Assembly (NCBI GenBank): GCA_046290225.1
Contig: JBKAGE010000077.1
Location: forward strand, 106,313-170,312
Length of the DNA: 64,000 bases
Source: Bradymonadia bacterium
Lineage (GTDB): Bacteria > Myxococcota_A > Bradymonadia > UBA7976 > UBA1532
Direction of reading: 5' to 3'
Position numbers and translations under genes: made by a program
The notes under the pieces: generated by a model
Told to the model about the DNA's origin: nothing
The model's database searches: none
What the model saw: only the letters and a program-made list of their open reading frames with translations
Shown: positions 1 to 64,000 of the stretch, piece after piece
Layout of the letters: every line of letters begins with the position of its first letter
Position numbering within the stretch: position 1 is the first letter of the stretch

Positions 1-2
1 TC

Positions 3-641
3 GTCTATCTCGCCGCTGTAGAGGCGGGCGAGGTGGTGGCGGTCTTCGCCGGGGCGCTGCGAGAGGTGCCCCAGGGCGGGCGCATGGTGAAGGCCTGGTA
101 TCTGTGTGATCTGAAGGTCCGTCCGAGCCACCGCGGGCGCCGCCTGCCGCTGAAGATGCTCGCCTCGGCGCTCCCGCGACACATCGGCCGCTCGGCTCGG
201 GGATACGGGATCACGATGAACCCACCCTCGGGGGAAAACCGGGTGGTGCGGCTGTTTCGCAGATTTCCGTTACTGCCAGTGAAGGTGGGGCCTCAGCTGC
301 TGTTCTGGTCGCTCTCGTCGGCGCAAATGGCCGACGTGGCTGCGCTGGTGGTGCGGCATCGAGGGCCGATGGGGTTTCTGTCTCATTCGGGACGGAAGGA
401 TCTGATGCTGGAGAGCACAGGGGCGCCGATGCCTCTGTTGCACGTGCAGTTCGGGCCGCTGGCGGAGGGTGTGATCGAGAAACCCCTCGAGGGGCATGTG
501 CACATGCTGTGTGCGCCGGAGGACGATGGGCTGGCGGATGATTTGATGGGGATGGGGCTGGCGCCCTCGGCGACGGCGACGGTGCTGCATCACCGGATGG
601 GCGGCACTGATTGGCGCTGGGTGCTGACGAGCGACATTTGA
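3..641 (+). CDS. GNAT-like N-acetyltransferase, 5' end lies outside the window
   Basis: Frame is open from the window edge; YLCDLKVRPSHRGRRL resembles acetyl-CoA-binding motif A. Confidence 0.6.
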   Translation, partial: VYLAAVEAGEVVAVFAGALREVPQGGRMVKAWYLCDLKVRPSHRGRRLPLKMLASALPRHIGRSARGYGITMNPPSGENRVVRLFRRFPLLPVKVGPQLLFWSLSSAQMADVAALVVRHRGPMGFLSHSGRKDLMLESTGAPMPLLHVQFGPLAEGVIEKPLEGHVHMLCAPEDDGLADDLMGMGLAPSATATVLHHRMGGTDWRWVLTSDI

Positions 642-689
642 ATCACCGCGGCTATCTTGCACTTGGTGCAGAAGTGTATAGAGCAACGA

Positions 690-884
690 TGAAGGTTATG
701 GCTGAGCCTTTGTAGGCAGTCATCGCTTCGCTCTGCCTGCGTAGGCGCCGGCCTTCGGCACATCTTCGATGCGCCTCGTCGGTCGCGTACACGTCGGCGT
801 ACTCGCTGGCGCGAGCAGGCCTCCGGGTAGGCAGGGTCGCTCAAGGCTTCGCCTTATTCGCTCGCTCCCCTGCGTAAAGAGTCA
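690..884 (-). repeat. Left arm of inverted-repeat element, copy 1 (~190 bp structured repeat)
   Basis: Reverse complement matches 1362-1547 over long identical blocks; direct similarity to 47688-47880. Confidence 0.95.
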
Positions 885-906
885 CTTTTTACCGGTACAT
901 CAGTGC

Positions 907-1280
907 CTACTCACTGTAGGAAACACTCTCGTTCAGGTGACGCATCAGGCCCAATATCAACCTCTTACATAAGGCAGTGTCTTTACCGAGCTGGTTGGCT
1001 TTGTGGTGGTCTACAAGATTTAAATCTGATGCCAATATCATTTGGCATTCCAACTCACACAATGACCCAAACGCGATCCCTACAAATCGACGGAAGTCTC
1101 GTGAGGTGAGTCGTCCACAGCCTTCTGCGAGATTAGAAGCGACTGACACCGCCGCCCGCCTCATCTGAGTCCTCAAACCATAGTCTTCTCGCTCTGGGGG
1201 AAATTGCTGGTGATGCTGTAGGTGTGAAGCGTGAGCGCGTGGGCTGCCTTCCAAGCGTCGAGTTCCTGATAGTTGTGCAC
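907..1280 (-). pseudogene. Four-helix-bundle protein (23S rRNA IVP / Avd-like family), frameshifted
   Basis: GGAG RBS then GTG at 1280 gives MHNYQELDAWKAAHALTLHTYSITSNFPQSEK, which runs into a stop. The family core YGLRTQMRRAAVSVASNLAEGCGR...GSLCELECQ continues in another frame; the shift lies near 1180-1200. Confidence 0.8.
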
Positions 1281-1361
1281 AACGCACTCCATCTTGATGG
1301 TTTCAAAGGAGCACTACGCCACGGCCCAGAAAATCGTTCCGTACAATTCTGAAAGTCTCTT

Positions 1362-1547
1362 TTTACGCAGGGGAGCGAGCGAATAATGCGTCAGCATTGA
1401 GCGACCCTGCCTACCCGGAGGGGTTCCGCGCAAGCGGATGCCCGAACGTGTACGCGACCGACGAGGCGGTCCGAAGGACTGCCGAAGGCCGGCGCCTTCG
1501 CAGGCAGAGCGAAGCGATGACTGCCTACAAAGGCTCAGCCATAACCT
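1362..1547 (+). repeat. Right arm of inverted-repeat element, copy 1
   Basis: TTTACGCAGGGGAGCGAGCGAATAA...GGCTCAGCCATAACCT; inverse of the 690-884 arm and very similar to 48013-48191. Confidence 0.95.
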
Positions 1548-1560
1548 CTGCCCTCCTCAG

Positions 1561-2541
1561 CTAAAACGCAGTCAACACCTCATTCATCTGCTCGCGGCTC
1601 AGCCCCGTCCGCAACCGCCGGCGCGCCTCAGGTAAACCGCGCCACCACCCCAACACATCTGCCACCGTCTCCTCCAACGGGCGAGTCACCAACCCAGCAG
1701 CCTGCGCCACAGCCGTAGAGAACGTCCCCGCCCCAGCGTAGTCCCCCTCCGGCGGAAGCCACGCTGGCAAATCCGCCCACGGCTGCAGCCCGAACTCGCC
1801 CAATCGGCCGGCCGGCAACCAAGTCAGATCCAGCGGACGGCCCAGAACCGTCGAAATCGCCGACATCAACCCGCCCATCGTCAGCGTGCGGGGCGGCGTC
1901 ACCACGTTGAACATCCCCGAGGTCCCCGACTCCACCAGCAAACGCACGAAAGCCGCAAAGTCCCGCGCGTCCACCCACTGCACCGGATCATCCGGCGAGC
2001 CTGGTGCGAGCAATGGCCCACCCTCACTCGCCCGCACAGGCCAGTACGTGAATCGATCCGTGTGATCCCCCGGGCCCACCACCAACCCAGGGCGCACGAT
2101 GGCGTGACGATGAGACGTAGCGCTCAATGCCTGCTCACACAGCACCTTCAGGCCACCGTAATCGCCCCCCGTCGGATCCTCAGTGGCCGGATCGGACACC
2201 GTCGCCAGGGGCGCTGACTCATCTTGATCAGGCGCCGCCATGCTGGCGTAGGCCGAGATGCTCGACACGAGGCAGTAGAACCCCGGATCCGCGAGAACTT
2301 CGAGCACCTGGTTCACCGCCCGGGGGAAGTACGCGCTCATGTCGATGGTGGCATCGAAGCTCAGCCCCTGCAGAGCCGAAACTTCGCCGCTCACACGATC
2401 ACCGCGCAGGTGTGACACCCCCTGCAGCGCGTCCGGGGTTTGCCCACGGTTGAACACCGTCACGTGATGCCCCGAGACCTGAAGCGCCTCCACCACATGT
2501 GGGCCGATGAAGCGGGTGCCACCCAACACCAGGATCTGCAT
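1561..2541 (-). CDS. NAD-dependent epimerase/dehydratase (atypical SDR)
   Basis: N-terminal VLGGTRFIG Rossmann motif, YGGLK, RPGLVVGP, VDARD. Confidence 0.85.
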   Translation of the reverse strand: MQILVLGGTRFIGPHVVEALQVSGHHVTVFNRGQTPDALQGVSHLRGDRVSGEVSALQGLSFDATIDMSAYFPRAVNQVLEVLADPGFYCLVSSISAYASMAAPDQDESAPLATVSDPATEDPTGGDYGGLKVLCEQALSATSHRHAIVRPGLVVGPGDHTDRFTYWPVRASEGGPLLAPGSPDDPVQWVDARDFAAFVRLLVESGTSGMFNVVTPPRTLTMGGLMSAISTVLGRPLDLTWLPAGRLGEFGLQPWADLPAWLPPEGDYAGAGTFSTAVAQAAGLVTRPLEETVADVLGWWRGLPEARRRLRTGLSREQMNEVLTAF

Positions 2542-2544
2542 GCC

Positions 2545-4527
2545 TTACTCCAGCGTCGTCACCAGGGTCGTCTTCACCACCAGCTTCACAGGATCACCGT
2601 TGGCCTTGCTCGCAGCCGTGGAGATTTGCTTCAGCGTCGATGCCTGCAGCGGAGAGGGCGCCTCGATGTGCACCACCAGCCCGCCAGAGGTCAGCTCTGC
2701 CGATGTCAGCGTCGCCCCGGCCTCGCCAAAGCCCGTCTGAAGCGCCGCCATCACCGACTGCTCGGGATCATCAGCAGACTCTTTCCGGTTCTCGAAGAAC
2801 ATCACCGTGAGCACCACCGCCAGCACCGCCATGGCCACCATCAGCCCCGCGACGACTCGGCCTGTCCACGACTTACCGTTCACGTCTCGGGGGCGAATCC
2901 CACCAGCCCACAGGGCCACCGCAGAGCCCAGGATGATGGCCACCACGTTGGTGCCGAAGAGCAGGGCCGACTTCCAGGCCACCTCGGGGTGACCCCAGGC
3001 CAGGGTGATGCCCGTGGTGGCGATGGGCGGCACCAGGGCCGCGGCGATGCTCACCCCCGGCAGGGCCGCCAGAAGGCCTGGGCGCGACAACGCGAAGGCC
3101 GCGGCGATGCCCGAGAGGAACGCCACCCCCAAATCGAGGATGTTCGGCGCGCCGCGGGCCAGCAGCTCGCCCGTGAGGCTGCGGGTCGGGGCCAGCAGGC
3201 CGATGATCACGCCGAGAATCAGCGCTGTGGCAAAACCCAATGCCACCGCGCGGATCGCCGTGCGCACCAGGCGCACGTTCCCTTGCACCAGGGCCAGACC
3301 AGAGCCCAGCAGCGGCGTCATCAGCGGGGCCACCAGCATGGCCCCGATGACTACGGCCCCTGATCCCTGAATCAACCCCAGCGCGGCGATGGCCGTGGCC
3401 AGGGAGATGAGCACCATGAAGTCGTAGCCCCAGGCGGAGCCCGTCTCCAGCCGGGACGACAGCTCGATGCGGCCCTCTCGGGTCATCTGCGGCAGCGTCA
3501 GCGCCAGCCATCGATCCGCCTGGCTCCGCAGGCGCGCACCCAGGGGACGGCGCTTGCGGATCACGCCCACCGACATGCCCTCAGCGCTGCGGATGCGGTT
3601 GTCGGGGACCGCGCCGAAGAGCACCCTCCGGGCCACCGTCCAGCGCTCTGCCCCCGTGAGCATCAGGGTGTGGGTGGCCCCCTCGTCACCGAGCCACGTG
3701 TGGTCGTCGAGGTGGCGCTTCAGGCCCGCCCAGGGGTCCTCCCCCGCCTCGGTGTGCACCTCCACCTGCTCGTCGAGCTTCAGCTTGCACTGCGACATCT
3801 TCCGCTCGACGATGCGCCGGCCCACGGCGTCGAAGTCCTCGACACCCTCGGAGATCGTGTTCAGCACGTGCAGACGCCCATCATCAGCGACGAGATCTCG
3901 ACTGATCTTCAGCGCCGCGAGCTCTGATCCACTCGCCTCCTCTTTGATGAGGGGCACCAGAATCTGCGGCGACGGCGCCTCGGTGAGAGGCGTGGTCCGC
4001 AACAACACCACGGTGCACGGCGCCCGCTGGAACATCACCATGGGCAGACCCTCGAGGCCGCCGGCGTTGCCCTTGGGGGCCTTGGTGCAAGGCACGAGCA
4101 GGGTGTGGGTGTCTTCGAGGCACTGCATCACCCCCTCGATGGGATCAGGGTGCTGCACCCACCACAGCTCGAGCTGCGGGATCCGGGTCGAGGTCTCCTG
4201 AGAGGTCAGAACCTCACCGTCTCCACCGGCACCTGCCTCTGTGCCCTCTTCTGTGCCTTCTTCAGTGGCACCCGCCTGAGCTGACTCGGCGTGCTCCGAC
4301 GGCGGGCGCCAGCACGACCACGCCGCGTCTCTCACAGCGGTGATGAGGGCCGGAGGGTCTTCTTCGCCCTCTTTGAGCAGGTTGATGGGCTCGCGGCTGC
4401 TCTGCCTGGCCTGCGAGACCACGAGCACCTCGAGGGGGGTGCCCTGAGCCTCGGCGAAGCGCCGGCCCCAGTGAATCAGGGCTAGCGCCCCTTCGGCTTT
4501 GGTGATGACGAGGCGGGTATGCATCAT
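2545..4527 (-). CDS. DUF389 (TIGR00271/TIGR00341-like) membrane protein with N-terminal USP-like region
   Basis: ATAIAALGL..SGAVVIGAMLVAPLMTP and LPGVSIAAALVPP motifs; start moved to 4527 because the longer ORF overlaps tmcA. Confidence 0.8.
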   Translation of the reverse strand: MMHTRLVITKAEGALALIHWGRRFAEAQGTPLEVLVVSQARQSSREPINLLKEGEEDPPALITAVRDAAWSCWRPPSEHAESAQAGATEEGTEEGTEAGAGGDGEVLTSQETSTRIPQLELWWVQHPDPIEGVMQCLEDTHTLLVPCTKAPKGNAGGLEGLPMVMFQRAPCTVVLLRTTPLTEAPSPQILVPLIKEEASGSELAALKISRDLVADDGRLHVLNTISEGVEDFDAVGRRIVERKMSQCKLKLDEQVEVHTEAGEDPWAGLKRHLDDHTWLGDEGATHTLMLTGAERWTVARRVLFGAVPDNRIRSAEGMSVGVIRKRRPLGARLRSQADRWLALTLPQMTREGRIELSSRLETGSAWGYDFMVLISLATAIAALGLIQGSGAVVIGAMLVAPLMTPLLGSGLALVQGNVRLVRTAIRAVALGFATALILGVIIGLLAPTRSLTGELLARGAPNILDLGVAFLSGIAAAFALSRPGLLAALPGVSIAAALVPPIATTGITLAWGHPEVAWKSALLFGTNVVAIILGSAVALWAGGIRPRDVNGKSWTGRVVAGLMVAMAVLAVVLTVMFFENRKESADDPEQSVMAALQTGFGEAGATLTSAELTSGGLVVHIEAPSPLQASTLKQISTAASKANGDPVKLVVKTTLVTTLE

Positions 4528-4557
4528 GGCCGTGGAATCTAGCTGATCGGCGCGCCC

Positions 4558-7086
4558 ATGTCTGTGCACCTGCTGCAATCGCTGCTCGCTGAGGCGAGCG
4601 CTCACCACCACCGCCGCCTGCTCGTGCTCGCAGGGCCCCGCCCGTGGGCCTTGAGCACCCTGATGGGCTGGCTCGACGCAACAGGGGTGTCCGATCCGCT
4701 GTGGGTGGTCCCGCCCGCTCAGAAGATCGATGGCATGCAGCGGTGTACTGATCCACGTCAAGCGCGCCAGCTGCTCGGTCAAGAGGCGCGCTGTGTGGTG
4801 GTCGACCTGCACGACGAGGCGGATCCTGATGTGCTCGGGGTGACCTTCGGGCTGCCCCGTGGGGCCGGACTGCTCATCTGGCTCACCCCTGATCTGGATG
4901 GCTGGGCTGCACAAGATGACCGACAGCGCGAGCGCCTCTCCGTCACGGGCTGGCCTGCAGAAGCAGTGGGCCGCCGTTGGATCGCCCGACTGACACGACA
5001 CATCGCCGACACAGTGACGGTGGTGGGCCCTGACGGCGTGATCAGCGAGGGTGTCACCCAAGGCGCACCAGCAGCGCGGCCACTTACCCCGAGCGACGAT
5101 CTCTGCCTCACTGATGACCAGCGCAAGGCCGTGGCGGCGGTGAAACGCGCGTACACAGGCCGGGCGAGACGCCCTGTCGTGCTCACCGCCGATCGAGGGC
5201 GAGGCAAATCAGCGGCTCTGGGCATCGCCGCCGGTGAGTTGCTCGCGGAGAAGCCCCTTCAGATTTGTCTGACGGCCCCCTCACGACAGGCCGCCGGTGC
5301 AGTGCTGCGCCACGCCCGCCATGTCTTGGGGATGAAGGAGACGACAGCAGACATCACCACGCCTTCCGGCGGCCGGCTGTGGCTGATGTCGCCGGGCGAT
5401 CTGCTCGACCTTGCCCCTGAGGCCGATCTGCTCCTGGTGGACGAAGCAGCCACCCTGCCTCTGCCGATCTTGTCCACGCTGCTCACTCGCTACCCCCGGA
5501 CGGCGTTCTCCACCACCATCCACGGCTATGAGGGCACTGGGAGGGGCTTCACGGTGAAGTTCCCCGCCCTGCTCGACTCGAAAGCCCGCGGCTGGCGAGC
5601 GGTGCGCATGCAGGCCCCAGTCCGCTGGGCCCCTGACGACCCGGTGGAGGCGCTGGCCTTTCGCACATTGCTCCTCGACGCCGAGCCACCTCCGGTGCCT
5701 GACGAGGTGCCGGCGAACCTCGCCGACGAGACCATCTTCGAGGTGGTGGATCGAGACCACCTGGCCACCGACGAAGACGATCTGCGAGATCTCTTCGGGC
5801 TGCTCATCACCGCCCACTATCGCACTGGGCCTGCAGATCTGCTGCGCATGCTCGACGCCCCGAACATGGCGGTCATGGGTCTGCGCCATGCCAGCCGCTG
5901 GGTCTCGGCGGCGCTGATCTCACTGGAGGGCGGCCTTTCCGAGGAGATGTGCGCCGAGACCCTCGCCGGCCGCCGCCGGCCCGCAGGTCACATGCTCCCG
6001 GAGACGCTCATTTATCACTCGGGCCTCGAGGCTGCGGGCCCACTGAAAGCCGCCCGAGTGGTACGCATCGCCACCCACCCCGGGCTGCAGGGGCACGACC
6101 TCGGCACCCGACTGCTCACGGAGCTGAAAGTGTGGGGCGTACATCAGGGCGTGGATTACCTGGGCTCGGTCTTTGGGGTGACGCCGAGACTGCTGGGTTT
6201 CTGGACACGATCCGGGTTTCACCCTGTGCGGTTGGGGGTGAAGCGAGGCAAGAGCAGCGGGGCGTGGTCGTTGGTGGTGGTGCACTGGATCTCCGGGCCA
6301 GGACAAAAGGCGCTCCAGGGTGAGCCTCGGCACTTCCGACATCGACTACCCCACCAACTCGCTGGACCACTTCGAGCCCTGGAGCCAGAGCTGGCCTGGC
6401 GACTGCTCTCAGCTCTCTGTGCAGGCAGTCTGACGATGGATACTCCCACTGAGCGCGATCTCGCGGAGGTCCGCCGTTGTGCTGAGAGCACTCAAGATCC
6501 AGACCTTTACCGACATGCGTGTTGGCTGACTGTGTGTTGGGGCATCTCTCATGCTGATGTGAGCCTTACACTGACGCCAGACGAGTGGTGCTGCTTGCTC
6601 CAGTACTTCGTCTACAACCACGACACGGCCTATGTAGCTGGATCCTTCAAGCTCTCAGGGCGGGGTGAGTTGATGACCTGGATACGCGATATTCTCGGCC
6701 GACTGATTCAGACAATCGACATGCTTGATCAACAAGAGACGCTCAGAAGTCTCGCAGAGCAAAGGCTCACCTCTGATCTAGAGCTTGTGCACTTATCACT
6801 CGACGAACACAGTTGGCCAGAGCGTGTTACAGAAGTAGACCGCACACCTGAACGACTCTGGCAGTACATCGCAGCTCTGAAAACACCCCATTACAGCTGG
6901 GCTGACCGCAGGGCTCTGATGGAGCTTGTCTTGGATGTGGGTCACCCGCTCGTTCACACCCAAGTCATCGAACGTGAAGTGGTGGTGTCAAGGATCAAGC
7001 AAACCATCAAGGGTGCTCACCCAATGATGTATCTGCCCGTACTGAGTTCTTACAACTACATCCCTTGGGTCTGGGATCTGAACTGA
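4558..7086 (+). CDS. tmcA: tRNA(Met) cytidine acetyltransferase TmcA with C-terminal extension
   Basis: HHRRLLVLAG, TADRGRGKSAALG Walker A, LLVDEAA, TTIHGYEGTGRGF, AHYR, RIATHPGLQGHDLG GNAT motif. Confidence 0.92.
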   Translation: MSVHLLQSLLAEASAHHHRRLLVLAGPRPWALSTLMGWLDATGVSDPLWVVPPAQKIDGMQRCTDPRQARQLLGQEARCVVVDLHDEADPDVLGVTFGLPRGAGLLIWLTPDLDGWAAQDDRQRERLSVTGWPAEAVGRRWIARLTRHIADTVTVVGPDGVISEGVTQGAPAARPLTPSDDLCLTDDQRKAVAAVKRAYTGRARRPVVLTADRGRGKSAALGIAAGELLAEKPLQICLTAPSRQAAGAVLRHARHVLGMKETTADITTPSGGRLWLMSPGDLLDLAPEADLLLVDEAATLPLPILSTLLTRYPRTAFSTTIHGYEGTGRGFTVKFPALLDSKARGWRAVRMQAPVRWAPDDPVEALAFRTLLLDAEPPPVPDEVPANLADETIFEVVDRDHLATDEDDLRDLFGLLITAHYRTGPADLLRMLDAPNMAVMGLRHASRWVSAALISLEGGLSEEMCAETLAGRRRPAGHMLPETLIYHSGLEAAGPLKAARVVRIATHPGLQGHDLGTRLLTELKVWGVHQGVDYLGSVFGVTPRLLGFWTRSGFHPVRLGVKRGKSSGAWSLVVVHWISGPGQKALQGEPRHFRHRLPHQLAGPLRALEPELAWRLLSALCAGSLTMDTPTERDLAEVRRCAESTQDPDLYRHACWLTVCWGISHADVSLTLTPDEWCCLLQYFVYNHDTAYVAGSFKLSGRGELMTWIRDILGRLIQTIDMLDQQETLRSLAEQRLTSDLELVHLSLDEHSWPERVTEVDRTPERLWQYIAALKTPHYSWADRRALMELVLDVGHPLVHTQVIEREVVVSRIKQTIKGAHPMMYLPVLSSYNYIPWVWDLN

Positions 7087-7108
7087 CTCCACCAGGCTGC
7101 CAATCTAT

Positions 7109-7387
7109 TTACCTGAGTTTCAGTTTCTGAATGATGCGTCTGGCCTGACCAGGGGTCGGCAGCATGATGCCTCTCACCTCGGCTCTCAACTCGATGTATA
7201 TCGACTCTCTGATCTCAGCCTCTTCATCTGTAAAAACCGCCTCATTGCAGTGCTTACACCACAGGCCGGGCTGCGAGAACTCACGGGTACGGGAGGCGTT
7301 CCCCTCAGTGTACGTCATAGAATCTACACGCACCTCCCGAACCATCCCGAGGGCACCGCATGCTGGACATTGATTCTGCTTGCTCAT
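7109..7387 (-). CDS. MqsA-like (YgiT-type zinc finger) antitoxin, HTH apparently truncated
   Basis: CPACG...WCKHCNEA zinc ribbon followed by PGQARRIIQKLKL, then a stop before the HTH. Confidence 0.6.
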   Translation of the reverse strand: MSKQNQCPACGALGMVREVRVDSMTYTEGNASRTREFSQPGLWCKHCNEAVFTDEEAEIRESIYIELRAEVRGIMLPTPGQARRIIQKLKLR

Positions 7388-7518
7388 CTCGACTCTCCGA
7401 TTCACAGGCACTCATCTGTATCACAGAGTGTACTGGAAGAGTCTCAAGCAGTGAGGAGAGGTGGCTCGGACGAGCCAGAGGTGGGCGTGCGAGAGAGGTG
7501 GGGCAGATCGAGTCGGGC

Positions 7519-8109
7519 TTACTTCCGCACGACCTTGCAGTTGCGAGACTCCTTCTCCACGTAGACATTCGCCCGGAGGGCGTAGCCGTTCATCGAGCTG
7601 GAGTTTTTCAGCATGCCGCCCACCTCGTCCATCACCTCAGGCAGGTTCTTGCAGTCGATCTCTTCGAGACGCTTGCTGGCCTTGCTCTTCATGGCTGCCA
7701 TGGCGCTCGCCTTGAGGTTGACGCGGCTCTTGCGTGCGCCGCGGCTCTCGAGCACCAGCTCCGACTTCACGTGGCTGGCCCCCTCCTTCACGACGTAGAG
7801 GCTGCTCTCGTCCACGTTGCACTTCTCGCCTTCGAGGGTGATCTTCACCATCTGGCCATGATCGAAGCGCTTGTCTTTGGAGATCTTCTTGATCGATTGG
7901 ACCACGTCGTCGCGGTTTGTGCAGAACACCCCACCGTCGACGAGGGCCTCGTTGATGCGAGCGTCAGCGTTCTGGGCACCGACCACCCGCGACTGGGGCA
8001 CGGGCACCTCGACGCTGCGGCTCTGGGCACCTGCAACAGATGCCATGGCAGTCATCGCAAAAAAGCAGGCAACGCCCGAAGCGAACAGGGTCTTTTTATT
8101 CTGGCTCAT
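7519..8109 (-). CDS. Hypothetical secreted protein
   Basis: GAGG RBS, signal-peptide-like N-terminus, GC3-biased codons. Confidence 0.65.
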   Translation of the reverse strand: MSQNKKTLFASGVACFFAMTAMASVAGAQSRSVEVPVPQSRVVGAQNADARINEALVDGGVFCTNRDDVVQSIKKISKDKRFDHGQMVKITLEGEKCNVDESSLYVVKEGASHVKSELVLESRGARKSRVNLKASAMAAMKSKASKRLEEIDCKNLPEVMDEVGGMLKNSSSMNGYALRANVYVEKESRNCKVVRK

Positions 8110-8339
8110 GAGACCTCTTTTGCGGTGATTCCGCTGTTTCTGACACATGTAGGTGTGTCAAATGCTGGTTGCCGAGTGACACGAGAGTATTCTGATGTTT
8201 GTGTTCGAGGGTTGTGGGTGTGTTCCTCGTTCGATGCATGGCACTCGACGCACAAAACAGTAGGCAGAACACCAGTCTTTGACAATGACTTTTTCCACAC
8301 AAACCTACATTAAACCGAATTATCTTACACTTACCTTCC

Positions 8340-10709
8340 CTATGACCCACCCCCTTTTTTCGAGGGCGCTCTGTCGCCCAAAGCCAACAACGCCGGCAAA
8401 ATGACCAAATCTCCAGGCAGGGCGCAGGCGATGGCCACCAGGACCAGCTGCCCGAAGTGGGCCGTGGCCAGAAAGGCGCTCGTGGTGATGACCGAGACCC
8501 CGAGACAGAGCAGCACCGTGGTCATGATGATCGGCCGCCCGGTGCGCACCAGGGCCTCGTGGACCGCCTCGTGACGAGGCCGCCGACGACGCTCCTCCCG
8601 ATAGCGCACGAGGAAGTGGATCGTGTCGTCCACGGCGAGGCCCAGGGAGATCGAGAACGTGATCACTGTGGTGGTGTTGAGGGGGTAGTCGAAGAGCCCC
8701 ATGAAGCCGAAGGCGCACAGCAACGGGAACATGTTGGGGATCACGCTCAACAGCCCCAGGGGCAGTGAGCGGAACAAGATCACCATGGCGAAGAAGATGA
8801 TCACTGCGGCGATGCCGAGGCTGCCGAGCAGATCTTCAATGTAGTACTGCAGCGCTCTCGAGGCCACGAGGCCTTCACCGGTCAACCGCACCGACACCCC
8901 AGGCAAGTCGCCGAAGAGACGCTGCGCCTCGGCCTCGATCTCTTCGAAGAGCGGCAGAAAGTGGCCAGATCCTTTATCGGCGAGCCGACCGCTGATGCGG
9001 ATGTGTTGCCAGTCGTCCCGCATCACCCTGTGCCAGGGCAGGCCGCCCTTGGCTGACGGATCAGCGCCCATCTCCTCGATGAGCAGCGTCTGGGCCAGCT
9101 CTTCGGCGGTCCGGGGCAGGTTCGGGCTGTGGGTCGAGCCCTCGACCTCGGCCTCCACCCCTCTGAAAGCCACCCAAAGCGCTCTGATGAAGGTGGCGGG
9201 CGACACGGTGCGGCCGGCGCCCTCGAGGCCCTCGATGTATTGCTGCAGCGCCCAGGTCCGTTGCAGCACTTCGGCGTCTTTCAAGCGGCCCGGCGCGTCA
9301 CCCTTGATGCTCACGCCGAGCTCCAAAAGCCCTCCGAGGGCCTGCTCTGCCTGCATTTGCGCCTGATACAGCTCGGAGTCGGGGTGGAAGGCCTCGTGAA
9401 TGCGGCTGTCGATCTGTACCTGCGTGATGCCATAGCCCAGCACGGCCACCATGGGCAGCATCGACGCCAGCCAGCGGCCCGGATGGGCTACGACACTGTC
9501 AGCGAGGGCCACGAGCACACGATCGAGCTTCGACCCCGTCGAGGTCTTCGAAGGTTGTGTGTCATTGAGCTTCAAAGGCGCGCCACGGGCGAGGATGAGC
9601 GGCACCACGGTGATGGTGGTCAGGTAGGCGAAGACGACGCCGGCGGCGGTGAGCAGACCGAACTCCCGCAAGAGGGCAGTTCGACTCACACACAACGAGG
9701 CGAAGCCCACGGCGGTGGTGAAACTGGTGAGGAAACAGGCCCCGGCAAGCTTCACCGTGCTCCGGTGCAGAGCCACGCCACCTTCGAGGCCGCCGTCGTG
9801 CTCCTCGGCGTAGCGGGTCATCAGATGGATCGCGTCGGAGATGCCCAGGGTGAAGAGCAACAACGGCAACACATTGCTCAACAGGTTGATGGGGGCGTCG
9901 AGATGCCCCATGAGCCCGGGCACCCACAGCAACACCAGGGCGATGGCGGCGAAAGGCGCAATCACAGCGATCCATCGCCGCCTGAAGAGCAAGTAGAGCA
10001 CCCCGATGAAGAGCACCATCACGATGGGCAGCAACGTGATCTGATCGCGAATGAGCAGCCCCACGGCTTCGACGCGCAGATGAGGCAACCCGTAGATTTG
10101 TACTGTGACCCCCTGAGGCGGCGGGTGATCGGCGACGAGCGCTTCGAGACGGGTCATGAGCGGCTCGAGCTCGGAGACCTTTCTGATGGCCTCGTCGACC
10201 TCTACGAGCACCGCAGTGGCTTTACCGTCGGTGCTGAGCAGGACCCCACCGATCAGTGGATCAGCCTGCAAAGCTGCGCCGCCTTCGACGAGGGCGTCGA
10301 GGGTCATGGGGGCGACGATGATGGGATCGAACTCGGCCTTGGGAGGCTGAACGATGGGGGTGGTGACGATGCTCTGCACCTGCGCCACCCAGGGCTCGGC
10401 CTGCATGCGCTCTGTGAGCGCGGCCACGTGCTCGAGGGCGGTCCGCTGCAAGGCGCCTTCGTCGTGCCGCACGATGACCATCACCAGATCGTCGGCGTGG
10501 CCAAAGGCCTCGACCATGGACTTCTGGTAGCGATCGTCGTCGTCGCCGGTCTCGAAGAAGGCCTGGGGCGAGAAGTCGAAGCCCAGCCGCAACATGCCGG
10601 CGCCGAGGGCGAGGGTGACGCAGGCCAGCACGAGGGCCACGACTCTGCGTCGTCGCAGCATGAGGTCGATGGCCCGTTCGAGGGCCGATGTAGGCTCTGG
10701 GGTGTTCAC
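8340..10709 (-). CDS. MMPL/RND family transporter
   Basis: Two TM repeats with LGISDAIHL and LGLAVDDTIHF motifs. Confidence 0.9.
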   Translation of the reverse strand: MNTPEPTSALERAIDLMLRRRRVVALVLACVTLALGAGMLRLGFDFSPQAFFETGDDDDRYQKSMVEAFGHADDLVMVIVRHDEGALQRTALEHVAALTERMQAEPWVAQVQSIVTTPIVQPPKAEFDPIIVAPMTLDALVEGGAALQADPLIGGVLLSTDGKATAVLVEVDEAIRKVSELEPLMTRLEALVADHPPPQGVTVQIYGLPHLRVEAVGLLIRDQITLLPIVMVLFIGVLYLLFRRRWIAVIAPFAAIALVLLWVPGLMGHLDAPINLLSNVLPLLLFTLGISDAIHLMTRYAEEHDGGLEGGVALHRSTVKLAGACFLTSFTTAVGFASLCVSRTALLREFGLLTAAGVVFAYLTTITVVPLILARGAPLKLNDTQPSKTSTGSKLDRVLVALADSVVAHPGRWLASMLPMVAVLGYGITQVQIDSRIHEAFHPDSELYQAQMQAEQALGGLLELGVSIKGDAPGRLKDAEVLQRTWALQQYIEGLEGAGRTVSPATFIRALWVAFRGVEAEVEGSTHSPNLPRTAEELAQTLLIEEMGADPSAKGGLPWHRVMRDDWQHIRISGRLADKGSGHFLPLFEEIEAEAQRLFGDLPGVSVRLTGEGLVASRALQYYIEDLLGSLGIAAVIIFFAMVILFRSLPLGLLSVIPNMFPLLCAFGFMGLFDYPLNTTTVITFSISLGLAVDDTIHFLVRYREERRRRPRHEAVHEALVRTGRPIIMTTVLLCLGVSVITTSAFLATAHFGQLVLVAIACALPGDLVILPALLALGDRAPSKKGGGS

Positions 10710-10963
10710 GGTCTCTCTTGATGCACACGGGGGCCCGTCGTCGCGGGGAACACCCTGGCTGATGGGGTCACCTGTGACCCTCGGGTCATGGCCGACCCGT
10801 GGAGACAGGGGAAGATATCCGGCGAGTCTCGCCGATGTGCCCTCCTGAACTCACACCATATTTCTCGATCTTCCACTTCGCCTGCTCGCCGCCTAAGTGG
10901 ACGCTCAAGGGGCTCGAGATCGTCCCGATAACCAAGGGCACGTTCAACGGCAGGGCACAGACC

Positions 10964-13705
10964 ATGCGCACTCGATACCTGAAGAGCATCCGCCATCTCT
11001 ATGTACTCGCCCTTACAGTGATGTGGGGCTGTGAAACCGGAGACACGCCCGCGCGCGTGTTCACCGACGCCGCGCCGATCCCCGACGGGGCGCCATCATC
11101 CAACTCAGATGCGGGCACGCGATATGAGGCCGTAGAGGTCCCTGACGAGGTCGAGGGTGAGATCCCCGAGGCCGTGCACGGGCCTGACGAGACGCCGCCT
11201 GCTGAAGAAGGCCCCATCGACGAAGATCCAGTCGACGCAGATCCGATCGACGAAGATCCAATCGATGAGGAGCCGATCGCTGAAGCTCCGGGAGAAGGTG
11301 CACCCAATGGGGAAGGGTCAGCCGCTGAAGAGCCAGCCGCCGAGCCCCCTGTGGAGCACCCCGGCGAAGAGCAACCAGACGCACAACAACCCGAAGCAGA
11401 AGCGCCCGGAGCGGGGGCGCCCGCTGCGCCTGCGCCGGTGATCCGCATGCGCAATGTAGTCGCCGAGTGCGAGGGGCCGTGGGGATCAGTCGTGCGGCTC
11501 AACGCGTGTGGCAGTGAAGGTGAGGTCCTCACCTATCGCTGGCTGAGCGACGTGCCCCTGGCGCCCAGATGTGATCCAGAGGGTGTGTTCCCACTGGGCG
11601 CCCACGCCCTCACCCTGGAGATCACCGACGTGCACGGCCGTGTGAGCGCCGCCCGCGTAGAGGTGGTGGTCGAGGACACCACGCCCCCTCACGTCGAGCT
11701 GGTGCGCCTCGCCCAAGAGGACGACGATCGCTGGCGGTGGTGTCACAGGCCCAGGCAGTTCGAGGTCCTGGACATCGGCGAGGGCGATCTGTGCGGCGCA
11801 GAGATCACCCATCGATGGCGCGTGAACGGTGTGCCTGTGCTCGAAGACTCTCGGAGGCTCACCTTCGAAGACATCGAGGCCGGCTTACACGGCGAGGCTG
11901 GTCTGCACAACGTGGTGGCCGAGGTCTGCGATGCCCACGGCAACTGCGCCCAGCCTCTCATCGTCGCTGGAGAGCGCCGCCCTGTGTCGGGGGACGGCTT
12001 CTTCTACGACGAGCCGGGTCGCCTCGTCGTCGATCACGCCCGTGGCGCCCTAGGTCAAGAGCGCGTGCGCATCACGCTCGAGTACATCGATCCGCTCACC
12101 GACATCTGCAACGACCCGATCTCTTGGGGCGAAGCTCTGGCGAGCTATGTGCAGGTCGGCCCCCTCGAGTTCCAGGCCCCTCGCGGACACTTCGAGGATC
12201 GGGCGAGCTGGGGGGTAGACCGAGCGGTCTATGCCTCTACGGCGCTCAGAGGGCGGCCCTTCCCAGAGCTCGGCGCCACGTGGCGGCTGCCCGCGGCGGA
12301 CGGGATCTTGGACAGCGGCCTATGGCGAGGCCGTCAGCGCGTGACCCAACCCCCAGAGGGCTTCGTACCTGGCCAGCCCTTCACCGTGTGGCTCAACGGC
12401 GTCGAGATCCCACCGGCCGACGCGCAGCTCGACGCCGAGGCAGACACCGTGAGCACGCAGCTCAACCACCTCTCATCCATCGCCCTCGCCGCGCGCATCA
12501 ACGCCATGAGCGATCTCACCGGGGTGGTGGCGTGGCCCATGCCCACGGTGGTGCCCATCATCGACGAGCCCGAGGCGGTGCGGCGCCTGGATCACATCCG
12601 CTTCTTCTCCATCAACCAAGTGGGGAGCCCCGAGCTCGTGGTCCAGCCGGGGGGCGCTGAGCTCTACCGCCAACTGCACGCCGCTGGACGTGAGCACGGC
12701 ATCGCCATCGGGGATCTGCCTGGCGTCGGTCGAGTCATTCAGGCTGACGACGGGCGCAACGTGGCGATCTTGTGCCGCGAGCAGGGCTGCGAGCGCGCGG
12801 GCATGCACACGACGGCGAAGTTCCACGGCGCGGTGTACGCCGGTGAGGTGATGTTGTGGTCTGCTGAAGCATTCCACCTCAGGATCGCGGATCAGGATCA
12901 GCGCCTCGTGCACGACGACATGGTGCACCCTACGGCCTGGAGCGGCCCCGCGGTGCGGCACGGCGGGCCCGTCTCGGAGGCCCTCATCGTCGACGAGACC
13001 CGCCGTATCGGCGGACCAGAGCTGACTGAGCAAAACCTCTCTATCAACGGCATCTCCATCGGCATACCCGGGGTCGTGCAAGACATCATCAACGGCGGCA
13101 CCGAGAGCGAGGCACCCTGGAAGGCCTACATGATCAACGAGCACGCCGACGAGACCGGGGTGATCGCTCAGCCCACCCCAGCCCGTTGGCATCGCCCAGT
13201 ACAGCGCATCCGCAGGGGCACCTTGGCTGGGCGTGAGTACATATACATCAACGATGTTGAGCTCCCAGAGGTCGACTTCGAAGCGGGTGATGCCACCGGA
13301 GCCCTCGTAGAGGCATTCAACAGCGTGAGCAACGCGTCGGGCGTCGTCGCCACGATCGTCGACGGTGTGTTCGAGCTGACCACCCCCGCTGGGGAAGACA
13401 TCAACATACGCAGCTCATTTCCCGAGTGGCGTGGCAACGCCAAGGGAGGCATTGAGCTCAGCAGCGGCGCGACCTTCGTCGTCGAGGGCGAGTTGTCCAC
13501 CATCGGCTGGCCTGGAAGGCGGGTCATCGTGCCCTGGCCCGAAGACGGCGCCGATCATGACGCGCTGTGGACCATCGAGCACACCGGCGACATGTTCGTC
13601 TTTACCCACCGGGAGCCGCTCCCAGAGCCGCTGCGCACCCTCGACCGCGATCAACTGCGCATCAACATCGACGGCTTCTTGTTCGACTGGGAGTGGTGGT
13701 TCTGA
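10964..13705 (+). CDS. Large lipoprotein: acidic linker, PKD/Ig-like region and flagellin-central-domain-like repeats
   Basis: Lipobox VMWGC; D/E/P-rich linker; AARINAMSDLTGVVA, YMINEHADETGVIA and EAFNSVSNASGVVA resemble flagellin hook IN motifs. Confidence 0.65.
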   Translation: MRTRYLKSIRHLYVLALTVMWGCETGDTPARVFTDAAPIPDGAPSSNSDAGTRYEAVEVPDEVEGEIPEAVHGPDETPPAEEGPIDEDPVDADPIDEDPIDEEPIAEAPGEGAPNGEGSAAEEPAAEPPVEHPGEEQPDAQQPEAEAPGAGAPAAPAPVIRMRNVVAECEGPWGSVVRLNACGSEGEVLTYRWLSDVPLAPRCDPEGVFPLGAHALTLEITDVHGRVSAARVEVVVEDTTPPHVELVRLAQEDDDRWRWCHRPRQFEVLDIGEGDLCGAEITHRWRVNGVPVLEDSRRLTFEDIEAGLHGEAGLHNVVAEVCDAHGNCAQPLIVAGERRPVSGDGFFYDEPGRLVVDHARGALGQERVRITLEYIDPLTDICNDPISWGEALASYVQVGPLEFQAPRGHFEDRASWGVDRAVYASTALRGRPFPELGATWRLPAADGILDSGLWRGRQRVTQPPEGFVPGQPFTVWLNGVEIPPADAQLDAEADTVSTQLNHLSSIALAARINAMSDLTGVVAWPMPTVVPIIDEPEAVRRLDHIRFFSINQVGSPELVVQPGGAELYRQLHAAGREHGIAIGDLPGVGRVIQADDGRNVAILCREQGCERAGMHTTAKFHGAVYAGEVMLWSAEAFHLRIADQDQRLVHDDMVHPTAWSGPAVRHGGPVSEALIVDETRRIGGPELTEQNLSINGISIGIPGVVQDIINGGTESEAPWKAYMINEHADETGVIAQPTPARWHRPVQRIRRGTLAGREYIYINDVELPEVDFEAGDATGALVEAFNSVSNASGVVATIVDGVFELTTPAGEDINIRSSFPEWRGNAKGGIELSSGATFVVEGELSTIGWPGRRVIVPWPEDGADHDALWTIEHTGDMFVFTHREPLPEPLRTLDRDQLRINIDGFLFDWEWWF

Positions 13706-13761
13706 GGCACGCGAGGTGATTTTCGGTGGCCGGTGCCGCCCGCAAGCGTTATGCAGTCTGC

Positions 13762-14733
13762 ATGCATTGGACGACGATCACGCTCATCTCTCTGGCCGCC
13801 CTATGGCTGCTCGCTAACTTCAGGACCCGGCGCCCTGACGGCACGCTTGTGCCCAAGGTGCACCCGTACCGGCACTTGATGCAGTACATCATGCCCACCC
13901 GGAACGAGTCGCTGGTGTACTTCGACAGCTATGTCTACGCCGAGTCCATCGAGGCCTACCTCGAGAAGGCGGGGCCCAAGCTCGGGGCCAACATGATCCA
14001 CGCCTTCATCGGGGCCCTCAACGTAGCCTTCGGGTTCCACCCCCACATGAACCGCTTCGTCGCCGGCAAGCGGCTCTACGATCGCGACGGGCGGTGGTTC
14101 AGCTTCAGCATGAAGCGCAAGAAGATGGGCAAGAAGGCCAAGCTCTCTGCGGTGAAGATGCAGATGAAGGACGGCGAGTCTTTCGCCGACCTCGTGGCCC
14201 GCATCAACGGCAGCATCAGCCACGAGCGCAGTGGTAAGAAGACCGCCGCCGACAAAGAGTACGATCTGTTCAAGATCTTGCCCCGCCCTCTGCTCGCTGG
14301 GGCGGCGAAGTTCCTGCGGTGGCTCGACTATTACGGGCTGCTGCCGGGCTTCTTCATCAAGGGCGACGGCATGTACACCACCTGCTTCGTGGCCAACCTC
14401 GGCAGCCTGGGCATCGCCCCGGCCTACCACCACCTGTACGAGTGGGGGAACTGCCCCATCTTCATGATGCTGGGCAAGATCGACGACAAGCCCGTCATCG
14501 AAGACGGCGAGGTGGTGGTCCGCCGGGTGCTGCACCTGCGCATCAGCCTCGACGAGCGCGTGGCCGACGCCCTCGCCGCCCACGACGGCACAAAGACCAT
14601 CATCGAGATCTTGCAGAACCCCGAGAAGTGGCTCGGCTGCATCGCCGAAGACGACAGCGACGTGTTCCCCATGTGGCCCCGTAAAGACGATGAGCCCTGC
14701 CCTGGAGACAACGCACGCCTGGCAGTGTGCTGA
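13762..14733 (+). CDS. 2-oxoacid dehydrogenase acyltransferase catalytic-domain-like protein
   Basis: MNRFVAGKRLY, FVANLGSLGI, YHHLYEWG, LDERVAD motifs. Confidence 0.7.
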   Translation: MHWTTITLISLAALWLLANFRTRRPDGTLVPKVHPYRHLMQYIMPTRNESLVYFDSYVYAESIEAYLEKAGPKLGANMIHAFIGALNVAFGFHPHMNRFVAGKRLYDRDGRWFSFSMKRKKMGKKAKLSAVKMQMKDGESFADLVARINGSISHERSGKKTAADKEYDLFKILPRPLLAGAAKFLRWLDYYGLLPGFFIKGDGMYTTCFVANLGSLGIAPAYHHLYEWGNCPIFMMLGKIDDKPVIEDGEVVVRRVLHLRISLDERVADALAAHDGTKTIIEILQNPEKWLGCIAEDDSDVFPMWPRKDDEPCPGDNARLAVC

Positions 14734-14755
14734 TCACCAGAGAACAGAGAGCGAG

Positions 14756-15778
14756 ATGAGCGCTGATCACCCTCACCGACGCGAAGTCCTCGCCACCCTC
14801 GGCGCCGGCGCAGCTGTGGCGGCGCTCCCTGCAGAAGCCGCCTCACCGGCGAAGCTGCTCGAAGATCAGGTGGTGCTCAGCGCCAACCCCACCACCCGCG
14901 TGCTCTACACCTGGACCACCAAAGAGCAGATCTTCGCCCTGCGTCACGGCGCGCCTCTGCTCGAGCGGGCCCGCTCGCCTCGTCATGGTCTGTCGCGGTT
15001 CGATCGCGCGCTCCGCGCCACCACCAAAGATCAGCAACACCCCCTGCACGCCCACCTGCTCAGCGACGGGTACATGTCCCGGCGGTTCGCCTGGGCCCAG
15101 CCCTGGGGCACGCTGCTCGGGTGGGGTGAAGAGACATATGGTGATCAGCTGATCCGCATCGAGCTGAAGCCCGAGGCACTCGTGGCCTCGGTCCAGACGG
15201 GTGATCGCCCCCGCCGCTGGCTCACTCACCCACACGGGCAGCCCACGCCCCGGCCGAGCGCAGCGGAGGATGTCGGCAAAATCGGTGCCGTCTTTCATAT
15301 CCATGAGGGGGGTCGGTACTGCGGGCCAAGCACCCATAAACTGGTGGGCACGATGATGGTCCGCGAGGCGCCCGCTGAATGCGTCGAGGTGGGCACCTTC
15401 GGCTCAGAGAGCCGCTTCTATCGAGAGTACATCCTCTTCGATCCCGCTCAGATCGCCCGCTGGTCCTATGGCGATCGTCAATGCCGCGCAGCGCTGAGGG
15501 CGGATATCGAGCTCGTGGGCCAGCTGATTTCAGCCCAGAAACAACTCAGCGCCGAGGGCCTGCGCTGGCCGCCTGCAACAGAGGCTTGGCTCAAGCAACC
15601 CACCCCCGGGCGCCCGGTGCCGTCGATGCCCGACGAGCACCGTCTGCGGCAGCTCTACATCGGCGCCCTGCCCTGGACGTCACCGCCGTACACGCCCGAG
15701 CGCAGACAGCTCAAAGCGCTGCAGGCTGCGCTGCGCAAGGCCCTCAAATCGCAGGGCAAGCCCCTCTCGAGCCCGTGA
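14756..15778 (+). CDS. Tat-exported hypothetical protein
   Basis: HRREVLATLGAGAAVAA twin-arginine signal. Confidence 0.6.
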   Translation: MSADHPHRREVLATLGAGAAVAALPAEAASPAKLLEDQVVLSANPTTRVLYTWTTKEQIFALRHGAPLLERARSPRHGLSRFDRALRATTKDQQHPLHAHLLSDGYMSRRFAWAQPWGTLLGWGEETYGDQLIRIELKPEALVASVQTGDRPRRWLTHPHGQPTPRPSAAEDVGKIGAVFHIHEGGRYCGPSTHKLVGTMMVREAPAECVEVGTFGSESRFYREYILFDPAQIARWSYGDRQCRAALRADIELVGQLISAQKQLSAEGLRWPPATEAWLKQPTPGRPVPSMPDEHRLRQLYIGALPWTSPPYTPERRQLKALQAALRKALKSQGKPLSSP

Positions 15779-16287
15779 GGCCGCGGCGGATCCCCCGGGC
15801 GGAGGCGGTCGCGCGGATCCAGGCCGTCTATGGCGACGCTGACTGCCTCATGTGTGCCATCCTCGAAGGCCAGGGCCCACCCCCCCTCACCGTACATCGA
15901 GGCACCCACGCCACGGTGACCCTCGCCCGCTTCGCCCGAGCGCCAGGGCACCTGATGGTTCTGTTGCACGATCATCAAACGCACGTGGCCGAGCTGGCTC
16001 CGGAGGCGTGGCTTGAGGCCTGCGTCCTGGCACAACGCGGCGCTCAGGTGATCCAACGTCTCTATGATCCTCGGCGCTGCTATGTGGCCTCACTGGGCAC
16101 CGATCTCGACCACCTGCCCATGACCTGCCCCCATGTGCACGTGCACGTCATCCCCATATTCGAGTCCGGGGCCCGACCGTCGTCGGTGCTCTCCTGGTCT
16201 GATGGGGTCTGGGATGCCGACGAGGCGTGGTGGCAGGCTGAGCGGCTTCGGTTTCGTGAAGCCTGGGCGCTCACCGAAGTGTGCTGA
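15775..16287 (+). CDS. HIT family protein
   Basis: CLMC N-terminal motif, PGHLMV, HVHVH triad; GTG overlaps the upstream stop. Confidence 0.8.
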   Translation: MRPRRIPRAEAVARIQAVYGDADCLMCAILEGQGPPPLTVHRGTHATVTLARFARAPGHLMVLLHDHQTHVAELAPEAWLEACVLAQRGAQVIQRLYDPRRCYVASLGTDLDHLPMTCPHVHVHVIPIFESGARPSSVLSWSDGVWDADEAWWQAERLRFREAWALTEVC

Positions 16288-17695
16288 CCCGCCACTGGAA
16301 CATCACGCAGGTGGCGGCGGCGGCGACGTTGAGCGAGTCGATCACCCCGAACATCGGGATCTCCACCACCAGATCAGCGGCAGCTCTCAGCGCCGGGGGC
16401 ACCCCGGTGTCTTCGGCCCCCATCACGAACATCGGCCGCGGGGGCCATGGGGCCTCGTGATAGGGCACCGAGTCGGGGGTCTGCTGCACCGCCACGATCT
16501 GGAACCCTCGGGCCCGGGCGATGCGCATCATCGCTTCGGCGTCAGGGGCCTCCCGTACCGGGATCACCCGGTCGGTCCCCCGGGCGGGGCTGCGGAACAA
16601 CCCCCCCTGCCCCACGAGCCACACCTCGGCCACACCAGCGGCTTCGGCGCTGCGGACCGCGGTGCCCAGGTTCACGTCGAAGCGTGTCTGGCACAGCGCC
16701 AGGGCAGAAGGCGGTCGCTCTACCACAGGGGCGTCGTCGTCGGGGCCGATGCCATATGGAGGGCGCGCCGACACCGCGTCGAGCCAGGCGTGACGGCCCA
16801 GTCGATGCTCGATGATCTCTGGGGCGAAGGCGCCCTGCTGTGCCCGCTCTGCGAGCCAGCGCACGCCCGCATCTGCGTCTTCTCTCAACATGAGCAGCGC
16901 AGGATCATTCGCTGGCAGCGCCCGGGCCACGGCTGCCCGAATTGCCGAATCGGGATCTCCAGCCAGCGCCCTCAAAGCAGGCAATGCCTCGGGGGCCCGG
17001 TGGGCGATGGCCCAGGCAGCGGTCACCCGGTGCTCACCCACGAGCATCGCCCGCAGAGCCTCTGGCTCGGCGATGTGGTCGAGGGCCACGGCATCGCCCC
17101 CGTGCACCGCGGCCACCAGCGCATCATGAGCAGGCCGCGCTCTGGCCAGCGCCCGCATCAACGGCTCCGGGCAGGCTCGGCCGGCGTCTTGATGGCTCTG
17201 CACCGCTGATGCGAGGGCCTCGTCGGGCAAATCGCCCTGAGACAACAACGCCTCGGCAGCCCGACGCACCACCTCTACATCTTCGTCGGCGATGGCCTCG
17301 GTGAGGGCCTCTGCAGGGGCAGCCCGCGTAGCCGAAGCGCGGCGCACCCAGGCCGAGGGTGATCTCAACCCATCGCCCAGAGCCGGCTCGGTGGGATCTG
17401 CAAGGATGGTGAGCACTCGGGCGGCGGCCACCCGCGGTCGCTCTGCCGCCTCTTCGTCGAGCAGCAATGGCCGAAGCACCGGCCACACGAGGGCTTGGCG
17501 CATCTCCGACAACAAGCGGGCTGCGCGGCGACGGACAGGTTTGTGGGGGGCATCGAGCAGGGTGGCGAGGGCCCGCACCGTCGTGGGCGTGCCGTGGGCG
17601 AGCAGCACCCCTCGGGCCTGGTCTCGCGCCAGGGTGTCGGGATCGTAGATCGCCTCTTCGAGGGCCTGCTCGAGCTCAGCGGCAGATACGCCCAC
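16271..17695 (-). CDS. HEAT-repeat protein fused to a SpoU/TrmH RNA methyltransferase
   Basis: N-terminal VRRRAA/VRRAS/IRAAVA repeats; C-terminal NLGTAVRSAEA, GAEDTGV, IPMFGVIDSLNVAAA. Confidence 0.8.
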   Translation of the reverse strand: MGVSAAELEQALEEAIYDPDTLARDQARGVLLAHGTPTTVRALATLLDAPHKPVRRRAARLLSEMRQALVWPVLRPLLLDEEAAERPRVAAARVLTILADPTEPALGDGLRSPSAWVRRASATRAAPAEALTEAIADEDVEVVRRAAEALLSQGDLPDEALASAVQSHQDAGRACPEPLMRALARARPAHDALVAAVHGGDAVALDHIAEPEALRAMLVGEHRVTAAWAIAHRAPEALPALRALAGDPDSAIRAAVARALPANDPALLMLREDADAGVRWLAERAQQGAFAPEIIEHRLGRHAWLDAVSARPPYGIGPDDDAPVVERPPSALALCQTRFDVNLGTAVRSAEAAGVAEVWLVGQGGLFRSPARGTDRVIPVREAPDAEAMMRIARARGFQIVAVQQTPDSVPYHEAPWPPRPMFVMGAEDTGVPPALRAAADLVVEIPMFGVIDSLNVAAAATCVMFQWRVSTLR

Positions 17696-17698
17696 GGC

Positions 17699-19312
17699 TC
17701 AGACCAGGATCCCCGCGACGCAGGCGGTCATGAAGGCGGCGAGGGTGCCGCCGAACATGGCCCTGACCCCGAGCTTGGCCAAATCGGCCCGACGCCCCGG
17801 GGCGATGCTGCCGATGCCGCCGATCTGGATGGCGATGCTGCCGAAGTTGGCAAAGCCGCACAGGGCATAGGTCACGATGGTGATGCTGCGGGGGCTCAAG
17901 GCGTCGGCGCTGGTCTTGAGCATGGCGGAGAGGTCGCCATAGGCCACGAACTCGTTGAGCACCATCTTGGTGCCGAGCAGCTGGCCCACCTGCATGCAAT
18001 CCTGACCTTCGACGCCCATCACATAAGCGAAGGGGTAGAACAGGTAACCAAAGAGCCGGTTGAGGGTGAAGACCTCCCACAGGTTGTCATTGAAGTCCGG
18101 CGACGAGGCCCCAATGGCTGCTTGGAGCTTGCCCACACACCCAGCAGCATCCTTCCAGGGGATCTGGTCAGGATCACAGCTCTTCAAGAGGCCTGCGTCG
18201 ACGCTGATGTTGCTGTTGCTGATGTAGGCCAGGGCGTCTTCGAGCACGCCGCCGTGCTGGATGTACGAGGGCATGGCGAACAGGTAGTTGACCATGGCCA
18301 CGAGGGCGATGAAGGCCAACAGCATGGCACCGACGTTGAGGGCGAGCGTGAGGCCGTCACCGGCCCCCCGAGCGGCAGCGTCGATCATGTTGGTGGTATC
18401 GGCCTTGCCAGCCTTGGCGGTGCCTCCGGCAGTCTCGGGCACCTCGGTCTCGGGCACCATGAGCTTGGCGATGACCAGGGCTGCCGGCGCCGACATGATC
18501 GAAGCGGTGAGCAGGTGGCCGGCGATGTCGGGGAAGTAGGCGCTGAGCATGCCCACATAGGCAGCAAAAACACCACCCGCCACGGTGGCGAAGCCGCCCA
18601 CCATGACCGCCATCAGCTCGCTCTGGGTCATCTTGTCCACGTAGGGGCGCACGAGGAGTGGAGCCTCGGTCTGACCCACGAAGATGTTGCCCGCAGCAGA
18701 GAGCGACTCGGCGCCGCTGGTCCGCAGAGTCCGGCGCATGACCCAGGCGAGGCCACCGACGACGCGCTGCATGATGCCCAGGTGGTAGAGCACCGACATC
18801 AATGACGAGAAAAAGATGATCGTAGGCAACACCACAAAGGCCACATAGCCTTTGAAGGTCACGTCGGCGAAGAGCATCTTCGAGCCCTCGACCGTGAAGC
18901 CGATGAGGGTGTTCGCGGCGTCTTTCACCCCTGCGAAGAATGCCGCTCCGGCATCGGTCTTGAGAGCGAGCACCCCAAAGAGGAACTGCAGCCCCAGGCC
19001 GAAGATGATCACCCGCCACTCGAGCTTCTTGCGGTGGGTGCTCATGATCCAGGCGCAGCCCATCATGAAGAACAGGCCCATGAGGCTCATCAGCCTGCTG
19101 GTGATGGGCACGTCGCCGCTGGCCGCGGCAGCGGCGCCGATGGCTTCAGAGGCCGCAGCCCCACCATCGGCTGCAGCGATGCCCCCTTGCGCGAACATGA
19201 ACCCGGCGAAGGCCATGAGGCCGAAGAGAGTGGAGAGCCACATGGTCCGGAGGGTCCGCCGCCCTTGGGGCCCGAGGGGCTCGATCAGCCTGCGTCGCAT
19301 CTGAATACCCAC
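17699..19312 (-). CDS. nupC: Concentrative nucleoside transporter (NupC/CNT family)
   Basis: LPTIIFFS, GAESLSAAGNIFVGQTEAP, NEFVAY, LCGFANFGS motifs. Confidence 0.92.
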   Translation of the reverse strand: MGIQMRRRLIEPLGPQGRRTLRTMWLSTLFGLMAFAGFMFAQGGIAAADGGAAASEAIGAAAAASGDVPITSRLMSLMGLFFMMGCAWIMSTHRKKLEWRVIIFGLGLQFLFGVLALKTDAGAAFFAGVKDAANTLIGFTVEGSKMLFADVTFKGYVAFVVLPTIIFFSSLMSVLYHLGIMQRVVGGLAWVMRRTLRTSGAESLSAAGNIFVGQTEAPLLVRPYVDKMTQSELMAVMVGGFATVAGGVFAAYVGMLSAYFPDIAGHLLTASIMSAPAALVIAKLMVPETEVPETAGGTAKAGKADTTNMIDAAARGAGDGLTLALNVGAMLLAFIALVAMVNYLFAMPSYIQHGGVLEDALAYISNSNISVDAGLLKSCDPDQIPWKDAAGCVGKLQAAIGASSPDFNDNLWEVFTLNRLFGYLFYPFAYVMGVEGQDCMQVGQLLGTKMVLNEFVAYGDLSAMLKTSADALSPRSITIVTYALCGFANFGSIAIQIGGIGSIAPGRRADLAKLGVRAMFGGTLAAFMTACVAGILV

Positions 19313-19447
19313 ACACTGAGGTGAATGTCCGGGTGAACCTAGACCACGGGCCAGGTGTGCGCAATGGCCTCACACTGCGGGGCAACCCCGTGGTCGCGCG
19401 CCCGAGAATGATGTATGGCTGCGCAACTCCAACATCGAGGTGTAGTG

Positions 19448-19801
19448 ATGGCGACATATGCGTGCAGTGAGTGCGGCGTCCGTCAGGAGGGCCCAGGGGA
19501 ATGCCCCGAAGGCCATGGCCCTTTGCTCGATCTCTCCGATGACGAGATCAGGGTGATGCTGGTGGAAGAAGAGGATCGACAGGCGATGCGCCGCACGCAG
19601 AAGATGGTCGCCGTGGCCATGCCCCTCGGCCTGGGCACCCTCTGGATGCTGGAGTACATCCCCGGCTTCACCAAGATCGTGAACTTCGTGCCCTTCGTGC
19701 CCTTCGCGGGCCTCATCATCTGGGCCATCTGTCTCACGGCACTGTGGCTGTTCATCCTGGGCAAGGCCTTCCCATTCAAGCGCCACTTCGCCGATCTCTG
19801 A
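19448..19801 (+). CDS. Small membrane protein with N-terminal zinc-ribbon-like motif
   Basis: GAGG RBS; CSEC...CPEGH plus two hydrophobic helices. Confidence 0.6.
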   Translation: MATYACSECGVRQEGPGECPEGHGPLLDLSDDEIRVMLVEEEDRQAMRRTQKMVAVAMPLGLGTLWMLEYIPGFTKIVNFVPFVPFAGLIIWAICLTALWLFILGKAFPFKRHFADL

Positions 19802-19909
19802 AGCCGCGAGGCCCCTCCCCCTGCCGAGCGCAGGTGAAAACGACAAACCCTTTCATGTACCCATTTGGAACGTGTACGGTCATTGCCGTCTCTGGAGGGA
19901 GCCAAAACC

Positions 19910-20311
19910 ATGCGCCATGTGTGCTGCGTGCTGCTGATTGCGTTGTTGATGTGGGGGTGTGATCCCGACAGTGACGCCGACGACGGGGGCGTGGCAGGTG
20001 CCGGTGGCGCTGGTGCAGCAGGTGGCGCCGCGGGGGGTGGCGGCTCGGCGGACGCCGATGTCTCCTCTGATGCCGAGGTACAGCCTGACGCCATGGTCGA
20101 CGCTGACGCCGGTTTGGAGCCAGACGCCGCACGTGTACCTGATGCCGAGGTGCAGCCTGATGCAGAGGGCCTGCCCGACGCGGGTCCTCCAGGTACACCG
20201 CGCCTCGTGCGCAGCCGCATGACCTGGAGTTCGGGCCCTGCAGGCCGTGGGACCCAGGTCATGCGCTTCGAAGGTGACGGCATTCACGTCAAAGGGAGGT
20301 TGGGCCGATGA
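19910..20311 (+). CDS. Low-complexity lipoprotein
   Basis: GGAGG RBS, lipobox LMWGC, Gly and PDA repeats; stop overlaps the next start. Confidence 0.6.
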   Translation: MRHVCCVLLIALLMWGCDPDSDADDGGVAGAGGAGAAGGAAGGGGSADADVSSDAEVQPDAMVDADAGLEPDAARVPDAEVQPDAEGLPDAGPPGTPRLVRSRMTWSSGPAGRGTQVMRFEGDGIHVKGRLGR

Positions 20312-21870
20312 GGCTGCACACCGTCGCGCGGCTCGCTGCGCTGCTGGCCACACTGTTGACCGCGCTGTCGCTGGGGGCCGGGTCTGTCTATGCCCAGCCC
20401 GTGCTCACCTTCGAAGGCACGCTCGCCGACGACGAGGGTGATCCCATCCCCGGCCCGGTGACGCTGAGCTTCGCCTTCTATGACACCGACGAGGGGGGCG
20501 ATCCCCTCTGGGAAGAGACCTGGCCCGACACCGAGGTGGTCGATGGCGAATTCGTTGTCGAGCTTGGGGCCATCACCCCCTTCCCCGACGGCATCTTCGT
20601 GCAACCGTCCTTGTACCTCGGCCTCACCATCGACGACGGTGAGGAGTTGAGCCCCCGTCAGGCGGTGAACCCCGTACCCCGCGCCATCGTGGCCCGAGAA
20701 GCCCTCGACGTCACCGGCCGCGACATCCACCCCAACACGGTGAGCATCGGCGACACCACGGTCATCGACGAGAACGGCCAGTGGGTGGGTGATCCCACCG
20801 GGCTCGCTGGACCGCAGGGTGAGCAGGGCCCCGCCGGTGAGCAGGGCCCTCAGGGCCTGCAAGGCGAGCAAGGGCCTCAGGGCGATCAGGGCCCTCAAGG
20901 CATCCAAGGCCAGCAGGGCCTGCAAGGCGATCAAGGCCCACAGGGTGACCAGGGGCCTCAAGGCGATCAGGGCATTCAGGGCCCTCAAGGCATCCAGGGC
21001 CCCCAGGGACCTCAGGGACCTGCCGGCGCTTCTGGGATCGATGCCATGTACGGCAACGGCTCTGGTGGAGATCTGGTCATCGACGGTGACGTGATTTGGG
21101 ATGACAACCTCGCCCCCAACGGCGACGCCTTCGAGACCATCGTGATCCCCCAGGGCAGCCGCCTCATCGTCCCCTCGGGCATGGTCCTCCGCGCGCGGAC
21201 CTCCATCGACATCTCCGGTGAGCTGGTGACCTTCTCCAACAACGGCCGCGCGGGCAGCCCCGCAGCCCAGGGGCAGTCCAGCCGGGCGGCACTGGGCAAC
21301 ACCGGTGGCAGCGCCGCAGGTGCCTGGAACGGTCTCTCCGTCACTCACCTTGCCGGAGGCGCCGGCGCAGGCAAGGGCGCCAGCGCCGGCGGTGACAGCG
21401 GCGGCGCCGTGGGCCTGCTCAGCGGTGGCAACATCACCATCAGCGGCAGCATCCAAGCCCCCGGCAACAACGGCCGCTCCACGGCGAACAGCGCCGGCGG
21501 CGGCGGTGGCTCTGGTGGTCTCGTGTGGCTCGGGGCCCGAGGCTCCATCAGCGTGCCTGGCGGTATCACCGTCATCGGCGGCAACGGTGGCGCCGCACAG
21601 GGCGGCAACCGCAGCGGTGGTGGTGGCGGAGGCGGCGGCTACATCATCGCGCTCAGCGGCGAGGGCGCAGATCTCGGCGACAACATCATCCTCACTGGCG
21701 GAAGCGGCGGTGCCAGTGTCGGCAATGGCCGCGCCCCTGGCGGTGGTGGTGGAGCCCTCGGTGGCGACGGTGGCAACGGTGGCACCTCCAACGCCGCAGC
21801 CGCAGCCGGCAACGACGGCATCGTGATCAACCTGCTCGACCCCGAGCCCGCCCTGCGACTGAAGCACTGA
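20308..21870 (+). CDS. Secreted collagen-like fibre protein with Gly-rich C-terminal domain
   Basis: Signal peptide, fibre-type N-domain (FEGTL..LWEE..DGEFVVELG), 27 consecutive G-X-Y triplets at 20800-21042. Confidence 0.85.
   Translation: MRLHTVARLAALLATLLTALSLGAGSVYAQPVLTFEGTLADDEGDPIPGPVTLSFAFYDTDEGGDPLWEETWPDTEVVDGEFVVELGAITPFPDGIFVQPSLYLGLTIDDGEELSPRQAVNPVPRAIVAREALDVTGRDIHPNTVSIGDTTVIDENGQWVGDPTGLAGPQGEQGPAGEQGPQGLQGEQGPQGDQGPQGIQGQQGLQGDQGPQGDQGPQGDQGIQGPQGIQGPQGPQGPAGASGIDAMYGNGSGGDLVIDGDVIWDDNLAPNGDAFETIVIPQGSRLIVPSGMVLRARTSIDISGELVTFSNNGRAGSPAAQGQSSRAALGNTGGSAAGAWNGLSVTHLAGGAGAGKGASAGGDSGGAVGLLSGGNITISGSIQAPGNNGRSTANSAGGGGGSGGLVWLGARGSISVPGGITVIGGNGGAAQGGNRSGGGGGGGGYIIALSGEGADLGDNIILTGGSGGASVGNGRAPGGGGGALGGDGGNGGTSNAAAAAGNDGIVINLLDPEPALRLKH
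20800..21042 (+). repeat. Collagen G-X-Y coding tandem repeat (9-nt period)
   Basis: GPQ/GEQ/GDQ/GIQ triplets. Confidence 0.9.
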
Positions 21871-21882
21871 GGGAGAGACCCC

Positions 21883-22407
21883 ATGTCAGAGCCCTTCATC
21901 GGCCAGATCGTCATGTTCGCTGGCAACTTCGCCCCTCGGGGCTGGGCCTTTTGTGACGGCCAGCTGCTGGCCATCAACTCCAACCAGGCCCTGTTTGCGA
22001 TCCTGGGCACCACCTACGGCGGTGACGGGCGCACGACCTTCGGCCTGCCCGACTTACGGGGGCGCTTCCCCATGCACCCGGGCAACGGGCCGGGCCTCAG
22101 CCCCAGGCAACTCGGCGCCCGCAGTGGTCAGGAGACGGTCACACTCAACGTGACCCAAATCCCCAGCCACAACCACAACGCCACCCTCGAGGTCAGCAAC
22201 ACCGCCGCAGATGATCACCAACCTGCGGGGAACTACCTCGGCGCGGCTTCAGCCGACGTCTACACCCAGACCCGCAGCGGCAATGAAAGCCTCAACAGCG
22301 GTGCCACCACGAACACGGGCGGCAACCAGCCGCACGACAACATGCCCCCCTGGCAGACCGTGAACTTCATCATCGCCCTGCAGGGCGTCTTCCCCTCGCG
22401 CAGCTGA
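21883..22407 (+). CDS. Phage tail collar domain protein (MdpB-like)
   Basis: PFIGQIVMFAGNFAPRGWAFCDGQLL...LGTTYGGDGRTTFGLPDLRGR. Confidence 0.92.
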   Translation: MSEPFIGQIVMFAGNFAPRGWAFCDGQLLAINSNQALFAILGTTYGGDGRTTFGLPDLRGRFPMHPGNGPGLSPRQLGARSGQETVTLNVTQIPSHNHNATLEVSNTAADDHQPAGNYLGAASADVYTQTRSGNESLNSGATTNTGGNQPHDNMPPWQTVNFIIALQGVFPSRS

Positions 22408-22877
22408 TGTTGATCCGCCCCCACGTCGTTGACGACGACAGCTGGCTGCTCGCGCTGAGGCAAGCGATCAAAGCCCAGGAGATCAGGCTCTGGGGGTTGC
22501 CAGAGGCAGAGGCACAGAGCCTCGCCGCCGTTCAGACGCAGGCCTGGATGCACAGCCTCGAAGGGCGACCCCACTTCATCGTCGAGATCGACGGGCTGCC
22601 TGTGGGGGCCGTCGTGCTCGAGCAGACCGCCCCTCACCGGGCGCATCTCGTGGACATCTCGGTCCACCCGGACTGGCAAGGGCAGGGGCTCGGACGACAC
22701 ATCATGGCCTGGGTGCAGCAACAGGCCTCGGAGATCGAGCTCGAGGTGATCACCCATCTCACCGGACTCGTCTCCTGGTATCAGCGTCTGGGCTTCACCG
22801 TGGTGGACGATCTCGGCCCTCACCTTCACATGCGTTGGGTTGCCCAGCCCCCGAAGGCCCTGGAGACCATGCGATGA
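22407..22877 (+). CDS. GNAT family N-acetyltransferase
   Basis: LVDISVHPDWQGQGLG and WYQRLGF. Confidence 0.85.
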   Translation: MLIRPHVVDDDSWLLALRQAIKAQEIRLWGLPEAEAQSLAAVQTQAWMHSLEGRPHFIVEIDGLPVGAVVLEQTAPHRAHLVDISVHPDWQGQGLGRHIMAWVQQQASEIELEVITHLTGLVSWYQRLGFTVVDDLGPHLHMRWVAQPPKALETMR

Positions 22878-23377
22878 GCGATCCGCTTCACAGACGCACC
22901 GTGCTCAAAGGCGCCACCGCAGCCTGCACCGCCGGGTTGCTCACCCCAACGATGGCTCAGGCCCTCGATGGCGTCGACGTCAGCGCAGCCGATGTCGCCC
23001 GAGGCGACGTGCCCATGCAGATCACCATCGAGCCGGGGCCGCTGCACGGGCTCCGCAGCGGCGGCCTCGAGATTTTGGGCCCTGCTGGGGCCACCCTCGC
23101 CTGGGCCTTCAGCGCGCCTCACTGGTCGGCGGCCGGTGTCAGCCAGCGCATCTGGGCCCACGGCGGTCGAGTGCAGCTGCGGCTCTCCGCCGACGACGGC
23201 CAGGGTGAGCAGCGCCACACGCTCTGGCTGCCGGCGCGGGTGGGGCGCACCCGCCTCTCTCTCCTGCCCAGAGCCGCCCAGCGATCCCTTCGGGGGCGCG
23301 CTGGACGCCCAGAAGGCCCTCACCTGCACATCATCCTGTCGTCAGTCACTGCGGGTGCCCTTGCACAGGGCGATTGA
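22874..23377 (+). CDS. Tat-exported hypothetical protein
   Basis: HRRTVLKG twin-arginine signal; ATGA overlap with the GNAT stop. Confidence 0.55.
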   Translation: MSDPLHRRTVLKGATAACTAGLLTPTMAQALDGVDVSAADVARGDVPMQITIEPGPLHGLRSGGLEILGPAGATLAWAFSAPHWSAAGVSQRIWAHGGRVQLRLSADDGQGEQRHTLWLPARVGRTRLSLLPRAAQRSLRGRAGRPEGPHLHIILSSVTAGALAQGD

Positions 23378-23409
23378 TTTCCGCAGCTTCCCTCCTTACC
23401 TTCCCGCAG

Positions 23410-24384
23410 ATGCCCTCTTCGGCCCCAACGCTCGCCCCTCTGCTCGACCGGCGGTTCACCGTGATCACCGGCAAGGGTGGAGTGGGCAAGAGCACCGTCA
23501 CCGCCCTCCTCGGTCAGCGCGCCGCCGCTGCGGGCCACCGCACGTTGATTTGCGAGCTGAACACCCAGGAGCGGGTGGCCCCCATGTTCGGCAGGCCGCC
23601 GAGTGGCAGCGAGATCACCGCCATCGTCCCCAACCTGTACTCGGTGAACATCGAGCCTCGGGCGGCCATGGAGGAGTACGCCCTGATGAAGCTCAAGATC
23701 AGGGCGATCTACCGGCTGGTCTTCGAAAACCCGCTGGTGCAGCGGTTCGTGCGCTTTATCCCGGGCATGAACGATCTGCTCATGCTGGGCAAAGCGTTCA
23801 ACCACGAGCGCGAGCGCACCCGCTCGGGGCGCCCGGTCTGGGATCGCATCATCATCGACGCCCCGGCCACAGGCCACGGCATCTCGCTGCTGAGGTTGCC
23901 GCGCATCATCCGTGATGCAGTCCCTGCGGGGAACATGCACAACGAGGCCGCGGCCATGTGGAATCTGGTCACAGACCCAGAGCGTACGGCGGTGCACCTC
24001 GTCTGCCTGCCCGAAGAGCTGCCGGTACAAGAGACCCGTCAACTGCACGACGCCCTCGTAGACCAACTCGGCGTGCCCATGGGGGCGCTGTTTCTGAACA
24101 TGGTGCCACCCCCCCTGCTCGATGACGGGACCCGAGTGCTCTTCGAGACGCTCTCACCGCCTGACGACGACACCGCACGCACCCTGTGGGATCTGACCAC
24201 TGTCCGGCAGAAGCGCGAGGCCCTCGCCGCGGGCTATGGCGCCCAGCTCGAATCTCTGGGCATGCCTCTGGTGCAGCTGCCCACGCAGTACAGCCCGCAG
24301 TTCGGCCCCAAAGAGCTCACCCGCCTGGGTCAGGCCCTCGACCAGCAAGCCCTCGGACAGCAGCCCGGCGAGGTGCCTGCATGA
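23410..24384 (+). CDS. ArsA/GET3-like ATPase (first of pair)
   Basis: GKGGVGKS deviant Walker A, DAPATGH. Confidence 0.88.
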   Translation: MPSSAPTLAPLLDRRFTVITGKGGVGKSTVTALLGQRAAAAGHRTLICELNTQERVAPMFGRPPSGSEITAIVPNLYSVNIEPRAAMEEYALMKLKIRAIYRLVFENPLVQRFVRFIPGMNDLLMLGKAFNHERERTRSGRPVWDRIIIDAPATGHGISLLRLPRIIRDAVPAGNMHNEAAAMWNLVTDPERTAVHLVCLPEELPVQETRQLHDALVDQLGVPMGALFLNMVPPPLLDDGTRVLFETLSPPDDDTARTLWDLTTVRQKREALAAGYGAQLESLGMPLVQLPTQYSPQFGPKELTRLGQALDQQALGQQPGEVPA

Positions 24385-25499
24385 GCGCAGCCGAGCGTCT
24401 GATCAGTGAAGGTCGCCTGCTCATCACCGCCGGCGCCGGCGGCGTGGGCAAGACCACCACGGCGGCGGCCCTCGCGGTGACCGCAGCGGCCCGCGGACGC
24501 CGCACGGCCGTGATCACCATCGATCCCGCCCGACGCCTCGCCGACGCCCTGGGGCTCGACGCCCTCACCAACGCCCCCACTCAGGTCGATCCGGCTCTCT
24601 TCGAGGCATCTGGGCTTCATGGCGCGGCGCCGTTGCACGCCTTGATGCTCGACATGAAGTCCACCAGCGACGACATGGTCCGCCGCTTCGCCCCGAGCGA
24701 CGAGCAGGCCGAGCGCATCTTCGCCAACCCGTACTATCAGTCGTTCTCCAGCGCGCTCCCGGGCACCCAGGAGTACATGGCCATCGAGCGGGTGCACGGT
24801 CTGGTGAGATCGGGCGCCTTCGATCTCGTGGTCCTCGACACCCCACCGGCGGTGCACGCGCTGGACTTCCTCGACGCCCCGGACCGCCTGCTCTCCGCCT
24901 TGGACAACAAGGCCGTGGATTGGGTGCTTCGTGGCCGCGAGGGCGGTTTGCTGGGCCGATCGGCCAACCTGATCTTCAGGGCCCTCAACAAGATGACCGG
25001 CGGGCCCTTTCTTCAAGATCTCGCCACCTTCTTGAGCACCTTCAGCGTGCTCTTCGACGCCTTCAAGGCTTCGAGCCGTGGGGTGTACGCGCTGCTTCGG
25101 GAGCCCACGAGCGCCTTCATGATGGTGACCACGCCACACCCGGGGGCCATCGAAGAGGCCGAGGCATTCCTCGAGCAGCTCGCGAGTCGCGATCTCCACT
25201 GTGGCGCTCTAGTGCTCAACCGCGTGCACGAAGATCGACCGCTCGATCCGAGCACGCTGGGTCCGGTGCGGGCGGCGATCTCAGCCCTGCCGGCTTCAGA
25301 TCAGGCCACCTTGCAGCGCCTGATGGTGCAGATGGAGGCGGGCTGGGCAGCCCACCAGCGCATGGCTCGACGCGACGCCGAGATGCTCCAGGCCCTCGAC
25401 CGGCCACACCTGCCCCCAAACATCCGCATCCCCCTGTTCGCTGAAGATGTCTATGCCCTGAGCGATCTGCACCGCATCGGTGAGTTCATGCTGGGCTGA
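24381..25499 (+). CDS. ArsA/GET3-like ATPase (second of pair)
   Basis: GAGGVGKTT, TIDPARRLA, GTQEYMA, DTPP. Confidence 0.88.
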   Translation: MSAAERLISEGRLLITAGAGGVGKTTTAAALAVTAAARGRRTAVITIDPARRLADALGLDALTNAPTQVDPALFEASGLHGAAPLHALMLDMKSTSDDMVRRFAPSDEQAERIFANPYYQSFSSALPGTQEYMAIERVHGLVRSGAFDLVVLDTPPAVHALDFLDAPDRLLSALDNKAVDWVLRGREGGLLGRSANLIFRALNKMTGGPFLQDLATFLSTFSVLFDAFKASSRGVYALLREPTSAFMMVTTPHPGAIEEAEAFLEQLASRDLHCGALVLNRVHEDRPLDPSTLGPVRAAISALPASDQATLQRLMVQMEAGWAAHQRMARRDAEMLQALDRPHLPPNIRIPLFAEDVYALSDLHRIGEFMLG

Positions 25500-25526
25500 T
25501 CCGCTTCACTCGAAGAGAGCACGCCC

Positions 25527-27218
25527 ATGATCATCCACCACCCCCACCCCTTCTGGTCCCAAGCCCTGCCGCACCGAGGGCGCCCTCAGACCTCACCCAG
25601 TCACGATCCTGCACATGTCGACGAGACGCTCCAGGCGTGGATGACCCAGGTGTGCCCCGAGTGCGAGGCGACCCTGCATCAGCGCCCATCATGGCTCGAT
25701 CCCATGTCTGAGCGCTGCGAGGCGCTGATGCGCGCCGCGGTGACCTGGTGGTCCGGCCCCCGGGAAGTTCACCCGAGCCCCGAGGCCCTCGGCGGGCTCG
25801 TGGCCATCGCCACCGAGAAGTCCTGGGGTCGAGGGGTGGAGGGGAGCAACACGCTGACGCTGCGCAATGGCATCGTGCCCTGGCTCTTCGCTCACTTCAG
25901 CCCGGCCCTGATCATCGAGGCCCTGGCGACAGTGACGGGGATCAGCGCGGTGAACAAGCAAGGCCCCGAAGGCACCTTCGTGGTTCTGGTGCGAGGCCAC
26001 GAGGCGTGCAGCACGGATGCCGACGAGCGCCTGTGGCACGAAACGCGCCGAGGGCTGTCGGTGGCCACTGACGTGGCCTGGCAAGATGCTCTACAGGCCG
26101 CCGAGCGCGCCTTCACCGAAGCCACACCTCCGCTGAAGTGCTTCATCGCCCTGGCGTTTCCCGAGCACCGTCTCTTCGCCGAACAGGCCCTCGTCGCCAT
26201 CGACACCCCACAGCTGAAGGGCTGGTTTGCCCAGCTCGAGCGATACCCTCGATCCGACGAGCCCCGGCGCCATCACCTGCGGGCCCTGCTCACAGTGTGC
26301 CCTGAGGCGCGCTGGGCCCGATGGCTCGTCGGCGCCTTTCGTGGGTGGTCTCTCGACGACGTGGCCTGCCTCGGGCTCCTTGAGAGCCTGGGCGCAGATG
26401 CGGTGCCAGTGCTGCTGTACGCCGTCGATCGATATGCCACGGAGCATGGCGGCATCTCGGGGCGTGGGGTCCTGATGGCCTTGCAAGTGGTGGAGGACGC
26501 CGACACCCTCGTCCACCTGCTGCCGCTGCTCGCCCACCGTATTTCCAGCGCCAATGACATGTCGGCGAAGCAGATCAAAGAGTACGTCCGGCTCTTGATT
26601 CAGCGCTACCCGGAGACCGCTCGCGCCGCCTTCTCCGCCTTGAACACGCCCCTCGCCCAGCAGGCCCTGGGGCTGGTGGGGCGCTGGCCTCCCCTCGGTG
26701 ACGACACGGTCTCTGTAGAGGTCCTGCCCCCAATGCCACAGGGGAAAAAGCAGCCCAAGCCACCCCGGTTCGTCGTCTTGCCAGCATTGAGCCGGCCACG
26801 CACGGCCACAGGTGCGGCCCTCGACGATCCAGGCCTCACCCATTTGCTGGCTCTTGCTCGGGTATGTCCGGAGGGCAGCGCCGAGCTCGACGCGGTGTGC
26901 TCAGCCTTCACCGCCGACAGCCTCGCCGACTTCGCCTGGTCGCTTTATTTGCAGTGGACCATTCACAGCGGCGCCGCCAGCACCCGCTGGATGCCTCGAG
27001 CGCTCGTCTGGACCGCCACCGTCACCACCCTCGACCGGCTTGAGGGGGCCATCGAGAGCTGGCAAAAAAGCTCGGCGCTCAAGCTGCTTGAGCTGGCCTT
27101 GGACGTCTGTGTCGCGGTGGGCGGAGAAGCAGGGCGGGTGCAGATCGAAGCCATCATCGACGGCTCGAATCACAAGAAGGTGATCAAACTGGGGCAGGCG
27201 CGCCTCGCGGCGCTGTGA
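25527..27218 (+). CDS. Hypothetical helical protein (possibly related to regions preceding DUF4132 domains)
   Basis: 563-aa ORF with normal codon bias; SLADFAWSLYLQW segment. Confidence 0.55.
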   Translation: MIIHHPHPFWSQALPHRGRPQTSPSHDPAHVDETLQAWMTQVCPECEATLHQRPSWLDPMSERCEALMRAAVTWWSGPREVHPSPEALGGLVAIATEKSWGRGVEGSNTLTLRNGIVPWLFAHFSPALIIEALATVTGISAVNKQGPEGTFVVLVRGHEACSTDADERLWHETRRGLSVATDVAWQDALQAAERAFTEATPPLKCFIALAFPEHRLFAEQALVAIDTPQLKGWFAQLERYPRSDEPRRHHLRALLTVCPEARWARWLVGAFRGWSLDDVACLGLLESLGADAVPVLLYAVDRYATEHGGISGRGVLMALQVVEDADTLVHLLPLLAHRISSANDMSAKQIKEYVRLLIQRYPETARAAFSALNTPLAQQALGLVGRWPPLGDDTVSVEVLPPMPQGKKQPKPPRFVVLPALSRPRTATGAALDDPGLTHLLALARVCPEGSAELDAVCSAFTADSLADFAWSLYLQWTIHSGAASTRWMPRALVWTATVTTLDRLEGAIESWQKSSALKLLELALDVCVAVGGEAGRVQIEAIIDGSNHKKVIKLGQARLAAL

Positions 27219-27227
27219 GGTGGCTGA

Positions 27228-30200
27228 TCAGTCCAGGCGCTGATAGGCCCGCACGTAGTCGATGAGCATCTGCTGGGGGAACTGCGTGGTGCCGTCGGGG
27301 CTGCCCACGTAGGTGCCGCCCACGGCGACGTTCAAGATCAGGAAGAACGGGTGGTCGTACACCCAGGCCGCGCCGTTGGGGAGATCGTCGACGGTGCGGG
27401 TCATGAACAGCGCGCCGTCCACGTACCAGCTGATGCTGGTGGCGTCCCACTCCACGGCGTACACGTGGAAGCCCTCGGTCAGATCGACCTCGGCGAGGCG
27501 AGCACCGTAGAGCGACTCCCCACCTGAGTAGCCAGGGCCATGAATGGCGGCCGTCGACGTGAAGGGGTTCTGACCACGGAACTCCATGATGTCGATCTCG
27601 CCACAGGCGGGCCAGCCCACGTCGGCGAAGTTGTCACCGAGCATCCAGAAGGCAGGCCACATGCCCTGACCACGGGGCAGCTGAATACGCGCCTCGAAGC
27701 GGCCATACGCCTGGGCGAAGAGCCCCTCGGTCTTGATGCGGGCCGAGGTGTAGGCGTTCCCCTGGTAGGCCTCCTCGCGGGCGGTGATCACCAGGTTGCC
27801 GTTGCCGTCGTGGGCCACGTTGTCAGTGCGGTCGGTGTTGTGCTCCAGCTGTGCGTTGCCCCAACCGTGGCCACCGACGTCATGGGTCCACTTGGTGGCG
27901 TCGACGGGGGCGCCCGCGGCGGCGTCGAACTCGTCGCTCCAGGCCAGACTCCAGCCATCTTCTGCACCGAGCACGGCGCCCAAAGCGCCGTCAGCAGCAG
28001 CGCAGGCCGAGCAACGGCTGTAGATCTCGGTGCGGGTGGTGTCGGCGTCCACCACGAACTGACGGTTGGCGAAGCCGGCACCGTCGGTGACAGGGGCACA
28101 GGCGCCGTCGCCGGCCTGTACGTCGTCGACGAGGTTCTCCTGCGCGGCCCAACCGTCGACCATGTACTTGTACTCGAGGGTGGTGCCGGCATCGAAGGCG
28201 TAGGTGGCGGTCCAGACACCGTCGCCGTCAGCGTCGCTCAGCGGGTAGCCGTCAGCGCACCAGTTACAGAACGGACCGGTGATGTAGACGGTGTTGAAGT
28301 TGTCGGGGCCCTCGCAGTTCATGTCTACCTCGAAGGTGACGTCGTAGGTGCCGTCATTGCCACCATCACCACCATCAGCCCCAGCAGTGGGGGCCACGAC
28401 GACGTTGTCCACGAGCAGCACCCCGCCGGCGTCGAAGAGCGCGCCTGCGGCGAAGTTGAAGTGGATGCTGAAGTTGGTGCCTGCCACATCGACGTTTTGA
28501 TAGTCGTAGCTGAACCGGGTCCAGGTGTTCTCGTTCAAGCCTTGGGCCTGCAAATCGAAGTAATTGGTGACGCCGACCCCCGGCAAGTTCGTCTGGGCGT
28601 GGATCGCCGACGACTGGAGCGGCGCGCCGAGGCGCACGTCGAAGCTCACCGTGATGTTCGACGAGGTGAAGTCCATGTCTGCGGCGTCGTACTGGAAGAT
28701 GTAGGCGCGCCCCACCTCTTCCGTGTTCGACGCAGAGATCTGCATGGCCCCGCCGGGGTTGCCCGAACCGTCGGCCCACAGGATGACGCCATCAATGAGG
28801 GCGTCGGCCACTGGGGACCACTCATTGACCGCAGCGGCGTCGTCGAACTCGAGACGCAGCAGCTCGTCAGCGCCAGGGCCTTGAGCATTGTCACACGCAG
28901 CGCACTGGCCATAGACGTCGTCGGCCATGGTGGCACCATTCACAGTGATCTGACGGTTGGCGAAGGTGGCGCCGTCAGTGATGGGCGCGCAGTCACCGTC
29001 GCCGATGAGGTCTTCCTGACTGACGAAGCCATCCACCATGTACTTGTATTCGAGATCACCGTCAGCGAAGGGGTAGGTCCCGGTCCAGATGCCGTCACCG
29101 TCTGCATCGGCGAGGGGGTAGCCGTCGGCACACCAGTTACAGAACGGACCCGTCACAAACACCGTGTTGAAGTTCTCGCCAGAGCAGTTCATGTCCACGC
29201 TGAACGTCACCGGGGAATCCGCGGGCGGCGCAGGGTTACCCGTGGGGGTGATGACGATGTTGTCGATGAGCATCGCGCCGCCAGAGGCGTCCACGGCGCC
29301 AGCGGCGAAGTTGAAGTGGATGATGAAGTTGCCGTTGCCCGTGGTCACGTTCTCGTAATCGAAGCTGAAGCTCGTCCAGTCGTTCTCGTTGAGCCCCTGG
29401 GCCTGCAAATCGAAGTGGTTCGTGGCCCCCACGCCCGGCACCACAGTCTGTGCATGCACCGCCGACGCGACCAGGGGCGCTGCGAGACGCAGATCGAAGC
29501 TCACCCTCACCGCGTCAGAGCTGAAATCGACGCCCACAGCCTCGTACTGGAAGATGAAGGCCCGGCCTGAGTTGTTGGGGTTGGTCCCCGAGATCCGCAG
29601 CGCGCCTCCGGGGTTGCCGGCACCATCGGCCCACATCAGCTCGCCGTTGTCCACCGCGTCAGCGACAGGCGTCCAGCCATTCACCGAGGCCGCGTCATCG
29701 AAGCGCTGCTCCCAGTCTGCATCTGCGGCAGGGGGGGGCTCGTTCTCGCAGGCAGTGCACTGACCATAGACATCGTCGGCGGTGGTGGCGCCGTTCACCG
29801 TGATCTGGCGGTTGGCGAAGTTAGCCCCATCGGTGATGGGGGCACAGTCGCCGTCGCCGATGAGGTCTTCCTGACTGGCGAAGCCATCCACCATGTACTT
29901 GTACTCAAGGGCGCCGTTCTCGAAGGGGTAGGTCCCCGACCAGATGCCATCGCCATCATCGTCGCTCAGCGGGTAGCCATCGGCGCACCAGTTACAGAAC
30001 GGCCCCGTGACATACACAGTCGTGAAGTCCTCACCCGAGCAGCTCATATCCACGCTGAACGTCACCTCGGGATCCGCCGGCGGAGGCTCGGCACCACCGG
30101 TGGGGGCCACAACGACGTTGTCGATGAGCAGCACCCCGCCAGCATCTGCCACAGCGCCAGCGGCGAAGTTGAAGTGGATGCTGAAGTTGCCGTTGCCCTG

Positions 30201-33200
30201 CGTCACGCCCTGGTAGTCGAAGCTGTAGCTCGTCCACCCGCCCTCGTTCAGGCCATTGGCCTGCAAGTCGAACTCGTTGACGGCACCGGCGCCCGGCAGG
30301 ATCGTCTGCATGTGCACCGCCGAAGCAACCAGAGGTGCAGCGAGACGCAAGTCGAAGCTCACCGTCACGTCGGACGCGCTGAAGTTCACGTCTGCGGCGT
30401 TGTACTGGAAAATGAAGGCCCGGCCGCTCTCGTCGGGGTTCGTCGCCGAAACCTGCAGAGCGCCACCGGGGTTACCCTGACCATCAGCCCAGCCCACGAT
30501 GCCGAAGTTCTCGGCGTCGGCCACCCGGATCCAGGTGTCCACCGAGGTGGCGTCGTCAAACTCCAAGCGGAGCATCTCGCCATCCACGGGCTCCTGAGGA
30601 CCGTCGTCTTCACAGGCAGAGCAGCGACCGTAGGTCTCGTCGAGCACGATGCCGTCGACGATGTTGGCCTGGCGGTTGGCAAAACCAGCACCATCAGTCA
30701 CAGGTGCACAGGCGCCGTCACCGGCCTGCACGTCGTCGACGAGGTTCTCCTGGTTGGCGAAACCATCGACCATGTACTTGTACTCGAGGGGGCCTTCGGG
30801 AAACTCGTAGGTGCCCTCATAGGTGCCGTCACCATCGGGGTCAGTGAGGGGGAAGCCCTCGGCACACCAGTTACAGAACGGCCCCGTCACGAAGACCTCG
30901 TTGAAGGCGTGCTCGGCGCAGCTCATGTCCACCCGGAACGTCGCGTTCACGTTCTGGGGGGGCACGACACCGCCGCCACCCACGAAGGTGATGTCGTCGA
31001 AGTAGTAGGTGCGAGCCTCGCCAACGTCAGGACCAGAGGTGCCGAAGTCGAAGAAGATCGACACCTTGTCGTAGGTGGCGTCGGGGTTGAGGGCCGCGGT
31101 GTCCGGGGCCTGGTTGTCGAAGTCGAAGGTCAAGGTCTCCCAGACCATGGCCTCGGTCACCGTGGCCTCGGTCTCGACAGAGATCTGGTTGTTCCGGGCG
31201 TCCTCGATCTTGAGGCGCACGGGGATGTTGGCCACGGGGGACCACACCCGAACGGTCATGCGCGTGTTCTCGGCGTCGATGGGGATCACGCCGACATCTT
31301 CGTTGGGGCCGCTCACGGCGGTGGTGCCGGCCCAGAGCTCGGCGACCTCGGTCTTCACCACCTGCACCACGGTGTTCGCAGCGTCGGTGGGATCAGGTAC
31401 CAGCTGTGAGTCGTCGGCACCGCCGAAGCCGACGGCGGCGTACACCACCTCCGGATCGTCGAAGGTGACAGTCTCGAAGACACCACGGGGCGGCGGAGGC
31501 TCACAGGCAGAGCACTGGCCGTAGACCTCGTCGAGCGTGACATCACCATTCACCATGATCTGGCGGTTGGCGAAACCTGCGCCATCAGTCACAGGGGCAC
31601 AGGCACCGTCACCGGCCTGCACGTCGTCGATGAGGTTCTCCTGGTTGACGAAACCATCGACCATGTACTTGTACTCGAGGGCGCCGGCGGGGAAGGCGTA
31701 GGTGCCCTCGTAGGTACCGTCACCATCGGGATCAGTGAGGGGGAAGCCCTCGGCGCACCAGTTACAGAACGGCCCCGTCACGAAGACCTCGTTGAAGGCG
31801 TGCTCGGCACAGCCCATATCGACCCGGAAGGTCACGTCACCGCCTTCGGGCGGCGGCGGGGGGCCGTCGTTGCAAGCTTCGCACTGGCCGTACACGTCAT
31901 TGGCAGCGGTGACGCCATCCACAGTGATCTGGCGGTTGGCAAAGTTGGCACCATCAGTGATGGGGGCACAGTCACCGTCGCCGATGAGATCCTCCTGATT
32001 GGCGAAGCCATCCACCATGTACTTGTACTCGAGGTCACCGTTGGCGAAGGGGTAGGTCCCGGTCCAGATGCCGTCGCCGTCTTCGTCGCTCAGCGGGAAC
32101 CCATCGCCGCACCACTCGCAGAACGGCCCGGTGACGAACACAGTGGTGAAGTCGTGCTCAGCGCAGTTCATGTTGACGCTGAACTCCACCGAACCCTCGC
32201 CTGGGGGAGGGGGATCGATGCCGCCGCCACCAGAGGTCACGACGATGTTGTCGATGAAGAGCACCCCACCGGCATCAGCGACAGCGCCAGCGGCGAAGTT
32301 GAAGTGGATGATGAAGTTCCCGTTGCCCAGGGCGACGCCTTCGTAGTCGAAGCTGTAGTTCGTCCACCCGGCATCGTTCAGGCCGTTGTTCTGCAGGTCG
32401 AAGTGGTTGGTGGCCCCCACGCCCGGCAAGATCGTCTGTGCGTGCACAGCGGAAGCGACCAGGGGCGCGCCAAGACGCAGGTCAAAGCTCACGTTGACCT
32501 CGGCAGAGTCGAAGTCGAGCCCCACTGCCTCGTACTGGAAGATGAAGGCCCGACCATTCTCGTCGGGGTTGGTGCCCGAGACCCGCAGCGCACCACCGGG
32601 GTTGCCGGCGCCGTCGGCCCACATCACCTCGCCGTTGTCCACGGCATCAGCGACGAGCATCCAACCATTCGCCGATGCCGCGTCGTCGAAGCGCTGCTCG
32701 AACATCGCGTCGCCAGGGGGCGGCGGAGGCGGCTCGTCGCCACACCCATCACAGCGGCCATAAGTCTCGTCGAGGGTGAGGTTGCCGGCGATGTTCACCT
32801 GGCGGTTGGCGAAGTTCGCGCCGTCGGTGATAGGCGCACAGTCGCCGTTACCAGCCTGCACGTCGTCGAGCAGGTTCTCCTGATTGGCGAAGCCATCCAC
32901 CATGTACTTGTACTCGAGGGCGCCGGTGGGGAACCGGAAGGTGCCCTCATAGGTGCCGTCGCCGTCGGGATCATTCAGCTGGAAGCCATCACCGCACCAG
33001 TTACAGAACGGCCCGGTGATGAAGACCTCATTAAAGGCGTGCTCGGCGCAGCTCATGTCCACCCGGAAGGTCACATCGGCCTCTTCCGGCGGAGGCGGGG
33101 GATCATCGCCACAGTCGCTGCACTGGCCATAAGTCTCGTCGAGGGTGATGTTGCCCACGAGGTTGACCTGACGGTTGGCGAAGTTCGCGCCATCGGTCAC

Positions 33201-35318
33201 CGGTGCACAAGCGCCATTGCCTGCTTGAACGTCATCGAGCAGGTTCTCCTGATTGACGAAGCCGTCGACCATGTACTTGTACTCGAGGGGACCAGAGGGG
33301 AACCGGTAGGTGCCCTCGTAGGTGCCATCACCATCAGGATCGGTGAGGGGGAAGCCTTCGCCACACCACTCACAGAAAGGCCCGGTGACGAAGACCTCGG
33401 TGAACTCGTGCTCCGCACAGTTCATGTCTACGCGGAAGGTCACGTCGACCTCTTCGGGGGGCGGCGGGGGCTCGTCGCCACAGGCCTGACACTGGCCATA
33501 GGTCTCAGTGAGGGTGACGTTCTCCACGAGGTTGACCTGACGGTTGGCGAAGTTCGCGCCATCGGTCACCGGCGCGCAGGCGCCGTTGCCGGCCTGCACG
33601 TCGTCGATGAGGTTCTCCTGGTTGGCGAAGCCATCCACCATGTATTTGTATTCGAGAGGGCCAGAGGGGAACTGATAGGTGCCCTCATAGATGCCATCAT
33701 TGTTGTCATCTACGAGGGGGAAGCCCTCGGCGCACCATTCACAGAAGGGCCCGGTGACGAAGACCTCGGTGAACTCATGCTCGGCACAGTTCATGTCCAC
33801 CTGGAAGGTCACGTCGACGTTCTCCGGGGGATCGACGGGACCACCGGGGGGATCATCGTTCCGCCACTGCACGTCGTCGAGGTAGAAGGTCACCGTCTCG
33901 GCCTCACCGGGGTTCTCCAGGAACCAGGCGAAGCCACCCTTGATCTCCACCACCCCCTCGGGGATGAGCATGTGGCGATCTTCGGGGGTGTCGCTGAGCA
34001 GGTCGTAGCCCGTCTCCACGTTGAAGGTGTCCACCTCGTTGATGCCCGCGGCGAAGTTGGCCCGCTCGGTGCCAGTCTCGCCCCAGACCCGGTAGCGCAC
34101 GTGGGTGGCCCCGGGCTCCACCATCAGGCCCGGCAGGTCACCCCAGTTGTTCTCGGGGTGCTGGAAGAAGAAGCCCACCCAGGGGTTCCCGTTCGGGGTC
34201 CAGGTGATGCGCAGGCAGCCACCCTCAGTGGCATCCATGGCGCAGGGCTCGGCCTCGACCTCGCCGCCGCCCATGAAGCCCGACATGACAAACTGCTCTT
34301 CGATGAAGAAGGGGAAGCCCTGTGCCGGAGGCTCACCTTCACACGCTACGAGCGTGTCGAGGGCGGCGCTGCAGTCACCTGTGGAGGCGAGGGCGTCGTC
34401 GGTGCAGGTCCAGCCGTTCTCTGCCACACAGGTGAGGTAGGCCTCCACCTCGGTGGCGCACTCACCGCCGATGCGATTGCCGCAGGCCTCTTTGCACTGC
34501 AGGTAGCCCGGCACGCCGGCGCAGTTCTCGACCGCCCGGGAAGTGGCACAGGTCACCGTGCATAGATCCACCTCGTCGGCAGGGTCTGCGAGGAACTGCA
34601 GATCGTCGATGTAGAACTCGACGGGGCCATCAGCGGCTTCGGTGAACCATGCCAGACCACCGGCGATGTCGGTGTAGGGCACCCCGGCGATGTCAAGGGT
34701 GTAAGTGGTGGGGGTGTTGGTCAGTTCGATGAACTCGGTGCTCACCGAGTATCCATCAGCAGCGCCGTAGCCTGACTGGAAGGAGACACGCTCGCCGCCG
34801 GCAGCACCCCATGCAGTGAACTGCAACCGAGTGGCGCCCTGAGGCAGCAAGTAGCCTGGATCGTCACCCCAGTTGCCCTGGGGGCTCTGCCAGAAGACAC
34901 CGCCCCAGCCATTCATACCAGGGGTGTACACGAAGTTATGGCACTCACCGACGGCACCATCAGTGCGCATGGGGCAAGTGGTGCCTGCGGTGATCCCACC
35001 GCTCTCACCATCACCCATGAAGCCACTCGGTGAGAAGTGATCGTCCAGGGCCACAGGGAGCATGCCCACAGGGCCTCCGCCGGCACCGCCCACGGCACCG
35101 CCAGCACCGCCTACGGCGCCACCTGCGCCACCAACAGCGCCACCTGCGCCACCTGCGCCACCGCCAGAGCCACCCACCGGTATGCAGCTGTCACCGCTGC
35201 GCACTCGGCCTTCGGGGCAACTCGCATCGCCACCATTGTCGGTGTCGTCGCAGGCCATGACACCTGCGCTCAGGGCAAGGGCGCCCACGATCCTCATCCA
35301 GGTTCGAGGGGTCTCCAC
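27228..35318 (-). CDS. Giant multi-module GH16 endo-beta-1,3-glucanase (laminarinase-like) lipoprotein
   Basis: AGGAG RBS then GTG at 35318; lipobox VMAC; 9 Cys-containing Ig/CBM-like repeats and 4 second-type CBM-like repeats; C-terminal WSDEFD...WPACGEIDIME...VDGA GH16 domain. Confidence 0.9.
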   Translation of the reverse strand: METPRTWMRIVGALALSAGVMACDDTDNGGDASCPEGRVRSGDSCIPVGGSGGGAGGAGGAVGGAGGAVGGAGGAVGGAGGGPVGMLPVALDDHFSPSGFMGDGESGGITAGTTCPMRTDGAVGECHNFVYTPGMNGWGGVFWQSPQGNWGDDPGYLLPQGATRLQFTAWGAAGGERVSFQSGYGAADGYSVSTEFIELTNTPTTYTLDIAGVPYTDIAGGLAWFTEAADGPVEFYIDDLQFLADPADEVDLCTVTCATSRAVENCAGVPGYLQCKEACGNRIGGECATEVEAYLTCVAENGWTCTDDALASTGDCSAALDTLVACEGEPPAQGFPFFIEEQFVMSGFMGGGEVEAEPCAMDATEGGCLRITWTPNGNPWVGFFFQHPENNWGDLPGLMVEPGATHVRYRVWGETGTERANFAAGINEVDTFNVETGYDLLSDTPEDRHMLIPEGVVEIKGGFAWFLENPGEAETVTFYLDDVQWRNDDPPGGPVDPPENVDVTFQVDMNCAEHEFTEVFVTGPFCEWCAEGFPLVDDNNDGIYEGTYQFPSGPLEYKYMVDGFANQENLIDDVQAGNGACAPVTDGANFANRQVNLVENVTLTETYGQCQACGDEPPPPPEEVDVTFRVDMNCAEHEFTEVFVTGPFCEWCGEGFPLTDPDGDGTYEGTYRFPSGPLEYKYMVDGFVNQENLLDDVQAGNGACAPVTDGANFANRQVNLVGNITLDETYGQCSDCGDDPPPPPEEADVTFRVDMSCAEHAFNEVFITGPFCNWCGDGFQLNDPDGDGTYEGTFRFPTGALEYKYMVDGFANQENLLDDVQAGNGDCAPITDGANFANRQVNIAGNLTLDETYGRCDGCGDEPPPPPPGDAMFEQRFDDAASANGWMLVADAVDNGEVMWADGAGNPGGALRVSGTNPDENGRAFIFQYEAVGLDFDSAEVNVSFDLRLGAPLVASAVHAQTILPGVGATNHFDLQNNGLNDAGWTNYSFDYEGVALGNGNFIIHFNFAAGAVADAGGVLFIDNIVVTSGGGGIDPPPPGEGSVEFSVNMNCAEHDFTTVFVTGPFCEWCGDGFPLSDEDGDGIWTGTYPFANGDLEYKYMVDGFANQEDLIGDGDCAPITDGANFANRQITVDGVTAANDVYGQCEACNDGPPPPPEGGDVTFRVDMGCAEHAFNEVFVTGPFCNWCAEGFPLTDPDGDGTYEGTYAFPAGALEYKYMVDGFVNQENLIDDVQAGDGACAPVTDGAGFANRQIMVNGDVTLDEVYGQCSACEPPPPRGVFETVTFDDPEVVYAAVGFGGADDSQLVPDPTDAANTVVQVVKTEVAELWAGTTAVSGPNEDVGVIPIDAENTRMTVRVWSPVANIPVRLKIEDARNNQISVETEATVTEAMVWETLTFDFDNQAPDTAALNPDATYDKVSIFFDFGTSGPDVGEARTYYFDDITFVGGGGVVPPQNVNATFRVDMSCAEHAFNEVFVTGPFCNWCAEGFPLTDPDGDGTYEGTYEFPEGPLEYKYMVDGFANQENLVDDVQAGDGACAPVTDGAGFANRQANIVDGIVLDETYGRCSACEDDGPQEPVDGEMLRLEFDDATSVDTWIRVADAENFGIVGWADGQGNPGGALQVSATNPDESGRAFIFQYNAADVNFSASDVTVSFDLRLAAPLVASAVHMQTILPGAGAVNEFDLQANGLNEGGWTSYSFDYQGVTQGNGNFSIHFNFAAGAVADAGGVLLIDNVVVAPTGGAEPPPADPEVTFSVDMSCSGEDFTTVYVTGPFCNWCADGYPLSDDDGDGIWSGTYPFENGALEYKYMVDGFASQEDLIGDGDCAPITDGANFANRQITVNGATTADDVYGQCTACENEPPPAADADWEQRFDDAASVNGWTPVADAVDNGELMWADGAGNPGGALRISGTNPNNSGRAFIFQYEAVGVDFSSDAVRVSFDLRLAAPLVASAVHAQTVVPGVGATNHFDLQAQGLNENDWTSFSFDYENVTTGNGNFIIHFNFAAGAVDASGGAMLIDNIVITPTGNPAPPADSPVTFSVDMNCSGENFNTVFVTGPFCNWCADGYPLADADGDGIWTGTYPFADGDLEYKYMVDGFVSQEDLIGDGDCAPITDGATFANRQITVNGATMADDVYGQCAACDNAQGPGADELLRLEFDDAAAVNEWSPVADALIDGVILWADGSGNPGGAMQISASNTEEVGRAYIFQYDAADMDFTSSNITVSFDVRLGAPLQSSAIHAQTNLPGVGVTNYFDLQAQGLNENTWTRFSYDYQNVDVAGTNFSIHFNFAAGALFDAGGVLLVDNVVVAPTAGADGGDGGNDGTYDVTFEVDMNCEGPDNFNTVYITGPFCNWCADGYPLSDADGDGVWTATYAFDAGTTLEYKYMVDGWAAQENLVDDVQAGDGACAPVTDGAGFANRQFVVDADTTRTEIYSRCSACAAADGALGAVLGAEDGWSLAWSDEFDAAAGAPVDATKWTHDVGGHGWGNAQLEHNTDRTDNVAHDGNGNLVITAREEAYQGNAYTSARIKTEGLFAQAYGRFEARIQLPRGQGMWPAFWMLGDNFADVGWPACGEIDIMEFRGQNPFTSTAAIHGPGYSGGESLYGARLAEVDLTEGFHVYAVEWDATSISWYVDGALFMTRTVDDLPNGAAWVYDHPFFLILNVAVGGTYVGSPDGTTQFPQQMLIDYVRAYQRLD

Positions 35319-35363
35319 AGCATCACTCCTTGAGTGCTCTTCATCACTGATGATCTTGTGCAC

Positions 35364-35384
35364 TTTGTTCGTTAGCAGAACTAA
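35364..35384. promoter_or_regulatory. Putative ROK (XylR-type) operator 1
   Basis: TTTGTT-N9-AACTAA imperfect palindrome in the divergent intergenic region. Confidence 0.65.
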
Positions 35385-35442
35385 GGGGTTTATGTAAACT
35401 CAATGTAAATGGCTTCTTGACATTATAAGCGGAGATTGAAAC

Positions 35443-35463
35443 TTTGTTTTCATCAAGAACAAA
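35443..35463. promoter_or_regulatory. Putative ROK (XylR-type) operator 2
   Basis: TTTGTT-N9-AACAAA palindrome about 20 nt downstream of TTGACA (35417-35422). Confidence 0.7.
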
Positions 35464-35490
35464 CTGGTGTGAACTTCACGGAGGTTTCCG

Positions 35491-36750
35491 GTGAGCGCTG
35501 AGCCGAATCACCACTTTCTGCAGTTGGAACGCGCAGAAGGCGGGCGCCTCGACAACCTGAGCATGAGGGCCCGAAACCAGGGCATGCTCTTGAGGCGTAT
35601 CTGGTGCAGCGGGGCCACCTCTCGGGCTGATCTGGCTCGAGAAACAGGCTTGAGCCGATCTGCTACATCGGGCCTCGTCGAGTCTTTGCTTGAGGCAAAC
35701 CTCGTCGAAGAGACCGGTGCCGGGGTCTCTCGGGGCGGGCGGCGTCCTACGCTGTTGCGTTTCGCCGACGAGGCCTACCGGATCATCGGCATCGATCTCG
35801 GCGCGTCTCACATCAGCGCTGCCATCACCAACCTGCGCGGTCGCGTCGACGCATGGGTCACTCAACCATGCCCGGTGCGCCATCAGCCCAAGATCGCCCT
35901 CGAGATGGTCAGGGGCATGGTGAGCGATCTCATGCAGGAGGCTCAGATCGCCCCTGAGGAGCTCCTCGGGGTGGGCCTCGCTGTAGCCAGCCCGGTGAAC
36001 CCCAAGACGCCTGGTCGCCTGCCGCCGCTCTTCATGCCCGAGTGGCGCCGCATCAACCTGCTCACCGACTTGCAACTGCCTCACAACCCGCCGCTGCTCA
36101 TCGACAACGATGCCAATGTCGGCGCCCTCGCCGAGGCCTGGTGGGGGGCCGGTAAAGATGGCTCGAGCCTGGCGTTCATCAAGCTGGGCACTGGGGTGGG
36201 CGCGGGCTTCGTCATCAACGGCCGCATCTTCCGCGGTCATGGTGGCACCGCAGGCGAGATCGGGCACATGGTCATCGACCCGCATGGCCCCGAATGTGTG
36301 TGCGGCCTCAAGGGCTGCCTGGTGACCTTCCTGGGTACGCCGGCCCTTCTGGCTTCGGCCAGGAAAGCGGCGCAGCAGCCCGACAGCCACCTCGTGGCCC
36401 ACGAGGTCGACTTGAACCACCTGCTCGCGGCGGTGAGAGAGGGTGATCGAGCCGCTCGAGCGGTGATCACTGAAGCCGCTCAACGCCTCGGCCTCGCCGT
36501 GGCGGGCCTGCTCAACCTCATGAACCCCGAGGTGGTGGTCCTCGGTGGGCAGCTCGCGTCTGCCGGCGACGCCCTGCTGCACCCCCTTCGAGAGCGCGTA
36601 CAGCGCCGCAGCTTCTGGACCGCTGTGTCCCACAGCCGAATCGTCGCCAGCGAGCTCGGCGCTCGGGATGTCGCCCTCGGCGCAGCCACCCTGGTGTTGC
36701 AGGAGTCACTGCTCGACCCGGGGCGATTCTTTGACGGATGGAGAGTGTGA
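35491..36750 (+). CDS. ROK family transcriptional repressor
   Basis: N-terminal HTH SRADLARETGLS, GRRP, DNDAN, GEIGHM..C.CG..GC. Confidence 0.92.
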   Translation: MSAEPNHHFLQLERAEGGRLDNLSMRARNQGMLLRRIWCSGATSRADLARETGLSRSATSGLVESLLEANLVEETGAGVSRGGRRPTLLRFADEAYRIIGIDLGASHISAAITNLRGRVDAWVTQPCPVRHQPKIALEMVRGMVSDLMQEAQIAPEELLGVGLAVASPVNPKTPGRLPPLFMPEWRRINLLTDLQLPHNPPLLIDNDANVGALAEAWWGAGKDGSSLAFIKLGTGVGAGFVINGRIFRGHGGTAGEIGHMVIDPHGPECVCGLKGCLVTFLGTPALLASARKAAQQPDSHLVAHEVDLNHLLAAVREGDRAARAVITEAAQRLGLAVAGLLNLMNPEVVVLGGQLASAGDALLHPLRERVQRRSFWTAVSHSRIVASELGARDVALGAATLVLQESLLDPGRFFDGWRV

Positions 36751-37628
36751 TGGTGCACGCAAACCTGATGCCCCGCCTCGGCCTCCGAGCATGTGTCTGT
36801 GCAGGTGCCCTCGCCCTGTCGATGCTCGGCTGTGGCGATGGCGAGACCCCTGCCCCGCAACAGCCAGAGGTCCCCGATGCAGGGCTCGCCCCTCAAACCG
36901 GCTGGCGCCTGACCTGGAGCGACGAGTTCGACGCCCCAGCAGGTAGCCCCATCGATCCAGAGAAGTGGGTGCACGACATCGGCGGCGGCGGTTGGGGCAA
37001 TCAGCAGCTCGAGTTCAACTCCGATCGCACGGAGAACGTGGCCCACGACGGCAACGGCAACCTGGTCTTCACCGCCATCCAAGAAGACTTCATGGGCAAC
37101 AGCCACACCTCGGCTCGTATCAAGACCGAGGGGCTCTTCAGCCAGCGCTACGGCCGCTTCGAGGCCCGGATCCAGCTGCCTCGCGGCCAGGGCCTGTGGC
37201 CCGCCTTCTGGATGCTCGGCGACGACATCAGCACCGTGGGATGGCCCGAGTGCGGTGAGATCGACATCATGGAGTTCCGCGGCCAGAACCCCCTGGAGTC
37301 CACGGGGGCGATCCACGGGCCGGGGCACTCCGCGGGGCAAGCCTATGGCGGCTTGCGCAGGTCAGACTCCGATTTGACCGAGGGCTTCCACGTGTACGCC
37401 GTGGAGTGGAGCGAAGACTCCATCGTCTGGTCTGTGGACGACGACGTGTTCCTTCGAGCCACCCCCGAGAGCCTGCCCAAGGGCTCTCCCTGGTCCTTCG
37501 ACGACACCTTCTTCCTGATTCTGAACGTCGCTGTGGGCGGCACCTATGTGGGCAACCCCGACGACACCACGGTGTTCCCCCAGCGCATGCTGGTGGACTA
37601 CGTGCGGGTCTACGAGGCCGAGCGCTGA
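36750..37628 (+). CDS. GH16 beta-1,3-glucanase lipoprotein
   Basis: Lipobox MLGC, WSDEFD, WPECGEIDIME, VDYVRVY. Confidence 0.92.
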   Translation: MVHANLMPRLGLRACVCAGALALSMLGCGDGETPAPQQPEVPDAGLAPQTGWRLTWSDEFDAPAGSPIDPEKWVHDIGGGGWGNQQLEFNSDRTENVAHDGNGNLVFTAIQEDFMGNSHTSARIKTEGLFSQRYGRFEARIQLPRGQGLWPAFWMLGDDISTVGWPECGEIDIMEFRGQNPLESTGAIHGPGHSAGQAYGGLRRSDSDLTEGFHVYAVEWSEDSIVWSVDDDVFLRATPESLPKGSPWSFDDTFFLILNVAVGGTYVGNPDDTTVFPQRMLVDYVRVYEAER

Positions 37629-37629
37629 C

Positions 37630-38988
37630 ATGACCACCCCGACGCTGCTGTTTCCCAATGACTTCCTGTGGGGCGTCGCCACCTCTTCGTATCAGATCGA
37701 AGGGGCCGCCGAGGTCGATGGCCGCGGGGCATCGATTTGGGACACGTTCTGTGCGCAGTCGGGCACCATCGCAGACAGCAGCAATGGCGCGGTGGCATGT
37801 GATCACTATCACCGCTGGCAAGAAGACATCGGCCTGCTGGCCCGGATGGGTGTCCAGGCCTATCGCTTCTCGGTGGCCTGGCCTCGGGTGATGCCCGAGG
37901 GCCGTGGGCGAGTGGAGCAGCGAGGGCTCGACTTCTACAGCCAGCTCGTCGACGCCTTGCTCGAGCAGGGCATCGAGCCCTGGGTCACCCTCTATCACTG
38001 GGATCTGCCCCAGGCACTGCAAGACACAGGCGGCTGGGTGGCCCGTTCTACGGCAGAGGCCTTCGCCGAATACACCGAGGTGGTGGTGAAGACCCTCGGT
38101 GACCGGGTCAAGGGCTGGATCACCCACAACGAGCCCTGGTGTGCCTCAGTTCTGGGACATCTGAAGGGTCATCACGCCCCTGGGATCACCGACCCTTACG
38201 CTCATCTGACTTCGAGCCATCACATTCTGCTCAGCCATGGTCTCGCCATGCCGGTGATCCGGCAGCTGGCGCCGGGGGTGCCTGCAGGCATCACGCTGAA
38301 CCTCTCCCCCGTGGTGCCGGCATCGCCGAGCGTCGCGGACGCCGAGGCCGCCCAGCACGCGGACGCGATGCTCAACCGCTGGTACCTCGACCCCATCTCG
38401 GGTCGGGGGTACCCCGAGGAGACGCTGCGCCGTTATCGAGACGAAGGCTACGTCGACGACTGGAGCTTCCTGCACGATGGAGATCTGCAGACGATGGCCG
38501 CCACCGTCGACTTCCTGGGCATCAACTATTACTCACGTGAGATCGTGCGCAGCGATCGGGTGCCCGCCTCGGAGAACGCGCCAGTGACGGTGCGCAAGCA
38601 GGGTGAGCTCACCGATATGGGGTGGGAAATTCACCCCGACGGCATCCGCACATTGCTAGAACGCGTGCACCGCGACTACGCGTTCCCCACACTCTACATC
38701 ACCGAGAACGGCGCCGCGTACGACACAGGCCCTGAGGCCGATGGCCGGGTCCGGGATGTACGCCGACAGGCCTATCTCCACCAACACCTCGAGGCCTGCC
38801 ATCGGGCCATGGCCGTCGGGGTGCCACTTCAGGGCTACTTCGCGTGGTCCTTCATCGACAATTTCGAATGGGCGTTCGGCTACGAAAAGCGCTTCGGCCT
38901 CGTGCACGTCGATTACGAGACGCAGAAACGCACCCTCAAGGACAGCGCCCACTGGTACCGGGATGTCATCAAGCAAGGAGGTCTCTGA
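37630..38988 (+). CDS. GH1 beta-glucosidase
   Basis: FLWGVATSSYQIEG, THNEP, ITENG, DNFEW. Confidence 0.95.
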   Translation: MTTPTLLFPNDFLWGVATSSYQIEGAAEVDGRGASIWDTFCAQSGTIADSSNGAVACDHYHRWQEDIGLLARMGVQAYRFSVAWPRVMPEGRGRVEQRGLDFYSQLVDALLEQGIEPWVTLYHWDLPQALQDTGGWVARSTAEAFAEYTEVVVKTLGDRVKGWITHNEPWCASVLGHLKGHHAPGITDPYAHLTSSHHILLSHGLAMPVIRQLAPGVPAGITLNLSPVVPASPSVADAEAAQHADAMLNRWYLDPISGRGYPEETLRRYRDEGYVDDWSFLHDGDLQTMAATVDFLGINYYSREIVRSDRVPASENAPVTVRKQGELTDMGWEIHPDGIRTLLERVHRDYAFPTLYITENGAAYDTGPEADGRVRDVRRQAYLHQHLEACHRAMAVGVPLQGYFAWSFIDNFEWAFGYEKRFGLVHVDYETQKRTLKDSAHWYRDVIKQGGL

Positions 38989-41900
38989 TGAGAGCCCTAC
39001 TCGCCCTGCTGGGGGCCGTGGCCCTCACTGGCGTCGCCACAGGCGCCGCTTGGGGCGCACCCAACGACGTCAAGACCGTCAAGGACGAAGGCGGCTGGCG
39101 GCTGATGGTCGACGGCAAGCCGACGATGGTCTTCGGCATGAACTGGGGATACATCCCCATCGGGCAGAACTATTCGTGGGTGCTCTGGCATCAGCCGGAC
39201 GACGTCATCGAAGACGCCCTGCGCCGTGAGATGCCCCTGCTGCAAGGCATGGGCGTCAACGCGATCCGACAGTACCCCGACATCCCGTCGAAGTGGGTCA
39301 CCTGGATCTACGAGAACTACGGCATCTACACCGTGGTGAACCACACCCTGGGCCGCTACGGCTTCTCGGTGGACGGGGTCTGGGTGCCCAACACCGACTA
39401 CTCTGATCCTGCGACCCGCAAGGCCATCATGGCCGACGTCGACGCCATGGTGAGCCGATACAAGGACACCCGCGGTGTGCTGATGTACATGCTGGGCAAC
39501 GAGAACAACTACGGCCTGGTCTGGACCTCCTTCGAGGCGGAGAACCTGCCCACCGCCGCGGCCAAAGACGAGGCCCGGGCGGAGCCGCTCTACACCCTCT
39601 TTGGCGAGTCGGCTACCCGCATCAAAGCCGTGGACAAGCATCACCCCGTGTCGATGGCCAACGGCGACATGGGCTACGTCGAGCTCATCGCCAAGCACTG
39701 CAAAGACATCGACGTCTTCGGCTCGAACGTCTACCGCGGCAAGTCGTCGCGCGATCTGTTCGACAAGGTGGACGAGATCCTCGATCGGCCTTTCATGTAC
39801 ACCGAGTTCGGGTCCGACGCCTTCAACGCCCGTACTGATCAAGAAGACGCCAACGCCCAGGCAGAGTATTTGCGCCTGCAGTGGCAGGAGATCTACGAGC
39901 ACGCCCACGGCAAGGGCCGCAGCGGCGTGGCCATCGGCGGCATGATCTTCCAGTGGAGCGACGGCTGGTGGAAGCACAAGCAGGTGGAGAACCTCGATGT
40001 GCACGACAACACCGCCACCTGGGCCACGGGGGCCTACCCCCACGACTTTGTCGAGGGCCAGAACAACATGAACGAGGAGTGGTTCGGCATCGCCGCCAAG
40101 ACCTTCCCCGACGATCGGGGGGTCTTCGATGTGCAACCCCGAACGGCCTACTACCTGCTCAAAGAGGCCTTCAAACTCGACCCGTATGCCGAAGACACCA
40201 CCCCGGAGCGCATCAAGGCCCACTTCGGCGCCCTGAAGCCCATCGATTACGAGGCTGATTACAAGGCTGACCGGGCCCTCGCCCTGGCCAAGGACAACGC
40301 CAAGTACCGCATCAGCCGCCTCGAGCTGCGGCTGGAGTCGATCTACTCCGCCGGTGATGACCGCACGGTGCGCGACTCGCGCACCCTCGTCGATCACACG
40401 CAGAGCGCCTTCTTCGACATCACCGCGGAGCCCAACTCCGATGTCCGTGGCCGGGTGTCGTTCAACGTGCTCGGCGACGTGGCCCAGAACCGCCTCAACG
40501 ACATTTTCTACGAGAACCGCGGCCGTGACCTGCGCACAGATCCGGACGCCCTGCCCACCGAGGAGACTCAAGATCTCAGCGGTCTGGAGCGGGTGGCGAT
40601 CTATCAGGCAGAGCTCGAGATCAAGCAGGACTACTACAACCTCAAGGGCTATTACCGCGTCGGCCACTTCCACTGGGGCGACGAGGGCGACTTCTTCGGG
40701 CTCTATCCGGAGGCCTACTACGGGCCCTTCCCCGACATCTACAACGCCAACACCCCCATCGGCTTCGAGTTCGAGGGCAAGAAGGTGCTCGACGGCCTCA
40801 AGCTGGCCTTCGGCCCCGAGATGTACTGGGGCGCCAACCCCGGCATCATCGCGAAGTACCACCGCAAGTTCGGCGGCTTCGAGTTCGCCCTGATGCACCA
40901 CGAAGATCTGGGCACCAACGCCACGAGCGGCACCTCGAACGTGATCCCCATCCGCCGCAGCCGCCGGTCCTCGCTGACCTTCGGCTACAGCGACGGCGGC
41001 CTGCGCATCGACGCCGGCGTGCTGGCCTCGGGCAGCGATCGCATCGGGGAGCAGTTCTTCTGGACCGAAGAGGTGAGCGGCCGCGGCTACCGCGACACCG
41101 GCCTCGCCCTCTACGACGACGAGATCACCTTCCTCGACACCCTCGGTGGCAAGGCTCGCGTCACCTACCTCGGCGGCTGGTGGCAGGCCTACGTGCACGG
41201 GGTCTTCAAGGGCCTCGTCTCCGCGGCAGGCGCAGATCCGCGTCAGCGCTTCACGGGCTGGAGCCTGAACGAGAGCGGAAACGGCAACCAGATCGGCGGC
41301 CTCGCCGGGGTGGCTATGACCTTCGGCTCGTTCCAGATCGCCCCTCACATGCTCTGGCAGAAGCCCCTCGTGGGGCCCATCGATCCCACGGGTGACTTCT
41401 ACAGCGCCAACAGCGGCATCTACTACCCGGGCATGCGGGCGCGAAACCAGCTCGACGACGCCTTCGCGGTCCTCGACAACCGGGAGACCCTCGGCGTCGA
41501 GCTGCTGTTGGTGTGGGATCCGACCCCCGGCACCTGGTTCTGGCAGTTCGACAACCCGATCCGCGAGGACGCGCCCTTCGCTGCAGCCCTCGACCTGGTC
41601 TATCGCCACCAGCCCACCACCCGCGACGCCCGCTTCGGGGTGAACGAAGACGGCCTGTTCTTCGCGTTCCCCGGGGCACCCGAAGCCGAGGATGTCTGGG
41701 ACGTCACCGGCCGCTGGGTGGCCAACCCCGGCGGCGGTGTCCGCCTCATCGGCAACGTGTTCGGTGGCAAGGGGCAGTCCCGCGGCGTCGACGAGCGCCT
41801 CATCTTCCGCTACGGCGCCGACGTCAGGCTGATCCGCCTGCCCTTCGACGTGATGCTCTCTGCAGCCATCGACGACTGGGGCCCGTACGACTTCCACAAA

Positions 41901-42113
41901 GACTTCAACCAGACCTTCCCTTTCCAGGGGAACGCCGACTTCGCCTATGTCATGGGGATGAAAGACCTCCAGATCTCTCGCGTCAAATTCGGCCTCCGTG
42001 GCATCTTCAGAACACTGGACGAGAACTCTGGTGAGTATGTCGTCGACCCCAACAACCCCGGCGCCCTCGGCCAGGAGTGGGAAGTTGGCTCTTACATCCA
42101 CCTGAACCTGTGA
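38988..42113 (+). CDS. GH2-like TIM-barrel glycoside hydrolase fused to a probable outer-membrane beta-barrel
   Basis: Signal peptide, GVNAIRQY, LGNENNY, YTEFGSD; C-terminal half has amphipathic beta strands and ends WEVGSYIHLNL. Confidence 0.75.
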   Translation: MRALLALLGAVALTGVATGAAWGAPNDVKTVKDEGGWRLMVDGKPTMVFGMNWGYIPIGQNYSWVLWHQPDDVIEDALRREMPLLQGMGVNAIRQYPDIPSKWVTWIYENYGIYTVVNHTLGRYGFSVDGVWVPNTDYSDPATRKAIMADVDAMVSRYKDTRGVLMYMLGNENNYGLVWTSFEAENLPTAAAKDEARAEPLYTLFGESATRIKAVDKHHPVSMANGDMGYVELIAKHCKDIDVFGSNVYRGKSSRDLFDKVDEILDRPFMYTEFGSDAFNARTDQEDANAQAEYLRLQWQEIYEHAHGKGRSGVAIGGMIFQWSDGWWKHKQVENLDVHDNTATWATGAYPHDFVEGQNNMNEEWFGIAAKTFPDDRGVFDVQPRTAYYLLKEAFKLDPYAEDTTPERIKAHFGALKPIDYEADYKADRALALAKDNAKYRISRLELRLESIYSAGDDRTVRDSRTLVDHTQSAFFDITAEPNSDVRGRVSFNVLGDVAQNRLNDIFYENRGRDLRTDPDALPTEETQDLSGLERVAIYQAELEIKQDYYNLKGYYRVGHFHWGDEGDFFGLYPEAYYGPFPDIYNANTPIGFEFEGKKVLDGLKLAFGPEMYWGANPGIIAKYHRKFGGFEFALMHHEDLGTNATSGTSNVIPIRRSRRSSLTFGYSDGGLRIDAGVLASGSDRIGEQFFWTEEVSGRGYRDTGLALYDDEITFLDTLGGKARVTYLGGWWQAYVHGVFKGLVSAAGADPRQRFTGWSLNESGNGNQIGGLAGVAMTFGSFQIAPHMLWQKPLVGPIDPTGDFYSANSGIYYPGMRARNQLDDAFAVLDNRETLGVELLLVWDPTPGTWFWQFDNPIREDAPFAAALDLVYRHQPTTRDARFGVNEDGLFFAFPGAPEAEDVWDVTGRWVANPGGGVRLIGNVFGGKGQSRGVDERLIFRYGADVRLIRLPFDVMLSAAIDDWGPYDFHKDFNQTFPFQGNADFAYVMGMKDLQISRVKFGLRGIFRTLDENSGEYVVDPNNPGALGQEWEVGSYIHLNL

Positions 42114-42121
42114 GGCCCACC

Positions 42122-42724
42122 ATGCGACACAACTCTTTGGCAGTATGTGCCATCGTTGCCCTCTCGGGGGCGCTCTTGGGTGGCTGTGTAGACGCCCCGG
42201 ATTACTTCTACGCCGAGAAGGTCACAGATCAGCAGTTCGTGCCCCTGAACACGACGGTGGGTGTGTACCCGGACGACACGGTGGTCATCGACCCCAACAA
42301 TCCCTTCCGGAACTATGGCATCGGCGCCGAGACCAAATGGGACATCGAGGGCGATGGTGATCCGGTGGCGGGCTTCTATAGCTGGGCCACGCTGCTGACG
42401 CAGATCCCCACGGGGGAGCATCAGTACTACGCTGCGCTGAACATGAAGGCCATCTACGAGTCGGGGCAGACCGCCGACGAGCACATCGAGGCCACACGAG
42501 AGCTCGCCATCGCCGGGTTCCGCTCGTTGCTGGAGAACTTCCCCGAGTCGGTGACCTTCGATCCGACGGGTACCCAGGCCTTCCCCCTCTCCACACCGGC
42601 GCTGCAAGCGCTCATCGACCTGGACTCTTCTGCGCCGGGCTGGGCCCTGGTCACGACCCCCGAGGGTTTCCCAGTGGCGGTGAAGGTGGCCGACGTGCCC
42701 CCGCCCGCCGAGGAGGACGAATGA
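42122..42724 (+). CDS. Lipoprotein of the glucan locus
   Basis: Lipobox LGGC; operonic spacing. Confidence 0.7.
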   Translation: MRHNSLAVCAIVALSGALLGGCVDAPDYFYAEKVTDQQFVPLNTTVGVYPDDTVVIDPNNPFRNYGIGAETKWDIEGDGDPVAGFYSWATLLTQIPTGEHQYYAALNMKAIYESGQTADEHIEATRELAIAGFRSLLENFPESVTFDPTGTQAFPLSTPALQALIDLDSSAPGWALVTTPEGFPVAVKVADVPPPAEEDE

Positions 42725-43392
42725 TGCGGTCTCTCTACCGAGCGCTCTGTTGCGCCACGGCGATGCTGGCCCTCACCGCCTGCCGCGGTGACTCGGGGCC
42801 CGATGACTACGCCAGCCAGGAGATCATCCCCGACGCTTTCCTGCCCATCGACGCCAGCATCGTCGAGGGCGAGGAGCGCCTGAACATGGGGCTGTTCTAC
42901 GAGGGTCCTGCCATGGACCAGGCGGTGATCGACGGCACAAACAACTTCTTCTATGTGTACGAGAGCACTTTCTCGCTCGTGCCCGAGGCCCGCGATCGCG
43001 TCGAAGGCAGCGCCAGCGATCGCCTCAACCACGGCGGCGGTCCCTGGTGGGGCGGCGGCATCCACTGGGAGAACGCCCCCCGGGACATCACCCGCTACAC
43101 CAACCTGCACATCAGCTTGAAGTCGAACTTCGCGAGCTACGCGGGTTTGCGCATGGCCATGCAGGACACCGCCGGCGGCCGGGCCCTCGTCACCTTCTCT
43201 GATTACGGCTTCGCCGCGGACGGTGAGTGGCACTCGATGGTGATCCCCCTGCAGGACTTCGCCGACGCCGGGGTCGATCTGACCACGGTGGAGATCGCCA
43301 TCGCCTTCGACGGCGACGCAGGCGAGCGCGGCGAGAGCGTGCTCGTCGACGGTCTGTTCCTCAGCGCCCCCTCAGCGAGCGACGCCAACTGA
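42721..43392 (+). CDS. Lipoprotein with galactose-binding-like carbohydrate-binding module
   Basis: Lipobox LTAC; WWGGGI, DGEWHSMVIPLQDF, VDLT typical of beta-sandwich CBMs. Confidence 0.7.
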   Translation: MMRSLYRALCCATAMLALTACRGDSGPDDYASQEIIPDAFLPIDASIVEGEERLNMGLFYEGPAMDQAVIDGTNNFFYVYESTFSLVPEARDRVEGSASDRLNHGGGPWWGGGIHWENAPRDITRYTNLHISLKSNFASYAGLRMAMQDTAGGRALVTFSDYGFAADGEWHSMVIPLQDFADAGVDLTTVEIAIAFDGDAGERGESVLVDGLFLSAPSASDAN

Positions 43393-43447
43393 TCGCGCCA
43401 ACGTGCCTGCTCACGATGGATGCCTCCCCCCTGTCTCTGCCTGCCTT

Positions 43448-43478
43448 CATTGCCTGCAATGTCTGCATTGCCTACACT
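43448..43478 (+). promoter_or_regulatory. Putative sigma70 promoter with overlapping palindromic operator
   Basis: TTGCCT(43450)-17 nt-TACACT(43473); CATTGC-CT-GCAATG palindrome at 43448-43461. Confidence 0.55.
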
Positions 43479-43510
43479 GATGCAATTGTCACTCATCGAC
43501 AGGTGGTTTC

Positions 43511-43792
43511 ATGACACAGCTCACGATCCACAAACTGGATGATGCCCTCGTACGCGCTCTCAGAGTCCGTGCGGCAGAGCGGGGCCACTCCATAGAAGCT
43601 GAGGTTCGCGCCATCCTGCATGAAGTCCTCATGTCACGCCCCGACGAGCGCGCCTTAGTCGATCACATTCTCGCGATGCCTACTGATGCCACCGAGGAAG
43701 ATCCATTCCCCAGGCTGAACGACGTATGCGACGTGATTCGCACCCGCACACGCATCGTGAATCCATTTGAATCAACAACTGAGCCGCAATGA
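43511..43792 (+). CDS. FitA/StbC-like ribbon-helix-helix antitoxin, possibly carrying a fused PIN-toxin tail
   Basis: QLTIHKLDDALVRALRVRAAERGHSIEAEVRAIL; tail RIVNPFE. Confidence 0.75.
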   Translation: MTQLTIHKLDDALVRALRVRAAERGHSIEAEVRAILHEVLMSRPDERALVDHILAMPTDATEEDPFPRLNDVCDVIRTRTRIVNPFESTTEPQ

Positions 43793-44406
43793 CAACACCA
43801 CTGCGGACCCGCCGTGTCCATGCCCTGAACACCCTGAAATGGCTGGCGCCTTTCCTGTTCATCCTGATGGGTCACGGCAGCTGCGGTCCCCGAGGGCCAG
43901 AGGCGGCGTTGGCCACGTTGATGAGCGTGCCAGCGGTGTTGCTGGTGGGCTGTCTACTCCTCTTCAGCCTCGAAGCGCCCTGGGCACGCATCTCACCCCC
44001 CCGTACGGTGAAGACCTCCCCCTGGCGCAGATGGCAGTGGCTGCTCGGCGGCAGCCTGCTCTTCTCTCTGATCTGCCTGTTCGTGCCTCTGGGCCGGGAA
44101 GCCGTGGAGTGGTCGCTCTTCGCGGTGCCGGTCTTTGGTGGCTCCTGGCTGACCTTCATGCTGATCGCGTGGCGTTATCTACGCCACATCGATCCCACAG
44201 GTGCACGGGCAGTGCGTGCGTCACCGGTCATCGCGCTGGGCATCACGCTGTGGCCGGTGATCCCGCTTTTTGCATCTTCGGGTGAAGCCCCCGGCGAGCT
44301 GCTGGCCTTCTGGTTCTACACCGGCGTGCTCGGCGCAGTGGGTGGGGTGATCTGGCTACTGCTCATGGCCGAAGCGTGGTGGCGCGCGCTGCACACGGAC
44401 AGGTAG
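43789..44406 (+). CDS. Hypothetical membrane protein
   Basis: Several hydrophobic helices; ATGA overlap with the upstream stop. Confidence 0.6.
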   Translation: MTTPLRTRRVHALNTLKWLAPFLFILMGHGSCGPRGPEAALATLMSVPAVLLVGCLLLFSLEAPWARISPPRTVKTSPWRRWQWLLGGSLLFSLICLFVPLGREAVEWSLFAVPVFGGSWLTFMLIAWRYLRHIDPTGARAVRASPVIALGITLWPVIPLFASSGEAPGELLAFWFYTGVLGAVGGVIWLLLMAEAWWRALHTDR

Positions 44407-44529
44407 TTTGGCCTCACCCGGCCGCTCAACCTCGGACAAAAACTCGTCGAAAGATCTCAGCATCGGGAACGTGTTCCCCTGGAAGGCGTCAAACCAGTAC
44501 GCTGACCCTGCACTGCCGAGGAGACCGTG

Positions 44530-45867
44530 ATGTCCCTGCTCTCGACCACTCTGCGCCCCATGGCCCGCTTCGGCCTCCCTGCGATCCTGGGCTTCGCGGG
44601 TCTCGCCGGCTGCGGCGCTCGCCCTGCACCTCAGCAGGAGACCCCCAAACAAGTGGTGGAGATGGACTCGATGGTCATCGAGTACCAGGGAGAGCAGGAC
44701 GGCAAGTCGGTGACTGTGGCCTTCGACGATGCGGCGCTCTTCACCGAAGCCAAGGGCTACTTCGACGGTCAGAAGTTCGAAGAGGCCCAAGCAAGCTACG
44801 GCAAGCTGCTCAAGTATTTTCCCAAGAGCAGCTATGTGCACGCCGCGCTCTACAACCGGGGGCTGTGTTTCGAGCACTTGAAGCAGTACGGCGAGGCTGC
44901 CAACCACTTCCGCCGGTACATTCAGCTGTCGAAGAGCCTCGAAGACCAGCGCGACGGTGAGTTCCGCTGGGGCTACAACCTGATCAAGACCGAGGACTGG
45001 CCCACGGCCCTCGATCTCTACAATCGGCTGCTCAAAGATCCTCAGGGCCTCGGGGAGGCCGATCTCGCCGAGGCATATCTGCGCCGGGCCACGGCCCTCA
45101 CGGCCATGGATCAGTTCGGCGAGTCAGAACGGGATCTCAAGAAGTCGATGCGCCTCATCGAGAAGGCCTACAGCGGGGTCACCGAAGGCAACCCGCTCTA
45201 TGCCGAGGCCCACTTCCGCCGGGGCCAGATCTACGAGACGCTGTTCCGCAAAGTGCAGCTCAAGCTGCCCGCAGAGCAGATGAAGGTCGATCTACAGGAC
45301 AAGGTGCGTTTCTTCAGGCAGTCGCAGTCGAGCTATCTCGACGCCCTCAACGTACGCGAGCCCTTCTGGGCCACGGCGGCAGGCTTCAAGCTCGGCGAGC
45401 TGTACGAGGTGTTCTACATGCACATCTTGCAGTCCGAGGTGCCCGACGAGTTCGATGACGAGACCCGACGCTTCTACTTCGTCGAGCTCAAGCGCAAGCT
45501 GCGCCCCCTCATGGAGCAGGCGCTGACGATCTACGAGAAGAACATCAGCATGAGCCAGCGGGTGGGCACGGAGAACGAGTGGGTGAGCGAGACCGACGCC
45601 CGCATGGCCCGGCTGCGCGATCTCCTGGAGGCGAGTCTCAAGGAAGAGAAGGCCATGGAAGAAGAGGAGCGGGCCTACGAAGAGGCCCAGAAAGCCCGGA
45701 AGTCGAAGAAGGGCAAGGGCAAGCCTCAGGCTTCCCGGGTCGACCTGAACGCCGCGCCGGTTGCGAGCCGTGGTTTGACGCCCCGAGACATGCTGTCGCC
45801 GCGTCGGGCAGTGGCCCACCAACCTGCAGGCCGCCCGGGGAGTATCTCAAGTCGCGCAGGGGAGTAA
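44530..45867 (+). CDS. TPR-repeat lipoprotein
   Basis: Lipobox LAGC; TPR patterns (ALYNRGLCF, AYLRRA, AHFRRGQIY). Confidence 0.8.
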   Translation: MSLLSTTLRPMARFGLPAILGFAGLAGCGARPAPQQETPKQVVEMDSMVIEYQGEQDGKSVTVAFDDAALFTEAKGYFDGQKFEEAQASYGKLLKYFPKSSYVHAALYNRGLCFEHLKQYGEAANHFRRYIQLSKSLEDQRDGEFRWGYNLIKTEDWPTALDLYNRLLKDPQGLGEADLAEAYLRRATALTAMDQFGESERDLKKSMRLIEKAYSGVTEGNPLYAEAHFRRGQIYETLFRKVQLKLPAEQMKVDLQDKVRFFRQSQSSYLDALNVREPFWATAAGFKLGELYEVFYMHILQSEVPDEFDDETRRFYFVELKRKLRPLMEQALTIYEKNISMSQRVGTENEWVSETDARMARLRDLLEASLKEEKAMEEEERAYEEAQKARKSKKGKGKPQASRVDLNAAPVASRGLTPRDMLSPRRAVAHQPAGRPGSISSRAGE

Positions 45868-45920
45868 GAGGTCAGAACACAACGGCGGACCTCTAATTCG
45901 AACTTTTTTGCACCGACGGC

Positions 45921-45948
45921 TTGACTCTCATCTATCAACCACTACACT
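45921..45948 (+). promoter_or_regulatory. Putative sigma70 promoter
   Basis: TTGACT-16 nt-TACACT. Confidence 0.65.
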
Positions 45949-45988
45949 CACAATCACTCAACAGAAGAACACCACGGAGCCTTTCGAG

Positions 45989-46069
45989 ATGACAGCACTC
46001 TTCCACACTGATGATCATGGTCGATGGTGGCCCATGACCCGGAGTGGGGGTGCTTTCTCGACGTGTTGA
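45989..46069 (+). CDS. Putative Trp leader peptide MTALFHTDDHGRWWPMTRSGGAFSTC
   Basis: GGAG RBS at 45976-45979; TGG TGG at 46025-46030; followed by a terminator and a tRNA-Trp. Confidence 0.6.
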   Translation: MTALFHTDDHGRWWPMTRSGGAFSTC

Positions 46070-46093
46070 GCTGACTGGCTCCACGCTTCGTCC

Positions 46094-46132
46094 AAGCCCC
46101 CTCTGGCCATGTGCTCGAGGGGGTTTTCTTTT
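46094..46132 (+). terminator. Intrinsic terminator (attenuator)
   Basis: AAGCCCCCTC / GAGGGGGTTT stem followed by TCTTTT. Confidence 0.75.
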
Positions 46133-46206
46133 GCCTTTCAAGCCCTTGACCACACGCCCCCACCGCTCCGGGTCGCCCCCATGCCTCCACAATCAGGTGT
46201 CGTTAT

Positions 46207-46277
46207 AGGCCGGGCGCTGGGCGCAGGTAGGACTCCAAATCCAACCATGGAGGGTTCGATCCCCTCCCGGCCTGCCA
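46207..46277 (+). tRNA. tRNA-Trp(CCA), non-canonical with a minimal D-arm
   Basis: Acceptor AGGCCGG/CCGGCCT, G73 and encoded CCA; anticodon loop CTCCAAA; T-arm GAGGG-TTCGATC-CCCTC. Confidence 0.85.
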
Positions 46278-46433
46278 TCACTCATATTGATACATGCGCG
46301 CGACCCAAACATGTATTAAACGCAACACTTGCACCACACCACAAGTGTATCAAAACTGAGTACCCTCCACAGGGTTGACGTACGTACACATCCGGACCCA
46401 ACCTGCACCTCCCACGGATGCAGTGAGAGGCAC

Positions 46434-47048
46434 ATGCCCGCCATCGACGAGAAGACCCAGCGCAGGCTGGAAGAGATCTTGGGTCATGCCCTCCCAAAAA
46501 CCGCCTCAGGGGCTCTCGACCTGCGCGACGCCGATCTTCGAGAGGCTGAGCTCGAAGACGCCCACCTCCAAGGCGCCCACCTTCAAAAGGCCGACTTCCA
46601 AGACGCTCACCTGAACTGCGCGAACCTTCAGGCAGCCCAACTTCGCGGAGCAGACTTCCAATATGCTGATCTGAGTGACGTCGACTTTCGCGGCGCTGAT
46701 CTCCGAGATGCGGGCTTCGAAGACGCCGACATTCAAGAAGCTGATTTCCGAGGGGCCCACCTCACGGGGGCCACAGGGCTCCCCGACTGGGTGATGCGCG
46801 GGCTCGACTCGGCCGGGCGCTTCACGCTCACGCAGCTGGTCTCGGCCATCAGGTCAGGCTTCGGTGAACTCTCGGGGGCCAACCTGCGCGAAGCCGACCT
46901 TCGAGGGGTCGCGCTCCAACACGCTGATCTCTGGGGCGCCAACCTGCAGGGCGCAATCCGCAGCGCAGAGGATCTGGTCCCTGAAGGCTGGACAGCACAA
47001 CCCCGCTCAGATGATCCTGACAGCGTCTCCCTGCACAGAGCGAGCTGA
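46434..47048 (+). CDS. Pentapeptide repeat protein
   Basis: A(D/N)LxxA(D/N)F repeats. Confidence 0.9.
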   Translation: MPAIDEKTQRRLEEILGHALPKTASGALDLRDADLREAELEDAHLQGAHLQKADFQDAHLNCANLQAAQLRGADFQYADLSDVDFRGADLRDAGFEDADIQEADFRGAHLTGATGLPDWVMRGLDSAGRFTLTQLVSAIRSGFGELSGANLREADLRGVALQHADLWGANLQGAIRSAEDLVPEGWTAQPRSDDPDSVSLHRAS

Positions 47049-47050
47049 GG

Positions 47051-47656
47051 GTGAGGTGGCTCGACAACATCCGCCACGCCAAGCGACTGTATCGCGCTGA
47101 TCCCGGGGCGCATCTGGGCGACGTCGCTGTGCTCAAGTGCGACGCTTTTGGCGTAGACGTTCGGCCACCTCTCCGAGAAGCGCTGGCCCCTGTGCGCGGG
47201 TGGATCCCAGAGGTCGATTTGGATCGACTCGCCGAGCTGCCGCCGAACACGTTTGGCCACGCTCTGGCCCGCTTCATGCGCCAGAACCAGCTGCACCCCT
47301 TCGTCATCACCGACGAGATCCCTGATGACATGCGCCGGCGAAATGCCTTTGGCATCCGCTACGCCACGACCCACGACATGTTCCACGTGTTGCTGGACTT
47401 CGACACCACCTGGGTGGGCGAGATGGGCGTGCTGGCCTTCGCGGTGGGTCAACGCTACACACGCTGGCAGGCCCTCGGCGCTGCCCTCGCGTGGCTCATC
47501 TACTCGGTGCGCTCGGGCTTCAAGCTGCGAGCGCTCTGGCGCGCATGGCGTCGCGGACGCGCTGCGGGCCGTCGAGCCCCCTTCTTGTTGGGCCTGCGTC
47601 TGGAAGAGCGGTTCGAGAGCGACTTGAACGCTCTACGTCGAGAGCTGAGGCTTTGA
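47051..47656 (+). CDS. Coq4-like protein
   Basis: LAELPPNTFG and THDMFHVLLDFDTTWVGE (HDxxH..E) motif. Confidence 0.8.
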   Translation: MRWLDNIRHAKRLYRADPGAHLGDVAVLKCDAFGVDVRPPLREALAPVRGWIPEVDLDRLAELPPNTFGHALARFMRQNQLHPFVITDEIPDDMRRRNAFGIRYATTHDMFHVLLDFDTTWVGEMGVLAFAVGQRYTRWQALGAALAWLIYSVRSGFKLRALWRAWRRGRAAGRRAPFLLGLRLEERFESDLNALRRELRL

Positions 47657-47687
47657 CGTACTGGTTACGCGTCGAAGTGGGCAATTG

Positions 47688-47880
47688 TGAAGGCTGTGGC
47701 TGAGCCTTTGTAGGCAGTCGTCGCTGCGCTCCGCCTGCGTAGGCAGCTCTGTCGGCCGGCCTTCGGCCCGCCTTGGAGCTGCGTACACGTCGGCACGCTC
47801 GCTGGCGCGAGCAGGCCTCCGGGTAGGCAGGGTCGCTCAAGGCTTCGCCTTATTCGCTCGCTCCCCTGCGTAAAAAGTCA
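47688..47880 (-). repeat. Left arm of inverted-repeat element, copy 2
   Basis: Direct repeat of 690-884 with a rearranged central hairpin. Confidence 0.92.
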
Positions 47881-48012
47881 GTTCTGGTGTGGCGTTTGTG
47901 CTGCTTCCAACACTGTTGAGGCTTTCGCCGAGCGCTGAGGCTCAGAGGCTTGCACGTTCGCGGTAGGTCGAGTCCCAGGGGGCTTCAGCAACAAGATGCA
48001 GAAGAAGCTCTA

Positions 48013-48191
48013 TACGCAGGGGAGCGAGCAAGAAGGGCGAAGCCCTGAGCGACCCTGCCTACCCGGAGGGGTTCCGCGTAAGCGGATGCCCGAACGTGTA
48101 CGCGCCAGACGAGGCGGTCCGCAGGACTGCCGAAGGCCGGCGCCTACGCAGGCAGAGCGAAGCGATGACTGCCTACCAAGGCTCAGCCACA
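48013..48191 (+). repeat. Right arm of inverted-repeat element, copy 2
   Basis: Direct repeat of the 1362-1547 arm. Confidence 0.92.
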
Positions 48192-48335
48192 ACGCCCGTC
48201 ACAGACCAGTGACGGCCTCGACCAACCCGCCAAGGCCAAACAAAAAAGACAAATCCAACCCACCTGAGAAAAGAAGATCTCGCCCACCCTGTAACCCCCT
48301 CCTGAGCACCAAACACACCTTCTCAGGAGGATCAC

Positions 48336-48983
48336 ATGACCATTCGAAACACCACACGCGCCCTGACCTCGAGCGCCCTCGCCTTCGCCGCCCTGTTGAT
48401 CTCGACGACGGCCCTCGCCGCCCCCGAGACCCATGACGGCTTCTCGTTCCAGGCGAACCTCGGCCCGGCGGTACAGTCATGGCAGCTGGAATTCGACAAC
48501 GGCGGCGGCGATGAGCGCTACGCCGTCAGCGGTGAGGGCATGCTCTTCGACTTCACCTTCGGCGGCGCCGTCACAGAAAATTTGATCTTGTTCGGACAGC
48601 TCAGCACCGTCTCCACCGTGGGCCCCGACATCGAACTCGAATCCAATGGCAGAGCCCGCACCTTCAGGGATGACACCATCGCGGCGACGGCGACGTCGTA
48701 CGGCTTCGGCGCGATGTACTACATCCCATCGCTCAACATGTACGCGGGGGGTTCGGTCCTCACCACCCGGGCGCGCCTTGGGGCCCATGGCCTCACCACC
48801 ACCAGTGATCGAGGCCTCGGGCTGCACCTGCGTGTGGGCAAGGAGTGGTGGGTGAGTGAAGATTGGGGCCTGGGCATCGCCGCCCACGCCTTCGGCAACC
48901 AGATCCCCACCACCCACACCGATGAGGGTGAGCAGATGGGGATGACCACCTTCGCTCTGACTTTCTCGGCGACCTACAACTGA
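48336..48983 (+). CDS. Small outer-membrane beta-barrel protein
   Basis: AGGAGG RBS, signal peptide, HDGF motif, GKEWWVS, C-terminal FSATYN. Confidence 0.75.
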   Translation: MTIRNTTRALTSSALAFAALLISTTALAAPETHDGFSFQANLGPAVQSWQLEFDNGGGDERYAVSGEGMLFDFTFGGAVTENLILFGQLSTVSTVGPDIELESNGRARTFRDDTIAATATSYGFGAMYYIPSLNMYAGGSVLTTRARLGAHGLTTTSDRGLGLHLRVGKEWWVSEDWGLGIAAHAFGNQIPTTHTDEGEQMGMTTFALTFSATYN

Positions 48984-49099
48984 TCGCATCGGGGCTCTCC
49001 CCAGCCCCCGCTCAGCAGAAGCCCCCGGTCGACGCCGTGACTCTCCCAATCCACGACATCAACCGGGGGACGACGCGTCTCTCCCCGTATGATCTCTGC

Positions 49100-49789
49100 T
49101 CAGCCGCCGAGGGTCTCGGCGATGCCACCGAAGCCACCGTGAACACCCGTGGCGTCCTGACACTCACAGGTCTTGGGGTAGCTCTTGCAGCGCTTGTTGG
49201 TGCCACAGCAGCACGAGGCGCTGCCGTCGTCGGACTCACAGTAGGTCCCGGAGCACCCGTTGCCGCCCTCGTAACCCAGGCGAGGCAGGTTGAGGCTGGC
49301 CCCACCAAAGCTGCGGCTGAAGCTCAGGGCGCTCTTGCTCACCCCAGTGCCATCGGCGGGCTGATCGAGGCTCGGCAGCTGGGCCACAGTGTCGGCGTGC
49401 ACCAGCATGGTGGCGGTGGCGTCGAAGTCGGCCAGGGCGTCGGCGCAGGGCGCCTCGGCGCTGTAGTGGCTGCGCTCACCATCGCCGAAGGTCCACGCCT
49501 CGGCGGACTGCTCCATCACGAGGAAGTCATCACCGCAGACGACATCGAACTGCGCCAGCTCGGGGCTCTGGTCGATGGACAGGCTGCAGATCTCGGCACC
49601 GTCGATTTGCAGTTCGAAGACGTCGACGCCCTTGATGTGTTGTGCATCGAGCACGGTGATCTGGTGGCTGTTGCCCTCGAGATCCTGCGCGGTGAAGCCC
49701 ACCTGGCTCTCCCCCTCGGGGGTGCCACAAGCGGCCAGGGCGATGGTGGACAGGGCAAACAGGTTCCGTACGGCACTCATGAAACGCAT
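49100..49789 (-). CDS. Lipoprotein with Cys-rich C-terminal mini-domain
   Basis: GGGAG RBS, lipobox LAAC, 8 Cys in about 35 residues near the C-terminus. Confidence 0.65.
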   Translation of the reverse strand: MRFMSAVRNLFALSTIALAACGTPEGESQVGFTAQDLEGNSHQITVLDAQHIKGVDVFELQIDGAEICSLSIDQSPELAQFDVVCGDDFLVMEQSAEAWTFGDGERSHYSAEAPCADALADFDATATMLVHADTVAQLPSLDQPADGTGVSKSALSFSRSFGGASLNLPRLGYEGGNGCSGTYCESDDGSASCCCGTNKRCKSYPKTCECQDATGVHGGFGGIAETLGG

Positions 49790-49955
49790 GGTGAACTCCC
49801 TCATGTGATGTGTGTTCGAGCCGACCCCTCGCCGGCCTCATAAGTGGATTCGCTCGCCCTGCGAAATCTCTGACAAAAAATTTTCGATTTTCGAAAAAAG
49901 GCCGCACATCGTGGGCAGTGACGATGTAACCACGCCTTCCTGCTGGGGCCTGCTC

Positions 49956-50873
49956 TTACCGGCGTACGGTGGGGATCTCGCTGAACCTCGCCTTGAAGAA
50001 GTCGATGAAGGCCCGATGCCTCGGAGCCAGGCGGTGGGCCTCGGGGTAGACCACGTGCATTGGCAGCGCTGGCGGCAGCCAGTCGTCGAGCACCGTTTCC
50101 AAACCTTGAGGGGCGAGGTGGGGGCCGTCGGGCTCGCTGCAGAACAACCAGCTCGGGGCCAGGGCCACCCCGAGGCCCGAGAGCGCCGCCGCCCGAATCG
50201 CCTCGGCGCTGTCAGTACTCACCCTGCCCTTCACGGGGACCTCGATGATCCCTTCGGGGCCCTCGAACCGCCAGCGCGGACCCGATGCCGACCCGTTGAA
50301 GACGACGCAGTCGTGGTGGACGAGATCATGTGGGTGACTCGGCCGGCCCCGACGATCGAGATAAGTCGACTCTGCGATGGCGATGCGCTGGGTGCGGCCC
50401 ACGCGGACGGCCTTGAGCGCGTTGTCGGTCAGTTGCCCGATGCGAACAGCGAGATCGATCCCCGAGGCCACGAGGTCGACGACTTGATCACTCATCGAGA
50501 GCTCTACCTGCACGCCGGGGTGTTCGGCCATGAAGGCCGGCAGGTGCGTCATGATCACCAGACGCCCGAATGCCGCTGGGCACGCCACCTTGATCACCCC
50601 TTCGACGGCCTGTTGTCGCCGACCCATCTCCGACTCCACGGCGTCGAGCTCTGCGATCAGCCGCTTGCAGGTCTGGTAGTAGCGTGCCCCCTCGTCGGTG
50701 GGTGTGATGTGGCGGGTGGTCCGGTGAAGCAGCCGCGCGCCGAGGTGCGCCTCAAGCTCGGCGATGCGCCGGCTCACCGTGGGTTGGGAGCTGCCCACCT
50801 CACGGGCCACGGCGGTGAAACTCTGCCGCTCCACCACTCGGGTGAACAGCTGCATGGCTTCCAGTCGATCCAT
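49956..50873 (-). CDS. LysR family transcriptional regulator (CrgA-like)
   Basis: SFTAVARE..SQPTVSRRIAELEAHLGARLLHRTTR, DLAVRIG. Confidence 0.93.
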   Translation of the reverse strand: MDRLEAMQLFTRVVERQSFTAVAREVGSSQPTVSRRIAELEAHLGARLLHRTTRHITPTDEGARYYQTCKRLIAELDAVESEMGRRQQAVEGVIKVACPAAFGRLVIMTHLPAFMAEHPGVQVELSMSDQVVDLVASGIDLAVRIGQLTDNALKAVRVGRTQRIAIAESTYLDRRGRPSHPHDLVHHDCVVFNGSASGPRWRFEGPEGIIEVPVKGRVSTDSAEAIRAAALSGLGVALAPSWLFCSEPDGPHLAPQGLETVLDDWLPPALPMHVVYPEAHRLAPRHRAFIDFFKARFSEIPTVRR

Positions 50874-50875
50874 TG

Positions 50876-50890
50876 ATTCACTCAGCGAAT
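50876..50890. promoter_or_regulatory. Putative LTTR box
   Basis: ATTC-N7-GAAT (T-N11-A) next to the lysR start. Confidence 0.5.
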
Positions 50891-50986
50891 GGGTATCATT
50901 CAAAAACAGGCCGTTACCGACAAAAAAAGCATGCGTAAAGATGAGCGAGTCAGCAATCAAAACCCTTCTCACACGGAGACTGAACC

Positions 50987-51469
50987 ATGCGTCATCTGCT
51001 GAGCCTGCTGCCCGCCCTCCTCGCTTTCTCGACCCTCGCCACCACCGCCAGCGCCGCTCCGGCGGCCAAGGAGATGGCCCGCCACGCCGAGAAGAGCGCG
51101 GCGCTGGGCGGCTACTGCCCCGTGGCCTATGCCATGGCGGGCAAGGCCATCAAGGGCGACAAGGCCTACGCCTCGACCCACGATGGCAAGACCTACTGGT
51201 TCGTGAACGCTGATGCGAAGGCCGCTTTCGACAAGAGCCCCGAGAAGTTCCTGCCGGAATATGCAGGGTACTGCGCCACGGGCATCGCCTTTGGTCAGAA
51301 AGTCGCAGTGGATCCCACGCAGTTCTCGGTACGCGAGGGCCGCGTGTTCCTCTTCAGCAACGCCGAGACCAAGGCGATGTTCGATCGAGACGCCGAGAAG
51401 CTCACCACCAAAGCCGACACGCAGTGGAAGGCCATCAGCGCGCAGCACTCCTCGCTCCAAGGGCGCTAA
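50987..51469 (+). CDS. YHS-domain periplasmic protein
   Basis: GYCPVAY, YWFVN...FDKSPEKFLPEYAGYCA. Confidence 0.88.
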   Translation: MRHLLSLLPALLAFSTLATTASAAPAAKEMARHAEKSAALGGYCPVAYAMAGKAIKGDKAYASTHDGKTYWFVNADAKAAFDKSPEKFLPEYAGYCATGIAFGQKVAVDPTQFSVREGRVFLFSNAETKAMFDRDAEKLTTKADTQWKAISAQHSSLQGR

Positions 51470-51540
51470 GAGGCCCTAACAAAACAGCTCCCGTCGCCAG
51501 CCTGAGGTAGAGTGCCCCACTCTGCCGAAGGAGCCTGGCC

Positions 51541-52617
51541 GTGCACCGCCTCTGCATTCTGCTCACCCTCGCGCTTTTCTCAGGGTGTGACGACGCGTCC
51601 TCGGATGATCCGCCGCGATCTGACGCTGAGCCCATAGCAGATGCGATGCCCGACTCGGGCGACCCCCAAGTGGACATGGGCACCCCTGACGCGACCTCAC
51701 CTGATGCGGGGCCACCTGAGACTGACACCTGGCGCCGGCCTGAAAACCGCACCGCCTGTGATGATGGCTATGGCCGCCCTGAAGAGACGGGCACGCTGAG
51801 CTCTGGTCTGAAGGAGATCTCCGGCCTGGCCACCTCGGCCCTCGGGCCTGATCGCCTCTGGGCCCACAACGACTCTGGTGACGAGGCGCGGTTGTATGGC
51901 CTCGACACTGAGGGCAGGGTGGTAGAGCAGGTGACGCTGCTCCGCAAAGACGGCTCATCGGTGACGGCGGTGGACTTCGAAGATCTCGCCGCGGCCCCGT
52001 GTCCAGACGGCAATGGGGCCTGCCTTTGGGTGGCCGACATCGGAGACAACCCGATGAACCGGGACGGCGAAGACCGCCTCGAGCCCCGGCTCTACATCGC
52101 CCGAGAGCCCCCGCCCGGCATCGACACTCTCGAGGTCGACTGGCACATCACGCTGGACTATCCCCGAGCCCCCATGGACTCGGAGGCGCTGGTGGTGGCG
52201 CCTGACGGTCAACGCTTCGCCATCATCGAGAAGATCGACGACGCCGAGGCCGAGGTGCTCCTGTCAGAGGGTGTCCTGCCCACAGAAGGGACACTGTCGA
52301 TGGTGAGCGTGGGCCGCCTTCGGAGCCCTGGGGTACAGGTCGAGCGCGGCCGGATGATCACCGCAGCAGATCTGCACCCCACAGGCACACGGCTGGCGGT
52401 TCGGGTGTACACAGGCACATTCGAGGCCACCCTCGATGGCGGCTTCGACGCGTTGCGCGCCCCTGAAGATCTGACCTTTGAGCGCGTAGCGCTGGGGCCA
52501 CTCTCCGAGCCTCAGGGCGAGGCAGTCACCTATGACGGCCTGGGCACTGGGTTGTGGACGGCCTCGGAGAGCGACGACACCCCACAACCGCTGCACCACT
52601 ATCCCTGTCAGGACTGA
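51541..52617 (+). CDS. Beta-propeller lipoprotein
   Basis: Lipobox FSGC; EISGL, HNDSG, DFEDL, ADIGDN, QGEA repeats. Confidence 0.7.
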   Translation: MHRLCILLTLALFSGCDDASSDDPPRSDAEPIADAMPDSGDPQVDMGTPDATSPDAGPPETDTWRRPENRTACDDGYGRPEETGTLSSGLKEISGLATSALGPDRLWAHNDSGDEARLYGLDTEGRVVEQVTLLRKDGSSVTAVDFEDLAAAPCPDGNGACLWVADIGDNPMNRDGEDRLEPRLYIAREPPPGIDTLEVDWHITLDYPRAPMDSEALVVAPDGQRFAIIEKIDDAEAEVLLSEGVLPTEGTLSMVSVGRLRSPGVQVERGRMITAADLHPTGTRLAVRVYTGTFEATLDGGFDALRAPEDLTFERVALGPLSEPQGEAVTYDGLGTGLWTASESDDTPQPLHHYPCQD

Positions 52618-52620
52618 TCG

Positions 52621-55341
52621 ATGGGCATCATCGAGCGCATCACCCGCAACCCCTGGCCGAGCATCGTCGCCGCCCTGGCCGTGACGCTGTTCAGCGCTCT
52701 GGGCGCCCTGAACCTGCAGATTTTCACCGCCCGCAAGGCGCTGTTCCCCAAAGACACCCCAGAGCTGGTGCGCCTTGAGCGCTTTTTGACGAAGTTCGGC
52801 GCCGCCACAGATCTCATTGTGGTCCTCGACGGCGGTGATCGGGCGACTCGAAACGCCTTCGCTGAAGAGCTCTCGATGATGCTCACAGCTGATCCGCGCA
52901 TCAGATCGGCGACCTGGAAGATCGATCCGGACTTTTTCTTCGATCGCCTCTGGCTGCTGCTGCCCCAAGAGGTCATGGCCTCGTTGGCCAAGGCGCTGCC
53001 TCAACTCGAGCCGTTGCCCAAAGATCACGTCACAGAGCTGATGAACTTCGGCATGGGCAAGCTGCCACCACTCTCCGAAGAGCAGTTCGACGTACTGCTG
53101 CAGCAGGCAGAGGCCGCCCTCAAGGTGACGTCTCTGCTCGGAGATCCGCTGCGCTTCGTGCCCGATGCCGAGCGCGTGGAGGGGGCTCTGGTGGGGGCGG
53201 CGACGATCTGGAGTCGCTGGCTCGCCGACGAGACGGCCCCGAAGACCCTCGATCTGGGGCCCTTGCTCGAAGGCGTGGGGGCCGCCCAGCTCGTCGACGG
53301 CACCTTCACGAGCCACGACGGCACGCTGTCGTTCATCTTCGTACGGCCCACGGACATCTCCGAGGAGCTCACCTCCCTCGGGCCCTTCGTAGAAACCACT
53401 CGAAACATCGTAGATCGAGCGACCGCGAGCTGGCATGCCGCCGATCGTGGCCCACCGACGACTGCCCTCACGGGCATGCCCGCGGTGGTCTACGAGGAGT
53501 TCTCCACCCTGCAGGCCGACGTGCCCAAGGTGGCGGCCATCGCAGGCAGCCTCATCGTGCTGCTGATCCTCGGCTGGCTGCGCTCGATCCGCCGCGCTGT
53601 GGCGATCTTCGTGCCCATGGGCCTCGGGGTGGTCTGGAGCCTGGGACTGGTCTGGTTGACCGTGGGCCACCTCACCCTGCTCACCTCGACGTTCACAGCG
53701 ATCTTGTTCGGCCTGGGGGTGGACTACGGCATCTTCATGAGCGCCCGCATCCTCGAAGAGCTGGCCCGAGTGGATGCTGACGATCCCGAAGCCCGCCGCC
53801 AGGCGGTGGTCCGGGGCGCCCGGGCAAGCGTACGCCCTCTCCTGGTGGCCGGCGGGGCCACGGCCCTCATCTTCTGTGCCCTGATCCCTTCGAACTTCAC
53901 GGGCTTTGCGGAGCTGGGGGTGGTGGCGGCGAGTGGGGTGTTCCTGGTGATGCTGGCCACGGTGTGGGTGCAGCCGGCCCTGTTGATTTTGCTGCCCCTC
54001 AAGCCCACCGCCTCCTCAGCTGAGCAGTCGACCGCGCCGGCGAAGACTCGCCCTGGTCTCTCCCGCGTGCTGGTGCTGGGGGCGCTCCTCACCGCTGGCG
54101 CGGGGATGTACGGGGCGCTCCAGGTGAGCTTCAACCACGATCTGCTCACGCTGCTGCCCAAGGGCTCGAAGGCGGTGGAGTATCAGCGTCGCATGACCGC
54201 GGAGAGCGATTACAACGCCGAGGTGGTCATCTTCACGGCCCCTGACCTGGCGTCGGCCCGAGCGCTGGAAGAGAAGGCCCGGGCGCTGCCGGTCATCGCC
54301 CAAGTGCAGGGCCCCTCTGCCCTGCTCCCTGCCGACGGCGCCGTCCGGGCAGCCACAGCTCGTCAGATCGGCGCCCTGGCCCAGGCGCTGCCGAAGCAGG
54401 TTGAGCGCTGGCGGCTTCAACTCAATGTGCTGCACATCAAGCGGCTCGAGGCGCTGGTCGCTCAGCTGATCCCGCTCTTCGAGGGCCGGCCGGCCCTCTC
54501 TTCGGCGTTGAAGACGCTGCGCCAGAGCCTCGCCAACCCCAGGGCTCAGGCCCGCAGTCAGATGTTGTTCCACGCCGTGCGACAACGGGCGGTGCAAGAG
54601 GCTCACAGGGTGGCCGCGTGGACCACAGCCAAAGCGCCGACCCCTGACGACCTGCCCCCGGCGATCCGCGATCGCTTTTTCGCCCCCGACGGCACGGTGG
54701 CCCTGTACGCGGCCCCGAAGTACTCGGTGTACGACCCGGATCGCCTCGCAGAGCTGAACCGCCAGATCTACACGGTGAGCCCCGAGGCCACGGGCTTCCC
54801 CACCACCCACAAGGTCTTCTCGGCCATGGTGGTGGAAGACTTCGTAGGTGGATCTCTGCTGGCCCTGGTGGTGGCCCTGCTCTGGATCATCGTGGTGCTG
54901 CGCCGCTTGAGGCCGGTGGTGCTCGCGGCCCTGCCTCTGGTGCTCGGCGGGATCTGGATGCTGGGGATCTTTGCGCTGACGGGTCTTCAGTTCGACTTCG
55001 CCAATGTGGTGGCCCTGCCCCTGGTCATGGGCCTGGCGGTGGATTACGGGGTCTGGCTGGCCCACCGCATCACAGATCACCCTGAAGAGGGCCCCTGGGC
55101 CTCTGCCCGAGCGGCAGGACGCCCGATTCTACTGGCCGCAGCGACGACGTTATCGGGCCTGGGTGCGGTGATGACGGGGCAATACGCCGGCATGGTGGGG
55201 GTGGGCCGCTCGGTGACCATCGGGCTCACGGCCTGTGTGATCGCCGCGCTGGTCATTGCCCCTGCGGTGGCGGCGGTGTGGCGGCGGCCTCGTCAGAACC
55301 CCGCGTCGGCCTCCGACAGCAGCTCTTCCACCTCCCACTGA
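52621..55341 (+). CDS. MMPL transporter (HpnN-like)
   Basis: ILFGLGVDYGI and GLAVDYGV motifs. Confidence 0.85.
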   Translation: MGIIERITRNPWPSIVAALAVTLFSALGALNLQIFTARKALFPKDTPELVRLERFLTKFGAATDLIVVLDGGDRATRNAFAEELSMMLTADPRIRSATWKIDPDFFFDRLWLLLPQEVMASLAKALPQLEPLPKDHVTELMNFGMGKLPPLSEEQFDVLLQQAEAALKVTSLLGDPLRFVPDAERVEGALVGAATIWSRWLADETAPKTLDLGPLLEGVGAAQLVDGTFTSHDGTLSFIFVRPTDISEELTSLGPFVETTRNIVDRATASWHAADRGPPTTALTGMPAVVYEEFSTLQADVPKVAAIAGSLIVLLILGWLRSIRRAVAIFVPMGLGVVWSLGLVWLTVGHLTLLTSTFTAILFGLGVDYGIFMSARILEELARVDADDPEARRQAVVRGARASVRPLLVAGGATALIFCALIPSNFTGFAELGVVAASGVFLVMLATVWVQPALLILLPLKPTASSAEQSTAPAKTRPGLSRVLVLGALLTAGAGMYGALQVSFNHDLLTLLPKGSKAVEYQRRMTAESDYNAEVVIFTAPDLASARALEEKARALPVIAQVQGPSALLPADGAVRAATARQIGALAQALPKQVERWRLQLNVLHIKRLEALVAQLIPLFEGRPALSSALKTLRQSLANPRAQARSQMLFHAVRQRAVQEAHRVAAWTTAKAPTPDDLPPAIRDRFFAPDGTVALYAAPKYSVYDPDRLAELNRQIYTVSPEATGFPTTHKVFSAMVVEDFVGGSLLALVVALLWIIVVLRRLRPVVLAALPLVLGGIWMLGIFALTGLQFDFANVVALPLVMGLAVDYGVWLAHRITDHPEEGPWASARAAGRPILLAAATTLSGLGAVMTGQYAGMVGVGRSVTIGLTACVIAALVIAPAVAAVWRRPRQNPASASDSSSSTSH

Positions 55342-56498
55342 CGCAAGCCCAACAGGTACAACACCCGGTCGAGGCCCCCAGCGGAGAGCGCCGTGTCCGC
55401 CGCAGCGTAGACTCGGGGCTTGGCGTGGAACGCGATGCCCAGGCCCGCTCGGGCGAGCATCTCGAGATCGTTCGCCCCATCGCCCACAGCCACCGCCTGC
55501 TCCAACAAGATGCCTTCGCGCTGAGCCAGCGTGTCGAGCAGGTCGGCCTTACGCTGGGGGGTCACGATGGCCCCCTTCAGCTGGCCCGTGATCACGCCGC
55601 TCTGCACTTCGAGGGTGTTGGCGAAGGCGTCGTCGAGACCCAGACGGGCCTGCAACATACGGGCGGCGAAGGTGAAGCCGCCGCTGATGACCGCCGTGGT
55701 AAAGCCCAGGGCCTTGAGGGCCTGGATCAACTCCCGGGCGCCAGGGGTGAGGGGCAGCGCCTCCGCCACTTCACGGGCCCGGGTCACAGAGAGCCCCTCC
55801 AGACGGCTCACGCGGGCCCGCAGGCTCGCCTCGAAGTCCAACTCCCCTGCCATGGCGCGGTGGGTGATGGCCGAGACCTCTTCATAGACCCCGTGGGCGC
55901 GGGCCAGCTCGTCGATGACCTCCGCCTGAATCAGGGTCGAGTCCATGTCGAAGACGATGAGGCGCTTGCGGCGACGGGTGAGGCGATCAGGCTGCACCGC
56001 GATGTCGACGTCTTTGTCGGACAAGGCTGCCAACAAGCGACGGCGCAGAGCCCCTGGCTCCATCTCTGCGGGCAGCTCGCAGATCAGCTCCATGCTGTGC
56101 AGCGGATCAGTGGACAGCCGATGGGCCTGGGCGATGTTGGCCTGCTCCTGGGCGAGGACCTCGGTGAGCTGTTGCACCCCCTCGGCGTCGAGGCCGTCAC
56201 CGATGGCGGTGATGGCCATGCGCCCTGCTGAGGGTCGAGGGGCCTTGAAGGCGATGGGCCGGGCGTCGATCTCGAGCTCGAAGCGCGACGCCACCGCGCG
56301 GAGATCGGCCATGCACTCCCCAGTGAGCCCGTCGACGACGAGACACAAAATCAAACACCCCTGCACCACCACCTGCTCGATGTCTCGCAGAGGTACGCGA
56401 TGCTCGACGAGGGCCCCGGTGAGGGCCGCGGCGATGCCGGGGACGTCTTGCCCAGTGACGCGGACGAGGGTGTGTTGCTCGGATGCTGTGCTGCTCAT
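55293..56498 (-). CDS. serB: Phosphoserine phosphatase with ACT domains
   Basis: FDMDSTLI, SGGF, GDGANDL; N-terminal ACT motif GQDVPG. Confidence 0.93.
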   Translation of the reverse strand: MSSTASEQHTLVRVTGQDVPGIAAALTGALVEHRVPLRDIEQVVVQGCLILCLVVDGLTGECMADLRAVASRFELEIDARPIAFKAPRPSAGRMAITAIGDGLDAEGVQQLTEVLAQEQANIAQAHRLSTDPLHSMELICELPAEMEPGALRRRLLAALSDKDVDIAVQPDRLTRRRKRLIVFDMDSTLIQAEVIDELARAHGVYEEVSAITHRAMAGELDFEASLRARVSRLEGLSVTRAREVAEALPLTPGARELIQALKALGFTTAVISGGFTFAARMLQARLGLDDAFANTLEVQSGVITGQLKGAIVTPQRKADLLDTLAQREGILLEQAVAVGDGANDLEMLARAGLGIAFHAKPRVYAAADTALSAGGLDRVLYLLGLRQWEVEELLSEADAGF

Positions 56499-56694
56499 GA
56501 TCCTCTCGTGTGGGTCGTGTCCACCGTGCTGGGGACTGTAGCAGACTCTCCGAGACACCCCCGAGGCTGGAAGGTGACGTTGCGCGCTCATCTGCTCACA
56601 GGCTGAGCCGACCTTGACGGTGTCAGGCCCCCGTGATAGCCAGAAAACCTAGATCCTGGGCCAAAAACCCTGGTTACCCCCCCGGAGCTCTCGC

Positions 56695-57519
56695 ATGCAG
56701 TCGACCATCGTCCTCGTGGAGGACAGCCGGACCGTGCAGCGCATGGTTCAGATCGCGCTGGCCAAGCAGAACCTCAACATCGTGATGGCGAAAGACGCTC
56801 AGGGCGCCCTGAGCCTCGTACGTGATCACAGCCCTGCGGCGGCCCTGGTCGACGCAGCCCTTGGGGGTACCGACGGGTATGCACTGTGCCAGCAGATCAA
56901 GGCCCAGCACCCTGGGGCCAAGGTGATCCTGCTCACCGGCGACAGCGCCCCCTACGACACCGCTCGCGGTGCACAGGTCGGCGTTGACGGTCACGTGGTG
57001 AAGCCCTTCATCACGCAAGATCTCATCGACACGGTGCTCACGGCCATCACCGGGCAGCCCGATCCCGACGGCCGCCTGTTCCGCGCCCAGTTCGAGGCGA
57101 TCCCCCTGGCCCGCGGCGGCAGCACCCGCTCCGTCCGCACCGGCAGCATGCCGGCCCAGGCGCCCCAGAGCTCGCCCACGCCGGCACCGGCCACCCGCAA
57201 GCCCGCGCCGCCGTCACCGCCGCCTGCGCCGGCCCCTGCGCCCCCCGCACCGGCGCCGGCCCCTGCGCCACCAACGATCAAGCCCACCCCTGCTCCGCCA
57301 GCGCCTCCGACGCCCGCGCCGAGCAACATGGCCAACGCTGTGGCTGCAGCCACTGATCGCGTACAGGGTGATCCTCAGCTCGCGAACGCCCTCGCCGGCG
57401 TCTCCCGCGAGGTCATCGAGCGGGTGGTCTGGGAGGTCGTGCCCCCACTGGCCGAGGCCATCCTCAAAGAAGAGATCGCCCGCTTGATCCGTGAGCGTAT
57501 GGGCGGCGTCCCTCTCTGA
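56695..57519 (+). CDS. romR: RomR-like response regulator (receiver, Pro-rich linker, conserved C-terminus)
   Basis: Receiver domain and SREVIERVVWEVVPPLAEAILKEEI tail characteristic of RomR. Confidence 0.75.
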   Translation: MQSTIVLVEDSRTVQRMVQIALAKQNLNIVMAKDAQGALSLVRDHSPAAALVDAALGGTDGYALCQQIKAQHPGAKVILLTGDSAPYDTARGAQVGVDGHVVKPFITQDLIDTVLTAITGQPDPDGRLFRAQFEAIPLARGGSTRSVRTGSMPAQAPQSSPTPAPATRKPAPPSPPPAPAPAPPAPAPAPAPPTIKPTPAPPAPPTPAPSNMANAVAAATDRVQGDPQLANALAGVSREVIERVVWEVVPPLAEAILKEEIARLIRERMGGVPL

Positions 57520-57520
57520 T

Positions 57521-59137
57521 ATGCGTCCAGGCCCAACCTGCCTTCGACACCTCTCGCCCCTGATCTTTGCAGCCCTTTCCTGGAGCTGTCAGTCCCCTGC
57601 GCCATCGAATCGAAGCCCTGCACCTGCCGCGGCGGCAGATGCCAGCGCCAGACAGGCCGACGCCCGAACTGTTGACGCAGCACGCCCAAAGACCACGGCC
57701 CCTGAAATGCCGGCCACGTCGCCCAAACCTGCGCCACCAGAGGCGCCCCCCTCGGAGAAACAGCCCCCAGCCCCCAGAGTGCAGGTCTACAGTGGGCCCT
57801 TCGAAGCCCCTGAAACGCTCCTGAGCAAGGCGGTCGAGGGCCTCACTCTCGATCGAGCCGCGAGCACGCCCTGTACTGATCGAGCGGGTACGGCCAGATG
57901 GATGTTCACCCACGCTCTGGGGCGCACCGAGCTCGAGCAGCGATGTCGAAAGGGCGAAGTCCGATCTGCCCGCATCCACCTTGCGGCCCAGCCCGAGCTC
58001 AGCGCGCGCCTCACACCCACATCCATGGATCTCGACCAGCGTACAGGTCAGGCCGACAGCCCCTGGATCGCCCTCTGCGAGAAGCGCCGGTGCAAGCCCG
58101 CCGCCGACCAGGCTTCTTCAGGGCGCTGGACCCTGCAGATGGTGAACTCGCGCGCCTTTCGCACCAGGCTCGCAGCCTTCTTCGAGGCTCACCCCCTGCC
58201 CCTTCTGCCCGAACCCTCGTCCACCCCACTGCCTTTGTATGCTCAGGGCAGCGCGCCGGGGCCCCTGATCTATTTCGACGACAAAGGCCATCACCGCCTC
58301 ACGCTCGATGGCACAGCGGCTGAACGCCTTGAGGGCCTGAGTAACAACGCAACTGACCTGAACGTCCGCCGGGGTCGAGCGTGGGGACGCAGCACGCTGT
58401 CGCCTGATCATCGCACCCTGGCTCACGTCGACGCCAAAGGGCTGCACTGGGTCGACGTACAGCAGAGCCCACCGACCATCTCTCCATTTCTGCCACCTGA
58501 TCAAACACCGCTGATTCACAGCTGGTCGCCCTCCGGACGCCATCTGCTGGCCTTCGTGCGCAAGGGCAAGCAAGCCTTCGTCGGCGCGCCGGGCAAGTCT
58601 TCACCTGTGGCCACCTTCGAGGGTTATGGGTTGCTGCTCGGGTGGTTCGATGACGACCACCTGCTCGATCAGCAGGCCGCAGGTGAGGGCGTGAAGCTGT
58701 TCAAGCGCCCCCTCGATGGCGGGCCGACGACAGAGATCCTGAGCCTCGAGCGCGGAGGGCTCGTGTACCGCGCCGATGTAAGACAGGGCACCCTGGTCTA
58801 TGCCCGGCAACGCGGTCTCGTCGCCCTGCGCCTCGCCGAAGGCACTTCGAAGGTCCTGGGCACCCGACAACACTATGCCCTGACATGGTTCGCCCTCTCC
58901 CCTGATGGGTCGAAGCTGCTGGCCCGCCCTACCCAAGCGGGCGAGATGCACGTCATCGACACCTCAACAGCAGAGGTCCTGCACCGTATCGACGCCCAGG
59001 GTGATTGGGCGGGTTGGTACAGCAACGACGCTGTGCTGGTGGGGCGACGGCCCAAAGGGCTCGCCGTGATCACCCTCGACGGTCGCCGCCTCGACATCGA
59101 AGACGCCGGCTATGTAGGCGTGACGAGCGCAGACTGA
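57521..59137 (+). CDS. Lipoprotein with TolB/WD40-like beta-propeller
   Basis: Lipobox-like SWSC; LSPD, WSPSG, LSPDG repeats. Confidence 0.65.
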   Translation: MRPGPTCLRHLSPLIFAALSWSCQSPAPSNRSPAPAAAADASARQADARTVDAARPKTTAPEMPATSPKPAPPEAPPSEKQPPAPRVQVYSGPFEAPETLLSKAVEGLTLDRAASTPCTDRAGTARWMFTHALGRTELEQRCRKGEVRSARIHLAAQPELSARLTPTSMDLDQRTGQADSPWIALCEKRRCKPAADQASSGRWTLQMVNSRAFRTRLAAFFEAHPLPLLPEPSSTPLPLYAQGSAPGPLIYFDDKGHHRLTLDGTAAERLEGLSNNATDLNVRRGRAWGRSTLSPDHRTLAHVDAKGLHWVDVQQSPPTISPFLPPDQTPLIHSWSPSGRHLLAFVRKGKQAFVGAPGKSSPVATFEGYGLLLGWFDDDHLLDQQAAGEGVKLFKRPLDGGPTTEILSLERGGLVYRADVRQGTLVYARQRGLVALRLAEGTSKVLGTRQHYALTWFALSPDGSKLLARPTQAGEMHVIDTSTAEVLHRIDAQGDWAGWYSNDAVLVGRRPKGLAVITLDGRRLDIEDAGYVGVTSAD

Positions 59138-59140
59138 CCC

Positions 59141-59938
59141 TCAGCGTGGCTGCATGCCCATGGCCATGAGATCGAGGCGGGTGCGGCTCACGTGCCCCCG
59201 AGCGAGGCAGGCCAGGTCGGAGTGATCGGGGTTCGACACCGTGTGACGCTCTGCGGGGAACGAGAACCGGTAATGCCCCGCTGAGTCCTGGGCGAAGATG
59301 CTCCTCAGCTGCACCAGGGCCGGCACGGTATCTTCCATGGGGGCCTCGTGGCTCACCCCTGGGGGGAAGTTCACGTTGTGCACCACGGGCATGGGGCGCA
59401 GGCCGATGCCCACCCCCTCGTCGATGACCTCGCCCGTGATCCGTGCGGCGTGGGCCGCAGCAGCCTGCAGGGCGTGCTTCACCTCGCCCTCCACCCTGCC
59501 GTTGGCCCGCTTGATCTCCTCAAAGCGGTGAGGCGGCAGTTGCAGCGAAAACGCCACTGAGGGGATCCCCCACAACGCCCCTTCGACGGCACCGGCCACA
59601 GTGCCCGAGCTCAAGATCAGCTGCACCGTGGCGTTGAACCCGAGGTTGATGCCCGAGACCACGACGTCGGGCTGTCTGGGCACGAGGTGGCCGAGGGCGA
59701 TGTTCACACAGTCGGCCGGCGTGCCGTCGATGGCCCACGCTCGATCGCCGAGGCCTTCCACCTCGCGGGTGGACACGGGCCTGCCGCGGCTCACCGCACG
59801 GCCGATCCAACTCTGCTCGTTGGCCGGGGCGGCCACCCAGACGGTGTAGACCCCCTGCAGGGCCTCGACGAGCACCCGCAGGAACTCTGAATCCACCCCA
59901 TCATCATTGGTGACCAGGGCCACCAGACGCTCGCTCAT
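59141..59938 (-). CDS. surE: 5'/3'-nucleotidase SurE
   Basis: LVTNDDG, GTPADCV, SGINLG, SGTVAGA. Confidence 0.93.
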   Translation of the reverse strand: MSERLVALVTNDDGVDSEFLRVLVEALQGVYTVWVAAPANEQSWIGRAVSRGRPVSTREVEGLGDRAWAIDGTPADCVNIALGHLVPRQPDVVVSGINLGFNATVQLILSSGTVAGAVEGALWGIPSVAFSLQLPPHRFEEIKRANGRVEGEVKHALQAAAAHAARITGEVIDEGVGIGLRPMPVVHNVNFPPGVSHEAPMEDTVPALVQLRSIFAQDSAGHYRFSFPAERHTVSNPDHSDLACLARGHVSRTRLDLMAMGMQPR

Positions 59939-60124
59939 CTCGCTCTCCTTGTGGGGTCGACCACCGCACATGTGAGGTGTCAACCGCGCTTGTCACCTCA
60001 AACTGTCACTGTCGTCGCCGTTGGACAACCTTCGCCGAGATCCGGGGCATTCTGGGGGCTCAAGTCATTGGTATGGCCATTGCGACACTGACCTCACGAG
60101 CAACACGTGATGGAGGAGACGCCG

Positions 60125-61741
60125 ATGAGACCCCCGATGCGGGCCTGGACGCTGATGTTGAGCCTCGGGGTGCTGATCACCCTGTCTGCTCAGGCGCCGG
60201 CTCAGATTTGTGAAGATCCGGAAGAGGTGCAGGAGGCCCTGCAATATCTGCGACGCCTCACCCTCGATTTGCGGGGTCGCGTGCCCACCGTGGAAGAGAT
60301 GCAGGCGGTCATCGACACCGGCGAGGTCTCGGAGACGACCATCGACGAGATGCTTGAGAGCGATGATTTTCTGCACCAGCTGACCGAGTTCCACCGCGAT
60401 CTGTTGTGGGCGAACATCAGCAACGTCCGGCTCACCAACAACACCTTCGTGCTCAACACCCAGCGCATCGGCGACAGCAACATTCTGGCCCTCGCCAATC
60501 CAGGTCGCGCTACCCGCTGGCGTGGCGCCGCGGTGCCCTGCCTCGACGAGCCTGCGCGCTTCGACGATGAGGGCAACATCCTCACCACCGAGAGCCCGAA
60601 CCCGCAAAACCCCAACCAGACCATTCGTCAGGAGGGCTGGGTCGAGGTGGCCCCCTTCTGGAATCCGAATCAGCCGGTACGGGTCTGCGCCTTCGACGCC
60701 CAGGAGAACCTCACGGGCACCGTCAATGGCCGGCGTCAGGTCAACTGCGCCGCGAGCGCACAATCACTTGAGTGCGGCTGCGGGCCCAACCTGCAGTTCT
60801 GTCACACCCGGGCCACCATCAACACAGTGGTGGACGCCCTCAACACCCAAATGCTGCGCACCGCCGAGCGCGTGGTGGCGCAAGACCGGCCCTACACCGA
60901 CCTGCTGTTGAGTCGGGACATCGAAGTAAACGGCCCTGTAGCCCACTACTTCAGGTATCAGAGCCTGACCGCCACGAACATCCTCGCCGCCTCACCAGAC
61001 TCAGGCTATGAGCTGCCCCAGCAGCCCTACACCGACGCCACCTGGACCACCGTCGAGGGCGACGAGGCGCACTCCGGCGTGCTCACCTTGCCGGGCTTCC
61101 TGCTGCGATTTCAGTCCAACCGTGGCCGAGCCAACCAGTTCTACAACGCCTTCCTGTGTCAGCCCTTCCAGGCACCCGAGGGCGGCTTGCCGGCCTCTGA
61201 CGATCCGTGCAACTCGGAGCCCGATCTGGTCTTCCGATGTGGCTGCAACTACTGCCACGGCACCCTCGAGCCCGCCTCAGCGCACTGGGGCCGCTGGTCC
61301 GAGGCGGGGCTGATGCCCCTGCGCCCGGAGACGTTCCCCCGATACAACCCCGACTGTGACGATCCCCAGCTGGCGGCCCGCAACCCCTTGTGCAACCGCT
61401 TCTACCTCGTCGAGGCCAACCACGAGAAGGAGGAGGCCTATACCGGCCAGCTGCTCTCGTACGTCTTCGCCGACGATCACGCCGAGCGAGAGGGCAACAT
61501 CGAAGAGGGCCCCCGCAAGCTCGCGGAGGCTGCTGTGAACGGCGGCTTCTTCGGTCGCTGCATGGCCGAGCGTCAGTGGACGACGGTCATGGGCCGGGCG
61601 CCCACCGACGCCGAAGATGAGATCCTCGATGATCTCGCGAGCACCTTCGCCGGCGAGGGCTACAACTTCAAAGCACTGGTCAAGGCCCTGGTGACACGGC
61701 CTGAGTATGTGGCCGCAGGCCGCTTCGGGGAGGTGGACTGA
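60125..61741 (+). CDS. DUF1549/DUF1585/DUF1588-like secreted protein with CxxCH
   Basis: YLRRLTLDLRGRVPT, HSGVLT, CNYCH, FKALVKALV. Confidence 0.75.
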   Translation: MRPPMRAWTLMLSLGVLITLSAQAPAQICEDPEEVQEALQYLRRLTLDLRGRVPTVEEMQAVIDTGEVSETTIDEMLESDDFLHQLTEFHRDLLWANISNVRLTNNTFVLNTQRIGDSNILALANPGRATRWRGAAVPCLDEPARFDDEGNILTTESPNPQNPNQTIRQEGWVEVAPFWNPNQPVRVCAFDAQENLTGTVNGRRQVNCAASAQSLECGCGPNLQFCHTRATINTVVDALNTQMLRTAERVVAQDRPYTDLLLSRDIEVNGPVAHYFRYQSLTATNILAASPDSGYELPQQPYTDATWTTVEGDEAHSGVLTLPGFLLRFQSNRGRANQFYNAFLCQPFQAPEGGLPASDDPCNSEPDLVFRCGCNYCHGTLEPASAHWGRWSEAGLMPLRPETFPRYNPDCDDPQLAARNPLCNRFYLVEANHEKEEAYTGQLLSYVFADDHAEREGNIEEGPRKLAEAAVNGGFFGRCMAERQWTTVMGRAPTDAEDEILDDLASTFAGEGYNFKALVKALVTRPEYVAAGRFGEVD

Positions 61742-62505
61742 TGTACGCCATGATCAAACGACTGACTGTGATGTGGGCTGTCTCGGCCCTGTGTATGGCT
61801 TGTGGTGACGACTCGGGCACCTCTGATCCCGGCGTCTCTCCTGGCGGCAACGGCGGCAGCGGCGGTGTCACGGGTGGCGCCGGTGGTGAAGCCGGCGCTG
61901 GCGGTGAAGCAGGCGCGGGCGGCGCTGGGGCCATGGGTGGTTCCGGTGGCGTCGGTGGCGAAGCGGGAGCAGGCGGAGAAGGCGGCGCGGGTGGCGAAGG
62001 TGGCGCTGGCGGTGAGCCTGTGGCCCCGGCAGAGGGCCGCTCAGCCAGGCGCATGACCGTCGATCAGCTACAGCGCAGCGTGCCCCAGCTCTTCGGTGGC
62101 CTCACGTGGTCGATCACCAACAACGGGCGCAACGTCGATCTCTTCGACACCCTCTCCCGATCCCTCGGCGAGGCGGACTACATCGAGGTGGTCACCCCCA
62201 ACACCGAGCCCACGCCGCTGTTCCACAAGTTCATGGACGACATGGCCGCTCAGCTCTGCCGGCAGGCCATCGGCCAGCAAGTCGAGCTGCTCGCGCCCCA
62301 TGGCGACGATCTCGACGCCAACCTGCGGTTCATGCGGCTGAAGTTCCACGGCATCTACGTACCTGAAGGCACCACTCCGGAAGACGACGGCCTCGCCGAT
62401 TACCGGCAGCTGTTCCAGGACATCGCCGCCGACGCTCGCCCTGAAGACGCCCTCCTTGGGGTGTGCATGGCCTTCGTCACTGCCCCTGAATTCATGGCGT
62501 ACTGA
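61741..62505 (+). CDS. Gly-rich lipoprotein
   Basis: Lipobox CMAC, GGEAGA repeats, RRMTVDQL. Confidence 0.7.
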   Translation: MYAMIKRLTVMWAVSALCMACGDDSGTSDPGVSPGGNGGSGGVTGGAGGEAGAGGEAGAGGAGAMGGSGGVGGEAGAGGEGGAGGEGGAGGEPVAPAEGRSARRMTVDQLQRSVPQLFGGLTWSITNNGRNVDLFDTLSRSLGEADYIEVVTPNTEPTPLFHKFMDDMAAQLCRQAIGQQVELLAPHGDDLDANLRFMRLKFHGIYVPEGTTPEDDGLADYRQLFQDIAADARPEDALLGVCMAFVTAPEFMAY

Positions 62506-62515
62506 GGAGGACCCG

Positions 62516-63883
62516 ATGAAGACCGATCAAAAGACGACCGATCTGAACAGGCGGGGCTTCCTGAGGCTCACCGCCGGTGCTGCCGCCGGCGCCTCTGCCC
62601 TGGTGATGGGCCCGAGCCTGATGCCCTCGAAGGCCCGGGCCCAGGGCGCCGACAACCACCGCTTCATCTTCTGTGCCTTCGACGGCGGCTGGGATCACCT
62701 GCTCAGCCTCGATCCGCGAGATCCGGACGTGTTCACCGAGGCCCGCAGCCAGGAGACGCTGATCCAACTGGCCTGGGACCGCCTCGCCGCCCAATTCCAG
62801 ACGGGCCTGATCACCCCCGGCGGCTCGAACATCAGCTTCGGCCCCGCCATCGGTGACTTCGCCCGCCACTTCGACGTGTCCTGCGTGGTCCGCGGCGTGT
62901 CCATGGACACGCTCACCCACCAGGTGGGCATGCGCTACATGAACACGGGACAGCTGCCCGCAGGCCTGCAAGCCACCGGCAGCTCCATCGCCACACGTAT
63001 CATCGCCCAGCAGGGCGAGCTGCTGCCGGTGCCCAACCTCGTCTCTCGCTTCGAGACCTACAACAATGCCTACCCACAGTTCGCCTCGGGTCTGTCGGTG
63101 AACGGCGCCGGCGATCTGGTGCTCACGCTCCGGGACTTCCCCTCGGCGCCGAGCCCGGTCATCCGCAACCATCTCGAGGCCTACCGCAGCCGCAATGGGC
63201 AGTGTGATCCCGCCCAACTGGACCGCGGTGGCATCTTCGGTCTGATCCGCGGCTCGATGTCGAAGGCTCGGGAGATGGTGGAGAGTGATCTGGCGGGCTA
63301 CTTCGACTTCGCGGGCGACTCACAAGAGATCGTCGAGCTGCGAGATCGATATGGCATCTCTCCCCAGGGCCTCAGCGGCGCCACCCCGGCGGAGCAGGCG
63401 GCCACGGCCTACCAGGCCCTCAAGCACGGGGTCTCTCAGTGCGTGAGCATGGCCCTGGTGAACGGCCTGGACACCCACGACGACACCTGGGCGGCCTCTC
63501 AAGCGGAGACCCAACAACTGGGCTTCAACGCCCTGGCGCAGCTGGTGGACGATCTCAAGGCCGACGGCACCCTGGCCCACACCACCATCGTGGTCTTCAG
63601 CGAGTTCGGCCGCACGGCCATGCTCAACAATCGCGAAGGTCGAGATCACGGCCTGTCGAACAGCATCCTGCTCATCGGCGCCGGCGTACCCCACAACCGC
63701 GTAATCGGTGGCACGAACGACGTGGGCCTGAGCCCTCTGTCCATCGATCCGAACACGGGCGCGACGATCTCTGGTGAGGGGACGCGATTGACGCCGGGCA
63801 ATGTACTGGCCTCGGTGATGCAGTCGAACGGTTACGATGGCAGCAGCTTGCGTGCTGATCCCTTGCCCTGCCTGCTCACCTGA
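62516..63883 (+). CDS. DUF1501 Tat-exported protein
   Basis: NRRGFL signal, GGWD, LDTHD, SEFGRT, GRDH. Confidence 0.85.
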   Translation: MKTDQKTTDLNRRGFLRLTAGAAAGASALVMGPSLMPSKARAQGADNHRFIFCAFDGGWDHLLSLDPRDPDVFTEARSQETLIQLAWDRLAAQFQTGLITPGGSNISFGPAIGDFARHFDVSCVVRGVSMDTLTHQVGMRYMNTGQLPAGLQATGSSIATRIIAQQGELLPVPNLVSRFETYNNAYPQFASGLSVNGAGDLVLTLRDFPSAPSPVIRNHLEAYRSRNGQCDPAQLDRGGIFGLIRGSMSKAREMVESDLAGYFDFAGDSQEIVELRDRYGISPQGLSGATPAEQAATAYQALKHGVSQCVSMALVNGLDTHDDTWAASQAETQQLGFNALAQLVDDLKADGTLAHTTIVVFSEFGRTAMLNNREGRDHGLSNSILLIGAGVPHNRVIGGTNDVGLSPLSIDPNTGATISGEGTRLTPGNVLASVMQSNGYDGSSLRADPLPCLLT

Positions 63884-64000
63884 TTTCAGGAAGAGAGTTT
63901 GTCGGGCACGGACTCTCTATCAATTCGCAACCCCCCTTTTGAGGGTAGGTTTTGTGGTGTAGCGGAGGACAAGCCAAACCAGGACAACTCTTGGAGGTGC

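Follow-up and report, generated by a model that had tools for sequence, protein, structure and literature searches.

A leader of about 140 nt upstream of a spare tRNA-Trp gene probably works as a ribosome-mediated transcription attenuator, sensing the decoding of UGG codons and gating the tRNA. The locus lies in the window that we analysed, a stretch of 64,000 nucleotides from a Bradymonadia bacterium, and the first-pass annotation had presented it as a lone curiosity. That framing proved too narrow: besides this unit, the genome holds four tRNA arrays, and a promoter, short ORF and terminator precede each of them. The strongest support for the attenuator comes from this same-genome evidence, namely the leader of the genome's own trpE gene, the four arrays, the match between leader codons and gated tRNAs, the paralogy of the leaders, and the changes seen in the homologue of one module in a relative, genome G023.

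The elements listed by the first-pass annotation (promoter, ribosome-binding site, ORF, terminator and tRNA) were all found in place when checked against the sequence (Table 1). Downstream of a promoter-like site lies a short ORF whose ribosome-binding site is usable, and an intrinsic terminator separates this ORF from the gated gene. The consensus scan returned two promoter-like sites in 2.5 kb against 0.4 expected and none in the interval between terminator and tRNA, which agrees with the earlier view that promoter, leader ORF, terminator and tRNA form a single unit. The sole candidate for a separate tRNA promoter is a TTGACC hexamer at -61 without a -10 element; by contrast, when 16 ungated single tRNA genes were checked, four (Cys, Pro(ggg), Phe and Gly(ccc)) had TTGACA at -42 to -50. 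On folding, the terminator gives a hairpin of 10 pairs with an inner stem of 3 pairs (-21.2 kcal/mol), ahead of its T tract. Owing to its 13-nt loop it escaped a simple terminator scan, while the genome-wide scan recovered it; in the latter, a terminator within 250 nt 5' of a tRNA gene proved rare (4 of 96 tRNAs).

Table 1. Features of the leader and spare tRNA-Trp unit (positions in the window).
Feature	Position	Strand	Basis or detail
Sigma-70-type promoter-like site, TTGACT-N16-TACACT	45921..45948	+	consensus scan, 9/12 matches; predicted
TCACTCAACA block directly 3' of the -10	45954..45963	+	alignment A6, motif listing
GGAG ribosome-binding site	45976..45979	+	9 nt 5' of ATG at 45989
Leader ORF MTALFHTDDHGRWWPMTRSGGAFSTC, 26 codons	45989..46069	+	ORF list; stop TGA 46067-46069
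Segment 1	45994..46006	+	duplex with segment 2, -13.9 kcal/mol
Tandem TGG TGG, proposed stall site	46025..46030	+	sequence
Segment 2 GGGGGUGCUU, in last ORF codons; proposed antiterminator 5' strand	46046..46055	+	pairs with 46094-46102
Stop-codon hairpin, enclosed by 2:3 helix	46059..46087	+	folds
Intrinsic terminator: hairpin 46094-46126 and T tract TTTTCTTTT at 46124-46132	46094..46132	+	fold, genome-wide scans
TTGACC hexamer	46146..46151	+	61 nt 5' of tRNA; no -10 match 16-18 nt downstream
Supernumerary non-canonical tRNA-Trp(CCA)	46207..46277	+	ARAGORN tRNA-Trp(cca), 71 nt: 68 nt and encoded CCA

The mutually exclusive helices proposed for the leader do exist, with energies of -13.9 (1:2), -13.3 (2:3) and -17.1 kcal/mol (3:4), and the free leader has the first of them in its minimum-energy structure. 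The start of segment 2 had been placed at 46042; the folded 2:3 helix is shorter, pairing GGGGG-U-GCUU with AAGCCCCCC. Folding the RNA with and without a blocked ribosome footprint, a check suggested earlier, gave a divided answer. When everything up to 46043 is blocked, the 2:3 helix is the minimum-energy nascent fold, as the attenuator would require; at equilibrium the terminator always wins, and the 1:2 helix persists if only 46010-46043 are blocked. The 2:3 pairing, although its geometry fits an antiterminator, is not statistically distinctive and its energy is ordinary for this genome: in a ranking of upstream partners for the 5' arm of a terminator, the Trp leader came 90-101 of 456. We dropped antiterminator-pairing statistics as a discriminator, as even the genuine trpL, at rank 75, was not set apart.

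That genuine trpL precedes trpE on contig C79; it encodes MNTLLTHADVIEAASKGSWWWWISSEGVRVSG, with four adjacent Trp codons (WWWW), and is followed by a terminator. The genome thus has a classical trp leader of a geometry similar to that of the Trp-tRNA leader (the stop follows the last Trp codon by 10 and 12 codons, respectively), which upholds the comparison with the E. coli trpL attenuator made in the first-pass annotation as far as geometry goes. The likeness of the genome's two leaders does not extend to sequence: they show no similarity, and we rejected the idea that one is a duplicate of the other. The Rfam Trp_leader family (RF00513) gave no hit in 44500-47500 up to an E value of 1, and a T-box or other known RNA family was likewise discarded as an explanation of the leaders, no such Rfam match being found in the searched stretch of the window, L051 or L052 at E up to 1; the Trp leader, moreover, spans just 140 nt or so.

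The leader might be no attenuator at all. The WW ORF would then be a chance frame in a decayed leader of the array type, the terminator would end a short non-functional or sRNA-like transcript or back up the terminator of the upstream gene, and the tRNA would be made from an unrecognised promoter of its own, to which the TTGACC hexamer could belong if that promoter were unconventional, or by constitutive leak-through. The composition of the ORF leaves room for such an account. Two Trp codons in 25 give p = 0.09 by composition alone, and the ORF has no coding-type codon bias, since its GC3 is 0.52 (0.88 in the genuine trpL). Nor is its arrangement rare in this G+C-rich genome, where 11 distinct short ORFs with WW were found among the 337 short ORFs that end just 5' of a terminator-like site (461 sites). 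One WWW ORF, on C34 and likewise near a terminator-like site, was set aside as a false positive that lies within a coding gene in another frame. The frame of the Trp leader also opens from a TTG at 45908 to give a form of 53 aa (45908-46069), and a protein search with this form, the only one queried, returned no homologue. Because WW ORFs before terminators and upstream partners for terminator arms are both common, the anatomy of the locus is by itself suggestive only, and the weight of the argument comes from its paralogues.

At the DNA level the Trp leader is, on alignment, a paralogue of the leader of the Leu/Ser/Tyr array (C37), with a z score of 12.8 and none of 200 dinucleotide shuffles scoring as well. 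The two share an identical TCACTCAACA block at equivalent positions, homologous terminators (by alignment and consensus fold) and, in the consensus fold, a hairpin at a place equivalent to that of the stop-codon hairpin; their stop codons fall within 5 nt of each other in the alignment. Other leader pairs are also related (C42-C79, z 11.9; C20-C79, z 6.4). The start region of the Trp leader has its own counterparts: the GGAG-N9-ATG context, as ACGGAGCC(T/C)TTC, is common to the Trp leader and the C20 array leader, and GGAGCCCTT is common to the Trp and C79 leaders, preceding a GTG start codon in the latter. That start and stop regions recur in this way argues against a chance frame, as does the distribution of Trp codons: three sister leaders have none and the fourth has one (a fraction of 0.08 in the Trp leader against 0 to 0.02 in the array leaders).

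The five gated units hold 1, 7, 7, 9 and 10 tRNA genes, 34 in total. For 32 of these the genome also has an ungated gene that shares the anticodon, at 60-84% identity. The array leaders mix amino acids (D/E/F/Q; L/S/Y; R/K/V/I; A/G/T), and their codons match the tRNAs downstream. Codons readable by those tRNAs number 17 of 31 in the C42 leader (3.7 expected, p = 1e-8), 20 of 34 in C37 (p = 1.1e-6), 19 of 34 in C20 (p = 2e-6) and 21 of 58 in C79 (p = 0.023), compared with 2 of 25 in the Trp leader (p = 0.09). An unbiased screen covered 197 upstream ORFs at 50 tRNA clusters, and its three lowest p-values belonged to the C42, C37 and C20 arrays. When each leader was scored against each tRNA set, the diagonal of the matrix was the column maximum in all five cases, TGG TGG before tRNA-Trp among them, and the true pairing of leaders with arrays ranked first of 120 permutations. 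Selection on the codon content of the ORFs in the sister units is difficult to fit to a decayed leader; together with the shared start and stop regions, and with a TTGACC that lacks a -10 in an interval where the scan saw no promoter-like site, it leads us to consider it unlikely that the locus is no attenuator.

A natural co-variation was found in the C42 module. Its leader has a 77% identical homologue in G023, where the array has gained two tRNA-Arg genes and the leader carries seven Arg codons against one in the genome studied here (G000), with no indel across 32 codons. The Arg codons of the G023 leader (CGC, CGT and CGG) are all readable by its tRNA-Arg genes. Between C42 and G023 the terminator arms changed from CCCAC/GTGGG to CCCGT/ACGGG, and a GGG to CGG change in the ORF restores a pair in the 2:3 helix GAGGGGCGG:CCGUCCCUC, whose topology is that of the Trp leader. 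The proposed antiterminator helix, unexceptional in the Trp leader, has a compensatory change in this paralogue.

The description of the gated product as an extra, atypical tRNA-Trp was borne out: it has a reduced D arm (D region of 13 nt), a 6-pair anticodon stem, a 4-nt variable loop, A1-U72 and G73. It lacks the marks of a canonical bacterial tRNA (RF00005 score, standard D arm, 5-pair anticodon stem); Rfam gave no RF00005 row and only a tRNA-Sec match of 30.5 bits, below the gathering score of 47, while 28 of the 33 array tRNAs pass RF00005. In distant homologues from genomes G084 and G088 each of the three long stems has changed in a compensatory way, with double changes at pairs 4, 5 and 7 of the acceptor stem, 1 and 2 of the T stem, and 4 and 6 of the anticodon stem; 53 of the 54 stem cells across the three genomes are standard pairs. 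A1-U72, G2-C71, G3-C70, G73 and the loop CUCCAAA are invariant in the three, which also keep a canonical T loop and a D-loop GG. The identity set described for tRNA-Trp of bacteria consists of the anticodon CCA, G73, A1-U72, G2-C71 and G3-C70 (PMC9976931), and all of these elements are present and invariant in the three homologues. By these substitution patterns the spare tRNA is under selection as a cloverleaf; it is a conserved, compact, non-canonical tRNA-Trp with TrpRS identity elements. A dedicated second TrpRS or a PylRS was considered and rejected (one trpS gene in G000, one in G084 and two in G088; no PylS), as was a relic of an att site or prophage, there being no integrase or phage genes nearby and the G084 and G088 loci being syntenic and chromosomal.

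Under either reading of the leader, the gated product might instead be a tRNA-like regulatory RNA or a substrate for a non-ribosomal process, as has been proposed for tRNAOther, a poorly charged molecule with a Trp anticodon and a role outside translation (PMC3399842). The reduced D arm, the 6-pair anticodon stem and the missing RF00005 match, which put the molecule far from the bacterial norm, would suit such a role, and in G084 and G088 the odd tRNA lies just upstream of a same-strand HNH endonuclease gene. Weighing the other way are the retention in three genomes of the TrpRS identity elements, canonical T loop, D-loop GG and CUCCAAA, and a gated unit of the same kind as those of the 33 array tRNAs, most of them canonical by Rfam. 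A role outside decoding therefore seems to us improbable, and we keep to the reading of the product as a spare tRNA-Trp.

All three known members of the odd-tRNA family have an upstream terminator, and in G088 the hairpin ends 20 nt 5' of the tRNA, so there is no room for a separate promoter. The conservation of WW to which the first-pass annotation had looked for support does not reach across these loci: the G084 and G088 leaders are unrelated and have isolated single Trp codons and no WW, which is a point in favour of there being no attenuator. Their leader ORFs lack a coding signature (GC3 0.65-0.74 against 0.90-0.95 for the neighbouring HNH genes) and were rejected as homologous peptides, 137 to 202 of 500 shuffles doing as well.

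Closer relatives of the locus were sought widely. The locus region was absent from 40 relatives; none of 27 loci around the orthologous upstream gene in 26 family genomes had a tRNA; and there were no matches in the genome contig collection (36-mer and 29-mer scans for the tRNA or the neighbouring gene), in metagenome contigs (by TPR protein and by 21-mer) or in viral contigs (18-mer). A search for sequencing runs covering 45850-46450 likewise came back empty. A degenerate D-arm/anticodon pattern run on 401 genomes of the phylum matched only the genome studied here, and model R2 found no further odd tRNA in 151 genomes of the phylum. For the sister leaders, no homologue of C20 was seen in 28 family genomes and none of C37 in 113 class genomes. 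Among the genomes and contigs searched we thus found no close relative holding the Trp locus in which the ORF and its regulatory codons might be conserved; one paralogous module, that of C42 and G023, does show leader conservation.

The first-pass interpretation of a Trp-sensing attenuator is therefore supported in part, by the unit, the trpE precedent, the paralogy, the codon matching and the co-variation in one module, and draws no help from WW conservation, codon composition or the ordinary 2:3 helix. Its workings would be as follows. When UGG is decoded fast, the ribosome would reach the stop codon, melt the stop-codon hairpin and cover segment 2; the terminator would then form and RNA polymerase would halt before the tRNA. 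Scarcity of usable charged tRNA-Trp would slow UGG decoding and stall the ribosome at the tandem Trp codons, leaving segment 2 free to pair with the 5' arm of the terminator and allowing read-through into the tRNA gene. Should no ribosome engage the leader, segment 1 would hold segment 2, and termination would be the default. Translation of the leader, stalling, antitermination, transcription and charging of the tRNA, and a response to the supply of Trp or tRNA-Trp, are all steps that we infer. A stall anywhere upstream of 46043 would free segment 2, and the leader might accordingly report general ribosome slowing (antibiotics, ribosome damage or global starvation) with its Trp codons incidental, a view to which the G084 and G088 odd-tRNA leaders, lacking codon runs, and the induction of the Anabaena spare tRNA operon by general translational stress (PMC8421152) lend something, yet one that we judge quite unlikely, as five leaders each enriched for a different codon set matching their own tRNAs, and a G023 leader whose codons changed along with its array, are hard to explain unless codon identity matters.

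The Trp unit is the single-tRNA member of five paralogous modules, the other four standing before 7 to 10 diverged spare tRNAs each. Since the leaders are written in the codons of the downstream tRNAs, the set looks like feedback on tRNA supply, not on amino-acid supply, and the spare tRNAs are probably made only when ribosomes run short of them. More tentatively, the 34 genes, the compact tRNA-Trp with its new structural type among them, may amount to a diverged, near-complete second tRNA set, locked behind five leaders so that failing decoding of a codon group would release the matching reserves. It might serve as a supply homeostat or as a backup against tRNA-targeting toxins, and the odd D arm and 6-pair anticodon stem might confer toxin resistance or altered decoding; we offer this as a possibility somewhat short of an even chance.

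Leader-peptide attenuation is the textbook mechanism of amino-acid biosynthesis operons and has more recently become known at some aminoacyl-tRNA synthetase genes. Like the E. coli trpL type, the locus has a promoter, a short ORF with adjacent Trp codons, a terminator and a possible antiterminator that uses the 5' arm of the terminator; it differs in that the gated gene is a tRNA and not a biosynthetic operon, and in that the stop codon lies downstream of segment 2, in a hairpin enclosed by the 2:3 helix. The multivalent leader peptides of the branched-chain and threonine operons mix several amino acids, as do the sister leaders here; in the latter the mix mirrors the anticodons of the tRNA array. 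Six-pair anticodon stems, short variable loops, small D arms and few or no linker bases are known from compact-core tRNAs such as tRNAPyl and mammalian mitochondrial tRNA-Ser(UCN). The spare tRNA-Trp resembles these in its anticodon stem, variable loop, D arm and scarcity of linker bases, but has Trp identity and a canonical T loop in a genome without a PylRS gene. A compact tRNA-Trp architecture, conserved yet overlooked by the Rfam tRNA model, comes to light at this locus.

Similar in logic are the Streptomyces leader-peptide attenuators before aminoacyl-tRNA synthetase genes (trpL2-trpS, leuL2-leuS, alaL-alaS and thrL-thrS; PMC8079986), in which, as here, the codons report the charging or decoding of one tRNA and the control falls on the decoding machinery, not on an amino-acid pathway. 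Those leaders gate protein genes, mostly on leaderless transcripts (PMC8079986), whereas the product here is the tRNA itself. The Anabaena trn operon likewise pairs a housekeeping tRNA set with a diverged, supernumerary and presumably inducible one, but the control described for it acts at the promoter, where direct repeats are thought to be bound by a repressor, and the main text of that paper does not use the words 'terminator' or 'leader' (PMC8421152). The arrays here are instead short, at 7-10 genes each; they are divided by amino-acid group, with leader ORFs as their gates. Spare tRNA arrays have been surveyed (PMC4758250, PMC5966550); the array unit as defined in one survey, at least 20 tRNA genes at 2 per kb (PMC4758250), is larger than any of the gated units. 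The tRNAOther of Bacillus cereus is also an extra, atypical tRNA with a CCA anticodon beside a normal tRNA-Trp, and has been described as a pseudo-tRNA that flanks an island, is controlled by Fur and acts on a T box (PMC3399842); the spare tRNA here differs in keeping its Trp identity elements and in being conserved with compensatory changes.

Searching the literature on leader peptides or attenuation joined with tRNA genes or arrays, we found no published case. The scheme is directly testable, since the genome has five copies that are each tuned differently, G023 supplies a natural co-variation, and the Trp case, with its single codon, is the simplest to mutate. Compared with the known attenuators, gating of tRNA genes by a leader peptide would close the loop differently, as the sensor reads the product itself, and such an arrangement would be sensible where the shortage is of the tRNA, through cleavage by anticodon nucleases, damage or changed demand, and not of the amino acid.

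Each of the elements that the first-pass annotation had described for the Trp unit (promoter, GGAG ribosome-binding site, 26-codon ORF with TGG TGG, terminator and tRNA with a CCA anticodon) is present as stated, although a simple scan had missed the terminator on account of its 13-nt loop. The mutually exclusive helices it proposed all fold as well, with energies of -13.9 kcal/mol for 1:2 (which sequesters segment 2), -13.3 for 2:3 (the proposed antiterminator) and -17.1 for 3:4 (the terminator helix). The 2:3 helix pairs GGGGG-U-GCUU (46046-55) with AAGCCCCCC (46094-102) and encloses a hairpin that bears the stop codon (46059-87). In the proposed mechanism, a ribosome that decodes UGG fast would travel on to the stop codon and cover segment 2, so that the terminator would form and keep the tRNA from being made; a ribosome stalled at 46025-30 would leave segment 2 free for the 2:3 helix and polymerase would read through; and with no ribosome the 1:2 helix would form and transcription terminate. 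Because the gated product is the very tRNA that the sensor codon needs, such a loop would respond usefully to a shortage of the tRNA, not of tryptophan.

Leader units and gated tRNA arrays. Positions without a contig name count along the window.
Feature	Position	Strand	Detail
Sigma-70-like promoter TTGACT-N16-TACACT	45921-45948	+	sequence scan
GGAG ribosome-binding site	45976-45979	+	9 nt ahead of ATG at 45989
Leader ORF MTALFHTDDHGRWWPMTRSGGAFSTC	45989-46069	+	tandem TGG TGG at 46025-46030
Terminator, 10-pair hairpin, then TTTTCTTTT	46094-46126	+	-21.2 kcal/mol, fold
tRNA-Trp(cca), 71 nt, CCA encoded	46207-46277	+	ARAGORN
C37 array, 10 genes: Leu, Ser, Tyr, Ser, Leu, Ser, Tyr, Thr, Ser, Leu	C37:77269-79487	minus	leader ORF MHFISNTSNSRLSSLDLRLSYCASLLLSALEGSSS
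C42 array, 7 genes: Asp, Glu, Phe, Gln, Asp, Glu, Gln	C42:92366-93950	minus	leader ORF MFCFFDTDVLECALFQQEQERFEQDIEGGNLA
C20 array, 9 genes: Arg, Lys, Arg, Val, Ile, Arg, Lys, Arg, Val	C20:227-1700	minus	leader ORF MYVQNTIVNVRLKRRVKSVRRLRVIRVRREGGGTF
C79 array, 7 genes: Ala, Ala, Gly, Thr, Gly, Thr, Thr	C79:72099-73750	minus	59-codon frame rich in Ala, Gly, Thr
trp operon leader, 32-codon ORF, four adjacent Trp codons + terminator	C79 about 227115-226960	minus	upstream of trpE
G023 array: Asp, Arg(gcg), Arg(ccg), Phe, Gln, Glu	L077 (G023:C80:43262-46454)		leader MFRFFDSQRLDIALFRREQERFERDIEGRKPS

Directly 3' of the stop codon of the upstream TPR gene, inspection revealed a weak hairpin (GAGGTC..GACCTC) with a TTTTTT run (45868-45909), probably that gene's own terminator, so that the leader unit would begin anew at 45921. 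At 43511-43792 there is a small FitA-like ribbon-helix-helix antitoxin gene, then a 205-aa membrane-protein-like ORF without a Pfam match. Two A+T-rich 7-bp inverted repeats at 46290-46316 (ATACATG..CATGTAT) and 46325-46348 (ACACTTG..CAAGTGT) sit between the tRNA-Trp and a pentapeptide-repeat gene (46437-47048) and are candidates for operator or promoter sites of the latter.

Taken by itself, this anatomy argues only weakly for more than chance. Our scan of this G+C-rich genome counted 461 terminator-like sites, with 337 short ORFs whose end falls just upstream of such a site; 11 distinct ORFs among these contain WW. Across the genome, a terminator 5' arm finds its best upstream partner at -15.0 +/- 4.7 kcal/mol on average; the Trp unit ranks 90-101 of 456 by this measure and the genuine trp leader 75, and the existence of an antiterminator therefore says little. 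Equilibrium folds of the Trp leader form the terminator every time, the 2:3 helix being the best fold solely when the nascent RNA is blocked throughout up to 46043. It is rare, however, for a tRNA gene of this genome to have a terminator in the 250 nt before it (4 of 96).

The tRNA is an extra copy, 70% identical to the canonical 74-nt tRNA-Trp that adjoins a tRNA-Thr on contig C78, and departs far from the canonical form, with a D region of 13 nt, a 6-pair anticodon stem with one A-A mismatch and a 4-nt variable loop. Rfam gave no tRNA row for it, just a sub-threshold tRNA-Sec match (30.5 bits vs 47 needed). A covariance model of this odd tRNA found canonical 76-77-nt tRNA-Trp genes alone in 27 family genomes (34-46 bits), and two true homologues in 113 class genomes, from another family (G084, 66.8 bits; G088, 46.8 bits), with a canonical tRNA-Trp present in both as well; neither the model, run on 151 phylum genomes, nor a pattern search of 401 turned up a further member. 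The three odd tRNAs have the same architecture, with standard pairs in 53 of 54 stem cells and two-sided changes at acceptor pairs 4, 5 and 7, T-stem pairs 1 and 2 and anticodon-stem pairs 4 and 6. Invariant in all three are A1-U72, G2-C71, G3-C70, G73 and the loop CUCCAAA, positions given as bacterial Trp identity elements in PMC9976931. These paired stem changes and invariant identity elements indicate that the odd tRNA-Trp is a compact tRNA under selection, probably chargeable with Trp.

Conservation of the WW codons, which the first-pass annotation had proposed as a check, is absent at these homologous loci. An intrinsic terminator lies ahead of the odd tRNA in G084 and G088 too, with a promoter-like block common to both further upstream, and in G088 just 20 nt separate the end of the hairpin from the tRNA, which would thus be made by read-through alone. 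Their leaders, however, resemble each other only (z 11.6), without similarity to the Trp leader, and their ORFs have isolated Trp codons with no WW and lack both peptide similarity and a coding-type GC3. In G084 a further terminator-like hairpin stands between the first terminator and the tRNA. The neighbourhood in both genomes is conserved and chromosomal (TSP3-repeat protein, tRNA, HNH endonuclease, ParB_N protein, class III aminotransferase), the odd tRNA lying 60-125 nt upstream of the same-strand HNH endonuclease gene (G084:C246 and G088:C7; fetched loci L051/L052 and L062/L063). Orthologues of the upstream TPR gene occur in 26 of the 27 family genomes; none of 27 fetched TPR-orthologue loci has a tRNA, and their flanks are not syntenic. 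Exact-word scans for relatives of the locus gave no match in genome, metagenome and viral collections from which records very close to this genome may be missing. With unrelated leaders in G084 and G088 and no close relative of the locus found, present data give conservation of the WW codons no support.

Stronger evidence comes from within the genome. Checking the remaining tRNA genes with upstream terminators identified four arrays, every one of them with a promoter-like site, a short ORF and a strong terminator ahead of it. When 197 upstream ORFs at 50 tRNA clusters were screened without bias for enrichment in cognate amino acids, the C42, C37 and C20 leaders took the top three places. In the C42 leader 17 of 31 codons can be read by the anticodons of its array (p 1e-8); the figures are 20 of 34 for C37 (p 1.1e-6), 19 of 34 for C20 (p 2e-6), 21 of 58 for C79 (p 0.023) and, against its own tRNA, 2 of 25 for the Trp leader (p 0.09). 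In a 5-by-5 matrix of leaders against tRNA sets each diagonal cell is the column maximum, and of all 120 permutations the true pairing comes first. Neither leader nor terminator was found at any of 16 ungated single tRNA genes checked, four of which have TTGACA at -42 to -50. Nearly all gated tRNAs (32 of 34, the Trp one included in the total) are matched by an ungated copy that shares their anticodon and is 60-84% identical, a divergence that fits a reserve set.

The Rfam tRNA gathering score is reached by 28 of the 33 array tRNAs; those below it are both tRNA-Asp of the C42 array (L075 1070-1142 and 1930-2002) and three tRNAs of the C37 array. Among the Leu, Ser and Tyr genes of the latter is an 86-nt tRNA whose variable arm is long although its anticodon is UGT (Thr; L074 1333-1418). 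In the C20 array a dispersed repeat of ~160 nt lies between leader terminator and first tRNA (C20:1227-1430, minus), and a second terminator-like hairpin 24 nt ahead of the tRNA; a search with the C20 leader gave 21 matches at E <= 0.001 in this genome and none in 27 family genomes. Elsewhere, ARAGORN labels a 73-nt tRNA as Pyl, which with its CUA anticodon would be amber-reading (C14:27995-28067, minus); no PylS gene passing the family cut-off was found in the genome.

In one module leader and array have also changed together across genomes. G023, from another genus of the family, has a homologue of the C42 leader (77% identical) before an array, with the same 32 codons and no indel in the ORF and a 14-nt gap in the upstream untranslated part. 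From C42 to G023 the leader's Arg codons rise from one to seven, all CGC, CGT or CGG and readable by the two tRNA-Arg of the G023 array, and Gln codons fall from four to two. The terminator arms are altered jointly (CCCAC/GTGGG to CCCGT/ACGGG), and where a GGG codon has become CGG, a pair is regained in GAGGGGCGG:CCGUCCCUC, a helix that links the last ORF codons with the terminator 5' arm around the stop-codon hairpin, the same topology as in the Trp unit. The G023 terminator has a poor T tract, GTTCGTGC.

The array leaders fall into two paralogous groups. Trp and C37 leaders align through a common block after the -10 (TCACTCAACA), GAGCTGA at both stop codons and the terminator, with a local score 12.8 sd above 200 dinucleotide shuffles; other pairs give z 11.9 (C42-C79), 6.4 (C20-C79) and 3.1 (Trp leader-C79). 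A ribosome-binding context, ACGGAGCC(T/C)TTC, is common to the Trp leader and C20, and GGAGCCCTT to the Trp leader and C79. On these alignments, the Trp unit is an array leader copied and re-tuned rather than an isolated accident. The organism does use Trp leader-peptide attenuation, since its trpE is preceded by MNTLLTHADVIEAASKGSWWWWISSEGVRVSG and then a terminator; no sequence relation was found between that leader and the Trp leader of the tRNA. A pentapeptide-repeat gene lies just upstream of the trp operon leader.

The Trp-sensing attenuator first proposed is thus supported in part, mainly through its paralogues, while the lack of WW in distant homologues, the GC3 of its ORF (0.52 vs 0.88 in the genuine trpL) and a TTGACC hexamer between terminator and tRNA (46146-51) count against it. 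Judged from sequence, a ribosome-mediated attenuator sensing UGG decoding seems to us the somewhat likelier account of the Trp unit; we hold the array leaders, as a class of such switches, more firmly.

This kind of switch is already known, and its gating of a tRNA gene would be the new variation. We found no published description of leader-peptide or attenuation control of tRNA genes or arrays in the non-subscription literature searched, and neither 'tRNA gene' nor 'tRNA operon' occurs in the main text of an attenuator survey (PMC2965389). The spare-tRNA operon of Anabaena differs in being controlled through promoter repeats, the words 'terminator' and 'leader' being absent from the main text of that paper (PMC8421152). 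The nearest published cases found are the leader peptides ahead of trpS, leuS, alaS and thrS in Streptomyces (PMC8079986).
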